This document shows positions 1-21,081 of a DNA stretch of 21,081 nt, piece after piece. Made by a program: the position numbers and the translations under genes. Numbering within the stretch: the first letter of the stretch is position 1; every line of letters begins with the position of its first letter. Origin of the DNA: Acidimicrobiaceae bacterium. GTDB lineage: Bacteria > Actinomycetota > Acidimicrobiia > Acidimicrobiales > Bog-793. The DNA is taken from contig PLDN01000119.1 in the NCBI GenBank assembly GCA_003136185.1, positions 44,598-65,678 on the forward strand, in the 5' to 3' direction. The notes under the pieces are model-generated. The model saw only the letters and a list, made by a program, of their open reading frames with translations. It ran no database searches and was not told the DNA's origin.

Positions 1-914
1 GGAAGCTCGTCGTTGTCTTCGGCCGCAGCCCATCCGGCGTAGTAGGCGGCCGACTTCGCCGACTCGACCTCGAGCAGCATGTCAGCGCACTTGTGCTTGA
101 TTGCCTGGAACGATCCGATCGGGCGGCCGAACTGGATACGGGTCTTGGCGTACTCGACGCTCATCTCGAGCACGCGCTGTGCCCCGCCGACCTGCTCGGC
201 GGCCAACGCGACCGCAGCGAGGTCGAGTGTCTTCTGCAGGACTGGGCCGGCATCGCCGTCCTCGCCGATGAGGCGGCCGGCGACGCCTTCGAACTCGAGC
301 TTGGCCTGCTTGCGCGTCTGGTCCATCGTGGCGAGTGCCGTGCGGGTGAGCCCAGAGGCCTCCCCGTCCACCGCGAAGAGCGAGATCCCGGCCGCAGTCC
401 GGGCAGCAACAAGGATCAAAGATGCGGTGTGGCCGTCGAGCACGTACGACTTCACGCCCGTGAGGGACCAGCCGTCACCCGACTTGGTGGCGGCGAGCTC
501 GATACCCTCGATGTCCCAACGGCCGCTCGGCTCGGTGTAAGCGAGCGTCGCGATCGTCTCGCCGCTCGCGATGCCGGGCAGGTACTCCGCCTTCGCAGCG
601 TCGTCACCGGACGACAGCAGGGCGTTCGCCGCCAGTGCGACCGACGCGAAGTAAGGGGCGCACACGAGAGCCCGGCCCATCTCCTCCAGCACAACGACGA
701 GCTCGACGTAGCCGAACCCGGCCCCGCCGAACTCCTCGGGGATCGTGAGTGCCTGCAGCCCTAGCTGGTTCGCCATCTGAGACCAGACGGCGGGATCGTA
801 CCCCTCTGTCGTCTCCATCAGGCGGCGAACTTCTGTCGACGGCGACTTGTCCTCGAAGTAGCGGCGCACCGCACTACGAAGCTCCTCCTGCTCCTCGCTG
901 AAGCCGAAGTTCAC
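1..914 (-). CDS. Acyl-CoA dehydrogenase (FadE-like), partial; the C-terminus runs off the left edge of the window
   Basis: The reverse-complement translation from position 914 downward reads (M/V)NFGFSEEQEELRSAVRRYFEDK...EFGGAGFGYVELVVVLEEMG...LSLFAVD...VGGAQRVLEMSVEYAKTRIQFGRPIGSFQAIKHKCADMLLEVESAKSAAYYAGWAAAEDNDELP. This is the typical ACAD N-terminus and the C-terminal catalytic region. The start is GTG at 914..912, preceded by GGGAGGA (rc of 919-926). An alternative GTG lies at 926. The gene is absent from the ORF track because no stop codon falls inside the window. Confidence 0.8.
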   Translation of the reverse strand, partial: MNFGFSEEQEELRSAVRRYFEDKSPSTEVRRLMETTEGYDPAVWSQMANQLGLQALTIPEEFGGAGFGYVELVVVLEEMGRALVCAPYFASVALAANALLSSGDDAAKAEYLPGIASGETIATLAYTEPSGRWDIEGIELAATKSGDGWSLTGVKSYVLDGHTASLILVAARTAAGISLFAVDGEASGLTRTALATMDQTRKQAKLEFEGVAGRLIGEDGDAGPVLQKTLDLAAVALAAEQVGGAQRVLEMSVEYAKTRIQFGRPIGSFQAIKHKCADMLLEVESAKSAAYYAGWAAAEDNDEL

Positions 915-1029
915 GATTCCTCCCACCGAAGCATCCGCGCACGGACCAAGTGGCCGCGCATTACGGTCGAACCTTAGCCGGGAGAACAACGAACCGAAAA
1001 AGCGCCGTGCGACCAAGAAGGAGGGCCCC

Positions 1030-1638
1030 ATGAGCACTTTGCACTATGAGGACAGCCAAGTCGTCATTCACAAGATTGTCGTCGGCCCCTATGACAACAA
1101 CGTCTTCGTCGTGCAGTGCCGCGAGACCGGTGACGCGCTCCTCGTCGACGCCGCCAACGAGCACGAGCAGCTGCTCGAGCTCTGCCAGAGCCTCGGGGTC
1201 CGCCAGATCGTCGAGACTCACGGCCACTGGGACCACATCCAGGCGATCCCGCAGCTGCGGGAGGCCGGTTACGAGGTAGCGGTGACGGCGGCCGACGCCG
1301 GCATGCTCCCCTCCTATGACCTGTTGCTCGAGGACGACATGGTCTTAGAGGTCGGCCGCCTGCGCCTCGGCACGATCCTCACGCCGGGCCACACGCCCGG
1401 TTCCATCTGCTTCCTCATCGAAGGATCGCCGGTCCTGCTCTCCGGAGACACTCTTTTCCCAGGTGGCGCGGGCAATACGAAGTCAGATCTGGGCGACTTC
1501 CCGACCATCATGGAGTCGATCGACCGGCGGCTGTTCACGCTCCCCGCCGAGACCCTCGTCCTACCGGGCCACGGCCTCGACACCACGATCGGCACCGAGC
1601 GCCCCCACCAGCAGGAATGGCTCGACCGGGGCTGGTAG
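1030..1638 (+). CDS. MBL-fold metallo-hydrolase (glyoxalase II / hydroxyacylglutathione hydrolase-like)
   Basis: 202 aa with the THGHWDH (HxHxDH) zinc-binding motif and downstream His/Asp ligands (TPGHTPGS, LPGHG). A strong RBS, AAGAAGGAGG, sits 6 nt before the ATG. It is transcribed divergently from the acyl-CoA dehydrogenase. Confidence 0.8.
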   Translation: MSTLHYEDSQVVIHKIVVGPYDNNVFVVQCRETGDALLVDAANEHEQLLELCQSLGVRQIVETHGHWDHIQAIPQLREAGYEVAVTAADAGMLPSYDLLLEDDMVLEVGRLRLGTILTPGHTPGSICFLIEGSPVLLSGDTLFPGGAGNTKSDLGDFPTIMESIDRRLFTLPAETLVLPGHGLDTTIGTERPHQQEWLDRGW

Positions 1639-1705
1639 CACCGGTAACTCCAACGAGCGAGGATTTCCCCTACGCCCGTAGTAGTAATCCACCGGGGCAA
1701 CTAAC

Positions 1706-2464
1706 ATGTATGGCGTGACCGCGGCAACACCCCTCTTGCAGGTCGACGACCTTCACGTCGAAGTCGAAGGCTTCGAGATCCTGCGCGGCGTCGACCTCAC
1801 CCTCCCGGTCGGCGAGCTGCATGCCGTCATGGGCCCGAATGGCTCGGGCAAGTCGACGCTCGCCAACACGATCGCCGGCAGCCCCGGCTACACCGTGACG
1901 AAGGGCCGAGTCCTCTACCAGGGCGAGGACGTCACGTCGTGGCCGGTTGACGTTCGGGCGAAGGCGGGGATGTTTCTCGCGTTCCAGTACCCCGAAGAGA
2001 TCCCGGGCGTCCGCGTCTCGCAGTTCCTCCGTCAGGCCGTCTCCGCACGACAAGGCACCGACATCTCGGCCCTCGAGGTCCGCGTGTCACTCATGGAGTG
2101 GATGAAGCGTTTGGAGATGGATGAGAGTTTTGCTTCGCGCTACTTGAACGAGGGCTTCTCGGGCGGCGAGAAGAAACGCAACGAGATCCTCCAAATGGCC
2201 CTCCTCTCGCCGGACCTGGCGGTGCTCGACGAGACAGACTCCGGGCTCGACGTCGACGCTCTGCGGGTGGTCGCGCAGGGCGTGAGAGAGGTGCGTGCCG
2301 AGAAGCCTGAGATGAGCCTCCTCCTCGTCACCCACTATCGCCGGATCCTCGACGAGCTCAAGCCGGAGAAGGTGCATGTGCTCGTCGCTGGACGGATCGT
2401 CGAGACCGGCGGGCCCGAGCTGGCCGAGCGCCTCGACACCGAGGGATACGAGGGCCTCGGCTGA
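1706..2464 (+). CDS. sufC: Fe-S cluster assembly ATPase SufC
   Basis: 252 aa with Walker A GPNGSGKST, the ABC signature FSGGEKKRNEILQ and Walker B LAVLDETDSGLD; the protein resembles SufC end to end. The start could be ATG 1706 or GTG 1715, and the RBS is weak. Confidence 0.9.
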   Translation: MYGVTAATPLLQVDDLHVEVEGFEILRGVDLTLPVGELHAVMGPNGSGKSTLANTIAGSPGYTVTKGRVLYQGEDVTSWPVDVRAKAGMFLAFQYPEEIPGVRVSQFLRQAVSARQGTDISALEVRVSLMEWMKRLEMDESFASRYLNEGFSGGEKKRNEILQMALLSPDLAVLDETDSGLDVDALRVVAQGVREVRAEKPEMSLLLVTHYRRILDELKPEKVHVLVAGRIVETGGPELAERLDTEGYEGLG

Positions 2465-3708
2465 TGGAGGAGCTCGACCCGGTCGCGCTCCGCAAGGAGT
2501 TCCCGCTCCTCGAGACGCGCCGACGACCTGACGGGAAGCGGCTCGTCTACCTCGACTCGGCCTCGTCCTCCCAGCGCCCCTACCAGGTGCTCGAGGCGAT
2601 GGACACGTACTACTCGACGACGCACGCCAACGTCCACCGCGGCGTGTACGCGATCGCAGAAGAGGCCACGCGTCAGTTCGAGGAGGCCCGCGCCAAGGTC
2701 GGCCGTTTCGTCGGCGCACCGAATCCGGCAACCGAGATCGTCTTCACGAAGAACGCCACCGAGGCGCTCAACCTCGTCGCGCATTCCTATGGGCGCGGGC
2801 GCCTTGGAATGGGCAAGGCCGTCCTTTTGACCGAGATGGAGCATCACGCCAACCTCGTCCCGTGGCTCATGCTGGCCGGCGAGCGCGGGACCGAACTGCG
2901 GTACCTGCCCATCACCGACTCCTACCAGCTCGACCTCTCAGACCTGGACAAGCTCGTCGACGGCGCCGGCGTGGTCGCAGTCTCGGCCATGTCGAACGTC
3001 CTCGGCACCGTGAACGACCTCCGCCCGATCGTCGAGGCGGCGCACGCTGCTGGGGCCGTCGTCGTCGTCGACGCCTCGCAGCTCGTTCCGCACCGGGTGG
3101 TGGACGTGGCTGCGATCGGTGCCGACTTCGTCGCCTTCACGGGGCACAAGATGCTCGGGCCGACCGGCATCGGCGTCCTCTGGGGGCGGGAGGGGTTGTT
3201 GGAGGAAATGCCGCCGTTTCTTGGCGGGGGCGAGATGATCCGAGATGTGCGCCTCGACGGGTTCACGACGAACGACATCCCTTGGAAGTTCGAGGCCGGT
3301 ACGCCGCCGATCGCCGAGGCCATCGGTCTCGGGGCGGCAGTCGACTATCTCGAGTCGGTCGGGCGCGAGGCCATCGCCGCCCACGAGCGGGCGCTGACCT
3401 ACCAGGCGATCGAGCTGTTGACCGACCGCCACGGAGACGACATCCGGATCTTCGGCCCTGGGCCGGACGACCCCAACCGCGGCGGTGTGATCTCGTTCGC
3501 CTATCGCGACATCCACCCGCACGACCTCGCGCAGGTGCTCGACTCATCGGGTGTGTGCGTGCGCGCCGGCCACCACTGCGCGAAGCCGCTCATGCGTCGC
3601 CTCGGCGTGTCGGCGACCGCTCGAGCCTCGCTATACCTGTACAACGACGAGGAAGACGTGACCGCCTTGTCCGACGCGCTCGCCAAAGCCGGCGAGTTCT
3701 TCGGCTGA
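2464..3708 (+). CDS. sufS: Cysteine desulfurase SufS (class II aminotransferase, PLP-dependent)
   Basis: 414 aa with the PLP-lysine region FVAFTGHKMLGPTGIGVLWGR and the catalytic-cysteine region RAGHHCAKPL. Its ATG overlaps the sufC stop (TGATG), which suggests translational coupling. Confidence 0.9.
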   Translation: MEELDPVALRKEFPLLETRRRPDGKRLVYLDSASSSQRPYQVLEAMDTYYSTTHANVHRGVYAIAEEATRQFEEARAKVGRFVGAPNPATEIVFTKNATEALNLVAHSYGRGRLGMGKAVLLTEMEHHANLVPWLMLAGERGTELRYLPITDSYQLDLSDLDKLVDGAGVVAVSAMSNVLGTVNDLRPIVEAAHAAGAVVVVDASQLVPHRVVDVAAIGADFVAFTGHKMLGPTGIGVLWGREGLLEEMPPFLGGGEMIRDVRLDGFTTNDIPWKFEAGTPPIAEAIGLGAAVDYLESVGREAIAAHERALTYQAIELLTDRHGDDIRIFGPGPDDPNRGGVISFAYRDIHPHDLAQVLDSSGVCVRAGHHCAKPLMRRLGVSATARASLYLYNDEEDVTALSDALAKAGEFFG

Positions 3709-3742
3709 GACTGCCAACTCGCTCAAGGAGAGCCCCGCCACC

Positions 3743-4246
3743 ATGTCAGGCCTTGAAGACCTCTACCGTGAGATCATCCTCGACCACTACCGGTCACCGA
3801 GGAACCGTGGCGAGCTGCCGGTCCCACCCGCCCAGAGGGTCGAGGGGTTCAACCCGCTCTGCGGGGACGAGGTCGTCGTCTTCCTCGAGTTCGCCGACGG
3901 AGTCGTGAAGGACGTGAAGATCGCCGGCCAAGGGTGCTCGATCAGCCAGTCGTCTGCCTCGATGATGTCGGCCGCGGTGAAGGGCAAGTCGATCGAGGAA
4001 GCCCGTCAGCTCATCTCGTCTTTCAAGGCGATGATGTCGATCCACGAGCAGGCGATCGGCGGAGACGGCAGCGATGGCGAACGGGCCGAGGCCAACATCC
4101 CGCCCGACGGGCTCGGCGAGCTTGCCGCCCTGCAGGGCGTCGTGAAGTTCCCAGTGCGGATCAAGTGCGCCACCCTCTCGTGGAACACGCTCGCACAGGC
4201 GCTCGACGAGGCGACAGCGGGCGTCGCAGCCGACGGCGCGGCCTGA
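3743..4246 (+). CDS. sufU: SUF-system Fe-S scaffold / sulfurtransferase SufU (NifU/IscU-like)
   Basis: 167 aa with LYREIILDHYRSPRN, NPLCGDEV, GQGCSISQSSASMM and the C-terminal KCATLSW, the conserved Cys/Asp ligand pattern of SufU. It carries the SufU-specific insertion (GGDGSDGERAEAN). The RBS AAGGAGAG lies upstream. Confidence 0.85.
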   Translation: MSGLEDLYREIILDHYRSPRNRGELPVPPAQRVEGFNPLCGDEVVVFLEFADGVVKDVKIAGQGCSISQSSASMMSAAVKGKSIEEARQLISSFKAMMSIHEQAIGGDGSDGERAEANIPPDGLGELAALQGVVKFPVRIKCATLSWNTLAQALDEATAGVAADGAA

Positions 4247-4249
4247 GGT

Positions 4250-5101
4250 TCAGCCTCCGAAGTGGTCGTTCATGAGGCGAGTGACCACCTGAGGATGCTC
4301 GAGGGTCAACATGTGGCTGCCCTCGTCCACGTATTCGAGACGGGCGCCGGCGATGAGCCTTGCGTACTCCTCGCCGACGGCGTTCGGCACTAGCCCGTCC
4401 TTCCGCCCGACGATGACGAGCGTCGGAGCCGTGACCCGACCAAGTCGCCGCGGCATCTTCGGGTTGTGGAAGTAAGGGTTCCACCCGAGCTTTGCAGCGG
4501 CGGCCATCGACTCTAAGAACGGCCGGACCATCTCGAAGGGGACCGCGGCGATGTCTTTCGGCCCGAGCGACCCGAGCAGGTTCATACCGGCTGCCACGGG
4601 ATGCGTCTGGTCCGCGAAGACCTCGGCGGCGAGCTCGTCGAACTTGCGACCGAACAGTTCCGACATCGGTGATCCCGGGACATAAAGGCCGACGGCGTTG
4701 ATGAGGGTGAGGCTTCGGACCCGCTCGGGGTGACGCCAAGCCAGCTCGGCCGCCAGCCAACCGCCGAGGGACATGCCGGCTACGTGGGGCGGGTTGTTGG
4801 CGCCGAGACCCAAACGATCGAAAACGTCGAGCGTGTGGTAGACCGCGTCCTCGATGTCGTCGATCTGGTCGAGACCTTCTGATCCCGCAAAGCCGGGCAG
4901 CATCGGCGCGTAGACGGCATGATCGGCCGCGAGGTGGCCGAGGTACTCGGCCACCTCGTTCGAGCCTGTCTCGCCGCCGGACGAGTGCAGGTAGACGACC
5001 GGAATCCTCGAGGGGTCTCCGCCGCGAGTGAGCTGGACGGCACCGACCGCTGTCGGGAATCGCTCGGTCACGAGCTCGGTCGACGATCCGATTGCGCTCA
5101 C
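4250..5101 (-). CDS. Alpha/beta-fold hydrolase
   Basis: 283 aa with the nucleophile elbow GMSLGG (GxSxG), HSSGG in the oxyanion region and a C-terminal His (EGSHML). The GTG start at 5101 overlaps the stop of the upstream LLM gene (GTGA). The gene is convergent with sufU, only 3 nt separating the two stop codons. Confidence 0.8.
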   Translation of the reverse strand: MSAIGSSTELVTERFPTAVGAVQLTRGGDPSRIPVVYLHSSGGETGSNEVAEYLGHLAADHAVYAPMLPGFAGSEGLDQIDDIEDAVYHTLDVFDRLGLGANNPPHVAGMSLGGWLAAELAWRHPERVRSLTLINAVGLYVPGSPMSELFGRKFDELAAEVFADQTHPVAAGMNLLGSLGPKDIAAVPFEMVRPFLESMAAAAKLGWNPYFHNPKMPRRLGRVTAPTLVIVGRKDGLVPNAVGEEYARLIAGARLEYVDEGSHMLTLEHPQVVTRLMNDHFGG

Positions 5102-6264
5102 GGGTGTGCTCCCGTCGCGACTCGGCGCTCGGTGCCGGGAAAGCGCGCCCGGAGCGCGGGCGCGACCTCCGTCGCGAACAATTCGAGATTGCGGCGCGTG
5201 TCGTCTGCCGGAAGGGTTCCGAGCTGGAAGAGCCCGAGCAGGTTGCCGACCCCGAGCCGCTCGACGTTCTCGGTGAGTCGCTCGAGCACCGTCTCAGGCG
5301 AGCCGACGATGGCGTACTGGCCCTCGATCACTTCGTCCCAGTCCTCGAGGTACTCGGCAAAGGTGCCGATCCCCTTCATCATGCTTTCGAGCGAACGAAT
5401 CGAGGTATACCCAGGCGGCGAGATCGAGATCCCGGGCAGGAGTCGTTTCACGAAGTACCAGAAGTGTTTCTCGTAGCGGCGGCGAGCCTCCTCGTCGGTA
5501 TCGGCAATGAAGATCGGGACGAGCCAACCGAGCTGCAGCGGGTCGGCCTCGTAGCCCTCCTTCTCGCACGCCTCACGCATCAGGTTGAACATCCGCTCGA
5601 ATACCGAGATGTGGAAGTACGGGATACCCATGTAGGCGTAGTGATGGCGGGCGACGAACTCGAGCGTCTCGAGCGAGCCGGCGCCCGGGATCCACACCTC
5701 GGGATGGGGCTGCTGGACCGGACGCGGCCAGGAGTTCACGTACCGGATCCGGTAGTGCTTGCCGATGAACTCGAACGGGCCGGGTTCGGTCCACGCCTTG
5801 ATGATCAGGTCGTGCGCCTCGGAGAAACGCTCGCGCGCCTGAGCAGGATTGATCCCGAATGAGTAGTACTCAGGCCCACCGCCGACGACCATGCCGGCGA
5901 TCAGGCGGCCGCCCGAGATGCAGTCGATCATGGCGAACTCTTCGGCTACCCGCGTCGGCGGGTCGTAGAGCGGGAGAGCGTTGCCGACGACGGCGATCCT
6001 CACGTGGCTCGTCTGGCGGGCGAGGATCGAAGCCATCAGGTTCGGCGAAGGCATGATGCCGTAGGCGTTCTGGTGGTGCTCGTTCACGCAGACACCGTCA
6101 AAACCGAGCTCGTCGGCGTAGATCAACTCGTCGAGGTATCGGTTGTATATCTGGGTTCCGAGACCAGGGTCGAACAACTCGTTAGGACAGGTGATCCATG
6201 CTGGCCCGTCGTAATCCGACGGGAGCCCGGGGTAGGGCATCAGATGGAAGCTGAACAGTCGCAT
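5098..6264 (-). CDS. LLM-class (luciferase-like) flavin-dependent oxidoreductase, possibly F420/FMN-dependent
   Basis: 388 aa; MRLFSFHLMPYPG...ELGFDGVCVNEHHQ...IAVVGNALPLYDP... is the typical bacterial luciferase-like TIM-barrel signature. ATG at 6264 with the RBS AAGGGGGAG 8 nt upstream. Confidence 0.85.
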   Translation of the reverse strand: MRLFSFHLMPYPGLPSDYDGPAWITCPNELFDPGLGTQIYNRYLDELIYADELGFDGVCVNEHHQNAYGIMPSPNLMASILARQTSHVRIAVVGNALPLYDPPTRVAEEFAMIDCISGGRLIAGMVVGGGPEYYSFGINPAQARERFSEAHDLIIKAWTEPGPFEFIGKHYRIRYVNSWPRPVQQPHPEVWIPGAGSLETLEFVARHHYAYMGIPYFHISVFERMFNLMREACEKEGYEADPLQLGWLVPIFIADTDEEARRRYEKHFWYFVKRLLPGISISPPGYTSIRSLESMMKGIGTFAEYLEDWDEVIEGQYAIVGSPETVLERLTENVERLGVGNLLGLFQLGTLPADDTRRNLELFATEVAPALRARFPGTERRVATGAHP

Positions 6265-6297
6265 TTCTTGTCTCCCCCTTGGTCCGCCCTCACCCTA

Positions 6298-6319
6298 ACT
6301 GACAGGTCAGTCAGGTGAC
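6298..6319. promoter_or_regulatory. Overlapping palindromic operator-like site upstream of the LLM/hydrolase operon
   Basis: ACTGAC-ag-GTCAGT (6298-6311) is a perfect 6-bp inverted repeat. It overlaps GTCA-gg-TGAC (6310-6319). The site lies ~35-55 nt upstream of the LLM ATG (6264), where a promoter or operator would sit. Confidence 0.45.
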
Positions 6320-6348
6320 CGGAGCGGATTCCTTCGTGCGCTCGCATT

Positions 6349-6390
6349 CGAGGCCCGAAGCCGAAGCCCGAAGCCAAGGCCCGAAGGCCA
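6349..6390. repeat. Tandem imperfect heptamer repeat (G)CCCGAAG x4-5; on the minus-strand transcript it gives an array of C(UUCG)G tetraloop hairpins
   Basis: The plus strand reads cgaGGCCCGAAGCCGAAGCCCGAAGCCAAGGCCCGAAGGCC, immediately 3' of the kinase stop codon (6392-6394). The minus-strand RNA contains GGCCUUCGGGCC (a perfect 4-bp stem with a UUCG loop) plus three further CUUCGG units. Confidence 0.6.
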
Positions 6391-6391
6391 G

Positions 6392-7231
6392 TCAGCCTCC
6401 GACGACGAGGCCCTCGAGATCTGCCTCCAACACGACCGCCCGCCCCGACACCCCGAGGTCCGCAAGGGCCCGCTCGCCCGCGTCCCGCACGACAGCGGCA
6501 ACGCGGGCGCCGTCGCAGATCCCGAGCAGGCTCGGCCCCGCGCCGGACCAGGTGGCCACTAGGGCGCCGGCCTCCCGCAAGCGAGCGAGCAACTCCGGCG
6601 CCTCGGTAAACAACGCCGACCGTGCGTCCTGGTGCAGCCGGTCTTCCCCCGCCTCCGGCACGAGCCCTGCGCGATCGGCGAGCCCGGCGACGAGGAGGCC
6701 CATCCGCCCGAGGTTGTGGACGGCGTCGGCGAGCGGGACCTCGGCCGGCAGTACCGCGCGCGCTTGCTTTGTCTTGAGCTCCCTATCGGGGATGAGCACG
6801 ACGTAGGCCAAGCCGGGATCGAGCGGCAGGCGCCGAGCGACCGGCACGCCCTCGACCATCGCGGCGACGACGAGGCCGCCCAGCATGGAGGCGGCCGCGT
6901 TCTCGGGATGCCCGTCGACTAAGGCCGCCACCGCAAGCGGGTCCGGCGCCCCCACAGCAGCGGCCGCCGCCAAGGCGACCGCGGCCGACGAACCGAGCCC
7001 ACGCGAGACGGGAACCTGCGACCGGAGGTAGATCGCGACGTCGTCGTGACCGAGCACCTGCCTCACGACCACCGCCGCCAGGTGCCCGGAGTCACGTGGC
7101 AGGTCGGCCCCTTCACCGTCTGCTGTGATCTCGAGACGAGCCGCAGGCTCGACGCTGACCTCGCACCGAAGAGCCACCGCCAGCGCCAGCACGTCGTAGC
7201 CCGGCCCGAGATTGGCAGAAGACGCCGGCAC
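6392..7231 (-). CDS. thrB: GHMP-family kinase, homoserine kinase-like (ThrB-like)
   Basis: Motifs VPASSANLGPGYDVLALAV (N-terminal GHMP motif as in ThrB: APASSANxxxGFD) and PVSRGLGSSAAVALAAAAA (PxGSGLGSSAA ATP-binding loop). The ORF track extends to 7414, but its first 61 codons are R/G-rich junk overlapping the upstream gene. GTG at 7231 (V62) gives a 279-aa product that starts just before the conserved motif and 27 nt after the upstream stop. Confidence 0.6.
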   Translation of the reverse strand: MPASSANLGPGYDVLALAVALRCEVSVEPAARLEITADGEGADLPRDSGHLAAVVVRQVLGHDDVAIYLRSQVPVSRGLGSSAAVALAAAAAVGAPDPLAVAALVDGHPENAAASMLGGLVVAAMVEGVPVARRLPLDPGLAYVVLIPDRELKTKQARAVLPAEVPLADAVHNLGRMGLLVAGLADRAGLVPEAGEDRLHQDARSALFTEAPELLARLREAGALVATWSGAGPSLLGICDGARVAAVVRDAGERALADLGVSGRAVVLEADLEGLVVGG

Positions 7232-7260
7232 GCGAGCCCGGCCGCGCCCGAGTTCCCGGC

Positions 7261-8721
7261 TCAGTTCCCGACCCCGAGCGAGACCGGCGACCGGACGACC
7301 ACCGTCCCGCGGGGAGGCGGCGCAACGGCCCGTTCGATCACGACGGGGTACTCCCCCACTGGGCCGAACTGCGAGCTCACGCGGAATACCCCCACCACTG
7401 CGCCGGCAGCCCAACCGTCATGCAGGTTCGCTGCGGTAACAGGGGCGCCGACAAGATCACCGGAGAAACTCAACCCACCCCAACCAGCCACCCGCACCGG
7501 ACCGGCTATCGACGCCCCCACAGTCGTGTGGGACCACGGGATCGACACCGAGGCGACCTTCACCATCGATCCGAAGGGCGAGACGAGCTGCAGATGGGCC
7601 GTAGCTGCATTCAGCATCGCCATGTCCACTTGGCCCGCCTGGCCCAGCCCGTCGACCTGGCCGGTCACCGAAGTGACGACGAGCACTTGCCTGCCGCCGA
7701 CCTTGCGCCACGCAGCCGCCACGAGGCAGCCTCCCGCAGCCTGAGTGAAGCCGGACTTCACCCCGATGATCCCGTCGAGACCGAGGACCGGGTTGTAGGT
7801 CGTGATCTCGCCCTCGACCGGAAAGGGGACTTCGTACAAGGCGACGATCGAACGGAAGACGGGGTTTCCCATCATGATCGAGCCGAGCAGCGCCTGGTCC
7901 GAGGCCGTCGAGACAGTCTTGCGGTCGACCCCGCTCGCGTCGGCGTAGTGGGTCTGCGTCATTCCGAGCAATAGGGCGGTCGAGTTCATCTTCGCGACGA
8001 AACGAGCCTCGGTGCCCCCCGCCCACCTCGCGAGGATGTCGGCCACATTGTCCGCCGACGGGATCAGGAGCGCCTCGAGAAGTTGCCGCTCAGTGAGAAC
8101 CTCGCCTTTGACGAGCTCCACGTTGGAGAGGTCATTCTCGGAGTACCTGATCCAGGCGTCGTGATCTGCCTGCGTGAAACGAAGACTCGGGCCCTGCTCG
8201 TTGCCCCGCAGAGGATGGGCGCGCAGCACGAGGTAAGCGGTCATGATCTTGGTTTCGCTCGCGATCGGGACCGGGTGCTCCTTCGGGCTCGCCGCGACGA
8301 TGCCCGTCCCGCTTATCGCGACTGCGCCCTCGCCGTGCGATGGAAAGGGCATCGCCGGGAGCTTGCCCGAGACCGGGGAGGTGGCGGCAGCCAGTTCAGT
8401 CAGGTGAGGCAACGAGACCTGTGCCGACGTCCCTGGCGCACCCGAGAGTGTCGACCCGTGCTCTCCTGTCAGCCTCGTGCCACCTAAGCCGGCCAGCGCC
8501 CAGGCGAGCAGGACGACAGAGACGGTCGCAAGCGAGCCGAGGACGATGATCCCGCGGCGGCGGGCACGGGCACGCGCCTGCGCAACCTTGCCAGCGCGCT
8601 CTCGGCGAGCTCGCAACTGGCCGGCGCTGTCCGCGCCGTCGCCGGGCAAGCCACCAAGTCTCTCGGTCGCTCCTCGAGCGTGCATCGGTGTTGCTGGTCG
8701 GTCGATCGGTCGGTGGCTCAT
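7261..8721 (-). CDS. D-alanyl-D-alanine carboxypeptidase (serine-type, PBP5/6-like, S11 family) with an N-terminal membrane anchor
   Basis: 486 aa. An Arg-rich cytoplasmic N-terminus is followed by a TM helix (GIIVLGSLATVSVVLLAWALAGL). The catalytic motifs are SETK (SxxK, in ASETKIMTAYLVL), SADN (SxN) and KSG (in GVKSGFT). Confidence 0.8.
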   Translation of the reverse strand: MSHRPIDRPATPMHARGATERLGGLPGDGADSAGQLRARRERAGKVAQARARARRRGIIVLGSLATVSVVLLAWALAGLGGTRLTGEHGSTLSGAPGTSAQVSLPHLTELAAATSPVSGKLPAMPFPSHGEGAVAISGTGIVAASPKEHPVPIASETKIMTAYLVLRAHPLRGNEQGPSLRFTQADHDAWIRYSENDLSNVELVKGEVLTERQLLEALLIPSADNVADILARWAGGTEARFVAKMNSTALLLGMTQTHYADASGVDRKTVSTASDQALLGSIMMGNPVFRSIVALYEVPFPVEGEITTYNPVLGLDGIIGVKSGFTQAAGGCLVAAAWRKVGGRQVLVVTSVTGQVDGLGQAGQVDMAMLNAATAHLQLVSPFGSMVKVASVSIPWSHTTVGASIAGPVRVAGWGGLSFSGDLVGAPVTAANLHDGWAAGAVVGVFRVSSQFGPVGEYPVVIERAVAPPPRGTVVVRSPVSLGVGN

Positions 8722-8769
8722 GAGAGAATTGGTCGAGCGTACGTCGGCTGGTGACCGGTCCTGTAAACC

Positions 8770-11649
8770 CTACGTGTTCAGCTGGTCGAACTCCTCTGGC
8801 GACATGAGCACCGTCCGCGCCTTCGAGCCCTCCGAAGCGCCCACGATGCCACGTCGCTCGAGCAGGTCCATCAGCCGGCCGGCGCGAGCAAACCCCACCC
8901 GGAGCTTGCGTTGAAGCATCGACGTGGAGCCTAGTTGCGAGCGCACCACTAGCTCCATGGCCTGCGAGAGCAGCTCGTCATCGTCGTCGTCGAAGGTCGA
9001 GGCTCCGCCCGGACCTGCTGACTCTTCGCCCTCGACGCCGTCGAGGTAGCGGGGACCGCTCTGCCGCTTCCAGTGCGCTGCGATGGCCCGAACCTCTTCT
9101 TCGCTCACCCATGGACCCTGTAGCCGCCGCGGGATGCTGGAGGACGCCGTCAACAGCAGTAGGTCTCCACGACCGATGAGTCGCTCGGCGCCGGGCTGGT
9201 CGAGGATCACGCGGCTGTCAGCGAGCGAGGAGACCGAAAAAGCGAGCCTCGAGGGGACGTTCGCTTTGATCACTCCGGTGATGACGTCAACAGATGGCCG
9301 CTGAGTCGCGATGACGAGGTGGATCCCAACTGCCCGTGCCATCTGAGCAATGCGGCAGATCGAGTCCTCGACGTCGCGAGCGGCGATCATCATTAGGTCG
9401 TTCAACTCATCGACGACGATCAGAACGAACGGCAGGCGCGAATGCTGGCGCTCCTCCCCCGCACTCGCTATCCGCCGCCGGCTCTCAGCCACAGCCTCAG
9501 CCGCCGACACCGAAGCCGAGCCAAATTCGCTAACAGGAATCCCGCTAGGAGCCGCCACAGGCACATCGGCCGGGTCATACGCTTCATTAGCGCCGCTCGA
9601 GCCGGCCGCGACGATTGTGTCGGAGCCGACGACCGTTTCTACGGTCGTCGGTGCCGAGACATCGTCGCCGTCGCCGCCATCGCCATCGCCATCCAGCAAA
9701 GGATCGTCGAACTCCCCCCGGTCAACCGCCGCGTTGTACCCCGTGATGTCGCGCATCCCGACCTCGGCAAGCAGGTCGTAGCGGCGCTCCATCTCGGCCA
9801 CTGCCCAACTGAGGGCATTCGCGGCACGCTTGGGGTTGACCACGACCTGGGTGAGCAGGTGCGGGAGGCCGTTGTACTGACCGAGCTCGACGCGTTTCGG
9901 GTCGACGAGGATGAGACGCACCTCGTCGGGGGTCGCCCGCATCAGGATCGAGGAGATGACCGAGTTGATGCACGACGACTTACCGGCGCCGGTCGCACCG
10001 GCGATGAGGATGTGGGGCATCTCGGCCAGGTTCACCATGACCGCCCGGCCGGCGATGTCCCGCCCGAGCGCCACCTCGAGAGGATGCGTCGCCCTACGAG
10101 CCTCCGTGCTCGTGAGGACGTCCCCGAGCGTGACGAGCTGACGCTGCTGGTTGGGCACCTCCACGCCGATTGCGGACCGGCCCGGGATGGGGGCGAGGAT
10201 GCGCACGTCCGGCGAGGCCATCGCGTAGGCGATGTCTTTCGCGAGGTTCGTCACGCGGGCCACTTTCACCCCGGCGCCGAGCTCCAGCTCGAAACGAGTA
10301 ACCGTCGGCCCAACCGTGAATCCCACCAGGTGCGTCTCGACGCCGTGGGCCGCTAGCGCACGCTCGAGGACTCTGCCGCGGGACTCGACCTCCTTGCGGT
10401 CGTGCGTCTGGTCCTTGCTCCGCTTCAGGATCTTGAGCGGCGGGAGCTTCCAGTTGCCACCCGACACGGCGACCGGGAGCGCCAGCTGTTCGACCTTGCC
10501 GGCACCGTCCGCATCCGTCCGACCGGCGGCCAGCATGCCCCCCGCCACGATGGGAGACACCCGGTCGGCCTCGCCATCGGTCGGGGCATCGACGCCTGCC
10601 ACCGCGGCATCGGCGCCGGCGCCGAGCCCTGCCGCCGCTGCCGGTGTAGCGATGGCAGGCACTCCGAGCCTTGTCCCGAGCGCCTCCTCCATGGCCACGT
10701 CGTCGAGCAGGCCCACGGCCGAAGGCGACCCATGCGGGGCGGACCCGATCGTCTCGTCGTAGCCAGTCATGGCCTGAACCGAAGGCTCGCCGGGGCCGTC
10801 GGGATCGAGCGCCGGTCGCCCGATAACCGACGTCCAAGTGGCAGAAAAGGCGCTGCACAGCCCTCCCCAGAGCCCGCGGGCTCCGATGCGGAGCACCTCT
10901 GCGACCCGCCCACCTAGGAGCCAGCAGCAAAGGGCGAGCGCAACGACGCTTATGACGACACCGGCGCCCGCTTGGCCGATGCCCTTCGCGAGACCACCAG
11001 CGATAACCGAGCCGAAGATGCCACCTGCGCCGCCGAGACGGTGCCAGGTGGCCGACGTCGGCGGGTTCCCCCCGAAAAGGTCGGCGAGGCCGGCCGAGGC
11101 GAGAGCCAGGGTCGCCACCGAGCAAACAGTGCCGAGAGCGCCCCAGACGGAGCGCTGCGCGATGAGCAGGACGCCTCCGACGATGAGGCCCACCTCGACC
11201 ACGTTCATCCCCCAGCCGAGCGTGCGGGCACCATTGGTGAACAGCCACGATCCGGCAGGTCCGAGCGCGTGGAAGGAGACGCCGAGCGAGATCAGCACTC
11301 CCGCAACCACGAGCAGCAAGCCCCAGGCGTCGTCGGGCTGGGCGCCGACCAGATCGAGCATGCGGTTCAAGGTGCGTTCGAGCGCGCCGGGACCGCGAGC
11401 AGCGGGCTTGCGGGAGGGCGCAGCGGGTCGCGCCCGTGAAGCCGACGACGCCGACTTCGCCTTCGAACCTCGGGCTCCGGACGTGGCCGAACCCGAACGC
11501 CCCGTCTTCCGCGTCGATGGTTCCCCCGAGGTGCGGGTGCCGGAGCGGGACGACGAGCCTGTACCCGTCCGACCGGCGGACCGCGACCCGGCAGCTGATT
11601 TCGTCACTGCCACAGTGCCACCAACGCTAACACCAGCCCCACCACTCAC
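8770..11649 (-). CDS. ftsK: DNA translocase FtsK (FtsK/SpoIIIE family)
   Basis: 959 aa. The N-terminus is S/G/T/R-rich and low-complexity. Four or five TM helices and a linker follow. The motor domain carries Walker A GATGAGKSS, Walker B LIVVDE and IATQRPSVDVITG. The C-terminal gamma winged-helix domain reads LLSQAMELVVRSQLGSTSMLQRKLRVGFARAGRLMDLLERRGIVG. The start is GTG at 11649; which start is used is uncertain. Confidence 0.9.
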   Translation of the reverse strand: MSGGAGVSVGGTVAVTKSAAGSRSAGRTGTGSSSRSGTRTSGEPSTRKTGRSGSATSGARGSKAKSASSASRARPAAPSRKPAARGPGALERTLNRMLDLVGAQPDDAWGLLLVVAGVLISLGVSFHALGPAGSWLFTNGARTLGWGMNVVEVGLIVGGVLLIAQRSVWGALGTVCSVATLALASAGLADLFGGNPPTSATWHRLGGAGGIFGSVIAGGLAKGIGQAGAGVVISVVALALCCWLLGGRVAEVLRIGARGLWGGLCSAFSATWTSVIGRPALDPDGPGEPSVQAMTGYDETIGSAPHGSPSAVGLLDDVAMEEALGTRLGVPAIATPAAAAGLGAGADAAVAGVDAPTDGEADRVSPIVAGGMLAAGRTDADGAGKVEQLALPVAVSGGNWKLPPLKILKRSKDQTHDRKEVESRGRVLERALAAHGVETHLVGFTVGPTVTRFELELGAGVKVARVTNLAKDIAYAMASPDVRILAPIPGRSAIGVEVPNQQRQLVTLGDVLTSTEARRATHPLEVALGRDIAGRAVMVNLAEMPHILIAGATGAGKSSCINSVISSILMRATPDEVRLILVDPKRVELGQYNGLPHLLTQVVVNPKRAANALSWAVAEMERRYDLLAEVGMRDITGYNAAVDRGEFDDPLLDGDGDGGDGDDVSAPTTVETVVGSDTIVAAGSSGANEAYDPADVPVAAPSGIPVSEFGSASVSAAEAVAESRRRIASAGEERQHSRLPFVLIVVDELNDLMMIAARDVEDSICRIAQMARAVGIHLVIATQRPSVDVITGVIKANVPSRLAFSVSSLADSRVILDQPGAERLIGRGDLLLLTASSSIPRRLQGPWVSEEEVRAIAAHWKRQSGPRYLDGVEGEESAGPGGASTFDDDDDELLSQAMELVVRSQLGSTSMLQRKLRVGFARAGRLMDLLERRGIVGASEGSKARTVLMSPEEFDQLNT

Positions 11650-11690
11650 TGGGGCATCGTCGCTCGGGGCTCGAGACCGGCCGTCCCCCC

Positions 11691-14087
11691 TCAGGAGCCC
11701 GCGTGGCGATCGTGGCGCGCCGCTAGCCCGTGCGAGACGGCGTACCTCGTCGCCTCCACCCGGCTGCGGATGTCGAGCTTGGCGTAGATGTTGGCGAGGT
11801 GCCGCTCGACGGTGCCCACGCTCAGGTGCAGGCGCGCTGCGATCTCTTTGTTGCTCGATCCCGCCGCGACTAGCCCGAGCACCTCTGCCTGGCGAGGCGT
11901 CAGCCTGTCGGGCAGCGCCACGACCGTGAGCTCGCCGAGCTCTCCGAGCGCGGCCCGGGCGGCCGCCAACCCCTGGGTGTTGCCCGTCTCGGCTGCGAGC
12001 GACTCGGCCTCACGCAGGTGCTTGGCGGCGTCCTCGAGCTGTCCGAGCTGGTGCAACGCGCCGCTGAGCCCGATCAGCGCGTTCACGACGTCGTGCGCGT
12101 GCCCGCCTTCCCGGTAGACGACCACGGCTGTCTGGTAATACCCCGCAGCCCCGGACCAGTCCTGACGGCTGGCGCACAGGTCGCCCTGGTTGCATCGAAT
12201 GGTGCCGATCAGTTGACGGTTGTCGAGCTCGTGGGCGAGCGCTCCCGCCTCTGCCAGCGCCCGAGCCGCCATCTCGGGCAAACCGGTGCGGATCAGCACG
12301 TCGGAGAGATTGGCGAGCCCGATAGCGACTGAACGCGGGTCGCCGAGCTGGCGCTTGATGACGAGGGCCTGCTCGAACAGCTCACGAGCCGCAATGAGGT
12401 CGTCGTCGTCCAGCGCCAAGAGAGCAAGGTTGTTGAGCGCGACGGACACCCCGCGGCGGTCGCTCATCGCGTCGCGCAGCTCCATCGCGACCTGGAAGTT
12501 GCGACGTGCGGCGTCGCGGTCGCCGAGGTAGCGGTGAGCAGAGCCGAGCACCGTCGCGGCGAAGGCTGCCAACTCCCGGCGCCCGAGGCTCTGGAAGATG
12601 CCGAGAGAGACAGTCGCCTGGCGGACCGCATCGGCGTAGTCGCCGTTCTCGGCCGCGAGCACGGCGGCGGCGCTGAGGCCGTGGGCGACCGTCTCGTCGC
12701 GGCGGCGACCGGCCGCCTGCAGGAACGTACGCAGCCATCCGCGCCCGACCGTCAGCCGCCCGCACATCAGCCACCAGCGCCACAGGCGGGCGCTCATCTC
12801 GAGTCCGAGATCGGGATCGCCCTCCTCCTCGGCCCACCAAAGGGCGAGCTCGAGGTCGGGATTGGCCGCGTCCATCCGGACCGCCCACTGCGTGCTCTCG
12901 CTGCCGGCGAGGCCGTCCTCGCTGCCGCGGGCGAGCTCGGCGAAGTGCTCGGCGTGCCTACGCCGTAGTTCAGGTCCCTCGTCGGCCGCCGGCGCCAAAC
13001 CGGCGACGTAGACACGCACCGTGTCGAGCATCGTGAAGCGCGCCTGGCCGCTCTCGTGCTTGGCCACCAGGAAGGACGAGTCGACCAGTTCCCGCAGTAG
13101 CGAGGCGACCTCGTGAGCATCGACGGCCGCGACCGCCTGCGCATCGTCGATCGTGAACGCCCCTGCGAACGTGCTGAGCGCGGGAAGGAGTCGCTGCACA
13201 GTAGGACCGAGCAGGGCGTAGCTCTGCGCGGCGACCGACTCCAACGTCCGACTGGCCTCCGAACCGGGAGCAGCGGGCGCCGAGGCGATCAGCGTGTCAC
13301 GGCGGGCGGCTATCTCCCCGATCGAGAGCGTCCCCACCCACCCGGCGATCAACTCGATCGCAAGCGGGAGCCCGTCGAGCCGGCGGCACAGCTCGCCAGC
13401 CAGGCGCTGGTCGTCCCGCCCGGCGGCCAGGTCGGGCAGCCGCTCCCTCGCACGGGTAAGGAAAAGCTGTACTGCATCGGCGCTGTCGAGTTGGGCCGCC
13501 GACGCCCCGACAGGGGGGACGGCGAGCGGGGGGACGACGAACGAGGCCTCTCCCGCGACACCGAGCACCCGCCGGCTCGTCACTACGATCCGAAGGCCCG
13601 GTGCTGCCGAGAGCAAGCCTCTGACAAGGTCGGCTACCTCGTCGCGGAGCTGCTCGGCTCCGTCCAGCACCAGCACCTGCGCGGTCCCGACGAGCGCCTC
13701 GGCGATTGCCTCGTTCGTCGGGACGTCCGGTCGGTCACGGACGCGGAGGGCGGCAGCGACCGCAGCGCTCAGGAACGCCGCGCCCCGAATCGGCTCGAGC
13801 GCCACGAACGTCACCGGCAGGCCGAGCTCACTGCCTCGGATCGCTTCGAGAGCGAGGCGGGTCTTGCCGACACCGCCTGGGCCCGTGAGGCACACGAGAC
13901 GGTTGCGGGTTAGCAGCTCACCGAGGGCCGCCAGCTCGGCGGCTCGCCCGACGAAGCTCGACAGCGGCCAAGGCAACGACCCTCCGCCGGGCTCGCCAGC
14001 TGCCGAGCTATCCGACCCTCCGGCCGGCTCGGCCGGCATCGATCGCGCCGCCGCTGGCGCCGAACCAGCCGCATGCTCCGCCTCCAA
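11691..14087 (-). CDS. Large ATP-binding LuxR-family transcriptional regulator (STAND/NB-ARC-like ATPase + TPR repeats + C-terminal LuxR HTH)
   Basis: 798 aa. It has the P-loop LVCLTGPGGVGKTRLA. A central region of TPR-like repeats follows (LANLSDV..., ALNNLALLAL...). The C-terminus, LTPRQAEVLGLVAAGSSNKEIAARLHLSVGTVERHLANIYAKLDIRSRVEA, is a LuxR/GerE-type HTH. The track start at 14087 is TTG; an alternative ATG lies at 14039. Confidence 0.8.
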   Translation of the reverse strand: MEAEHAAGSAPAAARSMPAEPAGGSDSSAAGEPGGGSLPWPLSSFVGRAAELAALGELLTRNRLVCLTGPGGVGKTRLALEAIRGSELGLPVTFVALEPIRGAAFLSAAVAAALRVRDRPDVPTNEAIAEALVGTAQVLVLDGAEQLRDEVADLVRGLLSAAPGLRIVVTSRRVLGVAGEASFVVPPLAVPPVGASAAQLDSADAVQLFLTRARERLPDLAAGRDDQRLAGELCRRLDGLPLAIELIAGWVGTLSIGEIAARRDTLIASAPAAPGSEASRTLESVAAQSYALLGPTVQRLLPALSTFAGAFTIDDAQAVAAVDAHEVASLLRELVDSSFLVAKHESGQARFTMLDTVRVYVAGLAPAADEGPELRRRHAEHFAELARGSEDGLAGSESTQWAVRMDAANPDLELALWWAEEEGDPDLGLEMSARLWRWWLMCGRLTVGRGWLRTFLQAAGRRRDETVAHGLSAAAVLAAENGDYADAVRQATVSLGIFQSLGRRELAAFAATVLGSAHRYLGDRDAARRNFQVAMELRDAMSDRRGVSVALNNLALLALDDDDLIAARELFEQALVIKRQLGDPRSVAIGLANLSDVLIRTGLPEMAARALAEAGALAHELDNRQLIGTIRCNQGDLCASRQDWSGAAGYYQTAVVVYREGGHAHDVVNALIGLSGALHQLGQLEDAAKHLREAESLAAETGNTQGLAAARAALGELGELTVVALPDRLTPRQAEVLGLVAAGSSNKEIAARLHLSVGTVERHLANIYAKLDIRSRVEATRYAVSHGLAARHDRHAGS

Positions 14088-14120
14088 CGCCTCGAGCCGG
14101 CGCGCCGCCTGAGGCGAGAT

Positions 14121-14278
14121 CTAGGTGCGGCCCGTCTCCCACCGATTTACTGTTGCGAACGAGACTCCGAGACGGTGCGCCAGCTGCCCTGGCTCACTCC
14201 CATGGCCGAGCGCAGCTCGCGAAGCCGCCCAGGCAGGTTCTCGTCGGCCGGTCCTGACCCGGCAGGGCCAGCCGGCAA
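14121..14278 (-). pseudogene. Frameshifted remnant of a small XRE (Cro/C1)-family helix-turn-helix gene
   Basis: On the minus strand one frame reads ...[17 protein letters not shown](SW...), the first half of an XRE HTH. The frame 1 nt away continues (G)[21 protein letters not shown], the second half, and ends at TAG 14123..14121. A single missing base in cagggc^agctgg would restore [34 protein letters not shown]. Confidence 0.4.
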
Positions 14279-14283
14279 GGCCC

Positions 14284-15954
14284 TCAGGCCTCCACCACGA
14301 CCGGCACGATCATCGGCCGGCGGCGCGTCCTCTCGTTCACGAGGCGCCCGAGCGTCCGCCGGATAATCCGCCGCAACGCATCAGGTTCGTGCTTGCCCTC
14401 GCCGACCGCCACTTCGACAGCCTTCTCGATCGCCGCCCGTGCCTCCGACGCCAGGTCCTCATGGCCCGCATCATCCAAGAAACCCCGACTTACCACCTCA
14501 GCCCGCCCGACGAGCTTTCCCGTTCGCCGCGCAACAGTCACAACCGCCACGACGACGCCCTCTTCTGCCAGCACCCGCCGGTCGCGCAGCACACCGAGGC
14601 CGACGTCGCCCGCGATCCCATCCACGAAGATGTAGTCCGAGGGGACCTCGCCGTCGAAGTCGATCCCGTCGTCGGTGAGCGCGATCACGTCGCCGTCCTC
14701 GCAGACGAGGACCTCCTTCGCAGGCACGCCCATCTCGATCGCGAGCCGGGAGTGGCGCAACAGGTGTCGGTACTCGCCATGGACCGGGACGAAGCTCGCC
14801 GGCCGGGCGATCGACAACAAGGTCGCGAGCTCGCCCTGGCGGGCATGGCCACTCTCGTGCACGTGGGCGACCGAAGCGTGGATCACCTCCGCGCCGCGCC
14901 GGGCGAGGCCGTCCATGACCTTGCCGACGGCCCACTCGTTACCGGGGATCGCGTGCGAGCTCAGTACGACCACGTCGCCGTCGACGATGTTGAGCCAGCG
15001 GCTCTCACCACCGGCCATCAACGAAAGCGCCGACATCGGCTCACCCTGCGAGCCCGTCGAGAGGATGCAGAGCTCGCCGGGATCGACACGGTCGATTTCC
15101 TCGATGTCGACGATCGACTGGTCGGAGATGTGGAGGAGCCCCAACTCGCGGGCGAGCGCGACGTTCTTCACCATCGACCGGCCGAGCAGTGCCATGCGCC
15201 GGCCGCTCGCGATGGCGGCTTCGGAGAGCTGCTGGATGCGGTGCACGTGGCTCGCGAAACAGGCCACGATGATGCGCCGCCCGGTATGGGTGTCGAAAAT
15301 ACGCCGGAGCGACTCGCCGACCAAGCTCTCACTGCCGGTGAACCCTGGCTCCTCGGCGTTCGTCGAGTCCGAGAGCAAGAGCCGGACGCCCACCGTCGAT
15401 GCGATCTCGCCGATCCGCGACAGGTCGGTGCGCCGTCCGTCGACCGGCGTCAGGTCGAGCTTGAAGTCGCCCGAGTGAAGCACGACCCCTTGATCGGTGT
15501 GGAAGGCCGTCGCGAAACCGTTCGGCACCGAGTGCGTGACGGGTATGAACTCGACGTCGAAGGGCCCGATGCGGCGGCGCTCACCATCGCTCACCGCAAT
15601 GAGTTTCGCCGAAGACGCCAGGTTCGCCTCGTCCAGCCGGTTGCGGGCGATCCCGAGCGTGAACGCCGAGCCGTAGACCGGCACGTTCATCTCCGTCAGC
15701 AAGTAGGCGATCGCCCCGACGTGGTCCTCGTGCCCGTGCGAAAGGACGATCCCGTCGACGTCGCCCGCCCGGTCGGTGAGGAATGAGAAGTCCGGCAGCA
15801 CGAGGTCGACCCCAGGCATTTCGGCGTTCGGGAACATCACTCCGCAGTCGAGGACCACGAGGCGTCCTGCCTGCTCGATGACCGCGCAGTTACGCCCTAT
15901 CTCGCCTAATCCCCCTAGAAACGCAACCCGTACCCGCTCACCCACCGCGCACAC
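14284..15954 (-). CDS. rnj: Ribonuclease J (MBL + beta-CASP + C-terminal domain)
   Basis: 556 aa with LGGLGEIGRNC, the HxHxDH motif LSHGHEDHVGA, and conserved beta-CASP and C-terminal regions. GTG start at 15954. It lies 24 nt downstream of dapA, as in mycobacteria. Confidence 0.9.
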   Translation of the reverse strand: MCAVGERVRVAFLGGLGEIGRNCAVIEQAGRLVVLDCGVMFPNAEMPGVDLVLPDFSFLTDRAGDVDGIVLSHGHEDHVGAIAYLLTEMNVPVYGSAFTLGIARNRLDEANLASSAKLIAVSDGERRRIGPFDVEFIPVTHSVPNGFATAFHTDQGVVLHSGDFKLDLTPVDGRRTDLSRIGEIASTVGVRLLLSDSTNAEEPGFTGSESLVGESLRRIFDTHTGRRIIVACFASHVHRIQQLSEAAIASGRRMALLGRSMVKNVALARELGLLHISDQSIVDIEEIDRVDPGELCILSTGSQGEPMSALSLMAGGESRWLNIVDGDVVVLSSHAIPGNEWAVGKVMDGLARRGAEVIHASVAHVHESGHARQGELATLLSIARPASFVPVHGEYRHLLRHSRLAIEMGVPAKEVLVCEDGDVIALTDDGIDFDGEVPSDYIFVDGIAGDVGLGVLRDRRVLAEEGVVVAVVTVARRTGKLVGRAEVVSRGFLDDAGHEDLASEARAAIEKAVEVAVGEGKHEPDALRRIIRRTLGRLVNERTRRRPMIVPVVVEA

Positions 15955-15978
15955 TCCCGCTGGTCGCCCTCGAGTGGC

Positions 15979-16905
15979 TCATGCGCTGGCCGCTTGCGAG
16001 CGGTCGCTCGCACGACGGCTCTCGAGATCCGCCAGGAGTGCCTCTGCCCGCTCCTCGAGCCAGCCCGGCGCCGCCCCGTGGGGAAGGCGACACTGCCCGA
16101 CATGAAGACCCATCGCCCGTAGGATCGCCTTTGCCGGCATGGGGTTCGGGGCTTCGTCACTTGCCTGGAAGGCAACGAGATCGATGAGATCGAGGTTCAA
16201 CTGCGCGGCGCCTTCGACGTCGCCGGCAAAGAACCGATTGATCATCTCGGAAAGCTCTGGCCCGATCCAGTGGGCCGAGACGCTCACGAGCCCGACGGCG
16301 CCGATCGCGAGGAGCGGCAGGGTCAGGCTGTCGTCGCCGCTGTAGACCTCGAAGCCTGGCGGTGCCTCGGCGACGAGGCGCGCCGTCCCGGCGGGGTCGG
16401 CGGTCGCGTCTTTGACGCCGATGACGTTTCTGTGCGCACGAGCGAGGCGGACCATCGTGTCCGTCGCGATCTTGCGCCCCGTACGGATTGGGATGTCGTA
16501 GAGCAGCACGGGCAGCGATGTCACGTCGGCGACGGCGCTGAAGTGCTGCGTCAGGCCCGCCTGCGAAGGACGGTTGTAGTACGGAGTCACCGCGAGGATG
16601 GCTGCCGCACCCGTCTCGGCGGCCTCCTTCGTCAAGGCGACAGAGTGGGCGGTGTCGTTCGTCGTCGAACCCGCGATCACCGGGATTGTGACGGCACTCG
16701 CCACTGCGCGCCACAGCTCGATCTTCTCGGCGTCCGAGAGCACCGGGGACTCGCCTGTCGTGCCGGCGACGACGAGAGCTTCACTTCCGGTCGATTGCAG
16801 ATGGCGGGCTAGCTCGACCGCGGCGTCGGCGTCGAGCTCCCCTTCTGCGTCGAAGGGTGTGACCATCGCCGTCGCGAGGCGGCCGAAGCGACTCATTCGT
16901 GCCAC
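15979..16905 (-). CDS. dapA: 4-hydroxy-tetrahydrodipicolinate synthase DapA
   Basis: 308 aa with TAMVTPF, VVAGTTGES, the TPYYNRP motif and the active-site Lys region NVIGVKDA. The start is GTG 16905 or ATG 16896. Confidence 0.9.
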   Translation of the reverse strand: MARMSRFGRLATAMVTPFDAEGELDADAAVELARHLQSTGSEALVVAGTTGESPVLSDAEKIELWRAVASAVTIPVIAGSTTNDTAHSVALTKEAAETGAAAILAVTPYYNRPSQAGLTQHFSAVADVTSLPVLLYDIPIRTGRKIATDTMVRLARAHRNVIGVKDATADPAGTARLVAEAPPGFEVYSGDDSLTLPLLAIGAVGLVSVSAHWIGPELSEMINRFFAGDVEGAAQLNLDLIDLVAFQASDEAPNPMPAKAILRAMGLHVGQCRLPHGAAPGWLEERAEALLADLESRRASDRSQAASA

Positions 16906-16998
16906 GGGACGACGCTACCAGTCGGTAACGCTTGGCCAGCCGCCACAGCGAGCCGGAGCGCCTCTCGGGTCGGTGCCAACGCGCCATTAGGCTCCGCC

Positions 16999-17241
16999 TT
17001 GGTGCAAACAGAAGGCGATTCCGACGAAGAACTCATCGGGAAGATCGGGCGGATCACGCTCCCGGTACCGGCGGACGGGCCAGGAGAGGTCCTCATCGAC
17101 GTACGGGGTGGGTCAGAGGCCTACGCCGCTTACTCCGACGAGCCGATCGCGAAGCACCGCCAGGTGGTCGTCGTCGAGGAGCGGTCCTCACGGTCCCTCG
17201 TGGTGACGCCACTGCCCGAATCCATCTTCCCAGCGAGGTGA
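16999..17241 (+). CDS. Small NfeD-like OB-fold protein (flotillin-associated), lacking the usual N-terminal transmembrane segment
   Basis: 80 aa. GKIGRITLPVPADGPGEVLIDVRGGSEAYAAYSDEPIAKHRQVVVVEERSSRSLVVTPL matches the beta-rich C-terminal OB-fold of NfeD/YuaF proteins. Its stop TGA (17239-17241) is 3 nt before the flotillin ATG, and the flotillin RBS lies inside this ORF. The start is TTG 16999 or GTG 17002, with no clear SD. The upstream in-frame sequence is not hydrophobic. Confidence 0.5.
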   Translation: MVQTEGDSDEELIGKIGRITLPVPADGPGEVLIDVRGGSEAYAAYSDEPIAKHRQVVVVEERSSRSLVVTPLPESIFPAR

Positions 17242-17244
17242 GTC

Positions 17245-18630
17245 ATGTTGTTCTGGCACGTTCCTGCCCCTGACGAGGCTTTGTTGATCTCCGGTAGCAA
17301 GCACAGAGATGGCGCGACCCAGTTCCACGTCGTGACCGGCCACGGTTCGTTCGTGATGCCTATAAAGCAGAAGGGTCGGGTGTTGTCACTCGCGCTGCGA
17401 GAAGCCGAGCTCCTCGAGGAGTGTGTCACGACTCAGGGGATCCCGCTCAAGGTCCGTGCAGTCGCCGTGTTCAAGATCGGTGATGACCAGGTGTCGATCG
17501 CGAACGCCGCGAGGCGTTTCTTGGCTGAGCAGGACAAGATGGAAGAGCTCTGTGGCCGCATCTTCGCAGGGCACCTCCGCTCGATCGTCGGCAGCCTGAC
17601 CGTCGAGGAGATCATCCGTGAGCGCGACAAGGTCGCGCAAGAGGTGAAGGACGGCTGCCATCCCGAGATGGAGAAGCTCGGCATCGTCGTCGACAGCCTG
17701 CAGATCCAAGAGATCGAGGACCCGACCGGGTACATCCGCAACATCGCCGCTCCGCACGCCGCCGCAGTCGCGAGCCAAGCCCGCATCGCGGCGGCCATCA
17801 GGGACCAGGAGGCTGCCGAGAAGGAGCAGCAGGCCGCTCGGGCGAAGAACCAATTCGAGCGCGACACTGCCGTGCAGCGCGCCAAGATCGAAGCCGAGGT
17901 GCAAGAGGCGCAGGCTCGTGCAGCCCAGTCCGGCCCGTTGGCCGAGGCAAAGGCGTCACAGGACGTCATCGCCGAGCAGACCTCGCTCGCCGAACGCCAG
18001 GCGGGCCTCACCGACAAGCGGCTCGAGTCAGAGGTTCGCCGCCCTGCCGACGCCGAGGCCTACAAGCAGCGGACGCTGGCCGACGCTGCCCGCGACGCCA
18101 TGAAGGCGAACACCGAGGCCGAATCGAACAAGCAGCGGATGATGGCTGAATCTGCCCGTGACGCTCTGTTGTTGTCGACCGAGGGCGAGGCGGGGCGGAA
18201 GAAGTCGCTCGCCGAAGCCGATGCGAAGGCCCGCGTCGTGTCGGCTCAAGCCGAGTCCGAAGCGGCGAAGACCACCGCCGACGGGAGCGCCTACGCGCAA
18301 CGCACGGTCGCGCAGGCCGAGGCCGATGCGATCAACGCCCGCGCCGACGCCCTCGCCGGCGAGAACCAGGTGCTGATCGCGGCCAACAAGCTCGTCGAGA
18401 TGCTGCCCCAGCTCGTCGAGGCCGCAGCCGCCGGCATCAACGGATCGAACCTCACGGTGCTGAACGGCTCGGCGGGCGTTAACGACGTCGCCGTCGGCCT
18501 CGTCGCGCAGGGGATGACGATCTACGACACCTTGCGGAAGTCTCTCCAGACCGGCTCGCTACACGGAGTTGCGGCGGTCAACGGGGCCACCCCTGAAGGT
18601 GCCGCGGCCGAGGTGGTGAAGGGCGCTTAG
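17245..18630 (+). CDS. Flotillin-like SPFH/Band-7 domain protein (FloT/YuaG-like)
   Basis: 461 aa. An N-terminal SPFH domain (...RVLSLALREAELLEECVTTQGIPLKVRAVAVFKIGDD...RDKVAQEV...) is followed by a long Ala/Glu/Gln-rich coiled-coil typical of flotillins and a C-terminal region. RBS GAGGTGAG upstream. Confidence 0.8.
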   Translation: MLFWHVPAPDEALLISGSKHRDGATQFHVVTGHGSFVMPIKQKGRVLSLALREAELLEECVTTQGIPLKVRAVAVFKIGDDQVSIANAARRFLAEQDKMEELCGRIFAGHLRSIVGSLTVEEIIRERDKVAQEVKDGCHPEMEKLGIVVDSLQIQEIEDPTGYIRNIAAPHAAAVASQARIAAAIRDQEAAEKEQQAARAKNQFERDTAVQRAKIEAEVQEAQARAAQSGPLAEAKASQDVIAEQTSLAERQAGLTDKRLESEVRRPADAEAYKQRTLADAARDAMKANTEAESNKQRMMAESARDALLLSTEGEAGRKKSLAEADAKARVVSAQAESEAAKTTADGSAYAQRTVAQAEADAINARADALAGENQVLIAANKLVEMLPQLVEAAAAGINGSNLTVLNGSAGVNDVAVGLVAQGMTIYDTLRKSLQTGSLHGVAAVNGATPEGAAAEVVKGA

Positions 18631-18651
18631 GCGCGCCGGCGCTACCTGCCC

Positions 18652-20109
18652 TCACGAGAACGCGATCGCCTCGCTCACCGAGTCGTGCGGGTCGTCCTCA
18701 TTTTGTGCCAGCACCTCACATCGTGTGGTCGTGTCGCAGTTGAGTGTGCTGCTCGGAATGGCCTTCGACACGTGCAAGCCGGTGTCTCCTGCCCCCGTGG
18801 CGTCGGCCGTCACCGCGCTTACCTCGAAGCAGGCGAGTTCGCCGGCTAGCGATGCGCATTCGGCCACCTCTAGCTGCGCACCGGCAGGGAAGTTGCTCAC
18901 GGCAACCGAGATGATGCTGCCGTCGCTGATACCCGTCGCGGGAGTCACCGATATGCCGGGCACGACGGGGGACCCCGAGGCGTTGAACGAGATCGAGCGG
19001 CTCGTCGAGTACCACCCGTCCAAGTCGTCCTGCACGAAGATGTCACACCGTGCCGTGTCACAACTCACCTTCGCGCTCGGGGCCTCCAACACGGGGAACT
19101 GAATGCTGACGTCTCCGGCGGAGGTTGCGTTGGTGTACACCAAATCGGGTGCGCAGGCCGCCACGCCGGCCACGCACTCCTGCACGGTCACCTCGTCGTC
19201 GGGTGCAAAGCCTGACACCGTCACGGTCACGATCTGGCCGTCGACCAGACCAGACCGCGTGCTGACTGTCTCGCTCGGCGAGAGCGCCTTGGCCTTCGGA
19301 TTGAAAGAGATGGGAGCAGAAATCGCAGACCCAGGCACGCCGGAGTACGTCGTCAAGGCACACCCGGGCGACTTCTCGCAGCTGACGGTCACCTGCCCAT
19401 GGCCGCTCGGATGTTCGATGTGGCTGCTGACGCGATAGGTGCCCGAGCTCTGACCCCTGGCGTTCGTCTGGAGGAAGGCGTCGTATTGGCGAAAGTCACA
19501 CTGATTGGTTGTCGGCTGGCCAACCGCCTCACACTCCCTCAGCTGAAAGCTGGAATCCGGTCTGAAGTTTTTGCCTGAGACAGTGACCGTCTCGTTCGGG
19601 GTCAAGTTCTTCGAGCTCGACAACGACAGGGTCGGGACGAGCGGCTTGGCCTTCGGGTTGAACGAGATCTTCTCGCCCGTCGACTGTCTCGCTGGGTCGA
19701 CGGCGTCCCCGGCTGCCACGATACAGCCCGGCGTCTTCACGCAATTGATCGTCGTCGAGCCGACGACGATGTCCTGGGAGACCTGGAAAGGCTCCGAGAA
19801 TGACCCAGTCGCTGAGGTGTCGAAAGTCGTCGCGAACTGCGTGTTCTCACATTGCGCCTCGGCCTTCGCCCCCGGCTCGCACTCGAGGATGCCCACATAG
19901 GTCTTTTTCAGAAAGTGGTAGCCGTGGACCGTGATTATCTGGCCGGACGCGAGGTTGGTGGCCTGACTCAGGTGGAGGGATGCCTTCGAGCTCGTCACCG
20001 CCTTAGCTGCCTCGGCTGCCTGCGCCAACTGAGCGCTCGTCGCCACCGACGACAGCGCCAGCAGTACTGCCACTACCCCGCCAATCTTGTATCGCGAGCT
20101 CTTCCGCAC
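18652..20109 (-). CDS. Secreted protein with four tandem neocarzinostatin-fold (NCS apoprotein-like) domains
   Basis: 485 aa. The N-terminal signal peptide MRKSSRYKIGGVVAVLLALSSVATSAQLAQA is followed by four repeats of ~110 aa. Each has the pattern LxxG(Q)xVTVxGxxF...ECx(8-12)C...(D)xxG.F...(I/V)xCx(5-6)C...ISF(N). The two Cys pairs with spacings of ~10 and ~5 mirror the C37-C47 and C88-C93 disulfides of neocarzinostatin/macromomycin/actinoxanthin apoproteins. ISFNPKAK linkers join the domains. GTG start at 20109 with the RBS GGGGGGAGAGGA. Confidence 0.7.
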   Translation of the reverse strand: MRKSSRYKIGGVVAVLLALSSVATSAQLAQAAEAAKAVTSSKASLHLSQATNLASGQIITVHGYHFLKKTYVGILECEPGAKAEAQCENTQFATTFDTSATGSFSEPFQVSQDIVVGSTTINCVKTPGCIVAAGDAVDPARQSTGEKISFNPKAKPLVPTLSLSSSKNLTPNETVTVSGKNFRPDSSFQLRECEAVGQPTTNQCDFRQYDAFLQTNARGQSSGTYRVSSHIEHPSGHGQVTVSCEKSPGCALTTYSGVPGSAISAPISFNPKAKALSPSETVSTRSGLVDGQIVTVTVSGFAPDDEVTVQECVAGVAACAPDLVYTNATSAGDVSIQFPVLEAPSAKVSCDTARCDIFVQDDLDGWYSTSRSISFNASGSPVVPGISVTPATGISDGSIISVAVSNFPAGAQLEVAECASLAGELACFEVSAVTADATGAGDTGLHVSKAIPSSTLNCDTTTRCEVLAQNEDDPHDSVSEAIAFS

Positions 20110-20128
20110 GGCCTAATCCTCTCCCCCC

Positions 20129-20146
20129 GCGTCCCTCGAGGGACGC
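20129..20146. promoter_or_regulatory. 18-bp perfect palindrome GCGTCCC-TCGA-GGGACGC immediately 5' of the RBS of the 4xNCS gene
   Basis: The sequence is exactly self-complementary, a 7-bp GC-rich stem with a TCGA centre. On the minus-strand mRNA it is directly followed by GGGGGGAGAGGAUUAGGCC-GUG (the SD plus start). No U-tract follows, so it is not an intrinsic terminator. Confidence 0.45.
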
Positions 20147-20441
20147 TGCCTGGACCATTGTGAAGTGCTGCCGGCCTGAAATGTTGGCAGGCGCCCAGAC
20201 AGAGCCCGAGGCGCGTGCTCAAGCGACACTGATCGTATCTCTGACCGCGTCGTGGGTAGCGGCCGCCGGAGCGCGATACCGCCAGGCACCACCGCCTGTG
20301 GAGCAGGGACCGCGCAGTGCCGCGTCCTCGCGTTCAATGTCGCGGACTCGGCGGAGTGGGTCAGCCAGCGCATCGCGTTCGCTTAGGGCGGCTGACCGGC
20401 GAGACGCGAGCGACCGGCCCGAAGGAGGCCGAGGCGACCGC

Positions 20442-21081
20442 TCAGGCGGTCTTGAGCTTGATCTCCCCGTCGGCGAGTTGGAAGGCGGCGTACTCCTCCG
20501 CGGTGTCCTCCCAGTCCTCGAACTGGATGGCGCCGAGCTCAGTGAACTTCGTGCGCAGCCAGCCGTCACCGGCGTCGAGCAGCCCGAGCTTCTTCAAGTT
20601 GGGGACGATCTTCGAGAACAGCATCACCTGGAAGGCCTTGCGGTCAGGAGCGGCCATCGTCAAAGGAAGCACGTCCTTCGGCGAGACACCCATCCTGTCC
20701 CACACTTCCTGCTGCAAGAAACGGTCCCGCATCCGCACAGCCGCCTCGAACGCGAACTCCTGTCGCTCGCGGATCTCCGGACCCGACAGCTCGGTGTAGA
20801 AGTCCTGCAGCGCGAGCACGCCGAAGGCGACGTGGCGTGCCTCGTCCGACATGACGTAACGCAAGAGCTGCTTCAACAACGGCTCCTGGGTCAGCGCGTG
20901 CATGAACCCGAAAGCAGCCAGCGCAAGGCCCTCGACCATGATCTGCATTCCGAGGAAAGTCATGTCCCAACGGCTGTCGGCGATGATGTCGTCGAGCAGC
21001 AACTTGAGGTGGGCGTTGATCGGGTAGTGACCCGAGAGTTTCTCGTCGAGGTACTTCGCGAAGACCTCGACGTGGCGGGCC
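20442..21081 (-). CDS. Ferritin-like diiron-carboxylate protein (AurF / N-oxygenase-like), partial; the N-terminus lies beyond the right edge
   Basis: There are three E..H-type metal-ligand motifs: ...ARHVEVFAKYL (read from 21003-21081 in frame), MVEGLALAAFGFMHA and MSDEARHVAFGVL (ExxH). The ORF is open to the window end; the track's M at 21002 is an internal TTG. Stop at 20442-20444. Confidence 0.5.
   Translation of the reverse strand, partial: ARHVEVFAKYLDEKLSGHYPINAHLKLLLDDIIADSRWDMTFLGMQIMVEGLALAAFGFMHALTQEPLLKQLLRYVMSDEARHVAFGVLALQDFYTELSGPEIRERQEFAFEAAVRMRDRFLQQEVWDRMGVSPKDVLPLTMAAPDRKAFQVMLFSKIVPNLKKLGLLDAGDGWLRTKFTELGAIQFEDWEDTAEEYAAFQLADGEIKLKTA

Follow-up and report, generated by a model that had tools for sequence, protein, structure and literature searches.

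Gene content of the locus

The DNA analyzed here, a 21,081-nt stretch referred to throughout as the window, originates from an uncultured Acidimicrobiales bacterium from peat and carries on its forward strand a gene encoding an MBL-fold hydrolase (positions 1030-1638), followed by sufC (called from 1706, ending at 2464), sufS (2464-3708), and sufU (3743-4246). This gene order was proposed in the initial annotation and is borne out by protein family profiles, all three Suf proteins passing the respective cut-offs: SufC scored 324.5 bits on TIGR01978 (curated equivalog cut-off 212.8), SufS, a type II (SufS-family) cysteine desulfurase, 522.5 bits on TIGR01979 (cut-off 475.1), and SufU, a zinc-dependent sulfurtransferase, 143.3 bits on TIGR01994 (cut-off 92.5). 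The SufC paralog tied to sufS-sufU, hereafter SufC', has intact Walker A (GPNGSGKST), Q-loop (FQYP), signature (FSGGEKKR), Walker B/D-loop (LDETDSGLD), and H-loop (VTHY) motifs, which are conserved across 91 SufC' sequences. Its closest PDB structure is Thermus thermophilus SufC (2D2E, 282 bits), with E. coli SufC scoring 234 bits, and its gene is under purifying selection (dN/dS of ~0.2 versus relatives). SufS matched PDB entries 8D8S and 5XT5 with 406-408 bits, and its PLP-lysine (GHKMLGP) and catalytic-cysteine (GHHCAKP) motifs align to 8D8S. SufU aligns with T. thermophilus 2QQ4 and Bacillus subtilis SufU (1XJS/5XT5), keeping the Cys/Asp/Cys/Cys zinc ligands (motifs CGD, GCSIS, and KCATLSW) as well as the SufU-specific insertion ahead of the last Cys, which aligns to 2QQ4 and 1XJS. 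The product of the upstream gene was likewise correctly called as an MBL-fold protein (PF00753, 79.3 bits). Its best PDB match is the YcbL-type glyoxalase II 2XF4 (87.6 bits; ETHE1, 69.9 bits), placing it in the YcbL/GloC-like glyoxalase II family, and its 88 bits on TIGR03413 (GloB) fall below the cut-off of 200.8; it is best described as a short YcbL-like MBL-fold protein. All these proteins come from well-known families, and their biochemistry is not new.

The gene junctions also agree with what was first described. The sufC' stop codon (TGA, 2462-2464) shares a base with the sufS ATG (2464-2466), and by this TGATG overlap sufS is, as judged from the junction, translationally coupled to sufC'. 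The sufS-sufU spacer is 34 nt long (3709-3742) and includes a Shine-Dalgarno sequence (AAGGAGA, 3725-3731) ahead of sufU. The real start of sufC' is probably the GTG at 1715 rather than the called ATG at 1706.

The identical SufC protein is listed in 37 collection blocks (ENA, JGI, NCBI MAG GCA_003132285.1, and Logan) and was read on 24 contigs, all of which show the gene order ACAD(-)/MBL/sufC/sufS/sufU/hydrolase(-)/LLM(-), with 0-3 nt differences per gene. Because the same layout was found on 24 independently assembled contigs, an assembly error can be ruled out as its cause; the possibility of an assembly problem hiding sufB and sufD immediately upstream was not upheld, neither gene being present in the 10 kb upstream.

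Absence of scaffold genes around the locus

The initial annotation had also pointed out that sufB and sufD, as well as sufR, were missing nearby, and this holds over a much longer distance. No trace of sufB, sufD, sufR, sufT, a Rieske gene, or a second sufC was detected in the 21 kb window by tblastn (E up to 10), and the flanking sequence (8.3 kb on the upstream and 9 kb on the downstream side) yielded none of them either. The region free of sufB, sufD, sufR, and sufT thus reaches from 10 kb upstream of sufC to ~26 kb downstream of sufU. Within this range the window sufC adjoins neither sufB nor sufD, which is a matter of gene context and not of biochemistry; in relatives, the sufC adjoining these genes is the other paralog (SufC_B, see below). 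The two closest relatives (L012 and L027) are also without sufB, sufD, and sufC_B within 10 kb. Searches of 5.8 billion proteins, using a relative's SufD and SufB as queries, did not return sufB, sufD, or sufC_B of the window organism among their candidates; nine SufD/SufB candidates (P0029, P0089, P0095, P0123, P0106, P0119, P0224, P0239, and P0118) were assigned to other populations, as told apart by sample identifiers, GC content, or tetranucleotide usage. A metagenome scan with the sufB-type operator pattern (described below) gave, among the matches listed, no contig from samples holding the window organism, and the best compositional match among them, L189, showed no link to it. Because the candidates all came from other populations, it is from the relatives that we infer the presence of sufB and sufD elsewhere in the genome of the window organism.

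A three-unit SUF architecture across Acidimicrobiales

The sufC'-sufS-sufU unit recurs in 75 of 88 distinct related loci. A second sufC lies beside sufD/sufB in 46 of these 88, always on the opposite strand; it is convergent, 0.2-7.7 kb away, and part of a sufD-Rieske-sufC unit, this copy being SufC_B. In the same relatives sufB is found nearby as a separate unit, together with a small ORF. Order-wide, there are thus three units, namely sufB (with the small ORF), sufD-Rieske-sufC_B, and sufC'-sufS-sufU. The same architecture was seen in loci retrieved independently with SufD or SufB as query and in the cultured species Aciditerrimonas ferrireducens. Since the second sufC recurs in 46 related loci, the SufC of the window belongs to a pair of paralogs found throughout the order. 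The original reading had been that either the operon was split or the locus was a second, incomplete suf locus of paralogs. Each of these proposals was half right, but the two are not alternatives: the operon is split, into three units in relatives, and its SufC is one of two paralogs. The notion of a redundant second suf locus did not stand; the sufS and sufU of the sufC' unit are the only ones seen beside scaffold genes in relatives. It is likely, in our judgment, that the SUF system of Acidimicrobiales is split into three co-regulated units with a duplicated ATPase. What is new is this organization, an order-wide and stably inherited split in which one ATPase copy travels with each half.

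A shared putative operator upstream of the suf units

The 67-bp spacer between the MBL gene and sufC' harbors a 26-bp palindrome of the form ATTTCCCCTAC-N4-GTAGTAGTAAT, which in the window (1663-1688) reads ATTTCCCCTAC-GCCC-GTAGTAGTAAT. This putative operator matches the PWM with 39.1 bits, no other site in the window reaching 12 bits, and the corresponding IUPAC pattern also occurs there once (0.00 expected). In related loci, it is found upstream of 86/90 sufC', 19/22 sufB, and 17/33 sufD genes, the peat-clade sufD units being mostly without a recognizable operator, and all 122 PWM matches in 1.39 Mb lie upstream of sufC', sufB, or sufD and nowhere else. It is also present in A. ferrireducens. 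An unbiased scan of metagenomes confirmed the element: of the 120 matches listed, 79 immediately preceded a sufB-type gene, and nearly all the others listed were located on AT-rich contigs or close to the end of a contig.

A -10-like box (TAACAT, 1702-1707) follows 13 nt past the operator and 7 nt ahead of the GTG at 1715. The same arrangement occurs in 28 relatives, with TANNNT at offset +13 from the operator and a start codon 6-7 nt further. A generic sigma-70 and terminator scan of the window gave nothing useful, with no sigma-70 promoter at the -10-like box, and Rfam and tRNA scans of the window returned no matches. The operator and -10 box would drive a leaderless sufC'-sufS-sufU transcript from around GTG 1715, independently of the MBL gene. 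Co-transcription of the MBL gene with sufC, which had been considered at the outset, is not favored because these two elements occupy the spacer between the genes and the operator precedes the MBL gene in none of 58 cases; a same-strand MBL gene is found upstream of sufC' in 60 of 83 related loci, directly adjacent in 19.

The presence of the same operator on all three units suggests that one unlinked regulator keeps them co-expressed. No SufR homolog was detected by tblastn with Tsukamurella SufR in 1.4 Mb of suf-centered loci, and a scan of the loci for the RGRP motif of SufR gave only off-frame artefacts.

Divergence of the two SufC paralogs

SufC' and SufC_B are ~50% identical and coexist in the same genomes, with all ATPase motifs kept in both. 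The SufC phylogeny that the initial annotation called for recovered each as monophyletic (94.5 and 100% bootstrap, respectively) and gave no supported placement of either lineage relative to canonical actinobacterial SufC. Their divergences co-vary (r = 0.83 over 630 genome pairs), with SufC' diverging less than SufC_B in 97% of these pairs. The window SufC' is the better conserved and the more canonical of the two paralogs. The canonical gene order in Actinomycetes fits a scenario in which sufC was duplicated at the sufD|sufC|sufS junction, followed by an inversion, with ancient transfer as the alternative origin. The two groups are fixed for different residues at 17 positions. Among these are the Q-loop position preceding the conserved Gln, the three positions ahead of the signature motif, and one position in the D-loop, all of which belong to partner-contact and dimer-contact regions (PMC6006206). 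A mirror-tree analysis of SufC partner assignment gave a weak signal (14 genomes). Long SufC-containing proteins turned out to be SufR-SufC, SufC-SufS, plastid-targeted SufC, or gene-calling artefacts, and none was an MBL-SufC fusion.

Discussion

Taken together, these data make it probable that a single, ordinary SUF system has been split into three transcription units and has two SufC paralogs, and that the window holds one of the three units. The sufC'-sufS-sufU unit would provide the sulfur relay and one ATPase, with SufS converting cysteine sulfur into a persulfide that SufU hands onward. The scaffold would be encoded elsewhere by the sufB and sufD-Rieske-sufC_B units, which in the window lineage are expected at a distance of more than 10 kb on the upstream side or more than 26 kb on the downstream side, or else on a different contig. 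An unlinked regulator, most likely a repressor sensing Fe-S status, is predicted to bind the operator overlapping the promoters of all three units, and SufC' may form a heterodimer with SufC_B.

A different interpretation is that SufC' is a redundant spare, the two copies being interchangeable and either able to fill both SufC positions of SufBC2D, so that the split would be functionally meaningless. The ATPase motifs intact in both copies are compatible with this idea, as is the occurrence of extra suf copies elsewhere, such as sufC2D2B2 of Paenibacillus polymyxa (PMC8038749) and sufC2 of Methanosarcina acetivorans (PMC10500019). We nevertheless regard it as unlikely, given that every locus with enough sequence keeps both copies even though SufC' proteins differ by ~30% across the order, that both copies are under purifying selection, and that the fixed differences extend to partner- and dimer-contact regions (PMC6006206). 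It is more doubtful still that SufC', SufS, and SufU form an autonomous machine working without SufB and SufD, for example with the ATPase gating persulfide transfer or SufU acting as a scaffold, the window lineage possibly having lost a linked sufBDC. The translational coupling of sufC' and sufS, a SufC-SufS fusion-like database protein (P0312), and the failure of the searches made to find sufBD of the window organism would be in line with such a machine. However, in relatives sufB and sufD are under the same operator, SufU has the ligand set of a zinc sulfurtransferase and not the features of a scaffold, SufC' is the copy nearest to SufC proteins known to bind SufB/D (those of T. thermophilus, 2D2E, and E. 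coli), and P0312 could be the artefact of a 1-nt frameshift. Recent acquisition of the unit from elsewhere, as a partial suf locus of foreign origin, is scarcely credible, for although SufC' and SufC_B are not sister groups in the tree and the best solved relative of SufC' is from Thermus, the locus has the GC content and tetranucleotide usage of its flanks, recurs across related loci with a divergence tracking that of SufC_B, shows no supported grouping with any outside lineage (the P+Thermus grouping has 0.5% bootstrap), and has as nearest named neighbor outside the clade another Acidimicrobiia sequence.

Returning to the split system, a bolder and more tentative possibility is that neither SufC paralog can replace the other, one acting on SufB and the other on SufD (e.g. 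SufB-SufC' and SufD-SufC_B forming an obligately asymmetric scaffold), and that the three units are joined by an operator whose regulator, unlinked to any suf gene, may be of a new kind. If so, Acidimicrobiales would offer a natural system with genetically separable ATP sites of SufBC2D. In the E. coli complex both SufC protomers are identical, and their individual roles on SufB and SufD are therefore genetically inseparable; two diverged, co-inherited sufC genes would make the SufB-side and SufD-side roles testable, with A. ferrireducens as a cultured carrier. The operator would provide a precise handle on the regulator and on the remaining Fe-S regulon of an actinobacterial class that is abundant in the environment but has been little studied. 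In terms of annotation, a lone sufCSU cluster on an Acidimicrobiales contig should not be counted as an incomplete or degenerate SUF system.

Comparison with known SUF systems

The canonical actinobacterial SUF operon is sufR-sufB-sufD-sufC-sufS-sufU-sufT, as in Mycobacterium tuberculosis (Rv1460-Rv1466), and this order, presumed in the initial annotation, was indeed seen in Tsukamurella. Acidimicrobiales share with it the SufB, SufD, SufC, type II SufS, and zinc-dependent SufU families, the local order C-S-U, a dedicated palindromic operator, and, as in Microbacterium (Rieske-sufC-sufT), a Rieske ferredoxin gene ahead of sufC. They differ in having three units instead of one, two SufC paralogs instead of one, and no linked sufR or sufT; the window does not represent a contiguous operon with sufR first and sufT last, sufR, sufB, sufD, and sufT being missing from it and its flanks. 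The operator resembles those of SufR-type [4Fe-4S] repressors (COG2345; bioRxiv 10.64898/2025.12.26.696629) in its palindromic core, its short flanking A/T tracts (ATTT and AAAT, 18 bp apart in 67% GC DNA in the window), and its overlap with suf promoters, a likeness that goes no further than resemblance. The Acidimicrobiales core, CTAC-N4-GTAG, is of other sequence and spacing than the published SufR sites CAAC-N6-GTTG and ACACT-N5-TGTGA, it is repeated before three units, and the loci searched showed no SufR gene in the vicinity of their suf genes. With the sufCDSUB operon of Bacillota (B. subtilis; Priestia locus L142), the Acidimicrobiales system has in common a SufS-SufU relay, rather than SufE, and the position of sufC as first gene in the unit containing sufS and sufU, but the Bacillota operon has sufD between sufC and sufS, places sufB after sufU, and encodes only one SufC. 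Multiple SufC copies per genome are known from P. polymyxa (sufC2D2B2; PMC8038749) and M. acetivorans (sufC2B2; PMC10500019), where the extra copy comes with extra scaffold genes of its own and makes up a second, possibly redundant, system. In Acidimicrobiales, on the other hand, duplication is confined to the ATPase; scaffold and sulfur relay are single-copy, with one SufC attached to each half.

Results

The suf genes of the window lie on the forward strand and score above their NCBIfam cut-offs, namely sufC (1706-2464; 324.5 bits versus 212.8), sufS (2464-3708; 522.5 versus 475.1), and sufU (3743-4246; 143.3 versus 92.5), and, for SufS and SufU, alignment to solved structures recovers the catalytic and ligand motifs. 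The TGATG overlap of sufC and sufS and the 34-nt sufS-sufU spacer are both as the initial annotation described them, and its assignment of the preceding gene (1030-1638, forward strand) to the MBL fold was right (PF00753, 79.3 bits); the product is a short YcbL-like member falling under the GloB equivalog cut-off. The suf unit is flanked by reverse-strand genes encoding an acyl-CoA dehydrogenase (3-914, running past the window end), an alpha/beta hydrolase (4250-5101, convergent to sufU), and a luciferase-like monooxygenase (LLM; 5098-6264, convergent to the suf unit), and further to the right are thrB and genes for a D-Ala-D-Ala carboxypeptidase, FtsK, a large LuxR-type regulator, RNase J, DapA, and a flotillin. 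Only 3 bp separate the sufU stop codon (TGA, 4244-4246) from that of the convergent alpha/beta hydrolase gene (4250-4252, reverse strand), leaving no room for an intergenic terminator (4244-4252). The window also encodes, at 18652-20109 on the reverse strand, a 485-aa secreted protein that matches the neocarzinostatin family (PF00960) and is apparently built of repeats.

The lack of sufB and sufD in cis, as noted in the initial annotation, is real. Queries with SufB, SufD, the Rieske protein, SufC_B (the second SufC paralog described below), SufR, and SufT gave no match in the window (tblastn, up to E = 10). Contigs encoding the exact SufC protein extended the view to 10 kb before sufC, and contigs encoding a protein near the right end of the window extended it to about 26 kb past sufU; between these limits there was neither a PF01458 (SufB/SufD) gene nor a second SufC. 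Gene order was identical on 24 contigs drawn from different assemblies, one of them MAG GCA_003132285.1, and individual genes differed by 0-3 nt; on this agreement an assembly artefact was rejected as the cause of the missing genes. The source organism's own sufB, sufD, and sufC_B were not found by large protein searches, nine candidate look-ups, or among the matches listed in a metagenome operator scan; judging by every sequenced relative, and because a scaffold is essential, we infer that they are located elsewhere in its genome.

The best 80 genome matches to the window SufC were all from Acidimicrobiia, mainly Acidimicrobiales MAGs (61-79% identity). One of these (CAMCTW010000091.1) is labelled Bifidobacterium breve yet has the acyl-CoA dehydrogenase/MBL/sufC'-sufS-sufU/sufC_B synteny of Acidimicrobiales, which probably reflects mislabelling of the record or an error in binning. 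In a tblastn map of 88 distinct loci, the window-type copy (sufC') was followed by sufS and sufU in 75, the remaining loci being cut by contig ends, and 46 carried a second sufC, sufC_B, 46-52% identical to sufC' and always on the opposite strand, 0.2-7.7 kb beyond sufU (median 2.1 kb). This copy is the terminal gene of sufD-Rieske ferredoxin-sufC_B, with sufB further along as its own unit, trailed by a short ORF of 111-117 aa, and parted from sufD in most peat and soil populations by an opposite-strand enoyl-CoA hydratase gene. The full two-SufC layout occurs in the cultured Aciditerrimonas ferrireducens (GCA_042431745.1; locus L263, 2759-11003), where the sufC_B and sufU ends are 25 bp apart; this carrier is suitable for experiments. 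On the other hand, in 13 loci no SufC_B was found although the sequence reached 9 kb or more beyond the sufC' start (up to 10 kb was fetched on each side); among them are those of the window organism and of its two nearest relatives, L012 (81% mean identity across SufC', SufS, and SufU) and L027 (74%). The distance between the suf halves therefore varies. The layout is even more dispersed in the low-GC population L134 (GCA_027387375.1, GC 0.565), where sufB (10001-11398) is isolated: moaC and an aldo-keto reductase gene flank it, neither sufD nor sufC occurs within 10 kb, and the operator search gave no strong match.

Two features of Acidimicrobiales sufB were observed alongside. A small ORF (111-141 aa, without a Pfam match) accompanies the gene even where it stands alone, usually directly 3' of it and two genes later in L126 (L109, 8677-9015; L096, 8466-8801; L126, 12949-13287; L134, 11510-11935; L263, 4312-4659), and may encode an undescribed SUF accessory protein. 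In two peat populations (L104, 6072-8693; L120, 6179-8755), SufB is 858-873 aa long and bears an insertion that is probably an intein, given a weak LAGLIDADG match in L104; mycobacterial SufB is known to carry one.

Both SufC lineages keep all ATPase motifs, with mean identities of 71% among SufC', 66% among SufC_B, and 50% between them. Their divergences correlate (r = 0.83, 630 genome pairs), and in 97% of these pairs SufC' has diverged less than SufC_B, which fits long vertical co-inheritance. Characterised SufCs resemble SufC' more than SufC_B, as judged by bit scores against Thermus thermophilus 2D2E (282 versus 203) and Escherichia coli SufC (234 versus 176-197). A neighbour-joining tree including Actinomycetes (Tsukamurella, Microbacterium, Nonomuraea, Streptomyces), Priestia, E. 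coli, and Thermus, with archaeal SmsC as the outgroup, recovered SufC' (94.5% bootstrap), SufC_B (100%), and canonical Actinomycetes SufC (100%) as monophyletic and gave no supported relation among the three. The window genes compared with relatives showed dN/dS of about 0.2. Seventeen positions are fixed differently between SufC' and SufC_B, among them the residue that precedes the Q-loop glutamine, the three positions ahead of the signature motif, and one in the D-loop. Mirror-tree analysis across 14 genomes gave a weak signal. Two unusual SufC proteins were also encountered: in P0272 (470 aa, from a 50%-identity representative library), a SufR-like winged-helix and Cys-rich domain, sharing 27% identity with Tsukamurella SufR across 200 aa (E = 1e-12), is fused to a complete SufC ATPase, and P0312 (573 aa) joins SufC in-frame to a SufS missing its first ~55 residues. 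The latter may be a genuine fusion or may reflect a single-base frameshift where stop and start codons overlap, as in the TGATG of the window.

Alignment of upstream DNA revealed a 26-bp palindrome before sufC', with consensus ATTTCCaCTAC-N4-GTAGtGGAAAT, present in the window as ATTTCCCCTACGCCCGTAGTAGTAAT (1663-1688). The degenerate pattern matched the window once (0.00 expected from shuffles), as did a weight matrix built from such sites (39.1 bits, nothing else reaching 12 bits). Across 1.39 Mb of related loci, all 122 matrix matches of at least 18 bits lay just upstream of sufC' (86/90 genes), sufB (19/22), or sufD (17/33), ten of these positions (nine sufD, one sufB) having been assigned by coordinates instead of the automatic classifier; none preceded the MBL gene (0/58), the Rieske gene (0/42), or sufC_B (0/43). 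As an independent check, a public metagenome collection was scanned with a sufB-type variant of the pattern, and among the matches listed 79/120 were immediately followed by a sufB-type gene. Among the other 41, 37 were on contigs with a GC content no higher than 48%, in which this A/T-containing pattern arises by chance, 3 were on high-GC contigs ending right after the site, and one (57.5% GC) fitted neither class. Aciditerrimonas carries the operator before sufB (2759-2784) and sufC' (10978-11003).

A TANNNT box follows the operator by 13 nt in 28 loci, with the start codon 6-7 nt beyond the box; elsewhere the last operator bases belong to the -10 box. In the window, 13 nt separate the operator from TAACAT (1702-1707), followed after 7 nt by GTG 1715, and the called sufC start, ATG 1706, falls within this predicted -10 box. 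The conserved spacing suggests that the sufC' transcript is leaderless, that the real start is GTG 1715 (249 aa, not 252), and that the promoter sits within the MBL-sufC' spacer and would be blocked while the operator is occupied.

Discussion

The initial annotation had offered a split operon or a second, partial paralogous locus as alternatives, a reading supported in part; our analyses indicate that the system is at once split and paralogous, and that the locus is no redundant second copy. Given the putative spacer promoter and the lack of operators upstream of the MBL gene, this gene, raised earlier as a possible operon member, is better regarded as a neighbour. Starting from the canonical Actinomycetes order ...sufD-(Rieske)-sufC-sufS-sufU, sufC may have been duplicated and the sufC'-sufS-sufU segment then inverted, giving the convergent pair found in most relatives, with later rearrangements separating the halves in some lineages, including that of the window. 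In three related loci (L019, L025, L033), hydrolase and LLM genes 3' of sufU are directly followed by sufC_B-Rieske-sufD, whereas in the window thrB comes after LLM and neither the window nor L027 has sufC_B beyond it; this places what looks like a synteny breakpoint right after LLM, at 6265-6391.

As a working model, the system would most likely consist of an ordinary SufS-to-SufU-to-SufB sulfur relay together with a SufBC2D-type scaffold, their genes being expressed as three units under common regulation, the interesting point being a possible specialisation of the two SufCs. In SufBC2D, one SufC protomer sits on SufB and the other on SufD, the Q-loop touching SufB/SufD and the D-loop mediating SufC dimerisation (PMC6006206); the fixed differences are compatible with specialised partners.

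Full-text literature searches returned no account, for Acidimicrobiia, of two SufCs arranged in this way or of the operator. Extra suf copies have precedents in Paenibacillus and Methanosarcina. In Muricauda olearia, the MBL-family lactonase gene momL has been reported to cluster with suf genes (PMC5484670), adding another instance in which MBL-fold and suf genes are neighbours. No SufR or SufT homolog was encoded in any suf locus examined; the operator broadly resembles SufR sites, with A/T tracts on both sides of a palindrome, but differs from them in sequence (bioRxiv 10.64898/2025.12.26.696629).

Follow-up and report, generated by a model that had tools for sequence, protein, structure and literature searches.

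In Escherichia coli, the TetR-family regulator RutR recognizes the 16 bp palindrome TTGACCAnnTGGTCAA, in which positions A4 and T13 matter most, and the RutR ChIP table of the same publication includes a site for NemR (ydhM), TAGACCGACTGGTCTA (PMC2475637). In Corynebacterium glutamicum, the operators of the TetR-family proteins McbR and AcnR are TAGAC-N6-GTCTA and CAGNACnnncGTACTG, respectively (PMC2723105). The MarR-family regulator PcaV of Streptomyces coelicolor has operators of the form TCAGxxxxCTGA (PMC3616709).

Here, we describe a comparable site in a 21 081 nt stretch of DNA (the window) from a member of the Acidimicrobiales. The window is an actinobacterial segment with a GC content of 66%, and matching contigs come from peat and soil Acidimicrobiales MAGs (e.g. 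PKXG01000119.1 of GCA_003132285.1). The promoter of a gene encoding a luciferase-like monooxygenase (LLM) carries an 18 bp dyad, for which the consensus [A/C][C/T]TGA[C/T]-N6-[G/A]TCA[A/G][G/T] was built from the outer half-sites. The comparison drew on 160 loci containing relatives of the LLM, taken from GTDB genomes and JGI metagenomes, and on 10 added loci, comprising nine contexts of 13–21 kb found by exact-protein look-ups and the E. coli rut region, to give a total of 170. Judged from the sequence, the dyad is most likely a genuine, locally specific operator, probably for a trans-encoded repressor that binds as a helix–turn–helix (HTH) dimer.

The dyad shares the TGA-N8-TCA geometry of the RutR box, and its bases A5 and T14, both present in 25/25 aligned instances, correspond to A4 and T13 of RutR. 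The sites of some relatives are close to the RutR box, with 13/14 specified positions matching in L037 (TTGACCGATTGGTCAA), 12/14 in L032 and L110 (TTGACCGACCGGTCAA), and 11–13 across the L032, L036 and L037 types, whereas the site in the window (CTGACTGACCTGTCAG) matches at 8/14. The rut operon also starts with a luciferase-like monooxygenase gene and includes an alpha/beta hydrolase gene (encoding RutA and RutD, respectively). However, RutA and the LLM are only 25% identical, the RutA model scores 34 bits against a cut-off of 498, the RutD model scores 44 bits on the hydrolase against a cut-off of 238, and rutB, C, E, F and G are absent from the window. In E. coli, rutR adjoins rutA, whereas the LLM loci have no adjacent or divergent TetR gene; RutR sites are often far upstream or intragenic, whereas the LLM dyad always lies in the core promoter. 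Membership of the Rut system was rejected because the LLM and the hydrolase are not RutA and RutD, and the other rut genes and an adjacent TetR gene are missing. By analogy, the site may function in the manner of a RutR-type operator without belonging to that system.

The McbR and AcnR operators come from the same phylum as the window, lie at promoters as repressor operators and have the same 5-N6-5 (or 6-N4-6) palindromic layout, but their half-sites (TAGAC or CAGNAC) differ from the (C/T)TGA(C/T) of the dyad. The McbR regulon, which serves sulphur metabolism, also has many sites, whereas the LLM dyad was found only at the LLM promoter in the DNA examined. PcaV resembles the present case in its CTGA/TCAG-type half-sites, in repressing a catabolic operon with a gene for an alpha/beta hydrolase of the enol-lactonase type, and in having operators at or near the transcription start. 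In contrast to the dyad, CTGA(Y)-N6-(R)TCAG, its TCAG-N4-CTGA operators have the reverse half-site order and a different spacing, and pcaV adjoins the operon that it controls, whereas the LLM has no MarR gene nearby. CRP and FNR boxes (TGTGA-N6-TCACA and TTGAT-N4-ATCAA), which usually lie at the activator positions −41.5 or −61.5, have the same TGA and TCA core triplets within a palindrome, but with TGA-N6-TCA rather than TGA-N8-TCA spacing, and the dyad is placed against the −10 element.

Other readings of the promoter were also rejected. SufR motifs are CAAC-N6-GTTG and ACACT-N5-TGTGA; a SufR regulon was discarded because these motifs differ from the dyad and because the dyad is missing at the suf promoter, the region upstream of MBL–sufCSU (880–1040) containing neither the dyad nor any inverted repeat. 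An ECF sigma factor promoter (SigH/SigR-like, GGAAC-N-GTT) was considered by inspection for the group 3 promoters, but their spacing of 16 nt falls short of 18 nt and the GGAA is unconserved in the other groups. Read as an IdeR box, TTAGGTTGAGG matches at 9/19 positions by inspection. A literature string search for TGAC-N6-GTCA and TTGAC-N6-GTCAA returned no match.

Gene context of the LLM operon

The gene order on the minus strand is a thrB-like GHMP kinase gene, a 127 nt intergenic region, the LLM gene and an alpha/beta hydrolase gene. The features of the operon and its upstream neighbour are as follows.

4250–5101, minus strand: alpha/beta hydrolase, 283 aa, GTG start (Pfam)
5098–6264, minus strand: LLM, 388 aa, first gene of the operon (Pfam Bac_luciferase, 1.8e-49; independent gene calls agree)
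6272–6278, minus strand: Shine–Dalgarno sequence GGGGGAG, 7 nt before the ATG (read from the sequence)
6340–6391, minus strand: GC-rich hairpin and tandem-repeat tract located between the thrB stop and the putative operator (13 nt unit ×2.9; hairpins in the fold)
6392–7231, minus strand: homoserine kinase-like GHMP kinase (thrB), 279 aa, co-directional upstream neighbour (NCBIfam thrB, 7.8e-49; gene call)

The start codon of the LLM gene reads CAT on the plus strand (6262–6264), and a purine-rich block is kept at the Shine–Dalgarno position in all relatives. The GTGA overlap between the TGA stop of the LLM gene and the GTG start of the hydrolase gene, reported by the first-pass annotation, is seen both in the sequence and in the independent gene calls. 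In most relatives of the window type, an MFS transporter gene follows 3′ of the hydrolase gene; the window has no such gene. The thrB gene is outside the regulated unit. The tract at 6340–6391 is the probable terminator region of thrB, and sets the LLM promoter apart from the upstream gene. A T-run terminator was not found in the thrB–LLM intergenic region, and in L002 a single GGCCGCTTCGGGGCC hairpin takes the place of the repeat tract.

Palindromes and the −10 element of the LLM promoter

The first-pass annotation had described two adjacent palindromes in this promoter, and both strings are present on the plus strand, ACTGACAGGTCAGT at 6298–6311 and GTCAGGTGAC at 6310–6319. The whole motif (6298–6319) sits 34–55 nt upstream of the LLM ATG. 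Taken singly, each 10 bp palindrome is unremarkable: TGACNNGTCA and GTCANNTGAC occur once each in the 21 kb window, against 0.32 and 0.24 occurrences expected from shuffles. The case for an excess over chance rests on comparison between loci. The same region contains a longer inverted repeat, 6294–6303 and 6306–6315, with 9/10 positions complementary.

The motif had also been said to overlap a candidate −10 element. A TANNNT hexamer, TAGGGT, is indeed located there, but ACCCTA (6292–6297, as read on the plus strand) is directly adjacent to the motif, without overlap. The corresponding hexamer of L114 and L110 is found 6–8 nt ahead of the ATG, a leaderless arrangement of a kind that is common in Actinobacteria, and this spacing supports the hexamer as the true −10 element. 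No E. coli-type −35/−10 pair was found at the LLM promoter.

An 18 bp dyad recurs at LLM promoters

In gene sense, the promoter in the window reads CC-TGAC-TGACCT-GTCA-GT followed by TAGGGT, and can be divided into the following elements.

6292–6297, minus strand: predicted −10 hexamer TAGGGT (TAnnnT type); TAGGGT, TAAGGT or TAGGTT is kept there in relatives
6298–6315, minus strand: putative operator dyad, 18 bp, CCTGAC-tgacct-GTCAGT in minus-strand reading; score 9/9
6298–6303, minus strand: promoter-proximal half-site GTCAGT (gene sense), abutting the −10 hexamer; T14 25/25, C15 25/25, A16 20/25
6304–6309, minus strand: N6 spacer tgacct (gene sense); 14 different spacers among dyad-bearing promoters
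6310–6315, minus strand: promoter-distal half-site CCTGAC (gene sense); T3 24/25, G4 25/25, A5 25/25
6316–6319, minus strand: outer TGAC (as read on the plus strand) completing GTCAggTGAC; absent from the closest relatives, L001 and L002, and from all other loci

The outer TGAC is probably incidental. The half-site centres of the dyad are spaced by 10 bp, as is classical for HTH dimers, whereas those of the originally described N2 palindromes are 6 bp apart. The internal TGAC of the spacer creates the perfect 14 bp N2 palindrome ACTGACagGTCAGT (6298–6311); such an internal half-site is limited to the window, L002 and L093 and, in mirrored form, to the group of loci in which a second sufC gene lies directly upstream (the sufC2-adjacent group).

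Instances of the dyad were scored with a simple weighted score (maximum 9) in 87 distinct Acidimicrobiales-type LLM upstream regions from MAGs and metagenomes. The top score of 9 was reached in 23 distinct upstream regions and a score of at least 8.5 in 28–29, whilst the rest of those loci (581 563 positions) yielded 0 sites at 9 and 2 at 8.5 or above. The sole other top-scoring site in all 170 loci is a coding-region match in a planctomycete. Of the 11 occurrences of the plain string TGAC-N6-GTCA in 540 kb, 6–7 are at LLM promoters.

The dyad takes several forms among the relatives. It reads CCTGAT-tgacgc-GTCAGT then TAGGTT in L002, ACTGAC-gggccc-GTCAGT then AAGGTT in L009 (a perfect 20 bp palindrome), ACTGAT-tggcgc-GTCAGT then AGGGT in L084, and GCTGAT-tccggc-GTCAGT then AGGGT in L145. 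L008 and L169 have GTTGAC-N6-ATCAGT then AGGGT, L036 has CTTGAC-cgaacg-GTCAGT then TAGCAT, and L037 has CTTGAC-cgattg-GTCAAC then TAGCGT. TTGACC-N4-GGTCAR followed by TTACGAT or TACAGT is found in L038, L110, L114, L034 and L140, whilst the large sufC2-adjacent group has ACTGAT-tcgtca-GTCAGT (ACTGATTcgtcAATCAGT in L138).

These promoters belong to three gene contexts, with thrB upstream (the window type), sufBD–sufC2 upstream, or a divergent L,D-transpeptidase gene upstream, and the flanks of the three contexts are otherwise unalignable. The 14 different spacers and the unalignable flanks argue that the recurrence of the dyad does not reflect one inherited block of sequence. In L098, a gap separates the dyad from the stop codon of the preceding gene, which argues against its conservation being a coding artefact. 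The TGA-N8-TCA spacing is present in 25/25 aligned instances, and dyad positions 2 and 17 vary without covariation (CG 13, TG 4, CA 4, TA 4). The near-invariant TGA and TCA, combined with this lack of covariation, make the dyad look like a site read by protein and not an RNA stem, for which base pairing under selection would be expected to leave covarying positions.

Conservation is nevertheless partial. A good dyad is present in 29/87 orthologous promoters, leaving 58 without it, and in L001, which is closest to the window at 96% protein identity, the site reads CCTGAA-ggacct-GTCCAT, with two core mismatches. The presence of the dyad in only about one-third of promoters and the mismatches in L001 suggest that selection is not strict, or that the regulator has often been lost.

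Position of the dyad relative to the promoter

In the window-type (thrB) and transpeptidase-type promoters, the gap between the dyad and the TAnnnT hexamer is −1 to +3 nt; for the window-type and L036-type promoters, the range is −1 to +1 nt. Promoters of the sufC2-adjacent group have a gap to the hexamer (TACCAT) of +11 or +12 nt, which places the dyad over the −35 region. The 18 bp dyad is thus found at the core promoter, either abutting the −10 element or over the −35 region, as is generic for TetR-family operators, with its centre near −21 or −32. As the two gap classes are one helical turn apart, the site would face the same side of the helix in both, within the footprint of the polymerase, and these core-promoter positions fit steric repression. 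In L037, a second dyad follows directly after the −10 element. Where the dyad abuts the −10 element it fills the 18 bp upstream of it, and the hexamer before the dyad is unconserved and not TTGACA-like (CGGTCA in the window).

Search for the regulator and for further sites

The first-pass annotation had noted that no regulator gene is adjacent to the operon. Pfam and NCBIfam scans of all ORFs in the window, the neighbouring loci and the gene calls agree with this. The only regulator in the window is a LAL/LuxR-type protein encoded 5.4 kb away, and this candidate was rejected because the syntenic loci L169 and L170 both lack it, yet the dyad is present in L169. A phmmer search with a rough HTH consensus across 699 flanking ORFs of the 160 loci found two TetR genes, both beside distant paralogues of 44% identity; apart from these, this rough search placed no TetR gene within 3 kb of the LLM gene in the 160 loci. 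Loci with Pfam annotation showed no regulator within 10 kb of the LLM gene except for unrelated-looking ones, the annotated 20 kb loci had no TetR gene beside the LLM gene, and the group 3 contexts had no transcription factor within 10 kb.

Further away, an AsnC regulator is encoded 14 kb to the left, and two TetR genes lie ~15 kb to the right, just past the end of the window. The AsnC regulator was rejected as the cognate protein, with no dyad near its gene. The two TetR genes are syntenic in L169 and L170, and were likewise rejected, as there is no dyad nearby and L170 carries both genes while lacking the dyad. The similarity of these outlying TetR proteins to RutR is confined to the generic HTH, and the second TetR gene has a conserved operator of its own, TGAGACA-N13-TGTCTCA.

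No further top-scoring site was found in the window, in the surrounding 40 kb or in ~1 Mb of related loci, other than the planctomycete coding match. It had been suggested that the operon is under a trans-acting or global regulator. The lack of an adjacent regulator gene points to a regulator encoded in trans, in keeping with the first part of this suggestion, but a global regulon was not borne out: the lack of any other copy in ~1 Mb of related DNA makes the site look local.

Proposed mechanism and alternative explanations

We consider it probable that a sequence-specific homodimeric HTH protein, most likely a repressor resembling the TetR family and encoded at another place in the genome, uses the 18 bp dyad as its operator. 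TGA(C/T) and (G/A)TCA would each be contacted by one recognition helix, in consecutive major grooves spaced 10 bp from centre to centre; the proximal half-site adjoins the TAGGGT −10 element, which places the dyad centre near −21. The bound dimer would block RNA polymerase at the core promoter of the LLM–hydrolase operon (LLM–hydrolase–MFS in most relatives), and a small-molecule ligand, plausibly a substrate of the pathway, would release the repressor. The first-pass annotation had proposed a site for a dimeric repressor of the TetR, MarR or GntR type. A dimer site is supported by the promoter specificity of the dyad, the conservation of both its arms, the 10 bp spacing and the maintained helical phase, whereas the division into N2 palindromes is not; that the regulator represses rather than activates, and the family to which it belongs, are what we infer from this arrangement.

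The original division into two adjacent N2 palindromes as a unit did not survive comparison, since neither is conserved, and it is decidedly unlikely that the separate palindromes (6300–6309 and 6310–6319) each form a site, for two dimers or a tetramer. The 14 bp ACTGACagGTCAGT is perfectly palindromic, L002 retains TTGACgcGTCAGT, and L001 stays palindromic through a double change (GGACctGTCC); the tandem half-site TGACTGAC in the window, L002 and L093 has a mirrored counterpart, GTCAGTCA, in the sufC2-adjacent group (chance ~0.004, a rough estimate). Another binding register may be possible, and the 14 bp palindrome may not be wholly incidental. However, half-sites 6 bp apart would face different sides of the helix and be unfit for an HTH dimer. 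Upstream of LLM genes, TGAC-N2-GTCA is common only to the window and L002, with an altered form in L001, as against the N6 form at 6–7 LLM promoters; GTCAnnTGAC upstream of the LLM gene is present in the window and in no other locus searched; and L009, L036, L037, L038, L084, L110, L114, L145 and L169 have the N6 dyad without an internal half-site. Instead of a repressor, the protein at the dyad could be an activator, or a regulator of the MerR kind that reshapes a promoter whose −35 element is poor; we regard this as unlikely too. MerR-family proteins sit on a dyad in the −35/−10 spacer, as would be the case for a centre near −21; the dyad fills this spacer up to the −10 element, there is no recognizable −35 element, and the phase-keeping shift of 11–12 bp in the sufC2-adjacent group would suit contact with polymerase on one face. 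Yet actinobacterial promoters often have no −35 element, and the 6 nt upstream of the dyad are unconserved as a −35 element at 19–20 bp. MerR operators are usually longer dyads with a clear TTGAC −35 element, a centre at −21 or −32 is neither a class I nor a class II activator position, and the second dyad downstream of the −10 element in L037 fits repression.

Two further explanations dispense with a regulator of this kind. It is most improbable that the palindrome works as a nucleic-acid hairpin, whether to terminate or attenuate transcription of the gene before it (thrB, or sufC2 elsewhere) or as a structure in the 5′ UTR, although in two of the three contexts the gene that precedes the dyad is co-directional, the left-arm C-to-T change would still allow G–U pairing, and the stem is present in the predicted RNA fold. 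Both arms keep their sequence, compensatory changes are absent, and positions 2/17 include C–A combinations; there is no T-run, the intergenic fold has a z-score of only −1.6, and no Rfam match was obtained at E≤1. Moreover, the upstream gene in the third context is divergent, leaving nothing to terminate, the dyad is upstream of the −10 element and hence outside the LLM transcript, and a separate GC-rich hairpin tract already lies 3′ of thrB. A chance palindrome, or promoter sequence without a regulator in which the proximal GTCAGT is an extended −10 context, is very unlikely too. This explanation is favoured by the 0.2–0.3 occurrences expected per window for each 10 bp palindrome, by the two-thirds of orthologous promoters without a full dyad and the lost core bases of L001, and by the proximal (G/A)TC(A/G)GT that the dyad-less L003, L004, L005, L006 and L010 keep by the −10 element. 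It is opposed by the distal half-site, which is as invariant as the proximal one, by the intact dyad of the sufC2-adjacent group, even though it is 11–12 bp from the −10 element, and by the extreme enrichment of 23 sites against 0 in the background.

Returning to the predicted TetR-like operator, we can speculate that an orphan, trans-encoded regulator of RutR/NemR-like specificity controls a conserved LLM–hydrolase(–MFS) module for a Rut-like ring-cleavage or a Baeyer–Villiger-plus-hydrolysis pathway, its RutR-type logic being inherited or convergent and the pathway possibly tied to sulphur or Fe–S metabolism. This more specific scenario is, in our opinion, an unlikely one. The design is otherwise an ordinary and familiar one of repressor and operator, in a new instance from a poorly studied lineage. 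The 18 bp consensus, its exact position and the phasing rule provide a cis-regulatory handle for an uncultured lineage of soil and peat in which hardly any regulation has been defined by experiment. The dyad would mark the LLM–hydrolase(–MFS) module as an inducible unit, distinct from its housekeeping neighbours thrB and suf, and could be used for capture of the regulator or for phylogenetic profiling (29 versus 58 genomes), and then to reach the substrate through the ligand.

The LLM and its conserved partner

An F420-dependent subfamily had been suggested for the LLM, and this suggestion was not supported. Its nearest solved structures are of the FMN type (7bip, 2i7g, luciferase alpha, PuwE and diketocamphane monooxygenase), and in the structure comparison the F420-dependent Mer was much weaker than the FMN-type enzymes. 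No named NCBIfam subfamily fits the LLM: its matches mix FMN and F420 families, and all are far below the cut-offs. Orthologues also occur in Planctomycetota and Acidobacteriota.

The LLM–hydrolase pair is kept in all loci of the set of 160 that extend far enough, across several phyla. These loci include members of the Chloroflexota, Planctomycetota, Acidobacteriota, Binatia and Thermodesulfobacteriota, in which the LLM is 60–67% identical. Within the Acidimicrobiales, the LLM module is embedded between suf Fe–S assembly clusters.

The LLM–hydrolase module and its suf neighbourhood

The pairing of the luciferase-like monooxygenase (LLM) gene with an alpha/beta hydrolase gene extends beyond the Acidimicrobiales. 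We also found the pair in Planctomycetota, Acidobacteriota (Blastocatellia), Binatia, Thermodesulfobacteriota and Chloroflexota, with LLM identities of 60-67% (comparison loci L054-L076 and L122-L133). None of the named NCBIfam subfamilies fits the pair and, because it falls outside every one of them, it is an uncharacterised two-enzyme module that is widespread.

Within the Acidimicrobiales, the suf Fe-S assembly genes always enclose or adjoin the pair (window 1706-6264; whole loci L014, L166 and L167). In these loci, sufU-sufS-sufC point toward it from one side. Many genomes carry a second cluster, sufB-sufD-(Rieske)-sufC2, directly upstream, so that the module is flanked by two suf clusters.

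Sequence elements around LLM promoters

The intergenic region behind thrB, the gene upstream of LLM in the window, contains a short repeat:

6349-6386: 13-nt tandem repeat CGAGGCCCGAAGC, 2.9 copies

Positioned right behind the thrB stop, the repeat folds into GC-rich hairpins of the GGCC-TTCG-GGCC type, and the tract is probably a terminator without a T-run. The closest relatives (L001 and L002) have a single hairpin and lack the tandem repeat.

Where the upstream gene is a divergent L,D-transpeptidase gene, the motif (A/C)AGTATG(A/G) is conserved inside the intergenic region, 30-45 nt upstream of the dyad, the 18-bp putative LLM operator (L032/L110, L036, L037, L114, L117, L140 and L035/L111). 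It is possibly the -10 element of the transpeptidase gene, reading CATACT on the other strand.

Some LLM promoters that lack the dyad have another block in common, located downstream of a TACCAT -10 element:

~20-60 nt upstream of the LLM start (L016, L019, L047, L052, L089, L096, L099, L106): GGCACCGTCGGTCGACCGGTGACGA(A/G)GGGG

The block has CACCG/CGGTG arms, and may represent either a further operator or a structure in the 5'-UTR. Distant LLM paralogues (~44% identity; L149-L160) have a conserved promoter of their own, ATTGACATACCG...N...AATACT...CGGTA(T/G), ~40-70 nt upstream of the start; its arms are ATACCG/CGGTAT. In L151 and L160 the paralogue has a TetR gene nearby, and this promoter and TetR are a separate putative regulator-operator pair for a related enzyme.

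Putative lineage-specific genes and a probable TetR operator

Three genes to the right of the LLM operon are missing from relatives, and one of them has a palindrome upstream:

11691-14087 and 17245-20109: LAL/LuxR-type regulator, flotillin-like and neocarzinostatin-family genes
18652-20109, minus strand: neocarzinostatin-family protein, 485 aa, which matches the neocarzinostatin (enediyne apoprotein) domain in four stretches
20129-20146: perfect 18-bp palindrome GCGTCCCTCGAGGGACGC, upstream of the neocarzinostatin-family gene

The regulator has AAA, TPR and GerE domains, and its gene call in L164, the contig matching the window, extends the N-terminus by an XRE-type HTH. Comparison with L169 and L170, which are otherwise syntenic with the window (TetR-AurF-dapA-rnj-ftsK-dacB-thrB-LLM), revealed the absence of all three genes, which look like insertions specific to the lineage. 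The palindrome lies 20-37 nt 5' of the neocarzinostatin-family GTG start, immediately preceding the Shine-Dalgarno sequence.

Just past the right end of the window, two tandem TetR genes stand before an AurF-like gene, for which the AurF Pfam match is faint. A conserved inverted repeat lies upstream of the second TetR gene:

L164 7680-7712 and L169 370-400: TGAGACA-N13-TGTCTCA

This repeat is probably the second TetR's own operator, and it has no relation to the LLM dyad.

Follow-up and report, generated by a model that had tools for sequence, protein, structure and literature searches.

The helix-turn-helix (HTH) sequence at 14121–14283 of the window (the whole 21,081-nt stretch of DNA analysed here) is the 5' end of one regulator gene of about 862 codons, of which the HTH is the N-terminal domain. 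Comparison with relatives showed, at the level of sequence, that the HTH is fused to a large regulator in all of them, and that in the window it is interrupted by two lesions, a 1-nt deletion and a nonsense codon. The lesions probably represent real strain-specific decay rather than assembly error; we gave this a probability of roughly 60%.

An HTH domain split over two reading frames

The initial annotation had read an XRE-type HTH at 14121–14283, split over two frames, and such a domain is indeed present on the minus strand. The features of the region are as follows.

14276–14278 (−): probable true TTG start of the ancestral ~862-aa regulator, identical with the start of the NCBI-annotated protein P0121 of the sister species
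14147–14278 (−): 43-aa remnant ORF, of which residues 1–30 are the authentic N-terminus and HTH helices 1–2; out of frame past the deletion
14187–14188 (−): frameshift site, where the A of Glu31 (GAG) is lost; the sole gap in 12,460 aligned bases against contig L001
14121–14186 (−): second HTH half with the recognition helix; shares the frame of the large ORF and terminates at TAG
14121–14123 (−): nonsense codon TAG, from Gln53 CAG; CAG in all other contigs
14088–14120 (−): in-frame stretch ISPQAARRLEA, which follows the TAG, precedes the first possible restart and completes the HTH domain; the read-through HTH_3 match extends over it to residue 63
13977–14030 (−): linker with two 18-nt direct repeats (GAGCCsGsCGGAGGGTCG), 36 nt apart; an in-frame indel hotspot at the population level
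11691–14087 (−): 798-aa ORF with linker, P-loop NTPase, HTH_77/TPR region and C-terminal LuxR/GerE HTH

The first half of the HTH lies in the frame of the 43-aa ORF (14278–14147, −) and the second half in another. As encoded in the window, the domain has no single uninterrupted frame, being broken by the deletion at 14187/14188 and the TAG at 14123–14121. The first piece by itself gave no Pfam match, and the second gave 24.4 bits to HTH_3. The check for XRE profile similarity that had been proposed was run, and the joined pieces passed the Pfam thresholds of both HTH_31 (38.3 bits, cut-off 27) and HTH_3 (35.5 bits, cut-off 23). When the frame was repaired, the scores were 41.6 bits for HTH_3 and 38.5 bits for HTH_31, above the gathering cut-offs of 23 and 27. 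The HTH is therefore real, and its scores are well above chance.

The frame of the second HTH half is that of the 798-aa ORF. It reads ...NRWETGRT, the TAG and then ISPQAARRLEALEAEHAAGS..., and the 41.6-bit HTH_3 match runs across the TAG (profile positions 1–45, residues 19–63). In the intact protein the XRE HTH occupies residues 17–63.

The 798-aa ORF has a Walker A motif (GPGGVGKT) and a Walker B motif (VLVLD). Pfam matches on the regulator were GerE (70 bits, cut-off 23.5, residues 792–847), TPR_12 (70.6 bits) and AAA_22 (30.8 bits, cut-off 27). The repaired regulator was also matched by AAA_16, and TPR_MalT scored 30.7 bits, below its cut-off of 45. Matches in the PDB were to the LuxR-type domains of NarL, VraR and DevR. 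An assignment as a MalT orthologue was rejected: the NF003420 model, with its cut-off of 537, gave 43.9 bits and matched the LuxR domain alone.

The HTH is fused to the large regulator in relatives

A search with the repaired protein retrieved 7,564 proteins at E ≤ 1e-10. The best match, P0001, was 99% identical, 837 aa long and intact, with PF01381, and its contig was syntenic with the window (dapA, rnj, regulator, ftsK). Its 90%-identity cluster contained intact alleles of 837 aa and 825 aa; P0123, P0124 and P0127 were intact fused proteins. Another member of the cluster, P0121 (838 aa, from NCBI Acidimicrobiales MAGs), starts with MPAGPAGS..., which corresponds to the TTG at window position 14278. 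At the nucleotide level, at least 16 near-identical contigs spanning the region, and the syntenic sister-species loci L103–L105, encoded one continuous protein of 825–862 aa. The orthologous loci, whose comparison had been suggested as a check, thus carry the HTH intact.

The N-terminal HTH motif ending in.GRT was kept in 116 of the 120 best homologues, and the four exceptions were start miscalls or had a contaminated N-terminus. Mean identity over 115 homologues was 71.7% in the HTH, 65.5% in the LuxR domain, about 56% in the NTPase and TPR regions and 27% in the linker. The XRE head was nearly invariant among homologues (P0004–P0120) that were only 50–60% identical overall.

Four proteins, three called at 761 aa and one at 744 aa, resembled natural HTH-less forms, and the three whose loci were examined were artefacts. 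P0003 (744 aa) is a start miscall, L003 having an open 844-aa ORF with the HTH. P0122 (761 aa) comes from a contig (L009) with an intact HTH upstream, and P0129 follows an N gap in L008.

The family is very large, actinobacterial and uncharacterised, and combines an XRE HTH, a STAND ATPase, TPRs and a LuxR HTH. Its more than 7,500 matches carried multiple phylum-level labels, mostly Actinomycetota, and literature searches found no characterised member. A protein-guided scan of GTDB yielded only homologues of ≤61% identity; it supports the architecture and says nothing on orthology.

In the initial annotation the HTH was a small, ClgR-like regulator gene between rnj and the LuxR-type gene, recently decayed by one frameshift. 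The proximity to ftsK agrees with such a gene, and so does the joined 52-aa sequence, which scored above the HTH_3 and HTH_31 thresholds. Against it, the stop of the small gene is a CAG-to-TAG mutation that the HTH profile match crosses, the HTH is fused to the ATPase–TPR–LuxR body in every relative, the searches recovered no homologue among small proteins, and NCBIfam gave no match of the ClgR type. A separate small gene is therefore rejected: the HTH is the N-terminal domain of the LuxR-type gene itself. A stand-alone small ORF with a natural stop of its own was likewise rejected, since the stop is private to the window and the relatives encode the fused protein of 825–865 aa.

The start codon

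The N-terminal extension LP.RLR.LR, which is HTH helix 1, was kept in homologues. Together with the start that NCBI calls for the sister species, this conservation points to the TTG as the probable start, giving about 862 aa. The TTG lies 5 nt past the rnj stop, with the same spacing in L103–L105.

Where the allele is intact, it is mostly called automatically as 837 aa (L001, L010–L015) from an internal ATG (MGVSQEQ...), which clips HTH helix 1 (window 14201–14278, −). Many database calls of the intact allele thus start too late.

Two lesions interrupt the reading frame

The window reads GCCAGGGCAGCTGG at the deletion and CGCACCTAGATC at the TAG, the two lesions being 63 nt apart. At the deletion, CAG GAG CAG has become CAG G-G CAG, as checked at the codon level. 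The missing base is thus the A of the Glu31 codon GAG, not the C that had been proposed, and the ancestral peptide is SQEQLA, not SQGQLA. One restored base had also been expected to give an intact small regulator. It does not, because of the nonsense codon 63 nt downstream; a one-base repair restores no gene.

The frameshift was found in none of the 18 other contigs covering its site, and the TAG in none of the 16 other contigs covering that codon. The position of Gln53 is CGG or CGC in the sister species and remoter homologues. Among 116 homologues, the residue at this position was Q in 59, R in 41, K in 7, H in 3, G and A in 2 each, and T and N in 1 each; none had a stop. Window-haplotype sequences expected in phase with both lesions are CAACAGTAAATCGG and GGGCCTTGCC, and the intact-allele counterparts (with GAG and CAG) are GCCAGGAGCAGC and CACCCAGATC.

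Products of the lesion allele were absent from a collection of 15 billion proteins, with the possible exception of P0126 (761 aa), which probably comes from the window's own source. Exact look-ups in it found neither the 798-aa, 783-aa and 43-aa products of the window nor a hypothetical 52-aa product ended by the TAG.

That both frames together encode a domain might suggest recoding, in which a programmed −1 frameshift at CAG GGC AGC and read-through of the TAG would yield the full-length protein. Nothing else spoke for this. A slippery heptamer of the form X XXY YYZ was absent at CAGGGCAGC, and Rfam gave no match at the putative frameshift site. In all 18 other contigs and in the sister species a single frame carries the domain without a shift, and relatives have GAG and CAG. 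Full-length protein would require two separate recoding events in the space of 63 nt, and translation would still stop at the TAG. Recoding, which the initial annotation had itself rated less likely, is rejected.

The lesions lie in a short divergent haplotype

By blastn, the window and L001 shared 99.84% identity across 12,460 nt, the differences being 19 mismatches and one gap. Against L009 and L011–L015, only six sites differed in 8.3–8.5 kb, all in 14094–14344, and five of the six were private with respect to the 16 region-spanning contigs. From 8691 to 14093 the window was identical with L011. These five private differences (given in the sense of the gene) lie in or just upstream of the regulator gene.

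14279: T>C, 1 nt upstream of the TTG start
14187/14188: loss of A in Glu31 (GAG), frameshift
14148: GTG>GTA, Val44, silent
14123: CAG>TAG, Gln53, nonsense
14094: CTT>CTC, Leu62, silent

The chance of six differences all falling within 251 of 8,513 nt was about 7e-10, which ruled out uniform mutation as the source of the clustering. All four private substitutions were transitions, and the deleted A lay outside any homopolymer. Two of the four (C at 14279, and sense C at 14094) were the base of the sister species (L103), which shows that at these two sites the window state is ancestral and the majority haplotype derived. The C at 14279 was also common to two Logan contigs from other samples, L101 (SRR35930657) and L102 (SRR11558294), which represent somewhat more divergent strains. 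Both contigs end at 14149, one base before the 14148 variant, as expected where an assembly graph branches at a polymorphic site; both lack the deletion despite sharing the 14279 allele. The loci compared for the haplotype were L101:4401-4552, L102:3395-3546 and L103:3980-4225.

The aligned bases thus showed the 186-nt lesion-bearing segment to be a genuine, locally divergent and partly ancestral haplotype. Because of the sister-species bases and the allele in independent contigs, the segment is an old divergent haplotype and not random error. It points to deep coalescence, or to the import of a short tract by recombination, within 8 kb that are otherwise nearly clonal.

As the origin of the segment, random errors in a burst and a synthetic edit were both rejected on account of the sister-species bases and the presence of the 14279 allele in other samples. 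Gene conversion from a paralogue or from the sister species was rejected as well: these differ at far more sites, and have neither the A at 14148 nor the T at 14123 (sense). Exact-pattern scans for both alleles gave no match in genome_contigs and metagenome_contigs, which do not hold this population, so that the scans yield no allele frequencies.

A second cluster of differences was seen against the more divergent strain L101, at 16911–17000, with about ten changes in 90 nt, including an indel. It is intergenic, upstream of dapA.

Strain-specific decay or assembly error

The organism might instead have an intact 862-aa gene, the lesions being assembly or consensus errors from a low-coverage or mixed-strain path through a polymorphic region. 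Neither lesion occurred in any other contig of the population, and the two independent contigs with the 14279 allele (L101 and L102) were without the deletion. Elsewhere in the population the HTH does not vary, and across the family it is strongly conserved. Other assemblies also break here, with the N gap in L008, the contig termini of L101 and L102, and the 36-nt indel polymorphism. Since the region is hard to assemble, a minority low-coverage path could carry errors.

On the other hand, the rest of the window was nearly error-free: no other difference from L011 was seen over about 8.3 kb, and 12.46 kb of alignment contained a single indel. The two substitutions matching the sister-species base, one of them common to other samples, indicate a genuine haplotype. 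The deletion lies outside any homopolymer, and a polished assembly is unlikely to have acquired two or three independent errors in a span of 66 nt. We judged an artefact to be a substantial possibility, though the less likely one, and interpreted the locus as an ordinary strain-specific disruption of the N-terminal domain.

The initial annotation had offered a decayed regulator, a sequencing indel or a programmed frameshift. The first probably stands, with the decay in a domain rather than in a gene of its own; the second keeps a real chance; the third has practically none.

Neighbourhood of the regulator gene

The flanking genes were the following.

15979–16905 (−): dapA, upstream of rnj; TIGR00674 262.6 bits, cut-off 206
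14284–15954 (−): rnj (RNase J); TIGR00649 513.7 bits, cut-off 400; TGA stop at 14286–14284
8770–11649 (−): ftsK, the downstream neighbour; NCBIfam FtsK 452.9 bits, with Pfam FtsK domains in the syntenic loci

An identical RNase J protein was encoded on 17 contigs. Because the TTG start follows the rnj stop by 5 nt, the regulator is probably co-transcribed with dapA–rnj; it is probably also translationally coupled to rnj. No sigma-70-like promoter or terminator was detected in 13500–14800, where the promoter scan had low power at 67% G+C, and no Rfam element or structured RNA was found in the same interval.

Read from a GTG, the longest ORF of ftsK has 959 aa, as compared with calls of 848–863 aa on syntenic contigs, and its start is uncertain. 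At 18652–20109 (−) lies a gene for a 485-aa protein with four tandem neocarzinostatin/enediyne-chromoprotein-like repeats, which was matched by NF040680 in four stretches (168 bits, cut-off 86) and is kept in the syntenic loci (Pfam Neocarzinostat).

The two repeats in the linker are GAGCCGGCCGGAGGGTCG and GAGCCCGGCGGAGGGTCG. The 825-aa alleles (P0125, P0128 and P0130) have an in-frame deletion of exactly 36 nt (12 aa) between them, and the scaffold gap of L008 is at these repeats (13977–14030).

Predicted products and their consequences

The intact protein is a cytoplasmic regulator with an N-terminal XRE HTH, a STAND/LAL-type P-loop NTPase, a TPR sensor and, at its C-terminus, a LuxR/GerE HTH. 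To judge by the analogous MalT and AfsR, it may sense a signal through its TPR and NTPase modules, oligomerise on ATP binding and bind DNA.

In the window, translation from the native start would end after 43 codons and yield a useless 43-aa peptide. Translation could restart at TTG 14087, ATG 14039 or TTG 13976; GGAGGG precedes the third of these, from which comes the 761-aa database call P0126. At best, internal re-initiation at one of the three might give an HTH-less protein of 761–798 aa, with the canonical LAL layout of ATPase, TPR and LuxR domains. Losing the most conserved DNA-binding module would abolish or rewire the regulon.

A rather unlikely extension of the preferred reading is that the XRE-less allele persists as an old haplotype in the wild peat/permafrost Acidimicrobiales population, its flanks homogenised by recombination, and that an internal start still allows its expression in the form of a plain LAL-type protein. 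If so, it would be a natural domain knock-out kept as a regulatory polymorphism, not a dead gene. A headless natural allele, if real, would be a ready tool for asking what role the second DNA-binding domain plays.

No gene should be called for the small ORF. The locus is to be annotated either as one disrupted (pseudo)gene or as a LAL-type regulator truncated at its N-terminus.

Comparison with known regulators

LAL regulators are defined by an N-terminal Walker A domain and a C-terminal LuxR HTH (PMC9628970). The window protein resembles them, including SCO6993 of Streptomyces, in its matches to GerE, TPR_MalT and AAA_22. The intact ancestral protein differs in having an additional N-terminal XRE-type HTH, which is absent from canonical LALs. 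The truncated ORF of the window would secondarily resemble a plain LAL.

SARP-LAL or AfsR-type regulators, such as PimR and AfsR, have an N-terminal DNA-binding domain, a central ATPase and C-terminal TPRs (PMC5930380). The window regulator follows the same domain logic, and its TPR region matched the AfsR model weakly (NF053617, 26.4 bits against a cut-off of 1430). Its N-terminal domain, however, is of the XRE/Cro-C1 and not the SARP/OmpR type, and it has a C-terminal LuxR HTH, which PimR lacks.

ClgR and the window regulator both have a Cro/C1-type HTH. The actinobacterial clgR gene is found near ftsK, like the HTH of the window. ClgR, on the other hand, is a separate protein of about 100 aa, whereas every relative examined has the HTH of the window as part of an 862-aa protein.

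What the first reader, a model, noticed from the sequence alone, without database searches (positions are those of the whole stretch)
18652..20109. Secreted tetra-domain neocarzinostatin-fold protein
Each of the four ~110-aa repeats shares with enediyne-chromophore apoproteins (neocarzinostatin, macromomycin, actinoxanthin) the two-disulfide spacing (Cys-x8-12-Cys and Cys-x5-6-Cys), the LxxGQxVTVxGxGF N-terminal strand and the C-terminal (A)ISF(N) strand. Known NCS-family apoproteins are single-domain ~110-aa secreted proteins that carry a small-molecule ligand. A signal-peptide protein with four such domains in tandem, in a genome region with no visible enediyne PKS genes, would be an unusual architecture. 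It might be a multivalent small-molecule or lipid carrier, or a cell-surface binder. The DNA also shows internal near-repeats at the domain junctions (cttggccttcgg(g/a)ttgaa(c/a)gagat at ~19290 and ~19650).
Basis: partly seen in the sequence, partly recalled or inferred. Interest (0 to 1): 0.72.

Follow-up and report, generated by a model that had tools for sequence, protein, structure and literature searches.

The report
Secreted four-domain neocarzinostatin-fold protein
The gene really does encode a secreted protein made of four neocarzinostatin-like domains, but this tandem layout is common among uncultured actinobacteria, where the domain looks like a building block of cell-surface proteins rather than an antibiotic carrier.

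Summary

The claim of an unusual architecture is not supported. An exhaustive profile search found 1998 representative clusters. All 150 best hits have 2-8 tandem NCS domains, and four is the commonest number. NCBI already names one paralogue "neocarzinostatin apoprotein domain-containing protein".

It is not an enediyne chromoprotein. Each domain scores 40-58 bits against the NCBIfam equivalog (cutoff 86; true NCS 136). The aromatic pocket loop is shortened. No PKS lies within ~31 kb of housekeeping genes.

Relatives carry LAxTG sortase anchors or esterase, Calx-beta or PKD fusions, and sit beside large Ig-repeat surface-protein genes. A close relative has four paralogues at this site.

The best reading is a secreted rod of disulfide-locked Ig-like modules acting at the cell envelope. 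That function is inferred. The family has not been studied experimentally, so interest is modest.

The parts
18652..20109 (-). Gene for the 485-aa secreted protein with four NCS-fold domains (stop codon included)
   Evidence: ORF. Pfam PF00960 matches four stretches. An identical protein is on record on a 152-kb ENA contig. dN/dS is 0.25 against the orthologue in L002.
20117..20128 (-). Shine-Dalgarno-like GGGGGAGAGGA, 7 nt upstream of the GTG start
   Evidence: Read directly from the sequence.
20017..20109 (-). Signal peptide, residues 1-31 (basic n-region, hydrophobic core, AQA|A cleavage motif)
   Evidence: Sequence inspection. pLDDT is below 50 for residues 1-40. 120 of 152 relatives have a similar hydrophobic N-terminus.
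19654..19983 (-). NCS-fold domain 1 (residues 43-152; Cys77-Cys87, Cys123-Cys129)
19294..19638 (-). NCS-fold domain 2 (residues 158-272; Cys193-Cys204, Cys244-Cys250)
   Evidence: Pfam 38.4 bits alone; domain boundaries.
18982..19284 (-). NCS-fold domain 3 (residues 276-376; Cys312-Cys319, Cys350-Cys355)
   Evidence: Pfam 34.2 bits alone; domain boundaries.
18655..18966 (-). NCS-fold domain 4 (residues 382-485; Cys418-Cys427, Cys458-Cys464). The protein ends at the last strand with no anchor.
   Evidence: Pfam 36.4 bits alone. Direct phmmer hits to 1NCO, 1HZK, 1ACX and 2MCM at about 5e-8. Foldseek TM 0.75-0.79 to NCS and macromomycin.
19275..19311 (+). DNA near-repeat copy A, encoding the domain 2/3 linker ISFNPKAKAL
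19632..19668 (+). DNA near-repeat copy B, encoding the domain 1/2 linker ISFNPKAKPL

Best explanation
The gene encodes a Sec-secreted, acidic (pI about 4.7), roughly 47-kDa protein. It consists of four NCS-fold beta-sandwich modules, each locked by two disulfides and joined by short proline-containing linkers, which would give a beads-on-a-string rod. It belongs to a large, experimentally uncharacterised family of multi-domain NCS-like extracellular proteins of Actinomycetota; here the host is an Acidimicrobiales bacterium. In this family the NCS-like module behaves as a stable Ig-like building block of cell-surface and secreted proteins, acting as spacer, stalk or binding module. It does not behave as a carrier of an enediyne chromophore. 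This copy has no covalent anchor, so it is probably released or held non-covalently in the envelope. Shown here: the gene, the four homologous domains, the cysteine pattern, the fold (predicted), the abundance and architectures of relatives, purifying selection, and paralogue expansion. Inferred: secretion, disulfide formation, and the structural or adhesive role at the envelope.
For: Identity of the protein: sequence homology; predicted fold; cysteines and signal peptide.

Size and shape of the family: 1998 representative clusters match, and the top 150 all have 2-8 domains. The counts are 85 with four, 23 with five, 21 with three and 19 with six domains. 637 of 655 domains have exactly four Cys. 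For each domain position, the best match in other four-domain proteins is at the same position 63-71 times out of 85.

Extracellular or surface role in relatives: 27 of 152 end in LAxTG/LPxTG plus a hydrophobic tail, and 120 of 152 have signal-like N-termini. Some are fused to BD-FAE/esterase, Calx-beta, PKD and LPXTG domains, and sources name some 'LPXTG-motif cell wall-anchored protein'. An SrtE-anchored cell-wall protein with an NCS-like domain (CwpG) is described in Actinoplanes (PMC13251363).

Genomic company: the genes sit beside 995-1116-aa CarboxypepD_reg/SdrD_B repeat proteins and TIG or BNR/PKD proteins.

Whole-chain fold: the best PDB match is a tetra-tandem extender region of a large adhesin, 6xi3.

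Conservation and evolution: only structural-core residues (Cys, Gly, Leu, Phe) are invariant across 20 four-domain relatives. The gene evolves faster than its neighbours but under purifying selection (dN 0.17 against 0.03-0.08; dN/dS 0.25). Copy number at this site varies from 1 to 4.
Against: No member of the multi-domain family has a demonstrated function, and the one mutant reported (cwpG, single domain) had no phenotype. This protein lacks any anchor or recognisable wall-binding domain, so its surface association is not shown. The NCS fold includes a cleft, and I could not compute pocket geometry because no coordinates were accessible, so ligand binding is not excluded. The signal peptide was judged by eye only. 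The structure models rest on alignments of only four sequences (pLDDT 76-79).
Confidence: 0.55

Rival explanations
1. The protein is a multivalent extracellular carrier or scavenger. Each NCS-like domain would use the cleft between the beta-sandwich and the hairpin subdomain to hold a hydrophobic small molecule, such as a lipid, a secondary metabolite, a siderophore or haem.
Against: The loop that in chromoproteins precedes the second disulfide is 4-7 residues shorter in domains 1, 3 and 4; from memory, this is the NCS Phe76-Phe78 loop that caps the chromophore. The position aligned to NCS Trp39 is Pro, Ala or Ser. No pocket-like polar or aromatic residues are conserved across relatives. No transporter, haem or siderophore genes are adjacent. 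The fusion partners and anchors of relatives fit a structural module better.
Confidence: 0.22
2. The protein is an enediyne chromoprotein apoprotein or self-resistance protein, multimerised, serving a nine-membered enediyne made elsewhere in the genome.
For: The whole protein exceeds the NCBIfam NF040680 'enediyne antibiotic chromoprotein' cutoff (168 bits against 86). The only PDB sequence relatives are the five chromoproteins.
Against: The 168 bits are a sum over four domains. Each domain alone scores 40-58 bits, below 86, while real NCS scores 136. There is no PKS within about 31 kb, and the context is conserved housekeeping genes: pnp, dapB, dapA, rnj, ftsK and suf. Copy number varies between close relatives with no biosynthetic genes nearby. 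Hundreds of multi-domain relatives carry surface anchors or esterase fusions.
Confidence: 0.03
3. The ORF is not a real gene: either a chance ORF in GC-rich DNA or a decaying pseudogene.
For: High-GC windows produce many long spurious ORFs on all six frames.
Against: There are strong family hits. All 16 Cys are conserved. Orthologues exist at 73% and 54% identity in syntenic positions. dN/dS is 0.25. The model is confident and four-domain.
Confidence: 0.01

Closest known systems
Enediyne chromoprotein apoproteins (neocarzinostatin NcsA, C-1027 CagA, actinoxanthin, macromomycin, kedarcidin; Pfam PF00960, NCBIfam NF040680)
   Different: There are four tandem domains instead of one. Each domain is below the equivalog cutoff. 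The loop before the second disulfide is shorter, and the position aligned to Trp39 is not aromatic. There is no enediyne biosynthetic context. The host is an Acidimicrobiales MAG lineage, whereas the characterised chromoproteins come from Streptomyces/Actinomadura-type producers (own knowledge).
Database-annotated 'neocarzinostatin apoprotein domain-containing proteins' of Actinomycetota (multi-domain, uncharacterised)
   Same: The architecture is the same: signal peptide plus 3-8 NCS domains, each with four Cys. P0003 carries this NCBI name; it is a four-domain paralogue in a close relative's genome at the same locus. P0002 and the L002 and L003 genes are orthologues.
   Different: There is no difference in kind. 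This copy ends at the last domain, as do 28 of 152 relatives. Others add LAxTG anchors or enzyme, Calx-beta or PKD domains.
CwpG of Actinoplanes missouriensis (SrtE-dependent cell-wall-anchored protein with one NCS-like domain; PMC13251363)
   Same: It has an NCS-like domain (IPR002186) in an exported actinobacterial envelope protein that is not linked to enediyne production.
   Different: CwpG has one domain, is 219 aa long and is sortase-anchored. The window protein has four domains and no sorting signal. Deletion of cwpG gave no phenotype, so it offers no functional transfer.
Tandem Ig-like extender regions of bacterial adhesins (for example the tetra-tandem repeat of a large adhesion protein, PDB 6xi3)
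   Same: This is the best whole-chain structural match, E 2.2e-10. It is also a string of four small beta-sandwich modules with short linkers.
   Different: Only the general fold class is shared (16% identity, and the global rmsd is meaningless). There are no disulfide pairs of the NCS type, and no sequence homology was detected.

Membership tests
Neocarzinostatin family / NCS-like fold (Pfam PF00960) | Significant match to the family HMM for every repeat | tested here: met
   Whole protein: E 3.1e-31 with four stretches. Each domain alone scores 36.1, 38.4, 34.2 and 36.4 bits against a gathering cutoff of 25.
Neocarzinostatin family / NCS-like fold (Pfam PF00960) | Two conserved disulfides (four Cys at the NCS Cys37-Cys47 and Cys88-Cys93 positions) | tested here: met
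   There are four Cys per domain, aligned with the chromoprotein cysteines. They are invariant in 20 relatives, and 637 of 655 related domains have exactly four Cys. Disulfide formation itself is inferred.
Neocarzinostatin family / NCS-like fold (Pfam PF00960) | Seven-stranded Ig-like beta-sandwich plus a small hairpin subdomain | tested here: met
Neocarzinostatin family / NCS-like fold (Pfam PF00960) | Exported via an N-terminal signal peptide | tested here: met
   The n-region, h-region and AQA|A motif were identified by inspection, and the N-terminus is disordered in the model. No dedicated predictor was available.
Enediyne antibiotic chromoprotein (NCBIfam NF040680 equivalog) | A single domain scoring above the equivalog cutoff (86 bits) | tested here: not met
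   The domains score 40.2, 46.2, 53.3 and 58.5 bits, while authentic NCS scores 136.1. The whole-protein score of 168 bits is a sum over four domains.
Enediyne antibiotic chromoprotein (NCBIfam NF040680 equivalog) | Single-domain mature protein of about 110 aa | tested here: not met
   The mature protein is 454 aa with four domains.
Enediyne antibiotic chromoprotein (NCBIfam NF040680 equivalog) | Encoded in or near an enediyne PKS (PKSE) biosynthetic cluster | tested here: not met
   The largest ORF in the window is FtsK at 959 aa. The extra 10 kb of the contig holds pnp, pepM16, dapB, TetR and AurF-like genes. The rest of the genome could not be examined.
Enediyne antibiotic chromoprotein (NCBIfam NF040680 equivalog) | Aromatic/hydrophobic chromophore pocket (NCS Trp39, Phe52, Phe76-Phe78 loop; residue list from my own knowledge of the 1NCO structure) | tested here: inconclusive
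   The alignments show the loop before the second disulfide is 4-7 residues shorter, and the Trp39 position is Pro, Ala or Ser. The Phe52 position is Phe, Tyr, Leu or Ala. No coordinates were available for pocket analysis.
Enediyne antibiotic chromoprotein (NCBIfam NF040680 equivalog) | Binds and stabilises an enediyne chromophore | not testable with these tools
   This needs biochemistry.
Sortase-anchored actinobacterial cell-wall proteins | C-terminal LAxTG/LPxTG motif, hydrophobic segment and basic tail | tested here: not met
   The protein ends ...SEAIAFS directly after domain 4. The signal is present in 27 of 152 relatives.

The most novel reading that the evidence does not exclude
Tandem NCS-fold proteins may be a widespread class of actinobacterial extracellular proteins whose domains each bind a small hydrophobic or metal-chelating ligand. 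The famous single-domain enediyne apoproteins would then be a specialised offshoot recruited from this much larger envelope-protein family. In that case the window protein would be a four-site extracellular ligand scavenger or buffer.
Probability: 0.12. Interest if true: 0.65.

Novelty: new member of a known kind. Interest (0 to 1): 0.33.

Why it matters
There are three practical consequences.

1. Annotation. Summed multi-domain scores push this protein over the NCBIfam 'enediyne antibiotic chromoprotein' equivalog cutoff. Pipelines and genome-mining tools could therefore call it, and hundreds of relatives, a chromoprotein or an enediyne-cluster marker. Per-domain scoring shows that call would be wrong.

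2. Size of the family. The NCS fold is known from a handful of antibiotic carriers. It is in fact used mostly as a repeated, disulfide-locked Ig-like module in extracellular proteins of poorly studied Actinomycetota (1998 representative clusters), and none of these has a known function.

3. The locus. The site between the AurF-like gene and dapA is a variable island of secreted repeat proteins in Acidimicrobiales, with one to four NCS×4 paralogues. That may be of interest for envelope biology in this uncultured lineage.

None of this changes current understanding. It is a well-founded annotation of an uncharacterised family member.

Tried and rejected
1. The word-index homologue search returned only four proteins, both with the single sequence and with a 20-sequence alignment. 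The second search was wasted; the exhaustive representative search was what showed the family's size.

2. The AFDB Foldseek library was unavailable, so I obtained no UniProt-annotated structural neighbours.

3. Literature searches for tandem or multi-domain NCS proteins found nothing specific. Only two passing mentions of NCS-like domains outside enediyne clusters turned up.

4. The promoter/terminator scan around the gene found nothing. Rfam and tRNA scans of the window were empty.

5. I considered whether the junction DNA repeat reflects recent gene conversion or duplication and rejected it. The domains are only about 32% identical to each other, the domain positions are conserved across distant relatives, and the repeat simply encodes the conserved ISFNPKAK linker.

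6. I considered a functional link to the adjacent convergent flotillin (SPFH) gene and rejected it. That gene is truncated in L002 and absent in L003, while the NCS genes persist.

7. I considered a link to the upstream TetR/TetR/AurF-like genes. They are 77-97% conserved regardless of NCS copy number, so co-function is neither supported nor excluded.

Full report

Yes. A 485-aa ORF occupies exactly 18652-20109 on the minus strand. It starts at a GTG preceded by GGAGAGGA with a 7-nt spacer. Pfam's Neocarzinostat model (PF00960) matches it in four stretches (E 3.1e-31). NCBIfam NF040680 also matches in four stretches.

I cut the protein into residues 43-152, 158-272, 276-376 and 382-485. Each piece on its own exceeds Pfam's gathering score: 34-38 bits against a cutoff of 25.

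The protein has 16 cysteines, exactly four per domain, and they align with the two disulfides of the chromoproteins.

The N-terminus (MRKSSRYK / IGGVVAVLLALSSVA / TSAQLAQA|AE) has the layout of a Sec signal peptide, with no lipobox and no twin arginine. This is by inspection only. The AF2 model leaves residues 1-40 unstructured.

The DNA near-repeat at about 19290 and 19650 is real, with 2 matches where 0 are expected, and it extends to 37 nt at 84% identity. It encodes the conserved linker ISFNPKAK(A/P)L that ends domains 1 and 2.

**2. Fold**

A full-length AlphaFold2 model (pLDDT 78.8, four-sequence alignment) shows four all-beta domains. In a Foldseek search of the PDB, single-domain hits to neocarzinostatin, its engineered variants and macromomycin have TM 0.75-0.79, rmsd 3.1-3.5 Å and about 30% identity. 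The best whole-chain hits are strings of Ig-like domains, led by a tetra-tandem extender region of a large adhesin, 6xi3.

A profile of the four domains hits only the five solved chromoproteins in the PDB sequence set, at E 1.3e-12 to 5e-8. Homology to the NCS family is therefore secure for all four repeats.

**3. Is it an enediyne chromoprotein?**

No.

- The NCBIfam equivalog cutoff is 86 bits. The whole protein scores 168, but the individual domains score 40, 46, 53 and 58, whereas authentic NCS scores 136. The whole-protein pass is a summation artefact.
- The alignments show that chromoproteins have a loop 4-7 residues longer before the second disulfide. In NCS this is the Phe76-Phe78 region that covers the chromophore, according to my own knowledge of 1NCO.
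- The position aligned with NCS Trp39 is Pro, Ala or Ser here.
- The surroundings are housekeeping genes: suf genes, a luciferase-like oxidoreductase, a GHMP kinase, a D-Ala-D-Ala carboxypeptidase, ftsK, a LuxR/STAND regulator, RNase J, dapA and a flotillin.
- On the 152-kb source contig, the next genes are an AurF-like gene, two TetR genes, dapB, an M16 peptidase and PNPase.
- No ORF of PKS size is present.

**4. Is the architecture unusual?**

An exhaustive HMMER search with the four-domain profile against 1.84 billion cluster representatives found 1998 proteins at E ≤ 1e-3, 665 at ≤ 1e-10 and 110 at ≤ 1e-30. Every one of the best 150 has 2-8 matched stretches.

I re-scanned 152 sequences locally:

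| Domains per protein | Number of proteins |
|---|---|
| 4 | 85 |
| 5 | 23 |
| 3 | 21 |
| 6 | 19 |

Of their 655 domains, 637 have exactly four cysteines. In four-domain proteins, a domain's best match in another protein lies at the same position 63-71 times out of 85. The four-domain unit is therefore old, and its positions are individually conserved; it is not a recent internal duplication. Consistent with that, the window's own domains are only about 32% identical to one another.

NCBI already names one of these proteins [quoted passage not shown].

**5. What the relatives suggest about function**

- Of the 152 relatives, 120 have signal-like N-termini.
- 27 end in a sorting signal plus a hydrophobic tail. 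The signal is mostly LAxTG, which I recall as the class E sortase motif of actinobacteria.
- 28 end at the last domain, like the window protein.
- 29 have long C-terminal extensions. These include BD-FAE/carboxylesterase domains, Calx-beta, PKD and LPXTG anchors.
- Source names include "LPXTG-motif cell wall-anchored protein" and "acetyl esterase/lipase".

The literature held here has only passing mentions. CwpG of Actinoplanes missouriensis is an SrtE-dependent wall-anchored protein with one NCS-like domain, and its deletion gave no phenotype (PMC13251363). In Jiangella, an NCS-domain gene next to an HtaA gene was discussed in relation to iron and haem uptake (PMC13608877).

Across 20 four-domain relatives, the only invariant residues are the cysteines and core Gly, Leu and Phe positions. 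That is what one expects of a structural module and not of a conserved binding or catalytic site.

**6. Locus comparison**

The closest genome hits are Acidimicrobiales and Acidimicrobiaceae MAGs, so the window is most likely from that order.

In L002, and in three NCBI assemblies, the flanking genes are 87-97% identical in protein to the window's. At the same site, between the AurF-like gene and dapA, these genomes carry a 995-999-aa CarboxypepD_reg/SdrD_B repeat protein, four NCS×4 paralogues and a truncated flotillin.

L003 has two NCS×4 genes (one apparently frameshifted), an APH-type kinase gene, a 1116-aa CarboxypepD_reg protein and no flotillin. A three-domain relative, P0004, sits between a 937-aa TIG protein and a 1143-aa BNR/PKD protein.

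The window has a single copy. Its orthologue in L002 is only 73% identical. For the NCS gene, dN is 0.17 and dN/dS is 0.25; for the neighbours, dN is 0.03-0.08 and dN/dS is 0.07-0.20. Domain 1 is the most constrained (dN/dS 0.13) and domain 3 the least (0.31).

The gene is therefore functional and under purifying selection. It evolves faster than its neighbours and sits in a copy-number-variable island of secreted repeat proteins. I read this pattern as typical of envelope or surface proteins, which is an inference.

**7. Most likely mechanism**

After Sec export and signal-peptide cleavage, the roughly 47-kDa acidic protein (pI 4.7) folds into four disulfide-locked beta-sandwich modules joined by 5-6-residue linkers containing Pro. 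This would make an elongated rod.

It has no sortase signal, lipobox or known wall-binding domain. It would be released or held non-covalently, perhaps through the highly conserved domain 1, which is a guess.

I rate the identity statement (secreted four-domain NCS-fold protein, member of the multi-domain family, not a chromoprotein) at about 0.9. I rate the functional statement (structural or adhesive envelope module rather than ligand carrier) at about 0.55.

The main rival, a four-site small-molecule carrier, keeps about 0.2. The fold family is a proven ligand scaffold, and I could not analyse the pockets.

**8. Novelty and interest**

This is a new member of a kind already present and named in the databases. 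Its function is unknown experimentally. The useful by-products are the annotation caveat (the summed equivalog score) and the picture of the NCS fold as mainly a repeat module of actinobacterial extracellular proteins. Interest is modest, at 0.33.

Noticed in passing
L002 361-10303 (also L010, L011, L012); L003 5293-13089: The site between the AurF-like gene and dapA is a variable island in related Acidimicrobiales. L002 has a 995-999-aa CarboxypepD_reg/SdrD_B repeat protein plus four tandem NCS×4 paralogues. L003 has two NCS×4 genes, an APH-family kinase gene and a 1116-aa CarboxypepD_reg protein. The window has a single NCS×4 gene.
   Followed up: partly
window 18652-20109 (-): The whole protein passes the NCBIfam NF040680 'enediyne antibiotic chromoprotein' equivalog cutoff (168 against 86 bits) only because four sub-threshold domains (40-58 bits each) add up. 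This is a likely source of mis-annotation and of false enediyne-cluster flags for the whole multi-domain family.
   Followed up: yes
window 17245-18630 (+); L002 9476-10303; L003: The flotillin/SPFH (Band_7) gene converges on the NCS gene, with only 21 bp between the two stop codons. In L002 it is truncated to its C-terminal 276 residues (called as a 252-aa gene), and in L003 it is absent. Its long Ala/Glu/Gln-rich C-terminal half is unusual for the family.
   Followed up: partly
L003 8200-9700: The NCS×4 orthologue in the Acidimicrobiaceae MAG is split over two overlapping frames (8200-9306 and 8849-9700). This is either a frameshift from an assembly or long-read error or a pseudogene. The JGI protein P0002 is the intact-looking version.
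   Followed up: no
window 20442-21002 (-), continuing beyond the window end; L001 8538-9668: An AurF-like di-iron protein (Pfam AurF 29.9 bits, just above the 29.6 cutoff) is 97% identical between the window lineage, L002 and L003. That is far more conserved than its neighbours. Two TetR genes precede it. Its function is unknown.
   Followed up: no
window 11691-14087 (-): A large STAND/LuxR-type regulator (AAA_16 + TPR + GerE; 798-aa ORF here, called as 837 aa with an HTH_3 N-terminus on the contig) is inserted between RNase J and ftsK in an otherwise classical actinobacterial dapA-rnj-ftsK arrangement. It is missing from that position in L003.
   Followed up: no
window 1706-4246 (+): This is a suf-type Fe-S cluster assembly segment: ABC ATPase, class-V aminotransferase/cysteine desulfurase and a NifU-like scaffold. 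It looks ordinary.
   Followed up: no
tool behaviour: The word-indexed protein search returned only four relatives, even when given a 20-sequence alignment, while the exhaustive HMMER search found 1998 clusters. For low-complexity, Ser/Ala/Thr/Val/Gly-rich repeat proteins, the word index badly understates family size.
   Followed up: yes
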